DNA of 63,822 bases, the filler included, from a bacterium (GTDB lineage Bacteria; JBBIVP01): NCBI GenBank assembly GCA_037439705.1. It is 6 parts of 6 records of this genome, joined end to end, with 100 filler letters (N's around TTAATTAATTAA, not from the genome) between each part and the next. Parts side by side here need not be neighbours in the genome. Positions count along the whole stretch, not along the records: positions 54,997 to 63,822 come from JBBIVP010000084.1; 5 more parts are not named here. One strand, 5' to 3'. Each line of letters begins with the position of its first letter. The stretch's first letter is position 1. Positions 1 to 63,822 of this stretch are shown here, piece after piece. The notes under the pieces are model-generated. The model was not told the DNA's origin, did no database searches, and saw only the letters and a list, made by a program, of their open reading frames with translations. Both the position numbers and the translations under genes were made by a program.

Positions 1-761
1 ATTTCTGAAATTATAACCCTCGCAAGCCTCTTTGCTTTTTCTATATCAGCCCTTTCTTCAGGAGGATATTCTTCCTTCGGAGGTGTAGGAGCTGGCTTTG
101 GAGGAGGTGAAGGAGCTGCAGGTGGTTTAGGAGGGGGCTGAGTTGTAGCAGGTTTTGGAGGGGATGGGGCGGGCTTCGAGGGGGGAACTGGCTCAGATGG
201 CGCTGCGGGCTTTGGGGGAGGAAGAAGTTTTAATCCAGTGAGATTTTCTAATTTTTTAAGGAGGCCCGGAACTTCAAATGGAAAGTCTATGAAATCGTCA
301 GCCCCATACAGTTCTTCTGGGGGTCTTCTGAAGCGGGAGGTATCATAAGTGGATGTAATAAGTATAATTTTTATATCCTTTAATGTTTCCCTCTTTTTTG
401 CAAGTTCACATACTTCATATCCAAAAATCCTCGGAAGAATTACCTCCAAGACAGCTGCGTGTGGTTTTTCAGATTCCATAAGCTCAATAGCTGAAACCCC
501 ATCCTCTGCTATAATGACATCTACCCCGTATGACTTCATCTTTTCTGAAAGTTCTTTTCTCACATCTTCGCTTTCGTGGGCGAGGAGAACCTTGATGTAA
601 TCAGGTTTAAATATCTCTTTTTCTTCAACCTTCTGCTGGGGAGGGATTTTTACGGTAAAAACCGTTCCACATTTTTTGCATTTAAGATTAATTACCTCTT
701 TTTTTACCGCTGAAGGGTCAATCTTGTAAACCGTGTTACATTTTGGACATTTTACCTTCAT
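1..761 (-). CDS. Zinc-ribbon (MJ0042-like) + atypical receiver + Pro-rich linker protein, truncated by window edge
   Basis: Not in ORF track; hand translation from ATG 761 (ATGA overlap with MCP stop): [15 protein letters not shown]...[10 protein letters not shown], receiver-like KVLLAHES...AAVLEVILP...[11 protein letters not shown], poly-Pro, then [12 protein letters not shown]; open to position 1. Confidence 0.85.
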
Positions 762-2866
762 GTTTTCACCTCTCTTGTTTTAAATTTCTGAATCATTTCA
801 TAAAGCTTTTCAAGCCTTGATTTCAAGCCTGTCACATATTGATTAGCTTTCTCTGTATTTGAAGCATTTTCACTTGATATCTCAGCAACTTTATTGATGG
901 ATTCAAGAACAAGGGAAGTGTTCTTTGCCTGTTCGTCTGCGGCTTTATGAATGTATTTTATCATCTCTGTAATGTTTTCTATTGCCTTCGCAATATGCTT
1001 GCTTCCCTTCTCCTGTTCTCTCGTGGAATTCTTCACATGTTCAGCAACTTCTTTCATCTTCTGAGAAGCAGCAGCGATTCTGTCTCCACCCTTTGACTGC
1101 TCGTAAGTTGCCTTTGCTATTTCGTCCACCATGGTTTTTATCCTTTCTATACTCACCCTCAATCCCTTACTTCCTTCTGCCTGTTCCCTCATTGCAATTG
1201 CTATTTCCCTGCTCTTGTTGGCTGAAAGCACTGAGGTCTCCTGAATGTCCTTCAATACCTTTCCTGCTGTAAATGAGAGTCCCATTCCTTCATCTATTGT
1301 CTTCATTCCAGAATCCATCGCTTTAACGGTAACATTTGCACTCGCCTGCACGCTCTCTATTATACCTTTTATTTCTCCTATGGAAACAGATGTTCTGTCT
1401 GCCAGTTTCTTTATGGCATCCGCCACAACAGCAAAACCCCTCCCGTGTTCTCCTGCCTGCGCTGCTATAATGGCAGCGTTCAGGGCAAGAAGATTGGTCT
1501 GCTCTGCTATATCATCTATCACATTTACAATGTTTCCGATTTCTCTTATTTTTTCAACAAGCCCTTTTAATTCTCGTGCCGCATCCTCCATTGATGATTT
1601 TATCTTTTTCATTCCTTCTATGGAAGCCTCAACCGCTGAAACACCTCCTTCTGCTGCTTTCCTGGCATCCTCCGAGATTCTGGCTGTATCTCCCACATTC
1701 ATTTCTACCCCTTTTATGGTGGCGTCAAACTGGGCAATAGCAGAAGCTATTGATTCCGCTGAATGCATGAGCGTTTCCACATTTGCTGCAACCTGTTTTA
1801 TAGAAGTCACCATTTCATCAAGGGAAGCTGTAGTTTCCTCTACCGCATTCATCAAAACATCTGCATTTTCTGCAACCTCTTCTACGGAAGCACTCATTTC
1901 AAGGATTGAGGAAGAACTTTCTTCGGACGAAGCAAAGAGTATGTCCACATTTTCTGCTATTTCTTTTATTGAGGAGTTTATTTCCTCAATGGATGTACTT
2001 ATCTTTTGAATATATTCACTTTGAACCTTTGCTCCCCTGTTCACATTTTCTGTAAATTCAAGCATCTCTTTTGTTGCCAGAGAAATTTCATCCATGATAA
2101 TACGGATGTTTTTAATAGCCTCGTTAAGATAAAATACCATCTTGTTAAAAGAATCGGCAAGAGCCCCTATTTCTCCACCTTCCTCAACTTCCACTGTATG
2201 CTTGAGATCTCCTGAGGCTATGTGCTGTGCCATCTTTGTCATATCCCTTAAAGAAACGGTTACCCTTCCCACAAGTATTGTGGATATAATCCATGCACCT
2301 ATAAGGAAAAGCAGGAAAAATGTTCCAGATGAAACCTGGACCTTCCTGAAGACCCTTTTCATCTCAAGGGTGTTTAACCCAAGGATTATATATCCGTGAA
2401 CCACAGAGTCTTCTCCATATCCCATCCCCTTTTCTGTGGTGACTGCTGTATTGAAAATTAGGTAATTATTTCCCGCGATAGCAGTATACTCAGTCCATCC
2501 CGGCTTCTCTCTTATAAATTCCTTTACGATTCCTTCTTCATTGGCAATCTCTTTTTCCTTGAACCTCCAGAGTAACTTCTTTTTATCCTTATTATATATG
2601 GCTACAAATGAAACCTCTCTATCCTGAAAAAACCCATCCGTTATTTGAGTGAGGATTATTGTATCTTCTGCTATAACCCCATACTTTGAAGTAAAAGCTA
2701 TACTCTCAGCGAGAGAAAGTCCCCTTTTTATTAACTCGCTCCGCAACGCATTTTTAATTTCCCTCGTGAAGACAATCACATAAGATAATGAAACTATAAG
2801 GACAATCAGGGAAACAAGGATTATAATTTTTGTTCTCAGATTCATTCCTGTTATTTTTAACCTCAT
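758..2866 (-). CDS. Methyl-accepting chemotaxis protein (2 TM, HAMP, very long signalling domain)
   Basis: [28 protein letters not shown] hairpin tip; HAMP ([13 protein letters not shown]); about 450-aa cytoplasmic coiled coil. Confidence 0.95.
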
Positions 2867-5223
2867 GACCGCACCTCTTTTATTTTAATTTTCACACTAT
2901 TTATCATTGTAACCATTTTTTCCAGTAAATTCCCAATTTCTGATATTTTAAGGTCAATGGTAGCAAATGAATTTTTTATTTCTTCAAGTTTCCCCTGATA
3001 CTTTTCACCCTTCTCATTTACCTTACTTACAAACGATATCTGGTCATTGAGTAAGTTCTGCGAGGTTATTATAAACTCAAGCGCTTTCTCCATAAGAGAT
3101 GTAGAGTTTTTAAGGTATTCCACATATTTTTCATAAGAATCAATTGAAGCAAAAACTTCCTCAATTGAGCTTATAGATTCACCAAGGTCTGAGCAAAAAG
3201 CAAAAATTTTGTCTGAAAATTTGCTTGCTTCTTTTACTGATTTATCAACCTTTTCAATTTCAGATGCAAGAAGCGACAATTTCTCACTTATATAATCACA
3301 ATCCTTTGCGAAGGTTTCAGTAAATTTGTTTATCTCCGCCATTTTATCCACCGAATTTTCTATGAATCTCTGCAATTCAGAAACTATCTCGTTTATCTCT
3401 CCTGTTGACATCTCTGTCCTTTCAGCCAGTTCCTTGATTTCCTCTGCTACTACCGCAAAGCTTTTTCCCTTCTCTCCAGCCTGAGCAGCTATTATTGATG
3501 CATTCAGAGAAAGGAGATTTGTTTCCTCTATAATTTCCTTTATCACCTTTGCTATTTCCCCTATTTTTTCTGAATCACCCTTAACATTTTCAATTGAACT
3601 TGCTATCCATTTTATCTCCATAGCGAATTTCTCCATCACCTCTTTTGATTCTACTATTTTTAAATCAAGGGAATGAAGAAGACTTTTCACTTTCGAAATG
3701 TTTTCTGATGTTTTCTTATATATACTTGGAGTCTCCTTAATCTCCTTTATCCCATAAGAATCCTCCCTCAAATTGTCAATCCTTTTTAAGAAATCGGAAC
3801 TCTTCAACTTTTTCAAATCCTTCATGAAAGAGGAAAATTCCTTTTCTTCTTTTAAAGAGCGTTGTAAGAGTTTTATAATTTCTTCTGAAATCTCCTTGTT
3901 CTTCAACCCAGCAACCATTTTTGTTTCTTCCTCTCCAGTGGTGAAAAAATCTTTTGTTTCGTTGAGAAAACTGCGAAGAGATGCAATATCTGACCTCTCA
4001 CTTTCAATACGCTTTTTTATATCTGAAATTGTTTCCTCAAAAAATGGGAGATTGTCCTCAATAGATTTTATTGATTCCATAAGTTGTAAAAACCTTTTTT
4101 CCGCAACCTCCGCTTTTTCCTTCATCTCTTTTGTTTTGTCACCAAAATTTTCAGTGAATTTAAGAAGTGCAAAGAATATTTGATTAAACTCGTCATCCGA
4201 TGGAACAGGTGCTTCATTTTTTTGAAGAAAATTCTTCATATCCTCCATAGAACCCTTTAAATCCCTTATTACCAGGTAAGGAATTGAAATAAGTATGCAA
4301 AGGGAAAATATGCCGAGAAGCCAGATAGTTCTGTTCCAGGGCTCAGGATACATCACAAGGTTTTTCCAGGAATAAACAAGGCTTTCAATTTTTCCTTCAT
4401 CTGCTTTCTCAAACACAAATATGTTCATTGTAGAAGGGTCTATGTAAATTTTCTTTCCTTTCCTTGATAACTCAACAATCCTTTCCTCTATTCTTCCCTT
4501 TACATCCCCCGGGTCAATGGTAATTTTTCCACCTATAACCTCTGAGCTCCCCGTTTTTATAAATGAAAGTTCCTTCTCTCCTACCTTTTTTAAAACCCCA
4601 CTTATAAGGTCGTCTCTCATCCTCAAAGAGAGTATTATTATCAGGATAAATGTTATAACTATAGAGATAACAAACGGAAGAATTACCTTGAGTGTAAAGG
4701 AAAAGGAGAGAAAACTTTCATAGGATTTATACTCAATTTTCAATTCCTTCAAAAATTTTCTTATCCTGTCTTTATAAAAATAATACATTAAAAGGGGAGC
4801 GAAAAATCCTCCGCATATCCCAAGAAAAAATGCTTCAATGCTATTAACAAGTGAAAAACCGAAAAACAGGTAAAATATTATGGTACAGAGGAAAACACCA
4901 AGCACCCAGCACCAGAAGGCTAAAAAGGAAAATCGGAATGGAATTGCCACTATCCTTTCAACCTTTCGGATTTTATCTTCTCCTTCCGCCCCATCAATGC
5001 CCTCTATCTCATTTTTCAGTTCTTTCAAGGTGAAAAATATGTAGGCTGTAAGAAATCCGAGAGATACAAGTCCAGCAACCAATAAGAAGTAAATCCGCTG
5101 TTCAGCTGTCATTCTTATTATGAGCGAAAGGTAAAACTCAATCATGATAAGGATTAGAAAAGTGATTATAGTGGATATAAGAAGAAAATCCCTGTAAACA
5201 TTTCTTTTTGTTTCTTCGCTCAT
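2863..5223 (-). CDS. Multi-TM, divergent methyl-accepting chemotaxis protein
   Basis: [37 protein letters not shown] tip; about 6 hydrophobic segments in N-terminal part. Confidence 0.9.
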
Positions 5224-5726
5224 TCTTTATCCCCTTTCTTTATAATTTCTGAAATCCTTTTCATATCCGTTATTTCCTTTTCTGTAAAAAGCCTTTCCAT
5301 ATCAAGAACGAATACTACCTTTGAATTGATCTTGAAAATGCCCTGAAAAATCTCTCCTCCGCTTTCCTTTAAAAGTAAAGGTGCGCTTCTAACCTTTCCC
5401 TTCTCTATCCTTATTACATCTTTAACCTCATCTGCAATAAAACCGGCGAGCCTCCCTTTTATTGAGACAATAAGGATTCTCGCTCGCTTTGGTGGATTAA
5501 AGGATGGAAGCCCGAGTTTCCTCCTCACATCAAGGATTGGAATAAGCGTTCCCCTCAGATCAATGAGCCCTGATATGAAAGGAGGTGGATTGGGAATGGA
5601 GGATACTTCAGCCATATTTGTTATCTCTTTCACCTGAAATATATTTATTCCGAATAATTCCTCTCCTATGCTGAACAGGACGAATGAAAGGAACTGTTCG
5701 GGAGAAATTTTTTCTTCTTTCTTCAT
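5220..5726 (-). CDS. cheW: Chemotaxis coupling protein CheW
   Basis: FGINIFQVKEI...IPNPPPFISGLIDLRGTLIPILD; ATG 5726 overlaps upstream TGA. Confidence 0.93.
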   Translation of the reverse strand: MKKEEKISPEQFLSFVLFSIGEELFGINIFQVKEITNMAEVSSIPNPPPFISGLIDLRGTLIPILDVRRKLGLPSFNPPKRARILIVSIKGRLAGFIADEVKDVIRIEKGKVRSAPLLLKESGGEIFQGIFKINSKVVFVLDMERLFTEKEITDMKRISEIIKKGDKE

Positions 5727-6400
5727 CACTCCTCACTCACTATTTTCTCAAGGTTAAGAACCGCAATAAACTCGTTGTCTATGTGAACAAAATAGGATAT
5801 GTAATCCCTGTTTATATTTCCCATAGTGGGAGGAGGAACTTCAAGTTTTGACTTAAAAATCCTCATTACATCTTTTATAGAATCAACACAGAAACCGAAC
5901 TGCTTCCCGCCAATCTCAACGAGGACAAATCGGGCATCCGGCGACTTATTCTCCGTTCCATCTGAAATGCCAAGTATCTTTTTTATATCAATTATTGGAA
6001 CAATAACCCCTCTCAAGGAAATAATTCCAAGCACATGAGGGGGAGCAGATGGAATTTCGGTAATAGATTTTGGTTTTATTACCTCTTTTAATTCCTCAAG
6101 AGGAAGGGCATAATTTTCCCCTGAAATGGAGAAAACGAGATAATCAAGTTTTTCCTCAAGCACCTCCTCAGCAAAAGCGTGCCTCAGCTCTTCTTCAGCG
6201 AGTTCAAGAAACCCGGCCTCCTCCTCTTTCTTCTCCTCTTCAATGATCACATAAGATTTTTCTTCAATTATCGGTTTTTGAGAAATCTCCTTTTCCATCT
6301 CCACTTTTTCCTTTATCTCAAAAACTGGAGGCTCTTCCACCTTTACTTCCTCTTTTTTCTTCAGTTTCTTTGCCTTCTCTCTTGCTTTCAGTATATCCAC
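5726..6400 (-). CDS. cheW: CheW with charged N-terminal extension
   Basis: YALPLEELKEVI...IPSAPPHVLGIISLRGVIVPIIDI. Confidence 0.93.
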   Translation of the reverse strand: MDILKAREKAKKLKKKEEVKVEEPPVFEIKEKVEMEKEISQKPIIEEKSYVIIEEEKKEEEAGFLELAEEELRHAFAEEVLEEKLDYLVFSISGENYALPLEELKEVIKPKSITEIPSAPPHVLGIISLRGVIVPIIDIKKILGISDGTENKSPDARFVLVEIGGKQFGFCVDSIKDVMRIFKSKLEVPPPTMGNINRDYISYFVHIDNEFIAVLNLEKIVSEE

Positions 6401-6401
6401 C

Positions 6402-7232
6402 TTAAGCCCTCAAAACCCTTGGATATGGAATCATCTCCTGAACCACTGCTTCAATTATATCTCCCTTTATAATTTTTGCATCCCTTGAAAATCCTTCTAT
6501 CAGTGCATTTGAGCATATATGATTTATCATCCTTGGAATACCTTCTGAATAATAATGAATTTTTTCAATCGCATCGGTTGAGAAAAGGTGTTCCTTTCCT
6601 CCTGCTTTTTTTAACCTGAATTTTATATAGTTTTCAGTGTCCTCCAGCTCAAATGGTTTTAAGGTATAGTGAATGCCAATTCTCTGCCAGAAAGCCTTGT
6701 TCTTAGGATGAGAGAGTTTCTTTCTAAGCTCTGGCTGTCCAACAATGATGAGGGAAAAGAGGTTTTCATCATCAAGTTGAAAATTTGTAAGAAGTCTGAG
6801 GTCTTCAAACACTTCGTTTTGAGGAATTGTCTGTGCTTCATCAACGATGATTACTGGAACAACATCATTTTCATACATTCTGAATACCTCGTCCTCTATC
6901 TTGTCTATGATTTCCGTTCTTGAACGGGAATTCGTTTCCACTCCGAACTTATTGAGAAGATTTTTTAGAAATTGAAAGGGAGTAAGTTTTGGTGAACTTA
7001 TTAAAATTGGAAAGTAATTTTTTTCCAAACTGTCAACGAGTGCCCTTATAAGGGTGGTTTTGCCACATCCAACCTCACCTGTAATAAGAACTATGTCCTT
7101 CTCCTCTACAGCGAGCTTCATCCTTTCTAATGCCTCGCTGTGCATCTTACTCATATAAAGAAAGGATGGGTCGGGAGTTTTGTTGAAAGGTGGCTTTGTG
7201 AAACCGTAAAATTCGGAATATGCGCTTTTCAT
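6402..7232 (-). CDS. ExeA/GspA-like AAA ATPase
   Basis: YSEFYGFTKPPFNKTPDPSFLY N-terminus, Walker A GEVGCGKT, Walker B IIVDEAQ, VGQPEL, GIPRMIN; start taken at MKSAY just after cheA stop. Confidence 0.9.
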   Translation of the reverse strand: MKSAYSEFYGFTKPPFNKTPDPSFLYMSKMHSEALERMKLAVEEKDIVLITGEVGCGKTTLIRALVDSLEKNYFPILISSPKLTPFQFLKNLLNKFGVETNSRSRTEIIDKIEDEVFRMYENDVVPVIIVDEAQTIPQNEVFEDLRLLTNFQLDDENLFSLIIVGQPELRKKLSHPKNKAFWQRIGIHYTLKPFELEDTENYIKFRLKKAGGKEHLFSTDAIEKIHYYSEGIPRMINHICSNALIEGFSRDAKIIKGDIIEAVVQEMIPYPRVLRA

Positions 7233-7233
7233 C

Positions 7234-9234
7234 TCACATTTCCTTTGACATACTTTCAACGATATAAACCGTATCAAGAACGAGTGCTATTCTTCCATCC
7301 CCCATCTCGGTTGCTCCTGCTATTCCATTTAAGTTTTTAAGAATTGATCCCAAGGGTTTTATAACTACATCGTGCTGTCCGAGGAGGGATTCTGTAAGAA
7401 TTCCAACGGTTTTATCTCCTATCCCCACTATTACCACATAATACTCATCTTTTTTAGCGGAAATAGAATTCTTTCCGAATATATTTGAAAGCCTCACAAG
7501 GGGAAGGGTTGTTCCCCTCAACTCTATAACCTCCTTTTTCTCCACGGTTTTGATATCCTTTGAACTTATCTGTAGACACTCCTGAATAGAATTCAGAGCG
7601 ATTGCATAGAGGTTACCATCCTCCTGCACAACAAGAGCCTGGATTATTGCAAGGGTTATGGGAAGGGTTATTGTGAATTTTGTCCATTTTCCTAAATCGG
7701 ATGATACTTCTATGAGTCCAGAGAGCTTTGTAATGTTATTTTTCACTATGTCAAGTCCAACTCCCCTTCCAGATATTTCCGTTGCGGACTCTTTGGTGCT
7801 GAAGCCCGGTTTGAAAATAAGTTTGAAAAGTTCATCTTCAGAAATTTCTTCATTTTCCGAAATAAGATTCATTTTAATTGCCTTTCTCCTTATTTTCTCG
7901 GGGTCTATTCCCCTGCCATCGTCTTCAACTTCTATCACTACATGGTTGCCTTTCTGATAGGCATTTATGAGGATTTTTCCCGCCTCAGGTTTTCCTAAAA
8001 GTGTTCTTTCCTGAGGAGTCTCTATCCCGTGGTCTATTGCGTTTCTCACAATGTGAAGAAGAGGGTCAGCAAGTTCTTCAACTATAAGTTTATCAAGCTC
8101 TGTGTCTTCGCCCTTAAGCTCTACATCAATTTCCTTTTTCATCTCCTTAGATATTTTTCTCACCGCACGCACAAGTCTCTCAAAGGCAATCCGAAGTGGC
8201 ACCATTCTTATTTCCATTATAGATGTTTGAAGTTCGTTTAATCTCCTTTCAAGAACTCTGCACATTCTGTCTATTTCAACAGAAAACCCCCTGTATCCCA
8301 TCTCCACCTTCATCCTGGATGAAAGGTTAAGAAAGGTTGATTTTATCACCATCAATTCTCCAACGGTATTCATTATCTCATCAAGTTTTGAGATATCCAC
8401 CCTCACAGTTGATGTGACGCTTTTTAAAGATGTAACCTCTCTTTCACTCACTCCTTCTTGAGCCTTTACCTCTTCCACCTTTCTTCTTTTTATTTCTTCA
8501 ATTTCCACATTTTCGTATGGAATTATCTTTTTCAGTTCCTGTAATTTCTTTTCCGTTCCCACAAGGAGCGAAAACTTTATCTTTCCCTCCTCTGGTTTAT
8601 CAACCGAGGGGAGGGTCGTTATGACCTCTCCAACCCTTTTTATGGCAGTTGTTACTTTGTTCAATCCTTCATCAAAATTGTCAATTGGAAACTGGAGGTT
8701 GACTAAATAAAGATTTGCTCCCCGTGAGATATTCTCCTTGAGCCTGTGTTCTTCATACTCTGTAAGGACATCAAGAATTTCTTTCTTTATGTCAAATTCG
8801 CCAATACGAACCTCTTTTGTTCCTGAAGGGGCTTTTTTAATAAATTCTTCAAGCTCACTCAAAAATTCTGAAACCCCAGGATATCCCTTTAAATTTCCTT
8901 TCTCAATTTCTTTTAAAATTTCCTTTGTTAGTAGAACTCCTCTACTAAAAATTTTTATAAATTCTTCAGTAAGTTCTATTTTACCGAGCCTCAATCTGTC
9001 AAGCAGATTTTCAAGGGAATGACTTGTTACCTTTATATCCTCAAGACCAAGCATTCCCGAAATTCCCTTTATGGAATGCATTCCCCTGAAGGCTTCATTT
9101 ATCAATTCAGGATTTATTCTGCCACCTGGAACAGCCTTCTCCATCAGGTCAATTGCAGAATCCACCCTCTCAAGGATTTCCTCTGCTTCGGAAATGAATT
9201 CTTTTAGAGCTTTCTCAGAAGGACCTTTTGACAT
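7234..9234 (-). CDS. cheA: Chemotaxis histidine kinase CheA
   Basis: Hpt FRGMHSIKG, VRVDISKLD dimerisation, HIVRNAIDHG N-box, EDDGRG, SGRGVGLD, C-terminal CheW domain. Confidence 0.97.
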   Translation of the reverse strand: MSKGPSEKALKEFISEAEEILERVDSAIDLMEKAVPGGRINPELINEAFRGMHSIKGISGMLGLEDIKVTSHSLENLLDRLRLGKIELTEEFIKIFSRGVLLTKEILKEIEKGNLKGYPGVSEFLSELEEFIKKAPSGTKEVRIGEFDIKKEILDVLTEYEEHRLKENISRGANLYLVNLQFPIDNFDEGLNKVTTAIKRVGEVITTLPSVDKPEEGKIKFSLLVGTEKKLQELKKIIPYENVEIEEIKRRKVEEVKAQEGVSEREVTSLKSVTSTVRVDISKLDEIMNTVGELMVIKSTFLNLSSRMKVEMGYRGFSVEIDRMCRVLERRLNELQTSIMEIRMVPLRIAFERLVRAVRKISKEMKKEIDVELKGEDTELDKLIVEELADPLLHIVRNAIDHGIETPQERTLLGKPEAGKILINAYQKGNHVVIEVEDDGRGIDPEKIRRKAIKMNLISENEEISEDELFKLIFKPGFSTKESATEISGRGVGLDIVKNNITKLSGLIEVSSDLGKWTKFTITLPITLAIIQALVVQEDGNLYAIALNSIQECLQISSKDIKTVEKKEVIELRGTTLPLVRLSNIFGKNSISAKKDEYYVVIVGIGDKTVGILTESLLGQHDVVIKPLGSILKNLNGIAGATEMGDGRIALVLDTVYIVESMSKEM

Positions 9235-9631
9235 CTTTCTTTCCCCAGAGATATTCCTTCACTATTTTTTTCAACTCCTCCGTATCAAAAGGTTTTACAA
9301 AATACTTCTCGGCACCAAGGGAAAGTCCTTTTTTTATGTCCCTTTCACTTCCTTCCGTTGAAATTATTATAAGAGGAATGTGCTTGTATTTCTGGTCGCT
9401 TTTCAGGAATGAGATCAGCTCAAGCCCATTTATATCGGGCATATTTATGTCTGTTATTATCATATCAAAATCAAACTTTGGAAGCATCTTAAGAGCCTCA
9501 AATCCGGTTCCACACTCTACCACATACATCTTTCCCACAGATTGAATTGTTGAAATTATATAATCTCTCATAGTTTTTGAGTCTTCAACAACCATCACAT
9601 ATTTCTTTTTTTTATCCCATTTTTTTTCCAC
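9215..9631 (-). CDS. cheY: Single-domain response regulator, CheY-like
   Basis: VVEDS, ITDINMPDINGLE, IIST, FVKPF. Confidence 0.9.
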   Translation of the reverse strand: MEKKWDKKKKYVMVVEDSKTMRDYIISTIQSVGKMYVVECGTGFEALKMLPKFDFDMIITDINMPDINGLELISFLKSDQKYKHIPLIIISTEGSERDIKKGLSLGAEKYFVKPFDTEELKKIVKEYLWGKKDVKRSF

Positions 9632-9632
9632 T

Positions 9633-10856
9633 TTATTTCTTCTCCTTCAACATTCTTTCAAGAAAAGCCTTATCCATTGCAAGACCAGCGTGGGAAAGAA
9701 AGATCTCCAGTCCGGCTGTACTCCCTATCTTTTTTGGTTCGGGGAGGTCGTCGCCATATAGAACCGCTATTATCTTTCCCCTTGTCCATACAGGAGCTAC
9801 AAATGCCTCAACAGGATATATTCCTCCCAATTTCTGAACGAGAAATTTGTCCCATCCATCTTTTCTCAAACGCTTCTTCATTGATGTTCCTTTTTCTATA
9901 ACATCTTTGAATATGGAAGGAGAATCAAGCGGAATTTTTATGCCTCTAACAAGGGCGTTGGAGTTTGGAGTGGATGTATAAACCCCGAATTGTCCCAGTC
10001 CGACCACCTCATTTTTTCGGACGAGAAAAAGAATTGCCCTGTTCATTATTTCGCTTGCGTATCTAAGAATGAGAAGTGTGATTTCGGTTCCTGAAGAAGG
10101 ATTTTGAAGTTCGTATATGTAGGATTTTAGCCTCTTTATATCCTCAATTTCTGATGCCTCTTCATCAATCTCTTCTGTTTCAATCTCTATGTCCAGAGTG
10201 TTTAGTATTTCCCTTGCAAAATTTCTGAGTTCTACATATTCTCCTTTTTCAACGACAGCAGGCCGAGAAGTTTTCCTCTCAATTGTTTTTTCAGCCTCAA
10301 CAAATTTCATCTTCGCTCTTTCAGCCCTTTTCTCAGCGCCCTCCCTTTCCTCCTCATCTTTTTTTCTCGCTCCCTCAATGGCAAGAAACTGCGGATTCAC
10401 GCCTATATCCATAACCACTCCATAAGGATTCATGTAAAGAGTAAGGTCCTTTTCATCTTCTATAATCTCAAGGTTGAACCTCCCTTCATCCCATTTAAAA
10501 AGTTTTAAAACCTCATCCTCTACATAAGGGGTGAGAAGCTTTTCCATGTAATTGCTCTTTAATATATTTTTCTCCCTCAAAAAATCGGCAAAGGTTCTGA
10601 TGGATGGAAAAAGAAGTTCAAATTCTTTTTTCAGCGCATCAATTTCTTCATGAGAAGTGACCTTGTGCTTCAAAAGTATATCCTGAATCTCTGGTGAAGA
10701 ATCAGTTTCCGCATAAACTACCTGCCCGAATTTAAAAACAATTTTGCCCTCATTACTTCCCTTTCTCAAAAACAGAACCCCAGACTTTCTACTCAATCCC
10801 ACGATGGAGAGAATCTCTCCCAGTCCCAGGTCCTCTAATTTTCCACCAAGGCTCAT
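9633..10856 (-). CDS. DUF4388 (PatA_N) domain protein with C-terminal GAF-like domain
   Basis: MSLGGKLEDLGLGEILSIVGLSRKSGVLFL and LFKWDEGRFNL; C-terminal VAPV...IIAVLYGD. Confidence 0.8.
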   Translation of the reverse strand: MSLGGKLEDLGLGEILSIVGLSRKSGVLFLRKGSNEGKIVFKFGQVVYAETDSSPEIQDILLKHKVTSHEEIDALKKEFELLFPSIRTFADFLREKNILKSNYMEKLLTPYVEDEVLKLFKWDEGRFNLEIIEDEKDLTLYMNPYGVVMDIGVNPQFLAIEGARKKDEEEREGAEKRAERAKMKFVEAEKTIERKTSRPAVVEKGEYVELRNFAREILNTLDIEIETEEIDEEASEIEDIKRLKSYIYELQNPSSGTEITLLILRYASEIMNRAILFLVRKNEVVGLGQFGVYTSTPNSNALVRGIKIPLDSPSIFKDVIEKGTSMKKRLRKDGWDKFLVQKLGGIYPVEAFVAPVWTRGKIIAVLYGDDLPEPKKIGSTAGLEIFLSHAGLAMDKAFLERMLKEKK

Positions 10857-10929
10857 CTCTTAAAATTTACCAAAAATTTAAAAAAAAGTAAACTACTTAA
10901 AAAAAATATATATAAAAAAATGTAGACAC

Positions 10930-11046
10930 ACATAGACATTGTTACCAAGGGGAAGTGATAAAATTGGATGAAAAGGTTTTTTTGGTGATAGAGAGTGCCT
11001 TGAAAGGAATAGGGCTTACCATAAATCCCTTTCGCCAAAAAGATAA
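10930..11046. repeat. Dispersed repeat, copy 1 (possible IS/MITE end), running into contig end
   Basis: ACATAGACATTGTTAC (10930-10945) identical to 28734-28749; GATAAAATTGGATGAAAAG (10957-10975) matches 28780-28798 at 18/19. Confidence 0.7.
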
Positions 11047-11146
11047 NNNNNNNNNNNNNNNNNNNNNNNNNNNNNNNNNNNNNNNNNNNNTTAATTAATT
11101 AANNNNNNNNNNNNNNNNNNNNNNNNNNNNNNNNNNNNNNNNNNNN
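11047..11146. other. Artificial contig linker
   Basis: N44-TTAATTAATTAA-N44. Confidence 0.99.
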
Positions 11147-11605
11147 AATAAGCATTTCCCTTAATTCTTCCGCTTTATCTTTTTCTTCAACAAACTGGAG
11201 TCCTATTCCTTCCTTGAGAATTTTTCCTCCAGAGGAATATAAAACCTTTCCTCTCATTTCCATTTCCTTTCCATCGGGAAGGGAAATTTTTATTTTTACG
11301 ATGCTTCCCTGAGGAGGTTTGAGATTTGTTTTTACAAACATTCCTCCGCTTCCTATTGTAGAACACTTGCAAAATTCATTAAGCGTTCCGTAGGATATCT
11401 CAGCATCAAGGAACATGTCTGCCCTAAGGTGCTTTCTTCTTTGTTTTCCTATAAGGGGGTTGCGGAGGAGAAACTCCTGAATGTTTTCTTTTATCCTTTC
11501 AAACTCTGCCATTTCTTCATCTGAAAGAGCACCGGCTTTCTTTTTTAAACGAAATTCCCTGAATTTTTTGAATTCCTCTACGAAATCCTTTTCCGTCAAA
11601 ATCAT
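11147..11605 (-). CDS. PilZ domain protein, truncated at contig end
   Basis: QRRKHLR (RxxxR), TIGSGGMFV, GIGLQF; ATG 11605 overlaps upstream TGA. Confidence 0.8.
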
Positions 11606-12597
11606 GGTTTTATAATACCGCACTCTTTTTGATTTCTCCAGAATTCAAGGGAAGCCCTTACAATTGATTGAAGAACAGGTTTTTCTTCTGATGGAATAGA
11701 TTCGTCCATGAGTTCTAAAGCCCATCCCTTCAAAACCCCTGCCGATTCAAATAATCCCTTTTTCATTGCAATAATTCCACATTCAATAAAAAAGTCTCCG
11801 TAGGCATCTTTCTTGTTTTCCACCACTTCCTTTATTATCCTTTTGAGTATTTCCATCTCCCTTTCTTGTTTGGTCCAGCTTGTAAGTATGATTGGAGATA
11901 ATACGACATTTTCGTATTCCTCCAGGTATTTGGAAATTTCATCTTTTGAAAGGAGAACTGCAAAAGGGAGAAAACGATGTATTTCAAAGAGAATTTCTTC
12001 CATCCCTCTTGTAGTGGAGGAAGGTGTGATTGGAATTTCTTTTATTGGCTCATAATTTAGGTTTTTTAATTCTTCAAAGGAGATGAAGGATGGAAGGATT
12101 TTCCTTCCTCTTGATAGAGCCTTTTTAAGATGGTAAAGCCCGTGTTCGTAAGGTATTTCATAGACAAAGAATCCAGTCTTTTCCCATTCATTTTTTAAAG
12201 CAGGAAGCGGGTCATTTTTTAATCCCCTTTCATCAACAATTATTTCCACAATACCATTTCTGTAATGCATAGCCAACACTGAAACTGAAAAATCACCTTT
12301 TTCAACGCTGAAGGCGAGAGGCATTATTCCATTTCCGTCAAAGGATGCGCACAGAAGTTTTTTTACTGTTTGGAGCGGTTTAAAAACTGGTTCTCTATTT
12401 TCTTCCGGAATTTCAACCTCCATTCCCCTTGTTCTCAAAATGTGAACCACCTTTTTCAAAAATTTTTTTCCCTTTTTATCTGCTAAGGGATAAGCCATTT
12501 TTATTATCTCTTTAATGGATGGGTCTTTTTCCCTTAAAAGTTTATTTATTTTCTCTTCAAACTCAGTTGGATTTTTAACAAGTTCTTCAATATCCAT
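11602..12597 (-). CDS. Hypothetical protein
   Basis: 331-aa ORF translationally coupled to PilZ gene; no motif recognised. Confidence 0.7.
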   Translation of the reverse strand: MDIEELVKNPTEFEEKINKLLREKDPSIKEIIKMAYPLADKKGKKFLKKVVHILRTRGMEVEIPEENREPVFKPLQTVKKLLCASFDGNGIMPLAFSVEKGDFSVSVLAMHYRNGIVEIIVDERGLKNDPLPALKNEWEKTGFFVYEIPYEHGLYHLKKALSRGRKILPSFISFEELKNLNYEPIKEIPITPSSTTRGMEEILFEIHRFLPFAVLLSKDEISKYLEEYENVVLSPIILTSWTKQEREMEILKRIIKEVVENKKDAYGDFFIECGIIAMKKGLFESAGVLKGWALELMDESIPSEEKPVLQSIVRASLEFWRNQKECGIIKP

Positions 12598-12674
12598 ATT
12601 TTTATTTTAAGAAGTTTTATAAAATCTTCAAGCCACAGCATTTCTTTCTGAAATTCTTTATTAAAATTTCCTGA

Positions 12675-13904
12675 ATGCTAAAATTTTTAAAGATGGATAA
12701 AAATTTCATAAGGGTAAGGCAAAAGGTTCCGAAGGTTGAGCCAATAAGAGATGTTGAAAAGGTTCTGAGAGAAAAAATAAGGAAAATAGCCTTTCCTTCT
12801 CTTTCCGGAAAACGAGTTGCTATATGTGTGCCGAGCAGAAAGATTGTAAAACTTGATGAAATAGTGAGAATTGCTGGAGAAGAAATTAAAAGAATGGGAG
12901 GACGCCCTTTCATTGCTCCAGCAATGGGCAGTCATGCTGGAGGGACTGCTCAGAACCAGATAGAACATCTCAAGAAAATGGGAATAGGAGAAGAAACAAC
13001 CGGACTTGAAATTTTTTCAACAGATGAAACCATTAAAGTTTTTGAAAAAGGCAGAAAATTTATCTTTGAAAAAAATGTGTATGAGAGCGACTACATCTTC
13101 CTCATAAACAGGATAAGACCGCATACCGCCTTTGAGGCGGATTTCGGAAGCGGCCTTATGAAACTTTCAGCTGTAGGACTCGGTAAGGGAGAAGGAGCAT
13201 GGTATGCCCACCGTTATGGACTCAAGAAGTACATTCCCCTTGCCTTTAACCATCTTCTTAAGAAGGGAAAAATTCTGGGAGGAATTGGAATTGTTGAGTC
13301 TTATAAAGGAGATATATGCAAACTGGAAGTTTTGCACACAAAAAATATTGTGAGTGGAGAAAAAAAACTTTTTTCTTTTTCAAAAAAAATTCTTCTTAAA
13401 CTTCCCTTTTATCCAGTTGATATTTTGATAGTAAGGGAAATGGGAAAGGACATAAGCGGAACAGGTCTTGATACAAATGTGATAGGGATGGAAAGGAGAA
13501 GGGGAGAAGGAAAAAAGGTGAAATGCGTAGTCGCCTTAAACCTAAGTCCAGATTCCTTTGGAAATCTCTACGGAGTAGGATTTGCGGATGTAATAACGGA
13601 GAAAATAATAACAAATGCAGACTGGGGGGTTACATACAAAAATGCCTTTTCCACAGTATGCCTTCAGGCAGTAAAAATCCCGATAGTTGCTCCTGATGAT
13701 GAAATGGCGATAAACTTTGCATACAATTTTTTAAAAACAAAAAATCCTGCGGTGATAATTGTGGAAAGCACAGGAAAGCTTGAGTACCTCCTTTTAAATG
13801 AGAAGGTACTTAAAATGACAAGAGGAAAAGTTTCCGTTGTTGAATCTGGAATTTCCCTTTCCTTTGATAACCAGAAAAACCTCGTTACAAAGCCATACCC
13901 TTGA
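12675..13904 (+). CDS. LarA-like (DUF2088) lactate racemase-domain protein
   Basis: PAMGSHAGGT, NRIRPHTAF, SGLMKLSAVGLGKGEGA, GKDISGTGLDTNVIG. Confidence 0.75.
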   Translation: MLKFLKMDKNFIRVRQKVPKVEPIRDVEKVLREKIRKIAFPSLSGKRVAICVPSRKIVKLDEIVRIAGEEIKRMGGRPFIAPAMGSHAGGTAQNQIEHLKKMGIGEETTGLEIFSTDETIKVFEKGRKFIFEKNVYESDYIFLINRIRPHTAFEADFGSGLMKLSAVGLGKGEGAWYAHRYGLKKYIPLAFNHLLKKGKILGGIGIVESYKGDICKLEVLHTKNIVSGEKKLFSFSKKILLKLPFYPVDILIVREMGKDISGTGLDTNVIGMERRRGEGKKVKCVVALNLSPDSFGNLYGVGFADVITEKIITNADWGVTYKNAFSTVCLQAVKIPIVAPDDEMAINFAYNFLKTKNPAVIIVESTGKLEYLLLNEKVLKMTRGKVSVVESGISLSFDNQKNLVTKPYP

Positions 13905-14356
13905 AGGAAAAGGTAATAAAACTTCTTTCTACAGGGTTTTTTACAGGATACATTCCATACGCTCCAGGAACCTTCGGAACACTTCTTGGAATTCCTGTTC
14001 TTTATCTTCTCAAAAAAATCCCCCTTTATTTTTCTCTCGCTTTTATTTTAGGTTTTTCAATTTTTTCAGTTTTTTTAGCAGGTCATGCAAAAAAGATATA
14101 TAACAGTTCTGACCCGAAATGCGTGGTTATAGATGAAATTGTAGGATACCTTTATGCGAGCATCTTTTTCCCTTTTAATTTAAAATTTCTCGTCCTTTCT
14201 TTTTTGTTCTTCAGGTTCTTTGACATCCTGAAACCATACCCCATAAAAAAATCGGAGCTTCTAAATAAAGGCTGGGGAATTGTTCTTGACGATATAATTT
14301 CAGGAGTATTCTCCGCGTTCGTTCTTTTTATTATGAGTGTCATCTTAAAATTTTAA
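13901..14356 (+). CDS. pgpA: Phosphatidylglycerophosphatase A
   Basis: GYIPYAPGTFGT, DPKCVVIDEIVG, FRFFDILKPYPI, GIVLDD. Confidence 0.95.
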   Translation: MKEKVIKLLSTGFFTGYIPYAPGTFGTLLGIPVLYLLKKIPLYFSLAFILGFSIFSVFLAGHAKKIYNSSDPKCVVIDEIVGYLYASIFFPFNLKFLVLSFLFFRFFDILKPYPIKKSELLNKGWGIVLDDIISGVFSAFVLFIMSVILKF

Positions 14357-14362
14357 CAGACT

Positions 14363-14463
14363 GGTGATTATCCCCCATTTTTTATGGGTGATAACTCCCA
14401 CATAGATGAGAAAACACTAAAATTATGCACAAACTTCACTAATTTTCGGGCATAAAATTTGTA
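14363..14463 (+). promoter_or_regulatory. Palindromic operator/enhancer-like site plus weak sigma-54-like -24/-12 element
   Basis: TTATCCCCCAT-N5-ATGGGTGATAA inverted repeat (14368-14394, 10/11 paired); GG-CATAAAATTT-GT at 14449-14462. Confidence 0.3.
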
Positions 14464-14472
14464 AAAAGATAT

Positions 14473-14856
14473 ATGCAATTTATGAAACTGGAAGAAATTA
14501 GAAGAATTCTCAATGCAGAAGTGATAGCGGGAAAGGACTTAATGGATAAGGAAATTGAGTATGCCTGTGGTTCTGACCTGATGTCAGATGTGCTTGCATT
14601 TGCAAAACCCGGTGCACTTGTTCTAACAGGACTTACCAATGTTCAAAGCGTTAGAACCGCCTATATTGTTGACATCAAAGCAATTGTCTATGTGAGAGGA
14701 AAACAGCCTGAAGAGGATGCAATAAAACTGGCAATTGAAAAGGGAATTCCTTTGCTTTCCACAAGCTTGAGGATGTTTGAAGCCTGTGGAAAACTTTATA
14801 AAGCAGGACTTCGTGGTATAGGGGAGGTAGAAGAAAAAGTTGCGGCAAATAAATAA
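14473..14856 (+). CDS. DRTGG domain protein
   Basis: ACGSDLMSDVLAF, LTGLTNVQSVRTA, VRGKQP, MFEACGKLY; true start may be 14482. Confidence 0.88.
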   Translation: MQFMKLEEIRRILNAEVIAGKDLMDKEIEYACGSDLMSDVLAFAKPGALVLTGLTNVQSVRTAYIVDIKAIVYVRGKQPEEDAIKLAIEKGIPLLSTSLRMFEACGKLYKAGLRGIGEVEEKVAANK

Positions 14857-15310
14857 TGAAGAAAAAAATTTGAAACCCCCACTTCTGGAGAGGGAATTTG
14901 AGGTGGAGGGAGGAAATTTTGCAAATGCAGGGGTTGTCTCGGGAAAGGTAAAGGAGGTTTTAAAAAGTATTGGGTTCGGTCCCGAAGCAGTAAGAAGGAT
15001 TGCCATCTGTAGCTATGAAGCAGAGGTAAATATCGTTCTATATGCCAGAAGAGGGGTGATGAAACTCTCAGTTTATGAGGATTACGCTGTCCTCCACATA
15101 AAGGACGAAGGTCCTGGAATTGAAGACATAGAACTGGCCATGCAGGAAGGATATTCTACAGCAACACCCGAAATGAGGGAACTCGGATTCGGTGCAGGCA
15201 TGGGTTTACCAAATATTAAAAAGAACTCCGACATTTTCACCATAATTTCCGAACCTGGAAAAGGGACAGAATTGAGAATATTAATAAGAAATGCAAGAGA
15301 ACCAATCTGA
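14840..15310 (+). CDS. RsbT-like anti-sigma / Ser-Thr kinase (HATPase_c)
   Basis: YEAEVNIV, DEGPGIEDIELAMQEGYSTA, GFGAGMGLPN. Confidence 0.88.
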   Translation: MRQINNEEKNLKPPLLEREFEVEGGNFANAGVVSGKVKEVLKSIGFGPEAVRRIAICSYEAEVNIVLYARRGVMKLSVYEDYAVLHIKDEGPGIEDIELAMQEGYSTATPEMRELGFGAGMGLPNIKKNSDIFTIISEPGKGTELRILIRNAREPI

Positions 15311-16583
15311 ACCCCTTCAAACCATAACTATAATTTCAGAGTTATGCACAGGATGCATGAAATGTGTTCGTGGATGTCCTGTGGAGGCGATGAGGTTCAA
15401 GGAAAGAATTCCTTTTGTCAAGTGGGAAAGGTGCATCCATTGCGGAGAATGTATAAAAGCATGTGATGCAATTCAACCCCTTACAACTTCTTTTTTTGAA
15501 CTTTCAAAATTCAAATATACCATAGCAATTCCCTCTCCTGCATTTGTTGCCCAGTTTGAAAGACATATAGGACCTGCACATACATTTTCTGCCCTGAAAT
15601 TTCTGGGGTTCAACGATGTTTTGAACATAGCTCCTTTCTGCTCTGCTTATTTTAAGGCAATAAAAATTTTTATTGAAAACCAGAAGATACCAAAACCTGT
15701 AATCTCTTCCATCTGTCCGGTGGTAATAAGTTTGATACAGAGGAAGTATCCCTCTTTAATTGAACATCTCCTTCCAATAACTCCACCGAGACAGCTGGCA
15801 GCAAAACTTGCGGTTGAATCCCTTATCAAAAATGGAACATTTAAAATGGAAGAAATAGGAGCAATATATATCACACCGTGCATTTCAAAGATGATAGAAA
15901 TAAATGAAACAGACGATGGAAATTATATCCATGGTGCAATTGCAATAAGGCATATATACAATGAGAGCCTGAAGAGGATAAAACCGACGGAGAAGATGGA
16001 TATAGGAAAATCCGTTTATGGGTTCAGACAGGCAATCGCAGGAGGACTTTCTGAGATAATTGGTGAAGAGAATGTGCTTGTGGTTTCTGGAATAAAAAAT
16101 CTTAAAAAGGCTATGGATGATATAGAGATGGGTAAAATGAGAAGGATTCCATTTGTGGATGCCTATGCATGTGCGGAAGGGTGTATTGGAGGAACACTTA
16201 CAGTGGAAGACCTTTACATAGCAAGACAGAAAATCCTTTCTCTTTTCCATGAAAGGGACGAAGAAGATGAAGAACTCGTTGAGATATATTTGAAAACGAA
16301 ATTTGACCCTGTTGAAAGATGGGCAAAGAAGCCAAAATATAGAAAACCTGTGTCCGCGGGTATAAAATTTGTTGTAATGAAAGAAGGGATTTTGAAAAAC
16401 CTTCCCGGGATTGATTGCGGATTGTGCGGTGCACCTACCTGCGAGGCATTTGCTGAAGACATCCTTGAAGGTGAGGTAAAAGAAGAAGAGTGTATTTTTA
16501 ATATATTGAGAAATGAAGAAATAAAGGTCGAGGAATTCCTTTCAAGGTGGAAAAGAAAAGGAGGCAAAAATGAAGCTGGGTGA
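15291..16583 (+). CDS. Sensory-type (group D-like) [FeFe]-hydrogenase protein with extra Fe-S clusters
   Basis: Two ferredoxin motifs CTGCMKCVRGCP and CIHCGECIKAC; H-cluster-like SSICP, TPCISKMIE, ACAEGCIGG; C-terminal LPGIDCGLCGAPTCEAFA...C. Confidence 0.85.
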   Translation: MQENQSEPLQTITIISELCTGCMKCVRGCPVEAMRFKERIPFVKWERCIHCGECIKACDAIQPLTTSFFELSKFKYTIAIPSPAFVAQFERHIGPAHTFSALKFLGFNDVLNIAPFCSAYFKAIKIFIENQKIPKPVISSICPVVISLIQRKYPSLIEHLLPITPPRQLAAKLAVESLIKNGTFKMEEIGAIYITPCISKMIEINETDDGNYIHGAIAIRHIYNESLKRIKPTEKMDIGKSVYGFRQAIAGGLSEIIGEENVLVVSGIKNLKKAMDDIEMGKMRRIPFVDAYACAEGCIGGTLTVEDLYIARQKILSLFHERDEEDEELVEIYLKTKFDPVERWAKKPKYRKPVSAGIKFVVMKEGILKNLPGIDCGLCGAPTCEAFAEDILEGEVKEEECIFNILRNEEIKVEEFLSRWKRKGGKNEAG

Positions 16584-16908
16584 AATAATAAAAATGCTTT
16601 CCCTAAAGGAAGAAACAGCAGGGAAAGCCAATTTGGAGAAAGATGTGAAACTTGCTTATGTGAGCGACCTCTTAAGCGATGTAATTGCGAATGCAAAAAA
16701 CGGGTGTTTATGGATTACCCTTCAGTCCCATCCAAACATAGTTGCTGTGGGAGCAATGAAGGAGGTTTCAGGGATAATAATAGTAAACGGAAGACATCCC
16801 GATGGAGAAATGATAAAGAAGGCTAACGAAGAGGGGGTTCCTATATTTACAACTGAAAAAAGCGCTTTTACTGTAGCAGGGCTTTTGTATCAGGCTGGAA
16901 TAAGGTGA
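16570..16908 (+). CDS. DRTGG / HPr-kinase N-terminal-like protein
   Basis: AYVSDLLSDVIANA, WITLQSHPNIVAV; paralog of 14473. Confidence 0.85.
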   Translation: MKLGEIIKMLSLKEETAGKANLEKDVKLAYVSDLLSDVIANAKNGCLWITLQSHPNIVAVGAMKEVSGIIIVNGRHPDGEMIKKANEEGVPIFTTEKSAFTVAGLLYQAGIR

Positions 16909-17639
16909 GGGGTTTTAAGGGGGACTTACACATTCACACATGCCTTTCTCCATGCGCAGACCTTGAGATGAGCCCATTGAAGGTCATCCGTAAGGCGGTG
17001 GAGAAAGGGCTTGATATAATAGCAATATGCGACCACAATTCTGCGAAAAATACTCCATACGCCTTTAACCTCTCTAAAAAATTTCCGATTGTGGTTCTCC
17101 CTGGAATTGAGGTAAATTCCATAGAAGAGGTTCACATACTTTCTATTTTTGATACGCCTGAAAAAGCCTTACTCTTTCAAAAATATGTTTATGATGGGAT
17201 TAAAGGGAAAAATGACGAAGACCTCTTCGGAATTCAGGCAGTGGTAAATGAGTTTGATGAGGTTGAGGAAATAGAAGATAGACTTCTCATCTCTGCCTCA
17301 AGTATGAGCGTTGAAGAAATCGTTGAAAAAACCCATTCCCTTGATGGCATAGCAATCGCTTCCCACATTGACAGGGAGGCTTACAGCATAATCGGAAAAC
17401 TCGGATTTATTCCTCCCAGCCTTTCACTTGACGGAATAGAAATCTCAAAAACCGGCTCACCGAAGCACATTCCGGAGGGATTCACCGCAATTTCTTCATC
17501 GGATGCTCACAGACTTGAAGAAATAGGGGAAGTCTGGACAATTTTTTATACTGATACTCCTGACCTGAAAGGCATAAAGAAAGCACTGGAAACGGGCAGG
17601 GTAAAAATTCATGGAAGAAATTTCCCTTCACATCCTTGA
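16905..17639 (+). CDS. PHP domain phosphoesterase
   Basis: DLHIHTCLSPCA, ICDHNS, EEVH, ASHIDR, SSDAH. Confidence 0.92.
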   Translation: MRGFKGDLHIHTCLSPCADLEMSPLKVIRKAVEKGLDIIAICDHNSAKNTPYAFNLSKKFPIVVLPGIEVNSIEEVHILSIFDTPEKALLFQKYVYDGIKGKNDEDLFGIQAVVNEFDEVEEIEDRLLISASSMSVEEIVEKTHSLDGIAIASHIDREAYSIIGKLGFIPPSLSLDGIEISKTGSPKHIPEGFTAISSSDAHRLEEIGEVWTIFYTDTPDLKGIKKALETGRVKIHGRNFPSHP

Positions 17640-18105
17640 CCTCGTTGAAAATTCAATTTCCGCAGGAGCCACAAAAATTGAAATAGTTGTTGAGGAGGAT
17701 TTAAAAAAAGATATTCTAAAAATTGTCGTAAAAGACAACGGAAGAGGGATGAGCAAAGAAGAAATAAAGAAAATTTTTGACCCGTTTTTCACAACAAAAG
17801 GAAAAAGAACAGGTCTTGGATTGCCTTTTATAAAACAGGCAGCAGAGGCTACCGGAGGAAAGGTGAAGGTAAGGAGTAAAGAGGGAAAGGGCACAAGCGT
17901 GGAGGCAATCTTCATCCATTCCCACATAGACCGTCAGCCCATCGGGGAGATCGGCACAACAATAGCCACACTTTTTCTTTCCCATCCAGAAATAGAGTTC
18001 ATTTACAAACATATTAAGGATAATAAAAAGATGAAAATTTCAAACAGGAAAAATTTTTCCTTTAATGAGATAAGGGAAAGAATAAGAGCGTTCTTGAAGG
18101 ATTAA
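17611..18105 (+). CDS. Stand-alone HATPase_c (histidine kinase-like) protein
   Basis: EISLHILDLVENSISAGA, DNGRGM, DPFFTTK, GLGL, SHIDRQPIG. Confidence 0.88.
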   Translation: MEEISLHILDLVENSISAGATKIEIVVEEDLKKDILKIVVKDNGRGMSKEEIKKIFDPFFTTKGKRTGLGLPFIKQAAEATGGKVKVRSKEGKGTSVEAIFIHSHIDRQPIGEIGTTIATLFLSHPEIEFIYKHIKDNKKMKISNRKNFSFNEIRERIRAFLKD

Positions 18106-18122
18106 GGACTCCAGATTCTCAT

Positions 18123-18345
18123 TTAAAAATTCCAGACCAAATCCACCTGCACCAACTTCTCTTTCCCATCGCCCTTGATTTCCTTCATGTGATAATAATC
18201 CAATCCCAAAGCGAAATTTTTTCCCAGACCAAATTTAAGTTCTGCTTCATGACCTTTTACAGCTGAATATATCCCATCAGAGCATCAGCGCCATCCTCTA
18301 CCTCCTTCAACATCCATACTCCCGTATTAGCACACCAAGCCTGAA
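18123..18345 (-). pseudogene. Remnant of an outer-membrane beta-barrel (putative porin) gene
   Basis: Two frames: NTGVWMLKEVEDGADALMGYIQ joined near 18260 to VKGHEAELKFGLGKNFALGLDYYHMKEIKGDGKEKLVQVDLVWNF*; alternating beta-strands, terminal Phe, no start. Confidence 0.6.
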
Positions 18346-18467
18346 TCCTGTTAATGTTAATACTTAACTGAAAAATTAAAACCGGGTATGGGTGTGCGTG
18401 GAGAAAATATGGTTGTTGAAAATCAATAAACTGATAAAATATATTCTGTGCAGTTGAAAGAATAAAA

Positions 18468-19364
18468 ATGAGGTATAATTCCTTTTCATCGCATTTAAAA
18501 AGGGTTTTCGGAACAAAGGTAAAAAGGATTTCTGTTGATGCAGGATTTACCTGCCCAAACAGAGATGGCAAAAAGGGATTCGGGGGCTGCGTTTATTGCA
18601 ACAACTTAGCATTTACAGGAAAAACCGCTGATAGAAGATTAACTGTAGAGCAGCAGGTCAGAAATGCAATAAGGAATAGGGATGAACTCTTTCTTGTTTA
18701 TTTTCAGCCCTACACAAATACCTATTCCTCTCCATCTTTTCTTGAGAAACTCTTCACGGATGTCCTTAAAATAAAAAATGTTGTTGGAATAGCAATAGGA
18801 ACAAGACCTGATTGTATGGATGAAGATGTACTGAAGGTTATTGAAAAATTAAACAAACTTACATACCTCTGGGTTGAACTCGGGCTTCAGAGCGCTTCAG
18901 ACATAACCCTTGAACTCATAAACAGAGGTCATACGGTGAAAGATTTTGTGGATTGTGTTGAAAAATTAAAAAAGTTAGGTGTAAGAACCTGCGCCCACAT
19001 AATAATAGGATTGCCTCAAGAAACCCATGAAGATTTTTTAAAAACCGGTTCCCTTCTTTCAGAATTGCGCGTAGAAGGTGTAAAATTTCATAACATTCAG
19101 GTTTTGAAGGACACAAAGTTAGAAGAGATTTATAAAGCCGGTCAGTTTGAACCAATCGGGATGGAAGAATATGTAAAGGCAGTTGTTGAAATTCTTGAGA
19201 TTTTGCCAGAGACAACGGTAATCCATCGTTTAGCAGGAGAAGCAGACCCGAAGTATCTCATCACCCCAGAATGGGCTTTTTCAAAATGGAAAATCCTCTC
19301 AGAGATAAGAAAAGAACTCGAAAAAAGAGATACCTGGCAGGGAAAGAGATTTAATTCCTACTGA
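18468..19364 (+). CDS. TIGR01212 (YhcC-like) radical SAM protein
   Basis: DAGFTCPNRDG..GGCVYC, YFQPYTNTY, IGTRPDC, VELGLQS, INRGH. Confidence 0.93.
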   Translation: MRYNSFSSHLKRVFGTKVKRISVDAGFTCPNRDGKKGFGGCVYCNNLAFTGKTADRRLTVEQQVRNAIRNRDELFLVYFQPYTNTYSSPSFLEKLFTDVLKIKNVVGIAIGTRPDCMDEDVLKVIEKLNKLTYLWVELGLQSASDITLELINRGHTVKDFVDCVEKLKKLGVRTCAHIIIGLPQETHEDFLKTGSLLSELRVEGVKFHNIQVLKDTKLEEIYKAGQFEPIGMEEYVKAVVEILEILPETTVIHRLAGEADPKYLITPEWAFSKWKILSEIRKELEKRDTWQGKRFNSY

Positions 19365-19443
19365 ACAGTGGATGATGAGACAGCTTCTTTAGACTTGTAA
19401 AAAATGCACATTGTAATAAAATTGTATATATGGGTGGAAAGGG

Positions 19444-20076
19444 ATGAGGTTTTTATTTTTCTCGCTACTTCTTATATTTTTGTGTTCATGCTCATCACTT
19501 GTTCTTCTTAATTCATCTAAAATCCTGCCACCAAAAGAAAACGAGTTTTTCACAAGTTTTTTTATTGGTTTTGATAAAACAGAATTCTGGGACGAAAATC
19601 CACCTTACTGTCCGTCGCCCTATTGCACCGCAGACTGGGAGCTTTCTAATGGAGGATTATTACTTGGATGGAGAAGGGGACTCTCAAAACATCTGGAATC
19701 CACCCTTAAATTAATCTACTCATATCCGTTCGTTGTCGGAATCGCAACGGAAATGAAAGTCGGGGATGGAAGATATTTCGCACTGGGCATAGGGATGGAG
19801 GCGGGTTACCCAATTTTTGATATGTATGTCTTTCCCATCCTTACACTCACTCCCCCACCACTTGAGCTCTACCTTTCTCCGAGAGCAGTATTTTATCCTC
19901 TGGACCCATCAGAGCCTCTTTTTTTAGGTTTCAATGCAGGATTTTTAATAGTCAGACACCTCGCATTGGAATTTTTTGGATACAATCTTTCATTTCTTGA
20001 CGATTGCCCTGGTTCTGAATGCTATACAGATGGACCCATAAATGTATTGGGAATGGGAATAGGCTTTATCTTCTGA
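19444..20076 (+). CDS. Hypothetical outer-membrane lipoprotein / small beta-barrel
   Basis: Lipobox-like FLCSC, amphipathic strands, C-terminal GIGFIF. Confidence 0.6.
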   Translation: MRFLFFSLLLIFLCSCSSLVLLNSSKILPPKENEFFTSFFIGFDKTEFWDENPPYCPSPYCTADWELSNGGLLLGWRRGLSKHLESTLKLIYSYPFVVGIATEMKVGDGRYFALGIGMEAGYPIFDMYVFPILTLTPPPLELYLSPRAVFYPLDPSEPLFLGFNAGFLIVRHLALEFFGYNLSFLDDCPGSECYTDGPINVLGMGIGFIF

Positions 20077-20078
20077 AC

Positions 20079-20498
20079 TCATGTCTTTATATAAAATTTT
20101 TTCCCATCAAATATTATATAATATCCATCGGCATCCTGACGGATGTGTCCGGCAATCTGATAATAGGCTGACCTTGAAAACCTCGCTTTTCTATCTCCCT
20201 TTATCTGGCAGTAAAGCACATTCTCTTTCCCAACCTCAAGGGTGGATGGATCCAGAGGCTCCTCACTTCTATCATTTAACACAACAAAAAACTTTCCGTT
20301 TTTAAAAAGAACCTCTTTTACAATATAAGGGGTATCCTCTACTTCAATAGCAATTTTTTCATTCCCTATTTTTAGATAGTACTTTGTTCCTTCTTGATGG
20401 ATGGAGCGCGTTAGAAAAAAGGCTATTCCCTCGTGTGTCACCAGCTCATTGTTTATAAACCAGTTTCCATTCCTATCTATTTTTACTGAAATCTCCAT
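20079..20498 (-). CDS. DUF1285-like protein
   Basis: IDRNGNWF, IEVEDTPYIV, LYC...ARFSRSAYYQ. Confidence 0.75.
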   Translation of the reverse strand: MEISVKIDRNGNWFINNELVTHEGIAFFLTRSIHQEGTKYYLKIGNEKIAIEVEDTPYIVKEVLFKNGKFFVVLNDRSEEPLDPSTLEVGKENVLYCQIKGDRKARFSRSAYYQIAGHIRQDADGYYIIFDGKKFYIKT

Positions 20499-22009
20499 TA
20501 TTCGCTTTTCAGCGAAATACCGTACTTTTTCATTTTGTAATAAAATGTGGTCCTTTTAATTCCGAGAAGGTCTGCAGCCTTTGATATGTTAAACCCAACT
20601 CTCTCAAGGGCATCCTCTATGGCTTTTTTCTCTATAAAATGTATTGAGGATTTAAGAGAGGAAACAGGTGATTGAAAAAGCTTCATCTGTGTATCCGGGG
20701 TGAGAAGTATATCTTCCTTCCTTATAATCGGTTCCTCCCCTAAAACAATAGCCCTTTCTATCACATTTTCCAGTTCCCTCACATTTCCCGGCCATTCATA
20801 GTTTATCAATACCTTAAGAGCCTCTTCTTCAATATTCTCAAATTTTCTGTTCATAAGTTTGTTGTATTTTTTTATAAAATGATGGACAAGGAGAGGAATA
20901 TCGCCCTTTCTTTCCCTCAAGGGAGGTATAAATATGGTAATTACATTTAATCTGTAAAAAAGGTCCTCCCTGAATTTTCCCTCTCTTATTGCCTCTTCAA
21001 GATTCTTGTTCGTTGCAGAAACAATTCTCACATCAACCTTTATTTCCTTTGTGCCTCCGAGCCTCAAAAATTCCTTTTCCTGAAGGACCCTCAAAAGTTT
21101 TGCTTGAATTGCAGGGCTTATATCTCCTATTTCGTCAAAGAAAATCGTTCCACCATCTGCCAGTTCAAGCAATCCCTTTTTTGTAGAATATGCACCTGTA
21201 AAAGCCCCTTTTTCGTACCCGAAGAGTTCGCTCTCAAGGAGCGTTTCTGGAATTGCGGCACAGCTAACCTTAACGAAAGTCCTTCTGTTCCTTTCCGAAA
21301 GTTCATGGATTTTCTTTGCAATCAACTCCTTTCCGACCCCGCTCTCACCCCTTATCAACACGGAAACAGTGGAGTTTGCAACCTTTTTTACGGTATTCAA
21401 GATATTACTTATTTGATGGTCTTCACCTATAAACATATCTTCCATCTTTTCCTGAAGTTCTCTTTTCAAAATTATGTTTTCCTTTATTAACTCTTCTCTC
21501 AACCGAAGGTTTTCAAGAGCCACTGCTATCTGTGAAGAAAGAATTGTTATGTATTCCTCGTCTTCCTTCATGAAACTTCCATTCTTCTTGTTTAAAGCTT
21601 CAACTGCTCCTATGACCTTGCCATCCCTTGAAAATATCGGTGCACACAATATGTTTTTTGTCCTGTAACCTGTAAGCCTGTCTATTTCTGGATTGAATCT
21701 CTTATCCTCATAAACATTTTCCACATTCAAAAGTTTTCCGTTCTCTATAACCCATCCAACAATTCCCTTTCCCCGGGGAACTCTTATCTCACTTATTTCA
21801 GCATCCTGGGCAATTTTTGACCATATTTCTTTTCTTTCAAAATCAACGAGAAAAAGTGAGCTCCTTTCTGCCTCAAGAATGTCTGATGTTTCATATATTG
21901 CGATTTCAAGAAATTTTTCTATATCATCTTCGTATCCCAGCCTTTTAGCAACACCTAAAATTTTGTAAAGTTTTTCTATCCTGTTGTCCCTGCTTATTCC
22001 CATTTTCAT
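20498..22009 (-). CDS. GAF-domain sigma-54-dependent activator (NifA/FhlA-like)
   Basis: N-terminal GAF, GESGVGKE, ESELFGYEKGAFTGA, FREDLFYRL, WPGNVRELEN, Fis-type HTH. Confidence 0.95.
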   Translation of the reverse strand: MKMGISRDNRIEKLYKILGVAKRLGYEDDIEKFLEIAIYETSDILEAERSSLFLVDFERKEIWSKIAQDAEISEIRVPRGKGIVGWVIENGKLLNVENVYEDKRFNPEIDRLTGYRTKNILCAPIFSRDGKVIGAVEALNKKNGSFMKEDEEYITILSSQIAVALENLRLREELIKENIILKRELQEKMEDMFIGEDHQISNILNTVKKVANSTVSVLIRGESGVGKELIAKKIHELSERNRRTFVKVSCAAIPETLLESELFGYEKGAFTGAYSTKKGLLELADGGTIFFDEIGDISPAIQAKLLRVLQEKEFLRLGGTKEIKVDVRIVSATNKNLEEAIREGKFREDLFYRLNVITIFIPPLRERKGDIPLLVHHFIKKYNKLMNRKFENIEEEALKVLINYEWPGNVRELENVIERAIVLGEEPIIRKEDILLTPDTQMKLFQSPVSSLKSSIHFIEKKAIEDALERVGFNISKAADLLGIKRTTFYYKMKKYGISLKSE

Positions 22010-22124
22010 TTTTTAAATTATATTGTAAAAAAAAGTATCTTCAATTAAGTGCTTCCGCTTATATTCTTGCGTCTTTCCTCATAATTAAATCTATTTGAAA
22101 TATATGTCATTATGTATACCTCCT

Positions 22125-22224
22125 NNNNNNNNNNNNNNNNNNNNNNNNNNNNNNNNNNNNNNNNNNNNTTAATTAATTAANNNNNNNNNNNNNNNNNNNN
22201 NNNNNNNNNNNNNNNNNNNNNNNN
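22125..22224. other. Artificial contig linker
   Basis: N44-TTAATTAATTAA-N44. Confidence 0.99.
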
Positions 22225-22468
22225 GCAAAGAGTAAAAAAGGGAGGGGAACAACAAAACAGCCAGTTTTAGGAATACTTTTGTTCTGACACCTGGCGAGGT
22301 TATACTGGTATAGCAACAAAGGGATACTTACATAGATTAGTAAACCATAGCAAAAGAGAATATAGTGATAGAAGATGGAATCACATAAATGGGTTAGAAG
22401 GATTCTGGGGTTATCTAAAAAGACAACTTTTATTGTATAGATACGAAGGTGCGTGGCTATTATCATAA
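22225..22468 (+). mobile_element. IS1595-family transposase remnant (internally deleted, frameshifted)
   Basis: KKGRGTTKQPVLGIL, then shifted frame SDTWRGYTGIATKGYLHRLVNHSKREY...NHINGLEGFWGYLKRQL. Confidence 0.85.
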
Positions 22469-22569
22469 ATTCTTGAAGAAAGCCAGATAATATTCTTCTT
22501 GTTGCTCCTAATGAAGAATTTACTGACATTTTAATTTCTGTTAAATACTTAAATTTAACATAAGATAAA

Positions 22570-23646
22570 TTATCGGTCATCTTTATTGATGCTGAATACA
22601 TACGCATTTCCTGCGTCAGTTAGCACCCCTATTGCACGGTCAGAAACAGCTATCGGTGAAGAAATCCCCCCTTCTAATTTTATTTTCTGAAGAATTTTAA
22701 ATCCATTGCCTATCACATAAAAATCTCCTGAAGATGAGCCTGCGACAATTTCTCCATCTTCCAAAACCAGAATCTCATTTACTTCCTTTATTTTCAGATT
22801 CTTTTCCATTATTTTTCTGCCCGTTTTTGCCTCAATGGAAGTAAAAATTCCATCCTGAGATACTGCTACAACTTTATCTCCAAATTTTCCCAGCGCCCTC
22901 ATATTTTTCATTTCTTTTTCCCATAATTTTTTACCCGTTTTCTTTTCCGCTCCAAAAAGGTATTTACCTCCCAGGGAAATTATTACCATATCCTCAACAT
23001 CAATTGGAGTGAATGTAAAAGACGAGATTCCTTCCTTTAATTTAATTTTCCACAACATTTTCAGGTCAAAATCAACAGCATTTAACCCCCCTGTCTGGGT
23101 TCCATAAAAAATTATTCCTTCTTTTTTGTCAATTATTGGAGATGAAAATGTCAAAACATTGTATTCCTGATGGGGTTCATCATTTTTTAGAATTCTGATT
23201 GTCTCTCCATTTTCCGGATTTATTAAAAGAAGGTCATCCTCGGGAGATTTCAGAACGATAAATTCATCATGGGCAGCAGGTGGTGAAATTATCGGTTTAT
23301 TAAATAGTTTTTGTTCCCAGAGAATTTCATAAGTTTTTAAATATATAGTAACAAGATCTCCGGAAGCGGTTCCAATATATAAAACATTGTTATATATTTT
23401 GGGAGAACAGATAATTATCCTTTCTAAATTTAGAATTTTCTTAAATTTTTGGTTGTAATATTGATAAATTTCTCCGTTTTGTAATATAAAGAATATAGAG
23501 TCATTTGTTGCCACAGCTCCGGCGGTTTCCAGATTACTTAATTTGTTGATAAAATCTCCATGGGGTCCATATAAATTTTTTCTTTCCTCAATTTGTAATG
23601 GAAGAATTAATCTGCTCCATAAAAAAATAATGAAAAAGAAGGTCAT
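22570..23646 (-). CDS. bamB: PQQ-like beta-propeller protein, BamB-like
   Basis: Repeated ..TG..LW.. propeller blades; coupled to yfgM-like gene; no clear lipobox. Confidence 0.65.
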   Translation of the reverse strand: MTFFFIIFLWSRLILPLQIEERKNLYGPHGDFINKLSNLETAGAVATNDSIFFILQNGEIYQYYNQKFKKILNLERIIICSPKIYNNVLYIGTASGDLVTIYLKTYEILWEQKLFNKPIISPPAAHDEFIVLKSPEDDLLLINPENGETIRILKNDEPHQEYNVLTFSSPIIDKKEGIIFYGTQTGGLNAVDFDLKMLWKIKLKEGISSFTFTPIDVEDMVIISLGGKYLFGAEKKTGKKLWEKEMKNMRALGKFGDKVVAVSQDGIFTSIEAKTGRKIMEKNLKIKEVNEILVLEDGEIVAGSSSGDFYVIGNGFKILQKIKLEGGISSPIAVSDRAIGVLTDAGNAYVFSINKDDR

Positions 23647-24353
23647 TTTTGAGTGAATAAATATATTCTTTTAAGCCTTCCAATAATGGGGAGGGTTCTT
23701 GGGGTTCTCGGATACTTTGCTATACCTTCATTATAAATCCTAACCGCTTCTTCAAATTTTCCTATTTTTTCAAAACACCTTCCTGCATCCTCATAGGGTT
23801 TAACTCCAAGGGGATTGGGGTCTAACTCGGTGATTGATATATACATATTTGCTGCTCCGAGAGAATCTCCCTTTCTTTCCAGTAGCCACCCCAATGTTTC
23901 ATAAGCAGCAGAAAGAAGATATACATCAACATTTTCCGTATTATCTTTGAAAAACATTAGAAGTTCTTCTGCAGATTCATATTTTTTGTGTTTAATCATG
24001 TATTTCGCCAGCATGTACCTCGCCCTCTTTCCATAAACCGTTCCACTATAATGTTCCATTACATCCCTGAAAATTTTTGCTATTTCTTCAGAATACTCTG
24101 CTTCTTCAATTTCTGAGTTCATTGCAAGTTCCGCTTTATAAACCAATGAAGAGGCTGTAATCAACCTTTTTTCTTTTATAAAAAATACGCCGTAAATCAA
24201 GATAGCGGCTATTACCACCACTGCTGAAATTGAAAGAACAATTTTTCGGTGTTCTTTTAGGTAATTGAAGATTTTTGTGGTAGTTGTTATGAACTCGTCT
24301 GGTTTTTTAATTTCCTTTCTCGTTATTTTCTTCTTTACCTTTATCTTCCTCAT
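23643..24353 (-). CDS. YfgM-like membrane-anchored TPR protein
   Basis: TRKEIKKPDEF, single TM, TPR helices, upstream of bamB-like gene. Confidence 0.75.
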   Translation of the reverse strand: MRKIKVKKKITRKEIKKPDEFITTTTKIFNYLKEHRKIVLSISAVVVIAAILIYGVFFIKEKRLITASSLVYKAELAMNSEIEEAEYSEEIAKIFRDVMEHYSGTVYGKRARYMLAKYMIKHKKYESAEELLMFFKDNTENVDVYLLSAAYETLGWLLERKGDSLGAANMYISITELDPNPLGVKPYEDAGRCFEKIGKFEEAVRIYNEGIAKYPRTPRTLPIIGRLKRIYLFTQK

Positions 24354-24453
24354 ATCTCACCTTTCTTCTTAATATCAAAATCATACTCATAATAAACAAA
24401 AAAATCACTATTGTCCACATACTACCCATGATTATCCATCCAAGTGTCTTCAT
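24307..24453 (-). CDS. Small membrane protein, putative NSS transporter small subunit (48 aa)
   Basis: Not in ORF track; ATG overlaps NSS stop (ATGA); MKTLGWIIMGSMWTIVIFLFIMSMILILRRK... Confidence 0.6.
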   Translation of the reverse strand: MKTLGWIIMGSMWTIVIFLFIMSMILILRRKVRYEEDKGKEENNEKGN

Positions 24454-25991
24454 TTTTCATTCTCCCTTCTTTTCCAGACAATCCACAGAATAGCACCCAT
24501 AAAAACGAACAGATAAATCAAAAATCCTCTTGTAAGAAATATGTTCCATGAAGCAGTTTCTCCAATTCTTGAAAAATATCTCCAGAACCATGTTCCAAGA
24601 ATGATGAGAAGTAAAAGAGGACTTATATATTTCAAAATATAGAAAAATATCCTCGGAACCCTTATGTCTGCACCTTTATGAAGTTCAATCCATATTTTTT
24701 CAGCCCCGAAAATCCACATAAATACGACTGTTTCAATCGTTGCAAACAGGACAAGTCCGAATGTTCCAGCCCAGAAATCCATTTCTTCAATTGCGCCTTT
24801 GAAAAATATGGCAAGATGTGATGAGAAAAATATGGTTATTCCAAGAATAAGGGATGCCTCTTTCCTTGAGAGTTTCAATTCGTCTTCAAGAAAACTTATG
24901 GCTGGCTGACATAATGCAAGGGAGGATGTAATGCCTGCAAAGAAAAGAAGGAAAAACCACAGCGCTCCGAAGATATTTCCGGCTGGCAATTGCTGAAATA
25001 CAGCTGGAAGGGTAATAAATCCGAGCCGGAATGCTCCTGACTGGGCTATCTCCTGAGCATTTACTGCTCCAAAGAAAATTATGGCTGCAGGAATAGCTAT
25101 TGAACCTCCCAGAATTACTTCGGCGAATTCATTTGATGCTGCGGTGGCAAAGCCAGAAAGAGCGATATCGTCTTTTTCTCTTAAATAACTGGCATAAACC
25201 TGAATCGCACCTGTTCCAAGACTGAGGGTAAAAAGTATCTGTCCAGCTGCTGCAAGCCATATTGAAGGATCTGAAATCCTTGAAAAATCCGGCTCCCATA
25301 TATACTTCAACCCGGAAACAATGTTCACATCAGGATTTAAGGGATTCTTCAATGTAAAAACCCTTATAAGTAGAACTACTGCAAACAGTAAAAGAAGGGG
25401 CATTGCTATTTTTGCTAATCTTTCAATACCCTCCACTATTCCCCTTGAAAGAATGAAGATATTTAAAAACAGAGTAATTAGAAAGGCAATGTAGGCATAT
25501 CTATGAGGATACATAAGGGCACCGTTTGTATCTCCAAGAAAGTTATTATGAAATGTTTGAAATGGAGCGAGGTAGGCGTTGATGTACTGAATCTGCGCAT
25601 GGTCAACACTTGGTAAAGAATTGGTAAGGGCAAAAAATCCATAAGCAAGTGTCCAGGATTCAATGTAAACATAATATATTGCTATCACAGTTGGTGTAAA
25701 AAGACCGACAACACCGAGATATTTTGCTATCGGATTTTTCCAGCCAAGACTCAAGAATGCTGGGGGGGAACCATGTCCTCTTATTCCTGCATATCTCCCT
25801 ATTGTCCATTCAAGCCACATAAGGGGAATTCCGATAAGAAAAAGAGAAACAATATATGGAATCATAAAAACCCCTCCTCCATGTTTTGCCGCTTCAACAG
25901 GAAATCTCAAGAAGTTCCCTAACCCTATGGCATTTCCCGCCATTGCAAGAATGAGTCCGAATCTCGTTGCCCAGTGCTCCCTCTTGTTCAT
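24450..25991 (-). CDS. Sodium-dependent transporter, NSS/SNF (LeuT-like) family
   Basis: REHWATRFGLILAMAGNAIGLGNFLRFP, AAGQILFTLSLG, NEFAEVILGGSI, FFAGITSS. Confidence 0.95.
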   Translation of the reverse strand: MNKREHWATRFGLILAMAGNAIGLGNFLRFPVEAAKHGGGVFMIPYIVSLFLIGIPLMWLEWTIGRYAGIRGHGSPPAFLSLGWKNPIAKYLGVVGLFTPTVIAIYYVYIESWTLAYGFFALTNSLPSVDHAQIQYINAYLAPFQTFHNNFLGDTNGALMYPHRYAYIAFLITLFLNIFILSRGIVEGIERLAKIAMPLLLLFAVVLLIRVFTLKNPLNPDVNIVSGLKYIWEPDFSRISDPSIWLAAAGQILFTLSLGTGAIQVYASYLREKDDIALSGFATAASNEFAEVILGGSIAIPAAIIFFGAVNAQEIAQSGAFRLGFITLPAVFQQLPAGNIFGALWFFLLFFAGITSSLALCQPAISFLEDELKLSRKEASLILGITIFFSSHLAIFFKGAIEEMDFWAGTFGLVLFATIETVVFMWIFGAEKIWIELHKGADIRVPRIFFYILKYISPLLLLIILGTWFWRYFSRIGETASWNIFLTRGFLIYLFVFMGAILWIVWKRRENEK

Positions 25992-26062
25992 GGAACTAAA
26001 AATAAGACAAAAATTAGTTTATTTCAAGAAAAATCTTTTTAAATAAGATGTGTTTAGCAAAT

Positions 26063-26911
26063 TTAGAACCTCACCCCGATTCCGAATCCTTCTCCATTTT
26101 TTATAAAAAATGGATAAAAATAACCTTCCCTTTTTTCAATAGACCTATTATAACTAATGGCTACCGGAATAGAGGACAGAACTTCAGCCATCTTAAAAAC
26201 GAGAAAACTGATGGTTGAAATGCCAACCCACACAAGAGCATCCAAGTCCTCCGCACTTACTACTCCTATATAAAACGCTAAAATTGAACCCCCCTCTCCT
26301 ATCATAAATAATGTTCCTAAACTGCGATTGTGGGCATAAAAATGCCCTGTTCCAAAACCAGGAAAAATGGAAAGTAGAAAGGCACCTGGAACAGATACCT
26401 TTTTTGGTTCCTGATATTCTATCACTGTATGCTTCTGAAATACTTCTTCAGGAGAAGATGTCCCTTCTGGCTTTTCATACATCCCCAGCGCCTTTAACAC
26501 TTCTTCTATACTGTTCAAAAGCGCAATATCAGATTCAAACCATTCAGAATATGAAACCCTTTCTTTTTCCTCCGTATCCCATCTTTCTACTGTTAGAAAA
26601 TAACCCTCTCCCCTTCTTATTATGCTTCCACCTATTATCCATTCAACTTCGTGTTTATTCATTATATCCAATAATTTTTCATCCACCACATACGGAATTA
26701 TTCCAATATTCTCAAAAAACATATCCCTTTCTTCCACTTCCATAACTTTATATTCTGCTCTTTTTAGTTTTTTTATGGTGATTTCTACGAAGGTTTTTAC
26801 AAGTTCGTCTTCAACTCCTTCTGAAACTACCGGGTTAAGAATCACAATGGAATAATTTTTCGCTGAAGAGAAAATGAGGAGAAAGAGAATGCTTAAAATT
26901 GAAATCCCCAT
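26063..26911 (-). CDS. Secreted protein: TolB_N/CsgG-like domain + P13-like hydrophobic domain
   Basis: Signal peptide; LLSIFPGFGTGHFY; ISYNRSIEK; C-terminal FGIGVRF. Confidence 0.6.
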   Translation of the reverse strand: MGISILSILFLLIFSSAKNYSIVILNPVVSEGVEDELVKTFVEITIKKLKRAEYKVMEVEERDMFFENIGIIPYVVDEKLLDIMNKHEVEWIIGGSIIRRGEGYFLTVERWDTEEKERVSYSEWFESDIALLNSIEEVLKALGMYEKPEGTSSPEEVFQKHTVIEYQEPKKVSVPGAFLLSIFPGFGTGHFYAHNRSLGTLFMIGEGGSILAFYIGVVSAEDLDALVWVGISTISFLVFKMAEVLSSIPVAISYNRSIEKREGYFYPFFIKNGEGFGIGVRF

Positions 26912-27726
26912 CCGACAAACACATTCCCTTTTGAAAGAATGAGGGATGGATAAAATTGCCTTTCTCTTAACTTCTCGTTATTCTTTTTCGTACCAAAAAT
27001 TGCATAGACAAAATCAAAAACCCTTGCCAGTCCAAAAATTGTGCTTCCAGCAATTACCATATCCTTTCCGTTCTCGTCATATTGGATTAAGCCTGAGATA
27101 AGAATTCCTGCACCGAGTACCTGTCCCATAAGGGAGATTATTCCTTCAAGGTTGCTTCCCCCATAAAAATTTCCTGAGCCAAAACCTACAAGAATTGAAA
27201 GCGTGCCTGCAATTAGAGGTGATTTTTCTTTTTTAAGAATTTCCACTTTTTCGGGTTCTTTTTCCTCTTCTATTCCCACTATCCTTTTTCCAAGAACTGA
27301 TGCACTTTCAAGAAGTTTTGGAAAAGTGCAGAAACACTTTTCTATCTCGGAGGCTTCAATTTTTCCTGTTTCCACATCAAGTAACTGGATTGAAAGGAAG
27401 TAGGTGTCATCTATAAGGGACAAATCACCTGTTATTATCTTCTGAACCCCGAGAATTCTTCCAACCTCAACCCTTGTTCTCTCATCAACTACCTCCGTAA
27501 GTTGAAATCCCTGTTCTTTTAAAATTTTGTCCCTGTTCATTCTGTCTATAACCTCAAATCTTCCTGTGGAAACAATTCCATCAATTATTGCGTTTGTGAT
27601 GAGAACGGTCATTTCCTCTCTTACATTGTTTCCCTTTATGTCAACCACAGCAATTCTCATTTTTTCTTCAGCATTGATAATAACCGGGCTGAAAAAGATA
27701 AAAAGGAGAAAAAATTTTTTAACCAT
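26893..27726 (-). CDS. Secreted protein: CsgG/HfaB-like domain + P13-like hydrophobic domain
   Basis: Start 27726 (TAATG overlap; signal MVKKFFLLF...INA); FEVIDR..RDKILKEQ, VGRILGVQKIITG, LDVETGKI; LSILVGFGSGNFY; C-terminal WGFQF. Confidence 0.7.
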   Translation of the reverse strand: MVKKFFLLFIFFSPVIINAEEKMRIAVVDIKGNNVREEMTVLITNAIIDGIVSTGRFEVIDRMNRDKILKEQGFQLTEVVDERTRVEVGRILGVQKIITGDLSLIDDTYFLSIQLLDVETGKIEASEIEKCFCTFPKLLESASVLGKRIVGIEEEKEPEKVEILKKEKSPLIAGTLSILVGFGSGNFYGGSNLEGIISLMGQVLGAGILISGLIQYDENGKDMVIAGSTIFGLARVFDFVYAIFGTKKNNEKLRERQFYPSLILSKGNVFVGWGFQF

Positions 27727-28679
27727 TAAAATTTCCAGAGTAATCCTGCCCCGAAAGAAGGAAATACAACCTCTGATGTTCTGCCTCCCAGCCCTGTAAA
27801 GAGTTTTAAAGCAGTTGAATCCTTTGTCCATATTATTGTTCCCACAAGCATCCTAAATCCGGGATTAATCTCTGGAATTGGTATCCATTCAACTGCTGCA
27901 TCTCCGTATAGAAAAACTTTAGATGTTACAGGGGTTTGAAAGAGAATGTGAGCCATTGCACCTGTATAATCTTCAAACATTCCCCCTATCAGAAGGTATG
28001 TTTTGAATTCAGAGCCTATTATCATTCCCCCATCAAAACCATATCCTATTCCATCCGGGTCAAGTCCTATTTTGAACTTGAATGTGATGGAAAAATATTC
28101 TCCTCCGAAAAGGAACTCGGAATAGCCGTAATAAAAGTCTGCCCTTTTATACTGGTCTTTATAATCATCAGGTATGGCAAATGCGTATATCCCGCCCATT
28201 CCGAATCTCAAGCCATACAGAACTTCTCTGTGATGAGAGTATCTGAATCCAAGTTCACTTCTCAAAAATATGTCGTCTGAGTCATACATACAGTAATCTA
28301 ATGTAAGTCCAAGGTCTTTCCTTATAAATTCTTTTTTAACCTCTTTCTCTTTTTCAATTTTTTTTGAAAGATATATCACATCACCTGTTTTGACCTCCGT
28401 AATTTGTAATCCCTTGGCAGGCACAGCCACGGATACATTTGTGCCAATTTTCTGGATTATAATAGTTCCTACGGGTATTTCCCCGTAGATAATTTTACCT
28501 GTTACTGGATGCCTCATCTCAATTCCTGAACGAAAGAGTTCAAACGCCTGACCTATTGAAACACCGTCTTCTTGTGTAATATCAAGGTAGATCTCCGTTT
28601 CTGTAACCTTAATCACATACCTCTTTTCTTTCACAGTCTCCTGTGCGGTTATAAAAAGTGCAATTATCAACCAGACCAT
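27726..28679 (-). CDS. Secreted protein: FlgT-C-like domain + beta-barrel
   Basis: IYLDI...GVSIGQAFELFR...RHPVTGKII; Gly/aromatic strands; C-terminal GLLWKF. Confidence 0.6.
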   Translation of the reverse strand: MVWLIIALFITAQETVKEKRYVIKVTETEIYLDITQEDGVSIGQAFELFRSGIEMRHPVTGKIIYGEIPVGTIIIQKIGTNVSVAVPAKGLQITEVKTGDVIYLSKKIEKEKEVKKEFIRKDLGLTLDYCMYDSDDIFLRSELGFRYSHHREVLYGLRFGMGGIYAFAIPDDYKDQYKRADFYYGYSEFLFGGEYFSITFKFKIGLDPDGIGYGFDGGMIIGSEFKTYLLIGGMFEDYTGAMAHILFQTPVTSKVFLYGDAAVEWIPIPEINPGFRMLVGTIIWTKDSTALKLFTGLGGRTSEVVFPSFGAGLLWKF

Positions 28680-28731
28680 AATAAAATTTTAAAAAAGAAA
28701 TTTGTAAAAGTCAATAAGATTTTTTATAGAA

Positions 28732-28916
28732 GAACATAGACATTGTTACGGAAAAGGGGGCCGAAATTTGAGTTAAAAGGATAAGATTGGATGAAAAGCA
28801 CTTTCATAGGTTTAAAGGTTTAAAAAACTCAAAAGTCAGGACCTGACCACCAAACCGGACAGGAGATTTGAGTTAAAATGAGGGACACTTATATGGTGAC
28901 AATAATCTATATGTTC
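28732..28916. repeat. Dispersed repeat, copy 2 (MITE-like, about 185 bp)
   Basis: Shares two blocks with 10930; imperfect terminal inverted repeat GAACATAGACATTGTTAC vs GTGACAATAATCTATATGTTC; ATTTGAGTTAAAA twice 100 bp apart; GTCAGG-A-CCTGAC palindrome. Confidence 0.6.
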
Positions 28917-28942
28917 AGTACATCAATTTACAGTATATCAAT

Positions 28943-29305
28943 TTATTTTTGGGAATCCGTTTTCAACCTTCTTGCAAAATCAATCATAGTTTTTAAAATG
29001 ACCTCAGCATTTTCTTTGGGAAGTGAACTCAACTCATTTATCAATTCTTTTACTAAACATGAGAGTCTGATATTTCCATTTCCTGACAAAAGCCAATCAA
29101 GGGTAAAATTCGTTCTTGAAATGGTATGTATAAATTCTTCTANNNNNNNNNNTATTTTTTTTATCTTACTTTTCTTCCATTTTTTTATAAATTCTTCTAC
29201 TTCTTCTTTCAGAAGAAACTCCTCAACCTTCTCAAACATCCACTCTTCCATAAAAGACTTCGCATGCTTGAGCTTTTTGAGGATCTCTTCTTTCTTCGGT
29301 TTCAT
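28943..29305 (-). CDS. Hypothetical protein with phage-repressor-like LDWLLSGNG motif, spans a 10-N gap
   Basis: SD GGAGGT upstream; gap 29143-29152 makes length and frame uncertain. Confidence 0.45.
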   Translation of the reverse strand: MKPKKEEILKKLKHAKSFMEEWMFEKVEEFLLKEEVEEFIKKWKKSKIKKIXXXXEEFIHTISRTNFTLDWLLSGNGNIRLSCLVKELINELSSLPKENAEVILKTMIDFARRLKTDSQK

Positions 29306-29588
29306 AAATCACCTCCATTTTCTAATGATTTTTTTTAGAAAAATGTATAATTTCAACGATTTTTTTAAGATTTGACTTCACTTGTTCCATTTTATGCGGT
29401 ATAAAATACTGAAAATCAAAATCTATGTGGTGCTCTAATTTCTAAAATTAACTTTTTGAGCCATTTTATTTTTTACAAAGTAAAGTTGTCAAACCATGAA
29501 CAAATTTTGAAAGAATGAAAGCGGAAGATGGCTTTAGCGTAATTTCCAGTCTCAACAGGGCTCTCGGTGGATGGATTTTTCAGAATTT

Positions 29589-30986
29589 TTAAAATCTGGA
29601 TTTTTTATTTAATTTTTTAAAAATTTTTGTCTCGCGCTCCGGTGAAACATGAACCTCTATTGTTTCATCTATCCCAAATTTTTCATTCAAGAGTTTTATT
29701 TTGTGTTTTCCTGCTCTAACCTCCATCTTTAAAACAGGTGTGGTTCCAACCTCGTTTCCGTCAATTAAGACCTTTGCCCATGGGATTGTATTTATACTTA
29801 AAAATCCCTTTTTATGAATTCTTGCTTCTTCCGGAATGCTTTTTTCTTTCTTCTCATTCAAAAAATTTTCCACCGGTTTAGCAGTCTCAGATGGAAAAAT
29901 TGAGGCGGGGTTCATATCTTTTTTATGGTGTGGCTTAAAAAAATAAATTGATAAAAGTATTATTAAGAAAACCAGTGGAAGGAAAAAGTATAAGAACCTC
30001 TTTTTTGGGTGCTTCATTGTCTTTGTTCTTGTGCCTTCTTCAAACACTCTCTCACTTTCTACAATTTCATCGGATTTGTAAATTTCGGAGATTAGATTTT
30101 TGAGGGATTTTTCTCCATTTATGTAAAGATGGAAAGCATCTTCCATTATTTTTTCTTTTATAATACCTGCTGAAGAAGGTCTGGAGTCAGGGTCTTTATT
30201 CAAACATTTTAAAATTTCTTTCATCCATTTCTTATTTTCAAATTTTTCATCAATTTTTGAGGGGTCAAAATTTTTTATTGCATTGATTATGGCTCCTTCA
30301 GTTTCACCATCAAATACCTTTTCACCTGTCAGAAGTTCAATAACGACAAGGGCAAGAGAGAAAAGGTCACTTCTTCCATCTATGGTTCTTCCCTCAATCT
30401 GTTCAGGAGACATGTAGGATAGTTTCCCCTTTATAAAACCTGTTCTCGTTGTAGCAAGTCTTCCCCTTGCCCTGGCTATTCCAAAGTCTGTAAGTTTAAC
30501 AATACCATCTTTTCTGACAAGTATGTTCTGGGGACTTATATCCCTGTGGACAATGTTCAATGGATTTCCATCCTTATCCTTCATTGAATGAGCGTAATCA
30601 AGAGCTTTCAGGGTTTCAATCAATATAAAAACCACAATATCTTCTGGAAGTTTTCCAATTAATCTCAATATATTTCTTAAATCGTATCCTTCCACATATT
30701 CCATTGAGATATAATGGACTCTTTCAAACTCTCCAAGTTCAAATATGTGGACTATGTTCGGATGGTCAAGAAGAGAGGCTATTCTTGCTTCATCCATAAG
30801 CATTTTTAAAAATTCCTGCTCTCCCGCGAGATGTGGTAGAAGGAGTTTTATTGCCACATCTTTTTCGTATCCTCCTGGACCATAGAGCTTTGCCCTGTAA
30901 ACCTCACTCATCCCTCCAGAGCCTATTTTTGAAATAAGTTTATACTTCCCAAGCCATAATGGAGAAGTTCTATTTGGAGATATCAT
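29589..30986 (-). CDS. Hanks-type Ser/Thr kinase with TM and PEGA domain
   Basis: IGSGGMSEVY, VAIK, VHRDISPQN, DFGIA, YMSPEQ; PEGA INTIPWAKVLIDG...TTPV...GKHKI. Confidence 0.95.
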   Translation of the reverse strand: MISPNRTSPLWLGKYKLISKIGSGGMSEVYRAKLYGPGGYEKDVAIKLLLPHLAGEQEFLKMLMDEARIASLLDHPNIVHIFELGEFERVHYISMEYVEGYDLRNILRLIGKLPEDIVVFILIETLKALDYAHSMKDKDGNPLNIVHRDISPQNILVRKDGIVKLTDFGIARARGRLATTRTGFIKGKLSYMSPEQIEGRTIDGRSDLFSLALVVIELLTGEKVFDGETEGAIINAIKNFDPSKIDEKFENKKWMKEILKCLNKDPDSRPSSAGIIKEKIMEDAFHLYINGEKSLKNLISEIYKSDEIVESERVFEEGTRTKTMKHPKKRFLYFFLPLVFLIILLSIYFFKPHHKKDMNPASIFPSETAKPVENFLNEKKEKSIPEEARIHKKGFLSINTIPWAKVLIDGNEVGTTPVLKMEVRAGKHKIKLLNEKFGIDETIEVHVSPERETKIFKKLNKKSRF

Positions 30987-32485
30987 TTTTCACCCTCCAT
31001 CTTTTTTAGCATTTCCTGAATCCTTTTTTCATATTCTGTGCCCTTGAGAAGAAGAATGGCAATTTTGAAGATTTCGGCAGATTTCTGGGGATTTGCTTCC
31101 ATTAAAAAGTACGCCCTTTCATAAAGCATTCTTCCGAGTTCGTAAATTTCTGAATAGAATTTTTTCACATATTCGGAAGAGGGATTAATTTTTTTTGCCA
31201 TTTCAGCGTTTTCTATTGCTTCTTCAAATTTTTTCTTCTCAAGTGCTTCTTTAGATTTTATTATGTAAAACTTGGCTTTTTTCTCCCTTATTATTCCAGC
31301 AATTTTTCCCTTTCCTGATGGGTCAATTTTAAGATCAATCACTTCTGCTTTGAAAATTGAATCAGGATTTTCTCCCTCAAGATGTTTTTTCAATTGTGAG
31401 AGCATTATTTGAATTCTGGTATCCTTTGCTTCTTTTATTGCAGATTCAATGTCCCCATTGAGGTAAAAAGAAAGGAATAATGGTATCTCTTTCCTTTCCA
31501 TGGATTTATTTCTCTTTGAAAGGGTTTTTTCAATTTCTTCAAGAAATTTTTGGACATCTGAAAAATAAACGCTTTCTGCTGGAATTTCAGAAAATTTCTT
31601 TTTTGCTTCATCGATCATCCCCTTTTCAAAAAATTCCTTCCCCTCTTCAAAAATCTTTTGATTTTTTTCCTCTTCATATGTAATTTTGAGAAACTCATTT
31701 ATAGATGGGAAGTTTTTGCCGGATGAAAGAAGAAGAATGAGCTGGGCTCTCGCTCCCTTCCAGTCCCGGGTTTCAATGAGTTCCTTTATCCTCTTTTCCC
31801 CTGATATTTCCTTTTCTTCATTTACCACTCCTTCTATAACCATTTGATCCTTTTTTTCTGAAGGGTAAAAGAGCAAAAATCCTGATAAAACTGATATAAA
31901 GAATATTATAAGTTTTGGCATAAAATTTCTTTTGAAATAAAGTATATTTGGAGGCAAAAGTATTAGTTTTTTGTTATCTATTTTTATTTCAAAACCATTT
32001 TTTAATTCTTTCTTTGAACCAGGTTTTCTTTTTGAAGACAAAAAAATTGAGTTTCCTCTCTTTTCAATGGAATATTCGCCTATCTCAAATGGAGGAGATA
32101 AAATTTCCCTTTTTTCACCTTCTAAAATAAGAATTCCATCTTCTTTAGAAATTATAACTGTTTTTTCTATTCCTTTGATTTCGGTCTTTTCCTCTGAAAA
32201 TATCAAAAGCGTATCCGGTATCTGGATTCTGTCACCTGGTTTTAAGGGATATTCTTTAAGTGGGTCAATTCTGGTTCCATTCAGAATTGTCCCACCCGAA
32301 CTTCCAAGGTCTTCAACAAACCAGTTTCCATCTTTTCTAAAAATTCTTAAATGTTTTCTTGATATTTGAGGATTGAAAAGTTTTATATCGCACTCCTCTG
32401 CCCTTCCCACAACAAATGAATCTCTTTCCAGAGGAAAAGAGCCAATTTCTTTTCCTTGAGCTATCGCTGTAAGAAATGCTTTCAT
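30983..32485 (-). CDS. FHA domain + TM + TPR-like protein
   Basis: VGR..CDI.L..PQISRKH, VEDLGSSGGT, LKPGDRI. Confidence 0.88.
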   Translation of the reverse strand: MKAFLTAIAQGKEIGSFPLERDSFVVGRAEECDIKLFNPQISRKHLRIFRKDGNWFVEDLGSSGGTILNGTRIDPLKEYPLKPGDRIQIPDTLLIFSEEKTEIKGIEKTVIISKEDGILILEGEKREILSPPFEIGEYSIEKRGNSIFLSSKRKPGSKKELKNGFEIKIDNKKLILLPPNILYFKRNFMPKLIIFFISVLSGFLLFYPSEKKDQMVIEGVVNEEKEISGEKRIKELIETRDWKGARAQLILLLSSGKNFPSINEFLKITYEEEKNQKIFEEGKEFFEKGMIDEAKKKFSEIPAESVYFSDVQKFLEEIEKTLSKRNKSMERKEIPLFLSFYLNGDIESAIKEAKDTRIQIMLSQLKKHLEGENPDSIFKAEVIDLKIDPSGKGKIAGIIREKKAKFYIIKSKEALEKKKFEEAIENAEMAKKINPSSEYVKKFYSEIYELGRMLYERAYFLMEANPQKSAEIFKIAILLLKGTEYEKRIQEMLKKMEGEK

Positions 32486-33186
32486 TTCAAAAGTTCCCTC
32501 ATTCTATAAGAGGCATATCTCCACCTTTCGTCTGATGGATTGTTTATGATTTCCTTTATTTCCTGAAGGCTCTTGATGGCTGATGAGATGTCTCCATTCC
32601 TTATTGCCATTTCAGCCTCAAACTTTAATCTTCTGAATTCCTCATCCTGAACCGATTTTAGGGCTCCTATATATTTTATGAGTTCATCTCTTTTACTGGT
32701 TTCCTTTTCGTCAAGAAAAGATATGCACCTTTCAATAAATTCAAGAGCGGATGGAATGAGCTTCAAATCGCTCCTTGCTCTATATTCTATCTCTTTAGCG
32801 GTGGTAAAACAATCGCTTTTCGGGTTTTCAATTCTTTTTCGTCCATTAAGCACTTCCCCTTTTAAGAAGCCAGAAAGAATGACTGCTAAAAGTAAACCGG
32901 AAAGGAGCGGGAATGAAAAATTCTTAAGGTGTGCAAGAAACTTCCTTTCAATTCTTAATTCAATTCCGCAAAAGTTGATGAGATCACCTGGTTTGAGAAT
33001 AGAAAGGGAACTCGTAGAATTATTTATTTTAAAAATTCCATCGGAAGATACCATAACCTTTCCTTTTTCTACCTCAAATCTGATTGAAAAGGGGACATTC
33101 GCTGGGATATCTCCATTTTTCCCGATAACAAATGGGAATTTTTTCGGAAATATATACCCTGCTCCTTTGATTTTTATTGCAAACAT
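32482..33186 (-). CDS. Degenerate FHA-like + TM + helical protein
   Basis: FVIGKNGD and LKPGDLINF but no SxxH; coupled to FHA gene. Confidence 0.55.
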   Translation of the reverse strand: MFAIKIKGAGYIFPKKFPFVIGKNGDIPANVPFSIRFEVEKGKVMVSSDGIFKINNSTSSLSILKPGDLINFCGIELRIERKFLAHLKNFSFPLLSGLLLAVILSGFLKGEVLNGRKRIENPKSDCFTTAKEIEYRARSDLKLIPSALEFIERCISFLDEKETSKRDELIKYIGALKSVQDEEFRRLKFEAEMAIRNGDISSAIKSLQEIKEIINNPSDERWRYASYRMRELLK

Positions 33187-33193
33187 TTATTTA

Positions 33194-33293
33194 NNNNNNN
33201 NNNNNNNNNNNNNNNNNNNNNNNNNNNNNNNNNNNNNTTAATTAATTAANNNNNNNNNNNNNNNNNNNNNNNNNNNNNNNNNNNNNNNNNNNN
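33194..33293. other. Artificial contig linker
   Basis: N44-TTAATTAATTAA-N44. Confidence 0.99.
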
Positions 33294-33348
33294 ATATTAA
33301 AAAAGCGGACAGGATGATTATAGAAATTATTATTTTTATTACCTTCAT
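33294..33348 (-). CDS. N-terminal fragment of a membrane protein (possibly LapA family), cut by contig end
   Basis: ATGA overlap with HIT stop; MKVIKIIISIIILSAFLI. Confidence 0.4.
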
Positions 33349-33827
33349 AATTTTTCAAATCCTCCTTTTAACAATCTGTATGTATCCTTTATGTGCTGTG
33401 GAATAACCTTTGTATCTGCCAAAATTGGCATAAAATTGGTGTCACCACCCCATCTCGGGACAATGTGAATATGGATGTGTTCTTCAAGACCAGCACCTGC
33501 TATTTTTCCAACATTTATTCCGATATTGAAGCCTTCCGGTTTCATTATTTTTTTCAGAACATTAACCGAATCTATAAGAGCGTCCATGAGCTCTTTCATC
33601 TCTTCTTGAGAAAGAGTCTCAATATCTCTCTTATGCTGAAGCGGAGCCACCATAAGGTGTCCAGTGTTATATGGAAATCTGTTCATAATGACGAGGACCA
33701 TCTTATATTTCTTTAAAACAAGATTTTTTGAGGATGGTTTTTGGGATGCAGCAGTGCAAATAAAACATCCCCTTTCCTTCCCCTTGTAAATATACTCCAT
33801 TCTCCATGGCGCCCAGAGAATTTTCAA
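33345..33827 (-). CDS. HIT family hydrolase (Ap4A phosphorylase-like)
   Basis: LWAPWRMEYI, CFIC, NRFPYNTGHLMV, HIHIHIVPRW.GDTNFM. Confidence 0.93.
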   Translation of the reverse strand: MKILWAPWRMEYIYKGKERGCFICTAASQKPSSKNLVLKKYKMVLVIMNRFPYNTGHLMVAPLQHKRDIETLSQEEMKELMDALIDSVNVLKKIMKPEGFNIGINVGKIAGAGLEEHIHIHIVPRWGGDTNFMPILADTKVIPQHIKDTYRLLKGGFEKL

Positions 33828-33831
33828 AAGA

Positions 33832-34326
33832 TTACTCCTCTATTTCTACTATTTCCGCCCGGGATTTTTCTCCTTCAAGAAAAAGATATGCTATGCTTCT
33901 TTTTCTGTTGAAAAATCCTGGAAAAGTGGCTCCCGGATTCAGCGTTAGGATATTTCCAACGATTTTCTTTTTTGGAACATGAGAATGCCCGTATATCAGA
34001 CAATTTATGTTTTCATTCTCAAAAATTGGAAGAAGTTTTTCAGGAAAACCGAGGGGAGAACCCCATCCGTGAACAAGTCCTATTCTGAAGTTTTCCAGAC
34101 TAAACACCAGTTTCTCCGGAAGGGATTTTTTTGTATCAGAATCATCCATATTTCCGTGAACTGCATAAACCTTTTTATCTTTCCAGATCTCAAGTATCTT
34201 GATGGAAATCAGGTCTCCAGCATGAACTATTATATCCACATCCTTCAAATACCTTTCGCATATCTTTTCAAGAGTACCATCTATTTCCTTTTTGTGCGTA
34301 TCTGAAATAACCCCTATTTTTATCAT
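33832..34326 (-). CDS. YfcE/MJ0936 metallophosphoesterase
   Basis: ISDTH, HAGD, GNMD, HG, GHSH, NPG. Confidence 0.92.
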   Translation of the reverse strand: MIKIGVISDTHKKEIDGTLEKICERYLKDVDIIVHAGDLISIKILEIWKDKKVYAVHGNMDDSDTKKSLPEKLVFSLENFRIGLVHGWGSPLGFPEKLLPIFENENINCLIYGHSHVPKKKIVGNILTLNPGATFPGFFNRKRSIAYLFLEGEKSRAEIVEIEE

Positions 34327-34610
34327 TTAATGCCCTGAATCTTCTCCTTAATCTCTTTTCCTGCCTTAAAATGCACCGCGTTCCTTTCTGCCACAGGGAT
34401 TTTATCCTCTACATTCTTGGGATTTCTCACAATCCTTGCCCTTCTTTTTCTGGCTGTAAAATTTCCAAAATCCCTTATTTCCACCCGCTCTCCATTTTTT
34501 ATTGCAGAGGTAATGGCGTCAAGGATTATGTCAACCATAAGTTCCACATCCCTGGGTGGTATGTATGGAAATTTTTCCTTCAGTTCCCTTATCACATCGC
34601 TCTTGTTCAT
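34323..34610 (-). CDS. ihfB: Integration host factor beta / HU family
   Basis: MNKSDVI after SD AGGAGG; GERVEIRDFGNF, RNPK, HFKAGKEIK; follows rpsA-sppA. Confidence 0.85.
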   Translation of the reverse strand: MNKSDVIRELKEKFPYIPPRDVELMVDIILDAITSAIKNGERVEIRDFGNFTARKRRARIVRNPKNVEDKIPVAERNAVHFKAGKEIKEKIQGIK

Positions 34611-34621
34611 CCTGCACCTCC

Positions 34622-35491
34622 TCATGGAAGGACCATTTTATAACTAAATCCTCCTTCCACTTTAAAATTTAAGATAGATTCCTCATCAAACCCCAGGATT
34701 TTTTTAAGAAACGAAACCCCCCTTCTCCGAGGTTTAACAATTTTTTCCATTTTAATGCCTGTGATTTTCTTCAATTCTTCTATTGCATCGTTCATTGTCC
34801 CTATTGCATCAACAAGTCCATATTCCAAAGCACTTTCTCCAGTAAAAACCTTTCCATTTGCTACTTCATCAAGTACTTCTTTCGAAAGGTTCCTTCTTTC
34901 CTTCACCACATTTCTGAACTGCTGGTAGAGTTCATCAATAAGAGCCCGAAGGTATTTCTGCTCTTCTACATCCAGCTTTCTGAACGGAGAACCTGCGTCC
35001 TTGAACTTTCCGCTTTTAAATACCACAGGCTTTACCTTTATTGCCTCAAGCACCCCTTCAAGATTCATATATTCAAAAATAACACCGATGCTACCGGTAA
35101 GTGTTCCTGGATTAGCAAATATCTTATTTGCTGCACAGGCTATATAATATCCTCCCGATGCTGAAATGTTTCCCATTGAGGCAATAACAGGTTTTTTCTG
35201 AGAGAGTTTCAGAACCTCCTGATAGATTTCCTGAACAGCACCAACTGACCCTCCTGGCGTTTCAAGACGGAGAAGAACTCCTTTTATAAAATCTGCTTTT
35301 TCAAAGAATCTGATATCCGAAAGATATTCTCTTGAAGAGTATATTGGTCCCTTTATTTCAATTAAACCAATGTTCCCAAATCTCCCTCTCAACAAAATGA
35401 GAACAAGAAAACCCATAAAGATAAGAAAAATTGGTAAAATAATTAACAGAACCTTCAGAAAATTCCATTTTTGTGATGACCGATTATTCAT
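34622..35491 (-). CDS. sppA: Signal peptide peptidase SppA (36K type)
   Basis: TPGGSV, SASGGYYIA, TGSIGV, KSGKFKD. Confidence 0.95.
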   Translation of the reverse strand: MNNRSSQKWNFLKVLLIILPIFLIFMGFLVLILLRGRFGNIGLIEIKGPIYSSREYLSDIRFFEKADFIKGVLLRLETPGGSVGAVQEIYQEVLKLSQKKPVIASMGNISASGGYYIACAANKIFANPGTLTGSIGVIFEYMNLEGVLEAIKVKPVVFKSGKFKDAGSPFRKLDVEEQKYLRALIDELYQQFRNVVKERRNLSKEVLDEVANGKVFTGESALEYGLVDAIGTMNDAIEELKKITGIKMEKIVKPRRRGVSFLKKILGFDEESILNFKVEGGFSYKMVLP

Positions 35492-37157
35492 TCTTCTTCT
35501 TCTCAAATATATCCTTCATTACCTCACCCAATTTTACCCCTTTCTTACCACCCGTATATTTTTCCATAACTTCCTCTTCTTCCTTTTTCTGAAGAAGTTT
35601 TGGACTCAAAATAAGCTTCTTCTTCTCCTTATCAAAAGTGAGAACAACCGCCGAAATTTTATCGCCCACTTTATATGAATCCTTTATATTAGCTTCTCTT
35701 TTCAGGAAAAGTTCTCTTTTTGGAGCAAGTGCTTCAACTCCTTTTTCCACCTCAATGAAAATTCCAAAATCCGTTACAGTTTTTACGTGTCCTTCCACAA
35801 CATCTCCAACCCTTATTCTTTCAGCTATTCTTTCCCATGGATCCATTTCCATCTGTTTTATTCCAACTCTTATACCCTTTCCATCTCCTTTTTCTCCAAG
35901 AACATACACATCTATTTCCTGTCCGACCTTAAATTCCTTTCTCGGGTCTTTCCTTTCATACCAGGAAATATCCTCTGCCATCATCTCTGCCTCAATTTTT
36001 TCATCAAGGGTCCGAAGGATGACAGAACTTCTTCTTGTTTTTACCACCTTCATTTTAACAATTGAACCTGGCGGATTTTTCTCAAGAAACTCCTGAGAAG
36101 GGCTTTTTTGAAGAGCCTTTATACTCAGAGAAATTCTTCTCTTTTCAGGCTGAAGGTCAAGAATAAGTGCTTCCACAGTTTCTTCCTCTTTTAATACCTG
36201 AGAGGGCTTTTTAACAGAGGGGTCCCAGCTCAATTCAGAAATATGAACCATACCTTCAACTCCAGGTTCCAATTCTATAAATCCTCCAAAGGATGTCAGA
36301 GAAATGACCTTTCCCTTTATTTTCTGCCCTTTTTTATATTTTTCTCCCACCAAAGTCCACGGATCCGGGATAAGTTGTTTTATCCCGAGTTTGATTTTTT
36401 CCTCTTCCCTGTTGACCTCAATTACAACTCCCTTTACCGTCTGTCCCTTTCTCAAAATTTCGTGAGGTTTTTCTCTTCCCCATGTAATATCCCTTGCGGA
36501 TACAAATCCTTCAATTCCACCGAGGTCAACAAATGCTCCAAAATTTTTAATTCTTTTTACCTCCCCTTTTACCACATCTCCTTCTTTGATTTTTTTCAGA
36601 AGGTCTTCCTTCTTCTTTTTAGCCTCCTCTTCCAATAACTGCCTTCTTGAAATAAGAATTTTCTTATTTTTTACGAAATCAATTATGTATGCTTCTATTG
36701 TTTTGTTCAAAAGTCTTTTTCTTCCATATTCATTATCGGTATCCGCCTCTTTGAAGAGCATAAATGCCATAATCCCAAAACCAAGGTCAACAGTGTAGCC
36801 CCTTTTTACAATTTCTTTTACAATCCCTTTCACCTTTTTTCTGGACTGGTAGCATTCCTCAAGGAAATCCCACTGTTTTATCTGTTGAGCCATTGAATAT
36901 GAAATCCGATAAAGCCCTGTTTGTTCCCTTCCGATTATTATGCCATCTAATTGGTCGCCTATTTTAACCTTTTTAAGCTCTAAAAATTGCTGAATTTCGT
37001 CTTCTCCTATAACTCCCTCACATTTAAACCCCAGGTCAAGAAATATCTCATTATTGGACTTCCCGATCACCTCTCCCTTTATGAGAGAACCTACTCTCGG
37101 CGGTCCATTTTCCGGGATGTAGCGATCAATTATTGCTTCTAACTTCTTTCCTTTCAT
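35484..37157 (-). CDS. rpsA: 30S ribosomal protein S1
   Basis: Tandem S1 domains (FGAFVDLGGIEG, GVEGMVHISELSW, TDFGIFIEV); start after SD GAGGTG. Confidence 0.93.
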   Translation of the reverse strand: MKGKKLEAIIDRYIPENGPPRVGSLIKGEVIGKSNNEIFLDLGFKCEGVIGEDEIQQFLELKKVKIGDQLDGIIIGREQTGLYRISYSMAQQIKQWDFLEECYQSRKKVKGIVKEIVKRGYTVDLGFGIMAFMLFKEADTDNEYGRKRLLNKTIEAYIIDFVKNKKILISRRQLLEEEAKKKKEDLLKKIKEGDVVKGEVKRIKNFGAFVDLGGIEGFVSARDITWGREKPHEILRKGQTVKGVVIEVNREEEKIKLGIKQLIPDPWTLVGEKYKKGQKIKGKVISLTSFGGFIELEPGVEGMVHISELSWDPSVKKPSQVLKEEETVEALILDLQPEKRRISLSIKALQKSPSQEFLEKNPPGSIVKMKVVKTRRSSVILRTLDEKIEAEMMAEDISWYERKDPRKEFKVGQEIDVYVLGEKGDGKGIRVGIKQMEMDPWERIAERIRVGDVVEGHVKTVTDFGIFIEVEKGVEALAPKRELFLKREANIKDSYKVGDKISAVVLTFDKEKKKLILSPKLLQKKEEEEVMEKYTGGKKGVKLGEVMKDIFEKKKNE

Positions 37158-38001
37158 TTCTTTCACCTCTTTTAGACCTGTATTTATTTATCTCATCTAT
37201 AACCTCTTCCACCACCTCTTCAGGAGTTGATGTTCCTGAGGTTATAAACAAAAAATTCTTTCCTCCAAACCAACTTTTATCAATCTCCTTTGCATTTTCA
37301 ACATGATATACCATTTTGTTCACCTTCTTTACGAGTTCGAAAATCCTTCTTGTATTGGCACTATTTTTTCCACCTATTACAATAACACATTCACTCTTTT
37401 TTGCAAGAAAAACCGCTTCCTTTTGCCTTTCCACGGTTTCACGACAGAGGGTATTAAATATCCTGACCTCTCTTCCCTTATCAGCAAGTGCTTTTGAAAA
37501 TTCCCTGAAGGAATTAAGAGATGATGTGGTCTGAAAAACTACAGCTATTTTCTCACCCTTTATCTTCTCCGCCTCTTTTAGGTCCGAAATGACGATGGAA
37601 TTTTTACCCGCATAACTTTCAACCCCTTTCACTTCAGGATGTTCCTTATCACCCACGATTATAACAATGTATCCTTCATTGTTTAATTTTTCAGCCAGTT
37701 TTTGAAGCCTCCCCACAATAGGACATGTGGCATCTATAAGGGTTATTTTTTTGCCCAAAAGGATTTCTCTTTCTTCTTTGAGGCATCCATGAGATGGAAT
37801 CACAACTGTCATCCCATCCTTTATTTCTTCAAGATTTCTTGTTATTTTGATGCCTCTGCTTTGAAGGTTTTCCACCACCTTCCTGTTATGAATAAGTGGA
37901 CCGAGCATAATAGTTTGAGGCGAAGCTCCATTTTCTACCAGTTTCATAGCTCTTTTAACCCCTGAACAGAATCCTATCCATTTCCCTGTTATTATCTTCA
38001 T
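37126..38001 (-). CDS. ispH: 4-hydroxy-3-methylbut-2-enyl diphosphate reductase
   Basis: GFCSGVKRA, LIHN, SHG, DATCP, HPEV, QTT, TLC, SANT. Confidence 0.96.
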   Translation of the reverse strand: MKIITGKWIGFCSGVKRAMKLVENGASPQTIMLGPLIHNRKVVENLQSRGIKITRNLEEIKDGMTVVIPSHGCLKEEREILLGKKITLIDATCPIVGRLQKLAEKLNNEGYIVIIVGDKEHPEVKGVESYAGKNSIVISDLKEAEKIKGEKIAVVFQTTSSLNSFREFSKALADKGREVRIFNTLCRETVERQKEAVFLAKKSECVIVIGGKNSANTRRIFELVKKVNKMVYHVENAKEIDKSWFGGKNFLFITSGTSTPEEVVEEVIDEINKYRSKRGERNERKEVRSNN

Positions 38002-38077
38002 AAAGAAGTTTTATTATAATCATTAAATTTTGAAATTTCAAATTTTATGCAATGTGTGTAGACAAACACACAGAATA

Positions 38078-38836
38078 CTACATCTTATTGAAAAATTTTG
38101 AAATCTCTTTGACAAGAGACTCAGCTGTGTATTTCCTTGGCATAATAGAGGGCTCCAAACCATAATCAGAAAGGGCTTCTCTTGTTATAGGACCTATAAC
38201 CGCTAACGGGACCTTTAAAATTTTCTTAATTCCTTTAATGCTCATAAAATTCTTAACGGTTGATGGGCTTGTGAAAACAACCATGTCAATTCCCTTTTTC
38301 ATTTCTTCATAAACCCTTTTCTCAAATCCCCTTGGTTTTACGGTTCTATATATGGGGAGTAGATGAACTTCTGCTCCCATATTTTTCAATTCCTCTGGAA
38401 GAACCTCCCTTGCAACCTCTGCTCTCGGTATGAGAACATTTTTGCCCTTCATCTTGATCTTCCTTAATTCTTCAACGAGTGATTCAGCAACATATTTCTT
38501 TGGGAGGACATCTGGAAAAATGCCCCTTTTATTCAAACTTTTATAAGTTTTCTCTCCTATTACACCTATTTTCAGATGAGCAAGGTTTCTTATATCAATC
38601 CTTTTCTCAAGAAGTATTTCAAAAAAGAAATCAACAGCGTTGGCACTGGTAAAAATGAGCCAATCATATTTTTTGAGATTTTTTATTGTTTCTTCAATTT
38701 CAGGGCTTCTTATCCTTTTAAGTTCAATCGCTGGAACCACAACTGGGTCGCCTCCTTCCTTTCTTATGTAATCCGCCATCTCCTCCGCTCCATCAAGGGG
38801 GCGTGTAATAAGAATTCTTTTTCCTTTAATTCCCAT
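38078..38836 (-). CDS. hemD: Uroporphyrinogen-III synthase
   Basis: ILITRP, FTSANAV, FTSPSTV, IGPIT; downstream of hemC. Confidence 0.93.
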   Translation of the reverse strand: MGIKGKRILITRPLDGAEEMADYIRKEGGDPVVVPAIELKRIRSPEIEETIKNLKKYDWLIFTSANAVDFFFEILLEKRIDIRNLAHLKIGVIGEKTYKSLNKRGIFPDVLPKKYVAESLVEELRKIKMKGKNVLIPRAEVAREVLPEELKNMGAEVHLLPIYRTVKPRGFEKRVYEEMKKGIDMVVFTSPSTVKNFMSIKGIKKILKVPLAVIGPITREALSDYGLEPSIMPRKYTAESLVKEISKFFNKM

Positions 38837-39743
38837 ATATCTCTCTGAGTATCTCTCTTCCACCCATATCAAGAATTTTTTCGGCCATTTTCCTCCCGAG
38901 ACTTTCCGGTTCCTCTTTACTCCCTTCCATCTTTATCTGAATGAACCTCTTCGCTTCAAGATCTGAAACAAAAGAAATCATTTCAATTTTTCCGTCTTTC
39001 AGGGAAGCATTGACTCCAATTGGAACCTGACATCCAGCTCCTATCACTTTAAGAAAAGCTCTCTCAGAAGTTATAGCGAGAAGCGTATCTTCATCTGAAA
39101 TTTCCTCAACCATCTTTATTATCTCCCTGTCCTTCTCCCTGCATTCAATTGCTATTACTCCCTGTCCTCCGCATGGCACGAATAAATCTGCGGGAAGAAC
39201 TTCTGTAGCAAGACCTTCCCATCCCATTCTTATGAGTCCGGCATGCGAAACTATGATACCATCGTAAAGACCTTCTCTCATTTTTCTTATTCTCGTATCA
39301 AGATTTCCCCTCAAATCATGAGAAACAAGATATGGAAAATGCCTTTTCATTATTACCTTTCTCCTCAAACTGCTCGTTCCTATCTTGCCTTCCTTTAATG
39401 AAAATATGGATTTTGATTTATCCGAAATAAAAACATCAAAGGGACTTTCCCTTTTTAGAAACCCTGCAAGAATAAGCCCATCGGGAAGCTCTGAAGGCAT
39501 ATCTTTTAGGCTGTGAACCGCAAGGTCTATTTCTCTTTTTAAAAGAGCTTCTTCTATTTCCTTTACGAATATTCCTTTCGCCCCTATTTTCGATAATGGG
39601 ACATCGGTAAGTTTGTCGCCCTTTGTCTTGATTTTCACGACTTCTACTGAAATATTAGTATAAGCCTTCAAAAGGAGGTTCTTAAAAATCTCCACCTGCC
39701 TCAGAGCAAGCTGGCTACCCCTTGTTCCTATTCTCAATTTCAT
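38826..39743 (-). CDS. hemC: Hydroxymethylbilane synthase
   Basis: IGTRGSQLALRQ, VHSLKDMP, LRGNLDTR, GCQVP. Confidence 0.97.
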   Translation of the reverse strand: MKLRIGTRGSQLALRQVEIFKNLLLKAYTNISVEVVKIKTKGDKLTDVPLSKIGAKGIFVKEIEEALLKREIDLAVHSLKDMPSELPDGLILAGFLKRESPFDVFISDKSKSIFSLKEGKIGTSSLRRKVIMKRHFPYLVSHDLRGNLDTRIRKMREGLYDGIIVSHAGLIRMGWEGLATEVLPADLFVPCGGQGVIAIECREKDREIIKMVEEISDEDTLLAITSERAFLKVIGAGCQVPIGVNASLKDGKIEMISFVSDLEAKRFIQIKMEGSKEEPESLGRKMAEKILDMGGREILREIYGN

Positions 39744-41013
39744 CTTCATCTCCAAAAATGGTAAAAAAGGTTTCAATAAAAGATGATTCTCCGTTCCTCG
39801 CCATTTCCTTTATCCGGGTTACCGGCTTGTGGAGAATTTTTTTTACTACATTAACAGAAAAATCTTCTATCGCCCTTTTCTGATGTCCAGAAATATTGCC
39901 GAGCATCCTGAAAAGTTCTTCCAGTTCCGTCCGTCTTATTGAATCTGCTGTTTCATAAACCATCCGAAGAAGCGGACCGATTCTCTCTTCCTTTACCCTT
40001 CTAAAAAATTTCCCCAGTTCTTCCTCCACAATTGCCTCACCCTTTATTGCTTCTTCTCGCCTTTTCTTTATGTTTCTATCCACTATTCGCTGAAGATCAT
40101 CTATGTGATAGAGGTATACATTCTCAAGGGTTCCAACCTCAGGGTCTATATTTCTTGGAAGAGAAATATCAATAAAGAAAATGGGATTTCCCTTTCTCTT
40201 CTTCATGACATTTTTTACATCATTTTTCGTTATCAAATAATGAGGAGCTGCGGAAGCACATAAAACTATGTCCACATCTTTAAGACCCCTGTAAAGGTCC
40301 TTAAAAGGAATGACCTCTCCAGAATAAATTGAACAAAGCTCTTCAGCTCGTTCAATCGTTCTGCTTGTTATGTAAATTTTTGATATCCCTCTGGAAATAA
40401 AGCTTTTTATTGCAATCTCTCCCATCTCCCCTGTTCCTATCACGATTACCTTTCTCTTTGAGAGGTCTCCAAAGATGCTCTCCGCCAGTTCCACTGCCTG
40501 GGAACTTATAGAATTTGGATTCTCGCCCAAAGCAGTTTCCCTTCTAATTCTCTTCGCGACAAAAAATGCTCTTTCAAAAACCATGCTCAAATTTTTACCA
40601 ACGAATCCCTTTTTTAAAGAAACCTCATACGCTGACTTTACCTGACCTGTTATCTGGGGCTCACCAATAACCATTGAATCAAGAGAAGATGTAACCCTGA
40701 ATATGTGTTTTATCGCATCCCTTCCTAAAAAATTGTAAAAGTATCCTTTTTCGAGATGAAGACCTATCCTTTCTTCGTTGATTTTTATCAGGTCATCTAT
40801 TATCTTCTCCGGATTGGTTCTGTATATTATGAACTCCACCCTGTTGCATGTGGAAAGAATTACACATTCTTCAACCTTAAGTCTCTCTTTTATGGTGGAA
40901 AGGAGTTTATCCTCTTCCTGTTTTTTAAGCGCGAGCGCTTCTCTTACATCAAGAGGAGAAGTTCTGAAGCTCGTTCCATGAACGAGAAGATTTTCTTCTT
41001 CAAATGAAATCAT
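39715..41013 (-). CDS. hemA: Glutamyl-tRNA reductase
   Basis: LSTCNRVE, LDSMVIGEPQI, GTGEMG, DISLPRNID. Confidence 0.97.
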   Translation of the reverse strand: MISFEEENLLVHGTSFRTSPLDVREALALKKQEEDKLLSTIKERLKVEECVILSTCNRVEFIIYRTNPEKIIDDLIKINEERIGLHLEKGYFYNFLGRDAIKHIFRVTSSLDSMVIGEPQITGQVKSAYEVSLKKGFVGKNLSMVFERAFFVAKRIRRETALGENPNSISSQAVELAESIFGDLSKRKVIVIGTGEMGEIAIKSFISRGISKIYITSRTIERAEELCSIYSGEVIPFKDLYRGLKDVDIVLCASAAPHYLITKNDVKNVMKKRKGNPIFFIDISLPRNIDPEVGTLENVYLYHIDDLQRIVDRNIKKRREEAIKGEAIVEEELGKFFRRVKEERIGPLLRMVYETADSIRRTELEELFRMLGNISGHQKRAIEDFSVNVVKKILHKPVTRIKEMARNGESSFIETFFTIFGDEDEIENRNKG

Positions 41014-41800
41014 GATATCCTCCGGGAATGAGCTTTCTTCCGAAGAATGCTATTAAAAAAAGTATAAAACCTATTACCGAAAGAATTGCGCTTTTCCTTC
41101 CTTTCCAGCCAGCAATCAGTCTCAAATGAAGATAAGATGCATAAATGATCCAGACAAGGAGTGCGAGAACTTCTTTGGGATCCCAATTCCATACACTTCC
41201 CCACAGCCTTTCTGACCAGAGGCTCCCTGTGAGAATTCCAAGGGTTATAAATGTAAATCCGAATTGAACAGTTCTGTAATTCATGAAATCAAGTTCAACA
41301 AGGGAAGGAATTCTTTTGGGACTCCATCTTAAAATTTTTAACTTTATGTTTCTTTCCTGGAGAAGGTAAAATAACCCTGCAGCAAAGGATAAAAAGAAAA
41401 AGACATAACCTGTTATTGAAAATGTCACATGGATTGGAAAAAGAAGCGTGTTAAGTTCAGGGCGAAAAACTCCTCTCTGAGGAAGCGAGATGGAAGCAAT
41501 GTAAAAAAGAATAACCGCGGGAACGGTTATGTATCCGAGAGCCGGAACGAGCCCTCTTATCTGATATCCAATAAATACACAGCCCAGAAGAATTGAAAAA
41601 AAGGACATTACACCGCTCATGTAATAAAGGGGAATGGAAGAAGGGGAGGTTATTCCTGTAATGAATTTTAATGTGTGAATTAAAAATCCAAGGCACAAAA
41701 ATGAAAAACCTGTTTTCAAAAAAATCCTCAGATTGAAAAATAAATGAAGGAGGTAAAAAAGGAGCGACATTGAGTATGTTCCAAGAATAAGAAACTTCAT
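41000..41800 (-). CDS. ccsA: Cytochrome c biogenesis CcsA/HemX-family membrane protein
   Basis: GSLW...WGSVWNWDPKE WWD domain, conserved His, multiple TM. Confidence 0.88.
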   Translation of the reverse strand: MKFLILGTYSMSLLFYLLHLFFNLRIFLKTGFSFLCLGFLIHTLKFITGITSPSSIPLYYMSGVMSFFSILLGCVFIGYQIRGLVPALGYITVPAVILFYIASISLPQRGVFRPELNTLLFPIHVTFSITGYVFFFLSFAAGLFYLLQERNIKLKILRWSPKRIPSLVELDFMNYRTVQFGFTFITLGILTGSLWSERLWGSVWNWDPKEVLALLVWIIYASYLHLRLIAGWKGRKSAILSVIGFILFLIAFFGRKLIPGGYHDFI

Positions 41801-41851
41801 TTGTTTTATTCTATTTCAAAAAACATCTGCTTCAACCATCAGCCAATAAAT

Positions 41852-42877
41852 CTATTCTTTTTTCTCCCGCAAATATACTGTCCTTATGGGGAACGGGATT
41901 TCAATCCCTTCTTCTTTAAATCTTTTGAAAATCCTTTTCCTCAACTCGTGCTGAACGAGATACTGGTCAACAAACTCCCTCACATGACATATGAGTGTAA
42001 AATTAATGGAACTCTCACCAAACCCAGGAATCAACCTTACTAATGGTTCGGGAGAACCCAATAATCCGGGCACTTCACCAACTGCTTTTTTAACCTCTTC
42101 AATAAGTATTCGTTCAACGAGTTCAGGGTCAGAAGAGTAACTAACACTTATGGGAATCAAAACGGCCATCCTTTTTTCCGGAAGATAATAATTGGTCACA
42201 ATGCTCTGAGCAAGTTTGCTGTTAGGAATTATAACCAGATTGTTGGGAAGCATTCTTATCCGGGTTGTCCTCCATGTAATATCCTCAACATATCCCTCTT
42301 CCCCGGTTTCAAGTTTTATAAAATCTCCGACCCTTATGGATTTTTCTGCAAGAATATGAATCCCGGCAAAAAGATTTGCCAGTGTATCCTGAAGGGCAAG
42401 AGCGACTGCAAGACCTCCAACCCCAAGAGCTGTAATAAGAGGAGTTATAGAGATACCCAGAATAGAAAGTATTATAAGAATTCCTATAATGATTATTGTT
42501 CCCTTCAATATACCGTAGACAAGACCTGTTGTGGGGAGGGGCAATTCAAATTTACTGAGGTAATTTCTGAATACATCACCTGAAAAATTTGCAGTAGCAA
42601 TTGTAATGGAAAATACTACAAGGACATGGAGCAACTTGTTGAAATAAAAAATATATCTCTGTGGAAGTTCAGAAACAGACATTCCTATGTAAAGTCCTAT
42701 GGCAATGCATAAATAAAAGGATGGCACTTTTAAAGCCCTGATTACAATATCGTCCAGTTTTGTATCTGTCCTTTCCGCCCACTTCTTAAAAAACCTGAAA
42801 CCAATATTTCTCACCATCAAGATAAAAAACACAGACGCAAGCGTTACAATGGTCGGAATGAGTATCTTTTTCATCAT
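41852..42877 (-). CDS. Small-conductance mechanosensitive channel (MscS family)
   Basis: ALGVGGLAVALALQDTLANLFAG, IPNSKL, GIEIPFP. Confidence 0.94.
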   Translation of the reverse strand: MMKKILIPTIVTLASVFFILMVRNIGFRFFKKWAERTDTKLDDIVIRALKVPSFYLCIAIGLYIGMSVSELPQRYIFYFNKLLHVLVVFSITIATANFSGDVFRNYLSKFELPLPTTGLVYGILKGTIIIIGILIILSILGISITPLITALGVGGLAVALALQDTLANLFAGIHILAEKSIRVGDFIKLETGEEGYVEDITWRTTRIRMLPNNLVIIPNSKLAQSIVTNYYLPEKRMAVLIPISVSYSSDPELVERILIEEVKKAVGEVPGLLGSPEPLVRLIPGFGESSINFTLICHVREFVDQYLVQHELRKRIFKRFKEEGIEIPFPIRTVYLREKKE

Positions 42878-42984
42878 CTTTCCTCCTTTTTAATAATTTT
42901 AAATGAAAAACATTTTCTTGCAATCCTCGGACTTTCCTTAAATGTAAACTTGATGAATCTTTTGCATTTCGGTAATATATAATC

Positions 42985-43074
42985 GGAAGGGTGGCCGAGT
43001 GGTTTAAGGCGGCGGTCTTGAAAACCGCTTCTCCCGCAAGGGAGACGGGGGTTCGAATCCCTCCCCTTCCGCCA
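42985..43074 (+). tRNA. tRNA-Ser (anticodon TGA)
   Basis: Acceptor GGAAGGG/CCCTTCC + GCCA; anticodon arm GCGGT-CTTGAAA-ACCGC; long variable arm TCTCCC-GCAA-GGGAGA; GTTCGAATC. Confidence 0.97.
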
Positions 43075-43131
43075 TTTCCATTTTATAAGAACCTCTCCTC
43101 CCCTTTGATGATGTGTTTTATATTTCTATTT

Positions 43132-43666
43132 TTACCTTCCGAGCAGTTCCCTGTGCCTTTTCTCAGCCCTTTCCTCCATTTTTTCAAGGATTCTACCGAG
43201 GTTCTCCTAGGTCTTCTGAATTTCTCCAAAGAACTCCATCGCCTTTGTAAGAATTATCTCAAGCCTTCTATTACCCTCTTCAATGAACAATCTTGTTTCT
43301 CCCCTTCCATCTTCTGTTATCCTCTCAAGCCTCTTAGATCCATCATCCGTTACCTTTTCAAGCCTCTTTAATCCATCTTCTGTTATCTTCTCAAGCCTTT
43401 TAAATCCCTCTTCTGTTATCCTCTCAAGCCTCTTATTCCCTTCGTCAATCATCCTGTTGGTTTCCGCCCGCCACTCTTTTATCATTTCTTTCATTCCTTT
43501 CGTCTCTTCTCTCATTTCTCTTATCAATTTTTCTGACCTCCATCCTAAATAAAGGCTAATTCCTCCAAGGATAAGCCCGAGAATTGTAAACAAAATTGCT
43601 GAACTAAAAGGCAGAAAAAACCCAGCTTAAGCCAATCGCCCCTGCTATAAGGATTGCTAACCACAT
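43132..43666 (-). pseudogene. Membrane-anchored 11-residue-repeat coiled-coil protein, frameshifted and with in-frame TAG
   Basis: ATG 43666 MWLAILIAGAIGLS, frameshift near 43620 into GFFLPF...; TAG at 43207 followed in frame by ENLGRILEKMEERAEKRHRELLGR*. Confidence 0.6.
43307..43438. repeat. 33-bp coding tandem repeat, four copies
   Basis: CCATCTTCTGTTATCCTCTCAAGCCTCTTAGAT-like units encoding (N/F/L/S)KRLE(R/K)(I/V)T(E/D)(E/D)G. Confidence 0.9.
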
Positions 43667-43922
43667 AATAAAATTTTAACCGTAAAATTTTCAAAAGTCA
43701 ATAAATGTAACAAATTTCAAGATTAATATAAATTAACGAAAAATTTTAAAATATATTTTCTCATTTTTATCATTTATTTTGCCGAGTTAAAAGAAAATGA
43801 GTTATGAATCCTTTTTAAACCATTCCTCTCAAAAATCCATTTCTAATAAAAGGGACACAAAATTATTGACAAATCCCAAAATAAAATTGAAAAATCATTA
43901 AAAGACGAGTAAAGTTATTTTT

Positions 43923-44251
43923 ATGGAGAAGGAAGATGTGTTTCTGAAAGAATTTACGGAATGTGCAAAAGCGATATGGGATGGAAGAATTGATGATGCA
44001 TTAAAAAGCGCAAAATTTTGTTTTGAAAAAAATCCTCATTCCAGAAGTGTTCTCAAATTCCTCCTTTATTCCTTAAAGAGGAAGGCGAAAAAAGAGGAAT
44101 ATTATGAATTTTTAAAAGAGATAAAAGAAAAGTCCGGAGAAAAAAACAGAATTCTCGTGATACTTGAAATGGCACGGACATCCTTTGAATTAAAAAAGTA
44201 TGAGGAATGCCTTCAACTCTGTGAAGAGTTTCTTTCTTATAACCTTCCATC
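43923..44251 (+). CDS. TPR-like protein, truncated at contig end
   Basis: Helical repeats ...FEKNPHS and ARTSFELKKYEECL. Confidence 0.6.
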
Positions 44252-44351
44252 NNNNNNNNNNNNNNNNNNNNNNNNNNNNNNNNNNNNNNNNNNNNTTAAT
44301 TAATTAANNNNNNNNNNNNNNNNNNNNNNNNNNNNNNNNNNNNNNNNNNNN
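44252..44351. other. Artificial contig linker
   Basis: N44-TTAATTAATTAA-N44. Confidence 0.99.
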
Positions 44352-44765
44352 GTTTATATTGGTCAATTTATGAAAGGGCAGAAATACGGCGAACTGGAAT
44401 CCGCAAAAAAATTCCCTGAACTCCTGAAAATTGAGCAATTCGGTAAAGACACATTTATACATTCAGCAACTGAAGGAGACAGAAAAATGGCTGAAGATGG
44501 TCTTAAAAAAATAAAAAAAGCCATGAACGAAGGATATGAAATAGTAATTGCGGATGAGATAATAACTGCTGTTTATTTGGGACTTCTTAAAGAAGAAGAT
44601 ATTCTTTCTCTTATGAAAGAAAAACCAGAAGGGGTTGAACTTGTTTTAACCGGAAGGTATGCTACGGAAAAGATGATAGAGATTGCAGACCTTGTTACAG
44701 AAATGAAGGAGATAAAGCATTATTTCCAGAAAGGTATTCTTGCAAGGGACGGAATTGAAAGATGA
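44352..44765 (+). CDS. cobO: Cob(I)yrinic acid a,c-diamide adenosyltransferase (CobO/BtuR), 5' truncated
   Basis: VYIGQFMKG..YGE, DEI, ELVLTGR, ADLVTEM.EIKH.F.KG..AR.GIE. Confidence 0.93.
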   Translation, partial: VYIGQFMKGQKYGELESAKKFPELLKIEQFGKDTFIHSATEGDRKMAEDGLKKIKKAMNEGYEIVIADEIITAVYLGLLKEEDILSLMKEKPEGVELVLTGRYATEKMIEIADLVTEMKEIKHYFQKGILARDGIER

Positions 44766-47581
44766 GAAAAGAATTTTTTTTCATTTCTGTCCTTCTGTTC
44801 TACCCGTTATCCCTTAAGTCCGCCATTCTCATTCCTCCTGACCTCAAGTGGTTCACAATTGAAACCCAGCACTTTTACATTCACTACCACAATGGTCTTG
44901 AAAAAATTGCAGAAGAATCTGCGATTTTGTTTGAAGAGGTAGATTCAATATTAAGAACTTTTATAGAGGATATGCACGAAGGTAAAACCCATGTTGTATT
45001 AACCTATTTCACCGATTTTTCCAATGGTTTCGCAACCCCTTTTCCTCAAAGGACGATTTATCTTTTCATTGCTCCACCATCTCCAGATAGTGAACTCATT
45101 TACAATATGGACTGGATAAAAACCCTTTTCATTCACGAATACTCACACATAATTCAGCTTGAAAGGGCAAAGGGCATCCCTGGTATCATAAGGAAGGTCT
45201 TCGGAAGGGTATATTTTCCGAATCTCCTCCTTCCGTATTTTCTGATATAGGGATACGCAACACTGAACGAAACAAGATTCAGCGGATTCGGAAGATTTAA
45301 AAGCAGTTATTACGAGATGTTTTTGAGAACAGTCTTTCTCACGGATACTGTTGATGACCTTGAAAACTTTTCACTTTCTTCTCCTGTTCACTGGCCTTTT
45401 GGAACAACCCCTTATCTTTATGGCTCAAGTTTTCTGGGTTATATAGGAGAAACATACGGAGAAGAATGCCTTGAAAAGTTTAACATCAAATATTCAGGCA
45501 ATCCTGTTCCGTTCCTTCTCAACAGTTCAATGGAATCAGCCTGCGGAAAGACGGTTAAGGAACTTTATGATGAATGGAAAAGAGAGATGAAAAGGAAGTA
45601 TGAACTGATAAGAGAAAAAATTTATTCTGAAGGAGTGATGGAGGGAAGAAGGATTACAAGACTTGGAAGGTTTTATTCAGAAGATGAACTGGTATTTACC
45701 CATTACGGAATGGACGAGTATCCCTCAATCAATATCCTTTCTCTTTCTAGTTCAAGAATAAAAAAAATATCTTCCATTAATTATAACTTCCTCCTTTCCG
45801 TTTTTGAGAAGGATATATACTTCTCTGATATAGAATTCAAAAAGGGTTTCTGGATGCTCAATGACATATATTTAATCCATAACGGCAAAAAAAAGAGGCT
45901 TACCAGTGGATTGAGGGGATTTTCTCCTGAAGCCACTCCTTATGGAGTATGGTTTATTGAAAGAACTCCTGAGGGAAGTGCTCTATGCATACTTGAAAAT
46001 GGGAAAAAGGGTGAATGCATTTACAAAACAGACGGATTTATTCTTTCTTTCAGATTTGACAAAAGTTATTCAAGGATAGTTCTCTCTGAGCAGAAGCACG
46101 ATGGAATCACCGATATAATTCTTTTTGATATAGCCTCGGGGAAAAAAACTCTTTTAACTTCCGATAAGGCATTTGACCTTTTTCCAGTATTCTCTCCCGA
46201 CGGAGTATATGTAATTTTTTCTTCCGACAGAAACGGGATTCCCAATCTCTACGCAAAGAACATTATTACCGGTGAAGAATACATGATAACGAATCTTTTA
46301 GGAGGCGCTTTTGAATCGGACATTTCTCCTTCCGGAGATTTCATCGCCTACACCGGATACGCAAAGGATGGTTTTGACCTTTTTATTATGAGATATGAAC
46401 CATCCTCATGGAAAAAAATTTTTCATGAGGAAGAGGCGGGTTTGATAAAAGAAAAAAAGAGGATAGAAATTGAGAAAAGGAATTATCTTGGATTTAAGTA
46501 TTTCTATCCCAGGTTCTGGCTACCATGGGTCTGGTACACAAGTGATGGCGGTCTTTTTACCCAGATAAAAACAGGTGGAGCAGATCCTCTTTTCAAACAC
46601 ATCTATATGCTTGATTTCTACTATCAGTGGAAGAGGGGAAAACCGGGAGGTTCCCTCTTATTCATTGAAGAAAGTTTTTATCCATCCCTCATTTTTCATA
46701 TTGCCGAACTCCCTGAAAGGGGTCCCATTATATATTCAAACAAAACATACAGAAAGGAATTCTGGCTTCAGAGAACGCTGGCAAGTTTTAGCATTTCGGT
46801 ACCAATTTTCAGAAGGATGAAATGGAACCTTTACGGAGGTGGTGGTTATAGGTTTTACAGGGTCTCAACAAAAAAAGAATATGAAGAATTCCCGGCCAGA
46901 AGGACAACAGGAAACCTGAGCGGATTAATGGGCTTTATCTACTTTGACAGCACAAAATACTATCCTTCTTCGTTCAGTGAGGAAGAAGGGGGAAGGGTTT
47001 ATGGAGAGGTTATGAGATTTCATCCATCTTTTGGAAGTGACCATTCTGCTGAGGAGTTTTTCGCCTTCGCCGAATGGTATGAAGAGGTTTCAAGGATAGT
47101 GTTTCAGTTGAGGGCAGATTATGGAAAATACAGTGGTGCAAGAGAATCCGACCTGATGCTAACAACAGGAACATCAGGAGATATATCCGTGAAGGGGATA
47201 AAGAGCTTTTTCGCTACCGATGTATATGCTTTGAAAGGTGAAATGAGGTTTCCGATTCTCATTGACAGAGGGATTTCCACAATTCCATTTGCCTTTAGGT
47301 ACAACTACTTTTCGCCATTTCTTCACGGATTGTTTGCAAAGGAGATATTCTATGAAAACGGCAAAGAAGAAAAAGAATGGTATAAAGACCTATCTATCGG
47401 AATAGAGGGGAACTTTGAGATTTACATAGGCTATAACATCCCGTTACTTTTAAAAATTGGTTATGCAAGGGGATTAAAAGAAATGAGAGAATCGGACTTT
47501 TACCTTTACATAGTTTCCCCGATTGGTTTCCCTTTTTCCAGTAAAAACAGCCCGCCGTTTATTTCACCGTTTCAATTTTGA
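44762..47581 (+). pseudogene. Secreted gluzincin-like peptidase + TolB-like beta-propeller + Omp85-like barrel gene interrupted by one in-frame TAG
   Basis: ORFs 44762-45250 and 45317-47581 share a frame; HEYSH, then PYFLI*GYATLNET; PD40-like FSPDG..VIFSSDRNG; aromatic beta-strands at C-terminus. Confidence 0.8.
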
Positions 47582-48903
47582 ACCTGTCAGAAGAGAAACT
47601 ATTACAATAATAAAACTTAAGAAAAAAGCGGGCACAAGTTCGTATACAGTTTCTCTGAGAAAAGAAATGTTATGCCGCACTACGGTGATAACACTTCCTG
47701 ATATCATTCCGGCTATAACTCCTTACTTTGTAATCCTTTTCCAGTATAATAGCAGTATAAGCGAGGGACCGAATGAAGAAGCAAGCCCGCCCCATGCATA
47801 GAAGACAAGCGAGTATATAAACTCCTTTGCGCTTAAAGCAAAAAGAAGGGCAATAGAACTGATAATTAGAGCAAAGGTTCTGCTCAGTAAGAGTTCTTTT
47901 TCCGGACCAAATTTCTTACCGAACATATCATGGGAAATGGAGGTGGTAAGGATAAGAAGTTGTGAATCAACGGTTGACATTGCAGCAGCAGACACTCCAG
48001 CAACCATTATTCCAAATAAAAATGGTGGTAAAAATTTTTCTGCCATAACGAGGCTTATCATCTCCCTGTCCACAGGTTGAATAAGTGATACATATCTCGC
48101 AAAGTATCCTATTCCAATAGCAAAAAGAAGGGCAAAGAATGTTCAGATAATTGAGATAAAAGCTGACTTTTTCAAATCTTCTCTTGACCTGAGAGCCATA
48201 TATCTCACAAGAATGTGAGGTTGACCCGGATAACCGAGTGCTATAGAGAGATTGGCAATCATAAGAGTAGCAGTTGTTCCCTCAAGACTCATTGAGGCAC
48301 TCATAACCTCCTTTGCCGCACCCGTAAAAAGGAAAAAAAGCGCAAATATCATAAATAGTGCCTGAAAGAAATCCGTCCATGAGACCGCTATAAAGCCACC
48401 TGCCGATGTGTATAGCACAACTATAAGAAATCCAATTATCATTCCGTAGGTCTGAGAAATCCCGAAAACGGACCTCAAAACCTTTCCCATGCCCATAATC
48501 TGGGCAGAAACATAAAAAGAAAAAACAGACTAACTACAAAAACAGCAATGTTTTTAACTATTCTTTCGTCTCCTCCGAACTTCTTTGCAAAAAATTCCGG
48601 CAATGTGTTAGAAGAATTCTTGAAACTTTCTATCCTTAATTTTTCGGCAATAAAAATCCAGTTGAATATCGTTCCCATCATACATCCTCCACCCGCGCAG
48701 AGAGCGGCAACAGGATCGACATATGCTAACCCCGGAAGACCGAGGAGAAGCCATGCGGAGAAATCGCTCGCTTTTTCACTGAGTGCGATAACGAAAAAAG
48801 GAAGTTTTCGCCCACCCAGAGAAAAATCTCTTGTTTTACGGTAAGAAATAATCCCTGTGACCAAAATGAGAAGGAAGTAAGATAAAAATATCGCCACCAC
48901 CAT
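47564..48903 (-). pseudogene. putP: Sodium/proline symporter (SSS family) pseudogene
   Basis: ASDFSAWLLLGLPG, YTSAGGFIAVSWTDFFQ, GYPGQPHILVRYMA, AAMSTVDSQLL, YELVPAF; frameshift near 48520, in-frame TGA 48143, in-frame TAA 47723. Confidence 0.9.
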
Positions 48904-48934
48904 CTTTACTTCTTAGCAAAAGTTGTTCTATAAA

Positions 48935-51490
48935 CTAAGGGAGGGTCTGAAGGAGGGTTGAAACCTCCTTTATTCTTCCATCCCGAGGATCTGCATTTTT
49001 CAGAAATACATTGAGGTGTGTTTTTGCTGTATCAAAATCTCCCATTTCAACCATTATCATTCCGAGATGATAATTTGCATCGGGATTTTGTGGTTCAATT
49101 TTGAGTGCTTCATTCAAAAGCCGGATCGCTTCCCCTGTGTTTCCAACTTTTCTCTCAGAAACAGCCAGTCCGATAAGCGTCTTCAAATCCGGTTTTTTCT
49201 TTTCAACTGGAGGAGGTGAAGGAGGTTTTGCTTCTTTTGGTTTTTCTTCTAAAGACCGGAGTTTCCTCTTTGCGGATTCTAAATATTCTCCATCCTTTAC
49301 CATTGAATAATATCTTATTGCTTCCTCCTTTCTCCCCTTTTTTTCCATAAAATTTCCTATTTGATAATAAGCGTCAGATGAGCCTACTTCTTCAAGAATT
49401 TTGATTCCCCTTTCATCACCTTTTTCAAAGTATGAAATGCCAGCCAGCATCATTATTCTTTTGTCTTTTTGTATTAACCTATTAAATGCGTTAAGAATAA
49501 AATCATAATTTTTTCTTGACCAAGCGCATTCTATCGCCTTCTTTTTCCACTCATCCGGGAATTTTTCAATAAAGTTATTGAGTTTTTCAAATGAAACCAT
49601 ATCACATGCCTCTTTTAGGAGAATGAACCAGGTTAACGGAATGTTGATTCCTTCAAGAATTGAAACACCTTTTTTTCTGTTCAGAAGAAGGAGAAGCCTT
49701 CCGGATATGAATTTTGAGAGAAGGTTCTCCGGGACTTCTTCTATTGTTGAGGAAGTCGGGCTTCCGGATAGGGTATCTATGTAATTTTTAAGGAGGAGGC
49801 AGAATTTTTCATTTTCTTTACATTTGGGAGATTGGGGGATTGAATCAAACCACCCTGCTTCATATCCAATTGCCTGAAGGGCTATTTTTATCTTTTCTCC
49901 TTTTATTTCTTTATATCCATTAAGGAATTCCTCCTTATCCACCACGGTGATAAGTTTTTCTGCTTTTTTCAAATCCCTTTCATCTCCTTTACCCCTTCCA
50001 AAAATTATGAAGAATATGAGTCCGCTCAGTATGAACGGGAGTGGTAATATCTTCAGAAAACTTTTTTTCCATTTTATTTCTTTTTTCACAGGCGGGCTTA
50101 CGGGCTTGAAAACTATCTTTTTAACAGGTGTTTCTCCCACTTGTTCCGTTTCTTCTTCGGTTTCAGGGCTTTCCTCCATTTCTTCCATCTGTTCTCCCAC
50201 ATGTTTCTTTTCTTCTTCGGTTTCAGAGTTTTCCTCCACTTCTTCCATTTGTTCTTCAGACTCCTCAAAGTTTTCTTCCTTGGCAATCTCTTTCACCGGA
50301 GGAAGCACTTCTTCTAAGAGGGTTTCCTCCTCTTTTAATTCTTCATAACCGCTCATTACCTTGTGTTTTTCCTCGGGATATTGTCTTATGACTTCAAGTT
50401 CTTCAGGAGGCGAGAAAGAGACAGGCGCTCTTTTTTCCTCAACTATTTCTTTTTCAACCTCTCTTTCCTCCGGAGGTGAAAGCAGTAGTTCCTCTGGTTT
50501 TTGAGATGGAATTTCTTCTTCCTCCAGCGTCTCCTCTTTCTCAGGCTCTTTTTCAAGTTCCTTTATTTTCTCCTCTTCAATCTTTGGCTTCTCCCTTTCA
50601 GGCTCTTCTTTCTCAACCTTTTCCTCTTCCTTAACTTCTGACTTTATCCCCTTTTCTACGGACAAAATACCTGCAAGAAAAAGAAAGTATAATTTTTCTT
50701 CAATTCTTTTCTTTTCTTCATCAGTGAATCCCAAATTTCCCGTTTCTATCTTTTTTATCAGATTAGTCTCATAGGGTGTAAGGAACCACAAACCCTCTTT
50801 TTTTATTATGTTAAGGGATGGAAGTTTATCCTCAAGAGGAATAAAAGATGGTCCCTTTCTCTTTCTTGCGATTTCCCTTATAACCTCTGAGAGATGAATG
50901 ATGGATTCTTCTGAAAGTAACTCTTTTAATGGTGAAAATGAAAAATTGAATTCTTCATTATCCATCCGAAGCAGGAGTTTCTCAAAATCCCCCTTTTCCA
51001 TCCATCCGTAAGAAATCCTGATTTTTTCGCCGTTTATTTGAACCTCGCAATTTCTCAGTGTATAAAGAGGATCCGATAGAATTCTTACCAGACCTTCAAA
51101 ATCAACCTTTGAATCCTCGGGAGGCGGTAAGAAATCTATTTCTTCTTTCAGAAGGCATTCTTCAATCTCCATCCAGTCAAGTGGTTTATAGATTATTCCA
51201 TCTGCTTTCCACCTTTCCATAAGCTCTTCTTTTGAAAGTCCTCTTGATACGCTTAGATAGACCCTTGAATCTTTAAATTTTTCTTTTGTCTTTTTGCAGA
51301 CAAGATAGCCGTTTTCCCTGGGAAGAAATACATCTATTATCGCAACGAAGCTTTCAAGCCCTTCTACTTTATTGTAAAAACTCTCCACATCATCAAAACA
51401 GACCGGTTTGAGGCACAAAAATTCTATTATTCTTTCTATTTCTTTTTTTAATTCCTCCTCCCAGCACAAAAATATCAATTCCTTTCCCAT
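48935..51490 (-). CDS. Receiver-like domain + acidic/Pro linker + TM + TPR protein
   Basis: IIDVFLPRENGYLVC..ADGIIYKP; E/P-rich linker; TM LPFILSGLIFFIIFG; TPR ALKIEPQNPDANYHLG. Confidence 0.75.
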   Translation of the reverse strand: MGKELIFLCWEEELKKEIERIIEFLCLKPVCFDDVESFYNKVEGLESFVAIIDVFLPRENGYLVCKKTKEKFKDSRVYLSVSRGLSKEELMERWKADGIIYKPLDWMEIEECLLKEEIDFLPPPEDSKVDFEGLVRILSDPLYTLRNCEVQINGEKIRISYGWMEKGDFEKLLLRMDNEEFNFSFSPLKELLSEESIIHLSEVIREIARKRKGPSFIPLEDKLPSLNIIKKEGLWFLTPYETNLIKKIETGNLGFTDEEKKRIEEKLYFLFLAGILSVEKGIKSEVKEEEKVEKEEPEREKPKIEEEKIKELEKEPEKEETLEEEEIPSQKPEELLLSPPEEREVEKEIVEEKRAPVSFSPPEELEVIRQYPEEKHKVMSGYEELKEEETLLEEVLPPVKEIAKEENFEESEEQMEEVEENSETEEEKKHVGEQMEEMEESPETEEETEQVGETPVKKIVFKPVSPPVKKEIKWKKSFLKILPLPFILSGLIFFIIFGRGKGDERDLKKAEKLITVVDKEEFLNGYKEIKGEKIKIALQAIGYEAGWFDSIPQSPKCKENEKFCLLLKNYIDTLSGSPTSSTIEEVPENLLSKFISGRLLLLLNRKKGVSILEGINIPLTWFILLKEACDMVSFEKLNNFIEKFPDEWKKKAIECAWSRKNYDFILNAFNRLIQKDKRIMMLAGISYFEKGDERGIKILEEVGSSDAYYQIGNFMEKKGRKEEAIRYYSMVKDGEYLESAKRKLRSLEEKPKEAKPPSPPPVEKKKPDLKTLIGLAVSERKVGNTGEAIRLLNEALKIEPQNPDANYHLGMIMVEMGDFDTAKTHLNVFLKNADPRDGRIKEVSTLLQTLP
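50131..50255. repeat. 60-bp tandem duplication within acidic linker
   Basis: 50131-50190 closely matches 50191-50250 (EQMEE.EE..ETEEE...VG). Confidence 0.85.
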
Positions 51491-51602
51491 GTTTAAATTA
51501 TACCATCTTTTTAAACAAAAATCTATTTTTTTGTTGAGGAAAGAAACAGAAATTATTTAATCCAGTAACGCATTTTAGAAATAAAAATCTTTATGTGATA
51601 AT

Positions 51603-52670
51603 ATGTATGATATGGATGAGAAATTTTATATGAGGGAGGCTATAAAACTTGCAAAAAAGGGACTCGGATGGACATCTCCGAATCCATCGGTCGGAGCAGT
51701 AATTGTCAAAAATGGAAGAATTGTGGGAAAAGGATACCACAAAAAAGCCGGACTCCCCCATGCGGAGGTATGTGCTATAGAAGATGCTGGAAAAAAAGCA
51801 AAGGGAGGAATTCTTTTTGTTACCCTTGAGCCATGCGCCCATTACGGAAAAACCCCACCGTGTACTTCCGCAATAATTTCGGCGGGAATAAATGAGGTTT
51901 ACATAGGGCATATTGACCCGAATCCTATTGTTCGTGGAAAAGGAATAGAAGTTCTGAAAAGACACGGAATAAAGGTAAAGACAGGTATACTTGAAGAAGA
52001 ATGCAGAGAACTAAACAGAGGATACATAAAATTCATGGAAACCGGAACGCCATTCGTAACCTTCAAACTTGCCCTCACATTGAACGGAAAATTTTACATT
52101 CCTTCTATGAGATACATCTCCTGCGAAGTCGCTCTGAAATATGTCCACCACTTGAGGGCGACTCACGATGCAATCCTCACCGGAGGAGAAACCTTAAGAG
52201 TTGACAATCCCCGTCTATCCGTCCGTTTAGTGAAAGGGAAACAGCCTGTAAAAGTGATTTTAACCGAAAGCCTTTCTATCCCTGAAGAAAGCCTGATTTT
52301 TAAAGAAAGTGGCGAAACAGTCCTGTTCGTTCCTCATGGAGTCCAGAAACCGGAAGAACTTAAAAAGTTAGGGGTAGAAATAATAGAAGTGGAAAGAACT
52401 TCATCGGGTCTTTCGCTGAAAGAGGTTTTGAAGAAACTGGCAGAAAAAAGAATTATGAACATCCTCGTTGAAGGCGGAGAAACGCTTTTAGAAAGTTTTA
52501 TAAAAGAAAAACTGGTTGACAGATATATCTTCATAATCTCTCCTTTCATAGGAGGAAGGGGAAAATCAATTTTTAAAGATGGAGAATGGATGGAGAAATT
52601 AAAAATCAAAAAGATAATGAAAAAAGGGAGGGATTTTGTTATAATAGGAGAAGGATGTTTACAGGAATAA
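51603..52670 (+). CDS. ribD: Riboflavin biosynthesis deaminase/reductase
   Basis: TSPNPSVGAV, PHAE, TLEPCAHYGKTPPC, DNPRL, VEGG. Confidence 0.96.
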   Translation: MYDMDEKFYMREAIKLAKKGLGWTSPNPSVGAVIVKNGRIVGKGYHKKAGLPHAEVCAIEDAGKKAKGGILFVTLEPCAHYGKTPPCTSAIISAGINEVYIGHIDPNPIVRGKGIEVLKRHGIKVKTGILEEECRELNRGYIKFMETGTPFVTFKLALTLNGKFYIPSMRYISCEVALKYVHHLRATHDAILTGGETLRVDNPRLSVRLVKGKQPVKVILTESLSIPEESLIFKESGETVLFVPHGVQKPEELKKLGVEIIEVERTSSGLSLKEVLKKLAEKRIMNILVEGGETLLESFIKEKLVDRYIFIISPFIGGRGKSIFKDGEWMEKLKIKKIMKKGRDFVIIGEGCLQE

Positions 52671-53278
52671 TAGAAGGAATTGGAAAAATTGTAAGAAGGG
52701 ACGAGAGATTCATTTTTATACAGCCTTCATTCACCGTTGAAAATCTAAAAAGTGGGGAAAGCTTCTCTGTGGATGGAGTTTGTTTAACCCTTCTTGAAGA
52801 AAAACTTCCTTTAAAGTTTGAACTATCAAAAAAAACATCTCTCGGGACCTCCCTTCATAAAAAAAAGAGTAGCGAATTTGTAAACCTTGAAAGGGCAATG
52901 AGAATTGGCGACAGGTTTTCAGGTCATATACTACTCGGACATGTTGATGGAACAGGAAGAATTCTGTTTCTTGACAGAAAAGGAGAGGACTTTCTGTTAA
53001 GAGTTAAATATCCGCTTAACCTTTCAGAATTTATCGTGCCGATGGGAAGCATAGGTGTTGACGGAATAAGTTTGACAGTCCAGAAAGTCTTTGAGGATAC
53101 CTTTGAATGCGTAATCCTTCCTTATACCTATAATAAGACCACACTCCAGTTGAAGAAGAAAGGAGATGAAGTAAATTTAGAGGTTGATATAATAGCAAGA
53201 TATATAAAAGGAATACAAATGAAAGAAGAAAGGTTAAGGAAAAATGAAAAAATAATGAAGTTTCTGGAGGAAAGATGA
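52655..53278 (+). CDS. ribE: Riboflavin synthase
   Basis: MFTGIIE start at 52655 with SD; VDGVCLT, NLERA, GHVDG, DGISLT, NLEVD. Confidence 0.96.
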
Positions 53279-54492
53279 TTGCAACAATTGAAGAAGCCAT
53301 TGAGGATATAAAAAACGGAAAGATGGTCATCCTCGTTGATGACGAAGACAGGGAAAACGAGGGTGACCTGACAATATCTGCTGAAAAGGTTACACCTCAG
53401 GCAATAAACTTTATGGCAAAATATGGAAGAGGTTTGATATGTCTTGCCCTTACTGAAGAAAAAGCAGCACAACTTGACCTCAAACCTATGGTTTCAAATA
53501 ATACCGCACCATTTCAAACCAACTTCACAGTTTCAATTGACGCAAGGGAAGGAATTACAACCGGAATTTCTGCATGGGATAGAGCATGGACAATAAAAAC
53601 TGCTGTTCGGGATGATGCAAAACCAGAAGATTTTGTGAGACCGGGGCATGTTTTCCCGCTTATTGCAAGGAAGGGAGGAGTTCTTGTCAGAGCAGGACAG
53701 ACAGAGGGTTCTGTTGACCTCGCAAGGCTTGCGGGATTAAAACCCCTCGCTGTTATATGTGAAATAATGAAAGATGATGGAACAATGGCCCGGCTTCCAG
53801 ACCTTATTGAATTTGCAAAGCAACATTCCTTAAAGATAGTCACGATTGCAGATTTAATTCAATACAGATTGAGGCATGAGAGGTTTGTAAAGAGATCTGC
53901 TGAAGCCACCCTTCCAACTGTTTTCGGGGAGTTTAAAATAATTGTCTACGAGAATGAAATAAATGACGATAAGCATGTAGCCCTTGTGATGGGTGAATTC
54001 ACGCCCGATACTCCGGTACTTGTCAGGGTTCATTCGGAATGCCTCACCGGGGATCTATTCGGTTCTCTGAGGTGTGATTGCGGTCCTCAACTTTTCAGTG
54101 CTTTGAAAAAGATATCCGAAGAAAAAAGGGGGGTTCTCCTTTATCTTAGACAGGAAGGAAGAGGAATTGGGCTGATAAACAAGATAAAGGCATACGCCAT
54201 TCAGGAAAAGGGATACGATACGGTAGAAGCAAACAGAAAACTCGGATTTCCGCCTGACCTGAGAGAATACGGAATAGGCGCTCAGATATTAAAAGACCTG
54301 GGTCTCGGAAAAATAAGGCTTATGACAAACAATCCAAAAAAAATAGTGGGGCTTGAAGGGTATGGGTTAAGGGTTGTTGAAAGGGTTTCCCTTGAGATTT
54401 CTCCAAACGAGATAAATCTCAAATACCTCTTGACGAAAAAAGAAAAACTCGGACATCTTATAGAGATTAAAAAAATAGGAGGAAAGAAGTGA
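53275..54492 (+). CDS. ribBA: Bifunctional DHBP synthase / GTP cyclohydrolase II
   Basis: [49 protein letters not shown]. Confidence 0.97.
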
Positions 54493-54896
54493 AAAAATAC
54501 GAAGGAAAACTTGATGGAAAGGGACTGAAGATAGGCATCATTAAGAGTAGATTTAATCACCTGATTACAGACAGGCTTCTTGAAGGAGCAATAGATTGCC
54601 TCATAAGGCATGGAGTTGACGAAAAGGATATAGATATTTTTCTAGTCCCGGGAAGTTTTGAAATACCTCCTGTAGCAAAAAGACTTGCATCTTCCCAAAA
54701 GTATGATGCAATAATAGTCCTCGGCGCTATAATTAAAGGAGGAACTGTCCATTTTGATTATATTGCCACAGAGGTCACAAAGGGTATAGCACAGGTATCC
54801 CTTGAAACAGGCGTTCCTGTTTTCAACGGCGTAATAACAGTGGAAGACATTGAGCAGGCAGTGGAAAGGGCCGGAACAAAGATGGGAAACAAGGGT
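54489..54896 (+). CDS. ribH: Lumazine synthase, truncated at contig end
   Basis: [32 protein letters not shown]. Confidence 0.96.
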
Positions 54897-54996
54897 NNNN
54901 NNNNNNNNNNNNNNNNNNNNNNNNNNNNNNNNNNNNNNNNTTAATTAATTAANNNNNNNNNNNNNNNNNNNNNNNNNNNNNNNNNNNNNNNNNNNN
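54897..54996. other. Artificial contig linker
   Basis: N44-TTAATTAATTAA-N44. Confidence 0.99.
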
Positions 54997-55342
54997 AAGG
55001 GATTTGTTTCATCTCTCACTCCTTAATGTCGCTCATATCTTAACTTTTCCACCCCCCCTTGTTCAAAAAATTTCAACAAAAAACACTTTTCTCTTAGTAA
55101 TGATATACATATTGTTCTACAAAAACCCGCTTGGAAAAACCTTCTTTAGAAAAACAGATTACCATTTTGAAAAATCAGAACCTATCCCCACTTCAAAAAT
55201 AGCTCAAAAATAGTATCCACGGGGTAAATTTTATAGAAGAGGGAGTGAAAGAATGTTTATAGATAATATATTGGGTATTATTCCATAAAAATCCCACATT
55301 TTTTGGATACACATTTTAAATCCTTTTCATAAAATTCTCTTT

Positions 55343-55699
55343 ATGGAAGAGAAAGAAGTTTTGGAACAACTTGGAGAAAGGAGAAAGAAACTGAGGAAGG
55401 AAAGAGGATGGTCTCAGGAAATTCTCGCAGATTTCACAGGATATCACTGGAAGACAATAAGTTTGCTTGAGTGCGGAAAGTTAAACCCATCGTTCATTTT
55501 TCTGTGGAGAATAGCAAAAGCATTTAACATCTCAGTAGCAGATTTATTTCCTGAAATATCTCAATCAATTATACCTCCTTTGCATCATAAAGAACTCTCT
55601 GCTGTTTTTACTACTGACATTGTCATGGATAGTTCTGAGGAGGAAGTAAACCATCTTCTAACAATTTTAAAATCCCTGAAAAAACTCAGAAAGAGATAA
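55343..55699 (+). CDS. XRE/Cro-CI family HTH regulator
   Basis: LGERRKKLRKERGWSQEILA...ISLLECGKLNPS...IAKAFNISVADLF. Confidence 0.9.
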   Translation: MEEKEVLEQLGERRKKLRKERGWSQEILADFTGYHWKTISLLECGKLNPSFIFLWRIAKAFNISVADLFPEISQSIIPPLHHKELSAVFTTDIVMDSSEEEVNHLLTILKSLKKLRKR

Positions 55700-55771
55700 C
55701 AACTTCCTTCCTCACGAGACTTCTTTATTCCATGGTTGTATATTCATATAGAGGAGGTGTGCGCCGCTATG

Positions 55772-55799
55772 TTGACAATTTGTGAATTTTTGGTATATT
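55772..55799 (+). promoter_or_regulatory. Near-consensus sigma-70 promoter
   Basis: TTGACA-N16-TATATT with extended TG; no long ORF downstream. Confidence 0.65.
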
Positions 55800-55807
55800 C
55801 ATTTTCA

Positions 55808-55970
55808 GTAAGAGAGCATATAACCATCAAAGCTGGTAATTCGGAACTTTGAGCCCGAAAATGCTTAATCGGAGGTGTTATAGGAGGGAGGAGCCATTGT
55901 TCTGACCCTGAGGGTGGAAAATCCCCCTTTTGTCTTGCCTTGATGGTCTCCCCGCTACTTTCTCTCTTAC
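55808..55970. ncRNA. Candidate structured ncRNA abutting IS110 remnant (strand unresolved)
   Basis: Nested inverted repeats 55808-16/55962-70 (9 bp) and 55823-33/55937-47 (11 bp); alternative two-hairpin junction 55815-55865 with complementary loops. Confidence 0.5.
55911..55936 (+). terminator. Possible intrinsic terminator
   Basis: AGGGTGGA-AAA-TCCCCCT followed by TTTGTCTT. Confidence 0.35.
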
Positions 55971-56313
55971 CAAATTCCAGCAAAGAACATCGCCTCCCTC
56001 AAAGCCGGATTTCCCCTCTTTGAAATATGCGATTTACTTCTTGCCTTCCCGGATTGATAAAAAACCAAGTTTAGCCCCATGAATTTCAAAACCTCATTTA
56101 GGGATTGAAAAGTGCCCTCCATCCCGCTTCTCTCCTTCCATTTCCTTATTTCTTCTAAAAGACTTCTGAATCCCTCCCCATCGTTTGAAAAATTGAGTGG
56201 ACCATACCTACTACCATCGGGAGTAAGTCCAACTGCAGTGTGCCTTTCTCCCTACGCTCAAACCCCACAACCAATACCTTCTCATGGTATAACTTTTCCA
56301 TCTTTCACCTCCT
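55967..56313 (-). mobile_element. IS110-family transposase remnant (frameshifted, large internal deletion)
   Basis: SD AGGAGGTG + ATG 56301; VLVVGFE../ERHTAVG...FSNDGEGFRSLL fused to FQSLNEVLKFMGL...YQSGK...HISKRGNPALREAMFFA. Confidence 0.85.
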
Positions 56314-56343
56314 GATTTTTTCTATAACAATAACATAAATATA

Positions 56344-57108
56344 TCATGAATTAATATATGGCATTCTGACCCCAAAACCTTGTTTTATTCCAGTATATAC
56401 AATCGCTATTCCTCCTGTTAATGCTCTTGAATCCATCACCCTTATGCCTGCTCTTTCAAGAAGCCTTATAACTTCATCTTTTTTCATAAAACCCCTGATT
56501 GATGAGGAAAGGTATTCGTAGGCTCCTTTTGAACCCGATACAATCCCTCCTATAAACGGCAGAATTTTACCAAGGTAAACGGAATATAAGAGTGAAAAAA
56601 TTCTATTTTCTGGCATAGAAAACTCAAGGATGATTAATTTCCCCCCTCTTTTTAAAACCCGAACTATCTCCGAAATTCCTGTCTCATAGGAAGAAAAATT
56701 TCGCAAACCGAACCCGATGGTAATCAGGTCAAATACCCCGTCCTTAAAAGGAAGAGACAAGGCATTCCCTTTTATAAGGAAAAAGTTATCTGTGATTTTT
56801 CTTTTTTCTGCCTTCTTCCCTGCTAATCTGAGCATTTTCTCAGAAAGGTCAACCCCAAAAACCCTGTGTCCCATGGCTCTCAATACGATTGCAAGGTCTC
56901 CTGTTCCGGTGCAAAGGTCAAGGACCGTAAGAATTTCCGGAGAATTTACAAGTTTGAAAACCGTTCTCCGCCACTTTCTGTCAAAATTTAAACTTAAAAG
57001 ATGATTTAAAAAATCGTATTTATGAGCAATGGATGAAAACATTCTTTCAATCTCCTCTGGTGCGGGATTTTGCTTACCTTTTAATTTTTCCTGGCAATAT
57101 AAATTCAT
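56344..57108 (-). CDS. menG: Demethylmenaquinone/ubiquinone methyltransferase
   Basis: MFSSIAHKYDFLNHLLS, VLDLCTGTGD, GFGLRN, ILEFS, AYEYL. Confidence 0.92.
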   Translation of the reverse strand: MNLYCQEKLKGKQNPAPEEIERMFSSIAHKYDFLNHLLSLNFDRKWRRTVFKLVNSPEILTVLDLCTGTGDLAIVLRAMGHRVFGVDLSEKMLRLAGKKAEKRKITDNFFLIKGNALSLPFKDGVFDLITIGFGLRNFSSYETGISEIVRVLKRGGKLIILEFSMPENRIFSLLYSVYLGKILPFIGGIVSGSKGAYEYLSSSIRGFMKKDEVIRLLERAGIRVMDSRALTGGIAIVYTGIKQGFGVRMPYINS

Positions 57109-58000
57109 ACCTTTTTCTTAGAAGGTTCATTTTAAAAAATCTGTGGGTTTTCCTCAAAAACTGAAACAGGCTCCAGATGAAGGCGTCTCTTTTGTAATAG
57201 GATTTTACTTCTTCAAATGTTATCTTTTTATCAAGAACCCTGTTAGCCACATCTAAAACCTTATATATAATTTCCGGAACACCTTCTTTGAAAAGGTTTG
57301 CAATAAGGTCTGTGACTACGAGACGAAAATCGTAATATCTGTCAAGAATTTCCTGAAGAAATATGTATCTTACAATTATGTTTAAAATGGGTGGAACGCT
57401 TTTTAAAAACAGTCCCGCTTTGAGCATTTCCTCACCGTTTTTCCTGTAAAGGGGAGTTGAAACATCAAAATAAAGCAGATTTATATCCTCCCTTTCCGAA
57501 TCCTCCACTATCCAGTTAGAAATCTGTCCGTCAATCCCCACCTTTATATTCTCACTCCTCTCGTTGAATTCCTTCACTTTTTTCAGCTCGTAGATTACCC
57601 GTTCAAAAACCTCTATTGCCCTTTTTTCATCCAGACCCTTTATAAAGAAATTTCCGATTTTTGATTGCGGAAATTCCCTCTGAACCACATAATAAACAAT
57701 CCTTCCATCCGAAGTTTTAATTTTTACTCCCCCTGTATCAATTACACTTATTCCCACATTCCTTAGAACTTCTATGTATTCTTTTAAAATTCTTTCGTAC
57801 TCATCAGCCTCCTCCTCGCAAGAAAAAATTGGAAGCCTTTTAAAAGCAAGGGAATGAAAGGCCGGATGGTCTATCAGAAAGACCGTGCTTATTTCTCCAT
57901 AACCGATAATCCTCGCCGGCATCTTACTTTTTTCTGGATATCTGGTATTTATTCCTTCCTCAAATTTTCTTAAAACTTCCTCATCTACCTCAAATCTCAT
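57074..58000 (-). CDS. DUF6206-like protein (possible kinase fold)
   Basis: IGYGEISTVF, AFKRLP, GIDGQISNW, YFDVSTP. Confidence 0.6.
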   Translation of the reverse strand: MRFEVDEEVLRKFEEGINTRYPEKSKMPARIIGYGEISTVFLIDHPAFHSLAFKRLPIFSCEEEADEYERILKEYIEVLRNVGISVIDTGGVKIKTSDGRIVYYVVQREFPQSKIGNFFIKGLDEKRAIEVFERVIYELKKVKEFNERSENIKVGIDGQISNWIVEDSEREDINLLYFDVSTPLYRKNGEEMLKAGLFLKSVPPILNIIVRYIFLQEILDRYYDFRLVVTDLIANLFKEGVPEIIYKVLDVANRVLDKKITFEEVKSYYKRDAFIWSLFQFLRKTHRFFKMNLLRKRYEFILPGKIKR

Positions 58001-59328
58001 TTCAGAAATCCCTTCACCCCATCAAAGGCTTTTCTGATTTTCTCCCTGATATAACCTAATGCAAGCCCGGTCTGAAATTTTCCTGTCCTTGCAAGAGAAA
58101 AGGCTTTATCAAGCCTTCTTATTACTTCCATTGCTTCTTCCTCTTTTATTATGAGGGGTGGAAGAAACTGAAGAACTGACGGATCATTATTTGCGTATAT
58201 ACATAAGAGTCCGGATTCATAGCACGCCTTTGTCATCATCATACCCCAGGTTTGGTCCTTCATTTTAATTCCCATCATCATTCCGAGCTGTCTGATGGAA
58301 AGGATTATGTCCGAATTCCTTTCCTTCAATGCATTTAGTTCCCTCTTAAAAAACTCGGCAACTTTATTTACATGCTGAAAAAATTCAGGTGAAGATGAAA
58401 TTTCAAGAACCTTCATCGCCACCACACATCCGGGCTCTGCTCCCCCAAAAGTTGAAACATGAATAAACGGGTCTTTATGAAAAACCCTTTCAAGATGGGT
58501 TCTGAAAGAGGTGGCGGTGATGGGATAAATTCCACCGCTCAATCCCTTTCCCGTGACAATTATATCAGGAACAACTCCGAAATGTTCTATACCCCAGAGC
58601 TTTCCAGTTCTTCCAAGCCCTGTCTGAATCTCATCAATAATCATCAATGCTCCCTTTCTGTCACATATCTCCCTTACTCCCTTGAAAAAATTTTTATCAG
58701 GAACATAAATGCCCAGAGTGGCGGGAACGGTTTCAAAAATCACAGCAGCGGTTTCTGAATCCACAGCCCTTTCAAGGCTTTCAAGGTCGTTAAAGGGAAC
58801 CTGATAAAACCCGGGAGCAAGTGGTTCAAATGGTTTTTTATACTTCTCATCTCCTGTGGCAAGGGCAAAACCAGTATGTCCATGATACCCTCCTTTTGCA
58901 GAAATTATTTTGTGCCTCCTCGTATATGCTCTCGCAATTTTTATCGCCAGGTCAATTGCCTCTCCTCCGCTCACCCCAAAAACCGTATAACTTATGTCGC
59001 CGGGCATAAGCTCTGCCATCTTTCTGGCAAGCAATGCCCTGAACTGGCTTATGAGGTGATGATTTCCTATATCAATTTCTTCATGAGCTTCTTCAAGCGC
59101 CCTTATTATTTCCTGATTTCTGTGTCCCAGATTGAAAACCCCTCCATTGCAGTGACAGTTGATCAATTCTTTTCCTGTTTCCATATCCCACACATATACT
59201 CCCTCCCTTTTTCCAAAAACAAAATCCATATCAAAGGATGTAAAGACCCTTGCTTTTCCAGAAGATACATGATTTCTGAAAAGCTCTATTATTTTCTCTT
59301 TGGAAATTTTATCCCTTCCTGAATGCAT
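57997..59328 (-). CDS. Class III PLP-dependent aminotransferase
   Basis: SGGEAID, GYHG, IDEIQTGLGRTG, PDIIVTGKGLSGG, STFGG. Confidence 0.93.
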   Translation of the reverse strand: MHSGRDKISKEKIIELFRNHVSSGKARVFTSFDMDFVFGKREGVYVWDMETGKELINCHCNGGVFNLGHRNQEIIRALEEAHEEIDIGNHHLISQFRALLARKMAELMPGDISYTVFGVSGGEAIDLAIKIARAYTRRHKIISAKGGYHGHTGFALATGDEKYKKPFEPLAPGFYQVPFNDLESLERAVDSETAAVIFETVPATLGIYVPDKNFFKGVREICDRKGALMIIDEIQTGLGRTGKLWGIEHFGVVPDIIVTGKGLSGGIYPITATSFRTHLERVFHKDPFIHVSTFGGAEPGCVVAMKVLEISSSPEFFQHVNKVAEFFKRELNALKERNSDIILSIRQLGMMMGIKMKDQTWGMMMTKACYESGLLCIYANNDPSVLQFLPPLIIKEEEAMEVIRRLDKAFSLARTGKFQTGLALGYIREKIRKAFDGVKGFLK

Positions 59329-59454
59329 TTTTTTAAATTATAGATTTTGAAAATTTCTCTGTCAAATGACCAATTTAAATTTTTTTAAAATTACAAAAAG
59401 GAGTTCAAACATTAAATTGCGAAATGTTGAAAGACTTGTTTTTAATTTTTTAGA

Positions 59455-60717
59455 ATGGTAAATAAGTTTTTTATGATGGTAAGATATATAAACGGAATTC
59501 TTCATTTAGAAGAGGTTGACCTTTCTTTCATTGCAAAGAAATTCGGAACTCCGCTTTATATTTATAGCGAAAATGGAATAAGGGAGAGAATAAGGAGCCT
59601 TAAGAAGGCATTCGGGAAAAGCCTTTATTTTGTTGCTTATGCTGTAAAGGCCAATTCAAATATGGGAATTTTAAAGGTAGTAAAGGATGAGGGATGTGGT
59701 GCTGAGGTTGTTTCAGGAGGAGAGCTCTACAGGGCGCTTCTTGCAGGAATCAGTCCGAAAAAAATTCTTTTTACCGGTGTTGGTAAAACAGGTGATGAAA
59801 TCAAGTATGCCATAAAAAATAGCATCTTTTCTATTGTGTGCGAGAGTGAGGAGGAGTTAAGGATTATAGAGGAGATTGCAAAAAAACTTAAAAAGAAAGT
59901 AAAAATTATGTTGAGGGTTAATCCTGATATTGACCCGAAGACCCATCCATATATTGCAACGGGTCTGAAAAATTCCAAATTCGGGATTCCTGAAGAGATT
60001 GCGTATTCTCTGTATAAAAATGTGGCAAGGAGCAAATTTCTTCAGCCAGCAGGAATACACTTTCACATAGGTTCACAGATCACCATTCCTGAACCATTTT
60101 ATGAGGCGGCAAAAAAGATAAAAGCTCTTTTGATGAAACTTGAAAATGAGGGAATAAAACTGGAATTTGTTGATGTAGGAGGAGGTATTGGAATTCAGTA
60201 TAAAGATGGAGAAACCGGGCTTTCTTTAGAGGCTTACAGTTCTGCTATCAAAGAGGGACTAAAAGGGCTTGATGTAAAAATAATCGTTGAACCCGGAAGG
60301 TTCCTCGTTGGTAACAATGGGATTCTGCTGGGAAGGGTTATTTATGTGAAGGATAATAAAACAAAGAAATTTCTTGTTACCGATATAGGAATGAATGACC
60401 TTATAAGACCCTCATTATACAATTCTTTTCATAGAATACTTCCTGTTGAAGAAAAGAAGAACGGGCAATTATATAAATTTGATGTGGTTGGACCTATCTG
60501 CGAATCCGGTGATTTTATTGCGAAAGAAAGGGAAATGCCCGAGATAAGGAATGGAGAGTTTATAGCAGTTCTTGATACAGGGGCATATGGATTTTCAATG
60601 TCATCAAATTATAATTCGCGCCCCAGAGCGGCTGAAGTGCTGGTGAGTGGAAAGAAGTGGAAAATTTTAAGGAAGAGGGAGAATTATAAAAGTCTGGTGA
60701 GGGGAGAGGTTTTTTAA
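59455..60717 (+). CDS. lysA: Diaminopimelate decarboxylase
   Basis: YAVKANSN, SKFG, HFHIGSQ, EPGR, GPICESGD, GAYG..MSSNYN; start may be 59473. Confidence 0.97.
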   Translation: MVNKFFMMVRYINGILHLEEVDLSFIAKKFGTPLYIYSENGIRERIRSLKKAFGKSLYFVAYAVKANSNMGILKVVKDEGCGAEVVSGGELYRALLAGISPKKILFTGVGKTGDEIKYAIKNSIFSIVCESEEELRIIEEIAKKLKKKVKIMLRVNPDIDPKTHPYIATGLKNSKFGIPEEIAYSLYKNVARSKFLQPAGIHFHIGSQITIPEPFYEAAKKIKALLMKLENEGIKLEFVDVGGGIGIQYKDGETGLSLEAYSSAIKEGLKGLDVKIIVEPGRFLVGNNGILLGRVIYVKDNKTKKFLVTDIGMNDLIRPSLYNSFHRILPVEEKKNGQLYKFDVVGPICESGDFIAKEREMPEIRNGEFIAVLDTGAYGFSMSSNYNSRPRAAEVLVSGKKWKILRKRENYKSLVRGEVF

Positions 60718-61788
60718 ATGTCCTTGAGGGAATGGATTGCTTTAAGTTTGATAGATGGAGTGGGTCCCATAACCTTTAAGAAAATTCTTGAAAAAGGCTT
60801 GAAACCGGAGACAATTTTTTCGCTTTCAAAAAAGGAACTTGAAGGAACTGGACTTTTAAGGGAGAACCCCATTGAGGTTATAATAAAAAAAGAAACCCTG
60901 CTCATGGCTGAAAAGATAATAGAAATCTCGGAAAAGAACAGAATAAAAATTCTCACGGTTGAATCTCCCTCATATCCCCTTCTTCTTAAACATATTCCTG
61001 ACCCACCTCCTGTTCTTTATGTAATGGGAGATATGAAACCGGATGAAAGGTGTGTAGGGGTAGTGGGTACAAGAACACCCACCGAATATGGAAAAATGGT
61101 GGCTGAAAAGATTGCCTTTCTTCTTGCATTGAACGGTGTGACTCCTGTAAGCGGAATGGCTTACGGAATTGATAGTATAGTGCATTCTTCAGCCATGAAT
61201 GGAGGTGGAAGAACAATTGCGGTTCTCGGTTCAGGTTTAATGAGGATATATCCTCCGGAACACAAAAACCTTTTCAGAAGAATATGTGAAAACGGATGCG
61301 CTCTTTCAGAGTATCCACTATATGAAGAGCCCCATATTTCACATTTTCCTCAAAGGAATAGAATCATTTCTGGCATTTCGTCCGCTGTTATTATTGTTGA
61401 AGCGGGCGAAAAAAGTGGTGCTCTGATAACAGCAAAATTTGCGCTCGAGCAGGGAAGGGAGGTATTCGCAGTGCCAGGAAACATAACCTCTGCAATGAGC
61501 AGGGGGACAAATAAGTTGATAAAAGAGGGAGCAACTCCCTTCACAAGTTTTGAAGACCTTTCCGAGGTTCTCGGTCAGCCTCTTCTTAATTTAAGTTCCA
61601 CTAAAGATTTTCTGACCGAGAGCGAGTCCTTGCTTTTGAAATTCATAAAAAATGGAGAGGTATTTTATCCTGAAGATTTGCTATTTCTTTCACAGGAGAA
61701 GGGAACTAATGTATATGAAGTCCTTACATCCCTTGAATTAAAGGGAATTATAAAAAGGACAGAGGGAGGTGGTTTTATTAAGGGATGA
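60718..61788 (+). CDS. dprA: DNA-processing protein DprA/Smf
   Basis: VVGTR, SGMAYGID, FPQRNRIISG, VEAGEKSGALIT, VFAVPG. Confidence 0.96.
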   Translation: MSLREWIALSLIDGVGPITFKKILEKGLKPETIFSLSKKELEGTGLLRENPIEVIIKKETLLMAEKIIEISEKNRIKILTVESPSYPLLLKHIPDPPPVLYVMGDMKPDERCVGVVGTRTPTEYGKMVAEKIAFLLALNGVTPVSGMAYGIDSIVHSSAMNGGGRTIAVLGSGLMRIYPPEHKNLFRRICENGCALSEYPLYEEPHISHFPQRNRIISGISSAVIIVEAGEKSGALITAKFALEQGREVFAVPGNITSAMSRGTNKLIKEGATPFTSFEDLSEVLGQPLLNLSSTKDFLTESESLLLKFIKNGEVFYPEDLLFLSQEKGTNVYEVLTSLELKGIIKRTEGGGFIKG

Positions 61789-63822
61789 AACTTGTTATAG
61801 TTGAATCACCTGCCAAAGCAAAAACTATAAAGAGATTTCTTTGAAAGGATTTTGAAGTTATTGCTTCTTACGGGCATATAAAAGACCTTCCAAAGTCCCG
61901 TCTGGGAGTAAAGATAGAGGAAGGATTTGAGCCAGAGTATCAGACTATTCCAGCAAGGAGAGCGAGAATAAAGGAAATGAAGGAGAAGTCATATAATGCT
62001 GAAATTGTATTTCTTGCTTCAGACCCTGATAGAGAAGGAGAGGCAATAGCCTGGCATATAGCAGAAGAGATAATGGATTCAAAGGTTATAAAAAGGGCAG
62101 TTTTTCACGAGATTACCGAAAAAGGCGTAAAAGAGGGTATAAATAATCCGAGAGAACTTGACGAAAATCTGTATAATGCCCAAAAAGCAAGAAGGGTGCT
62201 TGACAGGCTTGTGGGTTATAAAATTTCTCCGCTTCTTTGGGATAAAGTAAAGAGAGGGATTTCTGCGGGAAGGGTTCAGTCTGTGGCGCTTAAATTTGTG
62301 GTGGAAAGGGAGAAGGAAATAGAAGCTTTTGTCCCGAAGGAGTACTGGACAATTACTGTATTTTTTGAAAAGGACGGTAAAAGGTTTTCTGCGGAGCTAA
62401 GGACAAAAGACCCGATTTCCGATGAAGCAGCTTCAAAGAAAATCGTTGAGGAGATAAATGATAAAGAGTTTATCGTTAAAGAGGTAACAAAAAAGGAAAG
62501 AAGGGTGAATCCCCCACCTCCTTACATTACGAGCACCCTTCAGCAGGATGCATTCAAAAAACTTGGTTTTTCGGCGGAGAGAACGATGAGGGTCGCTCAG
62601 AACCTTTATGAAGGAGTTGATGCAGGTCCTTATGGAAGACTTGGTCTTATTACATACATGAGAACAGATTCTGTAAGGATAGCGGAAGAGGCAATAGAAA
62701 GGGTAAGGCAGGTGATAGAAAATGAATTCGGCAGGGATTATCTTCCTGATAAAGCGAGAATTTACAGGAACAAGGAGTCCGCACAGGATGCCCATGAGGC
62801 AATAAGACCTGCAGATGTTAAAATAACGCCATCATCTATAAAGGAATATATTTCAAAAGATGAAGGTAAACTTTATGAGATCATATGGAGAAGGTTTCTG
62901 GCATGCCAGATGAATCCTGCAGTATATGAAATAATTATCGCTGAACTTGTATGTGGAGATTATGTGTTTAAGGCATCGGGTTCAAGGCTTTTATTTGATG
63001 GTTTTAAAAAGGTTTATGAGGAGGAAAGGGAAGAGGGGGAAGATGGAGCAGGAATTCTTCCAGTTTTGGAAGAGGGGGAGGTTTTAAAACCTGTAGAAAT
63101 AAAGCCGGAACAGCACTGGACGAAGCCTCCTCCAAGGTATAACGAAAGCAGTCTCATTAAAGAGCTTGAAGAAAAGGGAATAGGAAGACCCTCAACCTAC
63201 GCTACAATAATTTCAACTCTGAAGAAAAGGGGTTATGTAAAAGTAGAGAATGGAAGGTTCCATCCCACTGCCCTCGGAACTCTTGTCTGTGAAATCCTCC
63301 TTCAGCATTTTGCGGAGATAATGGATACAAATTTTACTGCGAGGATGGAAAGACAACTTGACCTGATAGAAAGGGGAGAAGAGGAATGGAGAAAGACAGT
63401 TTCCAGTTTTTATTCTTTACTTAAAGAGTATCTCCGTAATGCAGAGAAAGACATAGAAAACTATAAGGGTAAGGGAATAAAGACAGAACTTAAATGCCCT
63501 CTTTGTGGAGGGGAAACATATATAAAGATGGGAAAGAATGGAGAATTCATTGCTTGCGGAAATTATCCCGCCTGTAATTTTTCTTCCAATTTCAAAAAGG
63601 AAAAGGATGGAAAAATTGTCCTTCTATCAGATGAAATTATAGAGGGCAGTTGTCCTCAATGCGGGTCACCGCTTTCTGTAAAGCGGACAAAAAAGGGGTT
63701 GAGGTTTATTGCCTGTTCCTCATATCCAGTCTGTAAGTGGACTTCTTCATACAAAATCGGTGAAAAGTGTCCCTCCTGCGGGGCAGAGCTCGTGGAAAGG
63801 ATTTCAAAAAAAGGGAAAATTT
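61785..63822 (+). CDS. topA: DNA topoisomerase I, truncated by window edge
   Basis: Not in ORF track; MKLVIVESPAKAKTI, ASDPDREGEAI, SAGRVQS, ITYMRTDS, GIGRPSTY, C-terminal Zn ribbons CPLC, CPQC, CPSC. Confidence 0.97.

Follow-up and report, generated by a model that had tools for sequence, protein, structure and literature searches.

The stretch between about 55733 and 56369 (minus strand) of the window, by which we mean the whole 63,822-nucleotide stretch of DNA that was analysed, is most likely a dead, non-autonomous IS110-family element. On balance, and with only modest confidence, we think that unrelated DNA has replaced the 3′ end of its transposase gene and that the element's own inward promoter lies alongside this DNA. 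Comparison of sequences establishes the anatomy of the remnant, the lack of detectable homology of the replacing segment and the conservation of the predicted promoter in one relative. The sequence-only reading had proposed a structured RNA at this place, possibly a bridge RNA or seekRNA, with a convergent antisense transcript. Every motif that it named occurs in the sequence, several of them in a less marked form than stated.

Anatomy of the element

The window consists of contigs chained by N runs with TTAATTAATTAA linkers, and the candidate lies on the last contig, 54998-63822. On this contig the ubiE/menG gene (minus strand) and a helix-turn-helix (HTH) gene (plus strand) are convergent with about 640 bp between them, and the following features were assigned:

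56344-57108, minus strand: ubiE/menG methyltransferase gene (Pfam PF01209, E 1.4e-60)
56302-56369, minus strand: left non-coding end of the element with SD AGGAGGTG (three-way alignment; blastn 74% identity over 56117-56369)
56117-56301, minus strand: transposase fragment, residues 1-62 of the protein P0001, with a frameshift and two in-frame stops (tblastn)
55973-56110, minus strand: transposase fragment, residues 306-351 of P0001, part of Transposase_20 (tblastn, 72% identity)
55808-55970, no strand assigned: candidate segment, 163 bp, 47% G+C, bounded by a perfect 9-bp inverted repeat
55735-55812, minus strand: right non-coding end common to the related locus L002 (1946 to ~2067 there), outer boundary tentative (local alignment)
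55343-55699, plus strand: XRE-type HTH gene converging on the element (Pfam HTH_3, E 1.3e-9)

The final codons of ubiE run into the left end of the element, and this copy of ubiE is 11 residues longer (QGFGVRMPYINS) than its relatives (n = 6, 64-67% identity), which end one residue past G-x-K. In a three-way alignment of the window with the related loci L001 and L002, the flanks diverge upstream of (T)CAGAA(T/A)GC, and since three different flanks diverge at one point, the left end was placed at 56369. The ATG of the transposase gene is at 56301, with a left end of only ~67 nt upstream of it. As part of the account that we favour on balance, the element would have entered ubiE two or three codons short of its end. 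We infer a right boundary at AAC|CA, with the CA core at 55733-34, a position that would restore the ubiE stop codon; the pre-insertion ubiE would then finish ...GIKQGFGVME-stop. The other end weighed for the right side of the element was 55765 (ATAG). The 9-mer TTTATTCCA, which flanks both sides of the element, was considered as a target duplication and rejected, the ubiE gene reconstructed in this way having no stop codon.

When a 94-residue reading frame was compared with longer proteins, 2 of the 138 candidates were P0001 (408 aa) and P0002 (406 aa), both of which carry PF01548 and PF02371. These domains are found in the nearest full-length proteins, and the window keeps fragments of both regions. 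The tblastn comparison with P0001 places residues 1-15 at 56301-56257. Residues 12-62 lie in a different frame, at 56269-56117, where the translation includes 'CGV*A*GERHTAVG'. Residues 306-351 follow at 56110-55973, and then TAA at 55967-55969. Relative to the 408 residues of P0001, residues 63-305 are deleted and residues 352-408 are also absent. The minus-strand ORF at 55967-56122 matches Pfam PF02371 Transposase_20 (E 2.1e-9) at profile positions 27-71 of 87. The suggestion that a non-autonomous IS110-family element forms the context is thus borne out by the Pfam match and the tblastn fragments. The placing of the candidate at the '3′ end of an IS110 transposase' holds as to this context, but the gene is a remnant that stops at residue 351 of 408, and the segment replaces its last 57 codons.

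The continuity of the DNA was examined in public sequencing runs; no RNA run was listed among those containing the stretch. In the DNA run X1, 11% of the sampled words were present, and two short X1 contigs were placed on 55000-57300, at 55827-56021 and 56903-57077, with none from X2 and X3. The first of these is a 196-nt contig that covers its interval with 1 difference; the run looks independent but may be the source sample. Since a contig of this independent-looking run crosses 55970, the junction there was not created by assembly. Neither joints nor an empty site were seen in the run contigs placed on 55000-57300.

Close relatives of the element

A metagenome scan gave at least two close loci, L001 and L002, among the matches listed. 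L001 ends with its contig, at residue 93. L002 is a separate deletion derivative in which residues 1-66 are fused out of frame to residues 348-408, and its sequence continues for 460 nt past the stop codon. It is the only close relative with a readable 3′ end among the matches listed, and it is itself a deletion derivative. No more than 5 nt separate the L002 stop codon (1943-1945) from a right-end block, GAATTATATCAAAAATCCACACACTATCAAC; in L002, and in P0001 as judged by its C-terminus, this block comes directly after the stop codon.

Local alignment of the right-end block at 55806-55771 with L002 1951-1982 gave a score of 30, compared to 20.3 ± 2.4 (maximum 28) for 100 shuffles; GAATTATATCAAAAATCCACACACTATCAAC itself aligns with 55800-55770 on the minus strand. 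The similarity further out, at CACACCTCCTCTATATGAATATA, scored 23, which was equalled by 22 of 2000 shuffles, and the right end shared by the window and L002 extends from ~55812 to ~55740, with ~80-120 nt traceable. Consensus structure prediction for this common right end returned 0 pairs, and the right end of L002 folds no better than its shuffles (z -0.24). The window copy (residues 1-62 and 306-351) and L002 (residues 1-66 and 348-408) are two independent internal-deletion derivatives, and the ends are kept in both, as expected of elements mobilised in trans.

A segment without detectable homology in the place of the last codons

The segment stands where codons 352-408 would be expected. 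The distance from residue 351 (55973) to the right-end block is 160-172 nt; the equivalent interval of L002 is 179 nt long and coding. In global alignment with L002 codons 352-408, the segment gave z -0.3 on the same strand and +1.7 when reversed, while the N-terminal control gave z 30. In addition, tblastn in six frames found no match in the segment, and a C-terminal profile (60-80 residues, eight relatives) scored it at no more than 1.0 bit. By the alignment z, the tblastn search and the profile, the segment was rejected as decayed C-terminal coding sequence in either orientation. It was likewise rejected as inverted nearby DNA, the best matches elsewhere in the window being at most 34 nt long with E at least 0.41.

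The inverted repeat of the segment coincides exactly with the borders of the foreign DNA, and its plus-strand flanks read CA|...|CA, matching the dinucleotide of the putative ends of the element, which is weak evidence. The G+C content of the segment is in the top 2.4% of 163-nt windows, a value that counts against the account given above, and the coding fragments of the element are close to it at 42-45%.

The segment was searched for in several collections. The 63.8-kb window holds no second copy, the plasmid and phage collections gave none, and the viral contigs held no exact 26-mer of it. A 79-residue ORF across the segment matched no Pfam family and had no relative among 5.8 billion proteins at near lengths. 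The 401 + 401 sampled genomes of two phyla yielded two weak DNA matches only (G132 and G516), both around the SD/start region, and the G132 match, at a locus without a transposase, was discarded. With Rfam 15 at E <=10, the region 54998-57200 returned chance-level rows only, the best overlapping one being SSRC8_1 with 18.2 bits, where the gathering score is 80; at the gathering threshold, the whole window returned one tRNA only. Known RNAs such as 6S, riboswitches and the CsrB/RsmZ type were thus not recognised, with no Rfam family matching in the segment.

Inverted repeats and folding of the segment

In the outer repeat, GTAAGAGAG (55808-55816) pairs with CTCTCTTAC (55962-55970) over 9 bp without a mismatch; the inner repeat consists of ACCATCAAAGC at 55823-33 and GCCTTGATGGT at 55937-47, which are complementary at 10 of 11 positions. 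The one mismatch of the inner repeat, A.C on the plus strand, becomes G.U on the minus strand. Dinucleotide shuffles had a longest inverted repeat of at least 9 in 39 of 300 cases, and a repeat of at least 9 with a nested perfect repeat of at least 8 in 2 of 300, the latter being a post hoc test. The nested stems that had been described, one of them as fully paired through G-U only on the minus strand, are present, but the outer 9-bp repeat alone is not unusual. The nested repeat is unusual and lies exactly at the foreign borders, which counts against the account given above.

The folding energy of 55772-55985 is ordinary, with z -0.75 on the plus strand (38 of 200 shuffles as good) and z -1.24 on the minus strand (21/200). 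Trimmed to the repeat, the values become z -1.85 on the plus strand (23/400) and -2.26 on the minus strand (10/400); this trimming is biased, the boundaries having been chosen at the repeat and post hoc. Better pairing of the minus-strand stems, with a trimmed z of -2.26, would not be expected of filler and counts against it. The plus transcript folds like its shuffles (z -1.07, 55/400).

The loops TCAAAG (55827) and CTTTGA (55847), which had been read as kissing loops, form a plain 6-bp inverted repeat that becomes a simple hairpin in the minimum-energy fold. For the terminator proposed at 55911-55936, one further feature was read from the sequence:

55911-55940, plus strand: weak terminator-like hairpin (AGGG-u-GGA AAA UCC CCCU) then UUUGUCUU

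A bulged 7-bp hairpin followed by TTTTGTCTT is there, but the hairpin is absent from the minimum-energy fold of the plus transcript and was not called by the terminator scan, which found 0 sites in 55000-56500. The GGA-rich tract is also present, at ~55871-55895. Its four GGA motifs stand in a single purine tract and not in repeated hairpin loops, and the minus strand has CCUCC repeats at this place. Binding of CsrA, which had been offered as an alternative role, is without support, with four GGA in one tract and no Rfam match.

The predicted inward promoter

At the right end of the element, a promoter was predicted from its sequence:

55772-55799, plus strand: predicted sigma-70-type promoter TTGACA-16-TGgTATATT, 11/12 matches with TG before the -10, predicted start ~55806

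This promoter is the strongest feature of the region. It belongs to the right-end block and is directed into the element, against the transposase gene. The 63.8 kb contain 4 sites with at least 11 of 12 matches on both strands, and this is the only one with TG; the shuffle means are 1.8 and 0.15, respectively. A 12/12 site at 59365 is found just upstream of a gene start at 59328, which suggests that the organism uses such promoters. L002 has a homologous site, TTGATA-16-TGaTATAAT (11/12 with TG, 1981 to 1954, same relative strand), whose -10 ends 9 nt from the stop codon and which reads into sequence unrelated to the segment. The near-consensus plus-strand promoter convergent with the transposase gene was therefore correctly recognised, and it has a homologous site in L002.

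From these features, the predicted promoter looks like the element's own inward, antisense promoter, and we infer both its activity and its antisense role. The promoter block was available in two sequences only, and its identity between the window and L002 (25/31) does not clearly exceed the 74% found elsewhere in the element; its conservation is therefore no proof of function. The inward promoter-like sites of distant relatives are weak, with 9/12 matches only, an observation that counts against the account of an inward promoter belonging to the element.

RNA-OUT of IS10 is an antisense small RNA of an insertion sequence. Antisense small RNAs are also described for the IS110 family, namely Asr9 of ISPpu9 and Asr10 of ISPpu10 (PMC12288879). 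The remnant resembles all of these in having a strong predicted promoter inside the element, directed against the transposase gene. Asr9 and Asr10 are described as lying upstream of tnp and overlapping the 5′ UTR and the bridge RNA (PMC12288879), whereas in the window the predicted promoter is at the 3′ end. If it is active, an IS110-family transposase gene would be under antisense control from its 3′ end, in contrast to the 5′ antisense RNAs of ISPpu9 and ISPpu10.

Comparison with guide RNAs of the IS110 family

As described for the family, elements of the IS1111 type have their non-coding region downstream of the transposase gene and in the same transcription direction, and those of the IS110 type have it upstream (PMC11187229, PMC11208160, PMC12288879). 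A genome scan gave 13 loci with 26-38% identity to P0001, from which two element types were delimited by means of multiple copies. In the L007 type, the element spans 2876-4571 and the ORF 2974-4257, which leaves 98 nt on the left and 314 nt on the right; in the L004 type, the element spans 2881-4527 and the ORF 2959-4233, which leaves 78 nt on the left and 294 nt on the right. The window copy is like IS1111-type elements in its pieces of both transposase domains, its short left end (67 nt) and its non-coding DNA downstream. The relatives with 26-38% identity (left ends 78-98 nt, right ends 294-314 nt) have a conserved RNA in the right end. The window copy differs from IS1111-type elements in being dead, with two deletions, stops and a frameshift.

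The right ends of the distant relatives contain conserved blocks and a fold with compensatory changes at 12 of 43 predicted pairs (alignment A5) and 7 of 16 (A6), and this conserved RNA is presumably their bridge RNA. A search by nhmmer with A5 found it in the loci L014 (E 1.4e-11) and L016 (E 2.4e-11) and had no match in the segment or in L002. Covariance models R1 (170 positions) and R2 (first stem-loop, 73 positions) were run with filters off against the window, L001 and L002, and R1 also against L013 and L015. With R1 and R2, no match to the minus strand of the segment was obtained at E <=10, and the single overlapping row was on the plus strand, at 9.1 bits and E 3.5. The likeness by eye of GCGGGGAG...AAGGCAAGAC...GCTCCTCCC to the first stem-loop of the relatives was unsupported by R2.

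Homology of the right-end block with the right-end termini of the distant relatives was also considered and is unsupported, with 141-967 of 1000 shuffles scoring as high. The window and L002 are still similar past the putative end (22 of 2000 shuffles), which counts against such homology. Had it held, the segment would have stood in the place of the relatives' guide RNA.

When the segment was aligned locally with the element ends, left and right, from the window, L001 and L002, the best score was equalled by 70 of 500, 94 of 1000 and 25 of 1554 controls. Complementarity of the segment to the element ends or flanks was at chance level, the right boundary of the element being tentative. A comparison of the loops with element ends or insertion targets had been suggested as a check, and the alignment scores of the segment are at chance level. 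The start of the segment on the plus strand was compared with left ends in an anchored test, in which 25 of 1554 background windows scored as high for L001, 146 for L002 and 623 for the element's own end; a left-end-like start was set aside as weak by this test. The 9-mer GGGTCAGAA (55908-55900) equals the left flank-end junction sequence. Guides as described in PMC11208158 do not span a post-insertion junction, and handshake guides are given there as 1-2 nt. The recombinase that would be the partner in cis is not intact, with residues 1-62 and 306-351, stops and a frameshift.

The reading of the segment as a bridge RNA or seekRNA is unsupported by these comparisons, in which neither nhmmer nor the covariance models matched it. 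The segment is absent from the 3′ end of L002, the sole close relative with a readable 3′ end among the matches listed, and the expected presence downstream of homologous transposases was thus not found. That the segment is a guide RNA of this element family is not supported, which is weaker than a full refutation. Since L002 is a deletion derivative and a full-length copy could differ, the refutation of the guide-RNA reading is incomplete. In a full-length copy, additional non-coding DNA might separate the stop codon from the block, which also counts against the account that we favour.

Known systems offer several likenesses. Bridge RNAs and seekRNAs (Durrant et al. 2024, PMC11208160; Siddiquee et al. 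2024, PMC11187229) are described inside IS110-family elements, and the segment shares with them its position inside such an element and downstream of the transposase; its ~160 nt are in the range of long seekRNAs (ISEc11, 154 nt; PMC11187229). It differs from them in that it is not conserved in L002, matches no model, has insignificant complementarity and sits in a coding place. The ssr9 module (A′-B′ boxes) of ISPpu9 is similarly a small discrete segment with its own promoter beside a truncated transposase fragment (PMC12288879). As described, ssr9 has several copies and end boxes common to its element, whereas the segment was found in a single copy and has no significant similarity to the ends.

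Proposed account and alternatives

In the account that we narrowly favour, an IS110-family element would have inserted near the end of ubiE and retained its left end, some of its right end and, of the transposase, residues 1-62 and 306-351, and foreign or filler DNA (55808-55970) would have taken the place of the last 57 codons. In intact copies, the RNA made from the inward promoter would be complementary to the transposase mRNA at its 3′ end and may act as a brake on copy number or on the transposase, as in other insertion sequences. In the remnant, the promoter probably still fires, giving a transcript of the plus strand of the foreign segment that perhaps ends at ~55940; for this transcript, the sequence points to no demonstrated function.

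It is unlikely that the segment is a small mobile module, MITE-like or ssr9-like, whose insertion was accompanied by loss of the neighbouring 3′ end of the transposase gene. Such a module might show terminal inverted repeats, here 9 bp and perfect, precisely where the foreign DNA begins and ends, and plus-strand flanks that read CA|...|CA, as at the putative element ends; ISPpu9 is described as having small-RNA modules that moved separately, one of them with a truncated tnp 3′ fragment (PMC12288879). However, the matching dinucleotide is weak evidence, the arrangement is a replacement and not a clean insertion, and the plus-strand start resembles left ends only weakly, with 25, 146 and 623 of 1554 background windows scoring as high; moreover, no second copy was found in the 63.8-kb window, in the plasmid, phage and viral collections or in the 401 + 401 genomes of two phyla, and the spanning ORF has no predicted-protein relatives. 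Somewhat less probable, in our judgement, is a plus-strand transcript that works as a trans-acting small RNA, for example one that binds CsrA or is otherwise regulatory, made from the promoter at 55772 and ended by the hairpin at ~55925. The strong promoter, the hairpin with a U-run ~130 nt downstream and the four GGA motifs in 55871-55895 would fit such an RNA. Yet the promoter was supplied by the element, its counterpart in L002 faces unrelated sequence, the scan did not call the hairpin as a terminator, and the GGA motifs form one purine tract rather than repeated hairpin loops; the transcript also folds as its shuffles do (z -1.07, 55/400), and no homologues and no Rfam match in the segment at any threshold were found.

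We think it very improbable that the minus strand of the segment encodes a bridge RNA or seekRNA, retained or captured by the non-autonomous element and used in trans by a full-length copy. Its position inside the element and downstream of the transposase remnant, its stems that pair better on the transposase strand and the identity of GGGTCAGAA with the left flank-end junction can be cited for this, and the short left and long right ends of the distant relatives, with a structured RNA after the stop codon, fit the IS1111-type layout as described (PMC11187229, PMC11208160). Against it, the segment is absent from the 3′ end of L002, the closest relative among the matches listed, and stands upstream of the shared right-end block in the place of coding sequence; nhmmer, R1 and R2 gave no minus-strand match at E <=10, the segment is no more similar to the left and right ends than chance would give, the guides described in PMC11208158 span no post-insertion junction, and there is no intact recombinase in cis. 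The least probable combination that we considered is a portable, ssr9-like small-RNA or guide cassette that was captured by the element and mobilised or guiding in trans, with the inward promoter giving an antisense regulator. If the segment were a guide cassette, guide RNAs would travel apart from their recombinase.

Under the preferred account of a dead remnant, the result is mostly ordinary, a decayed insertion sequence with an unexplained piece of DNA inside. Two observations are mildly useful, namely that this type of element gives rise to independent derivatives with internal deletions and that both derivatives keep a very strong inward predicted promoter right after the position of the transposase stop codon.

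Insertion point and deletion derivatives of the element

The ubiE/menG frame (minus strand, 56344-56392) continues into the left end of the IS110-family remnant and carries an extra 11-residue tail, QGFGVRMPYINS. In the 6 relatives of ubiE/menG that were compared, the terminus lies one residue past G-x-K. Judged from the sequence, the insertion point of the element is two or three codons ahead of the original ubiE/menG stop. The exact 9-mer TTTATTCCA flanks the element on each side (55724-55732 and 56384-56392), and another exact 9-mer, TTCTGACCC, is found within the 163-bp candidate RNA segment (55900-55908) and at the left junction (56364-56372); both repeats are no more than chance expectation for 700 nt. 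Neither repeat fits the role of a target duplication or that of a guide.

A second, independent internal-deletion derivative of the same type as the window element is present in the close metagenome relative L002 (1491-2067). It comprises residues 1-66 and 348-408 of the 408-aa transposase, out of frame, and both element ends are retained. Since this independently deleted copy still has both ends, the family of the window element and L002 seems, from these sequences, to repeatedly yield miniature non-autonomous copies.

Right-end RNA of distant relatives

In more distant IS110-family relatives from Bacillota and Actinomycetota, a conserved structured RNA lies right behind the transposase stop codon, in right ends of 294-314 nt. 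It was located at the following loci:

L007 4258-4571 and L004 4234-4527, and copies: conserved right-end RNA region of Bacillota/Actinomycetota relatives
L014 4289-4467 and L016 3955-4071, and copies: conserved RNA at the corresponding place

The right-end RNA, presumably the bridge RNA of these relatives, shows compensatory base pairs; the covariance models R1 and R2 were derived from it. It is absent from Rfam 15, with 0 matches at E values up to 0.1 in L002, L004, L006 and L007. In L004, an Actinomycetota MAG contig, an IS110-family element occurs as two copies in direct tandem (2881-4527 and 4525-6174), and the junction bases are common to both.

Make-up of the window and promoters

Runs of N around TTAATTAATTAA linkers were found at 11047-11146, 22125-22224, 33194-33293, 44252-44351 and 54897-54996, and also at 29143-29152. 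The window is a series of separate contigs of ~11 kb, and thus features on either side of a gap are not genomic neighbours. Positions 1-230 have the highest G+C of the whole window (55-61%); this region gave no match in Rfam and no tandem repeat call, and it resembles low-complexity coding sequence with many GGA/GGT/GGG repeats.

A putative 27-codon ORF, MLTICEFLVYSFSVREHITIKAGNSEL (55769-55852, plus strand), has a strong SD sequence, GGAGGTG, 9 nt ahead of its ATG. Because its start precedes the -35 element of the plus-strand promoter, the ORF would be readable only via read-through from the HTH gene. Elsewhere, a 12/12 sigma-70 consensus promoter (TTGACA-17-TATAAT, 59365 to 59337, minus strand) closely precedes a class-III aminotransferase gene with its start at 59328.
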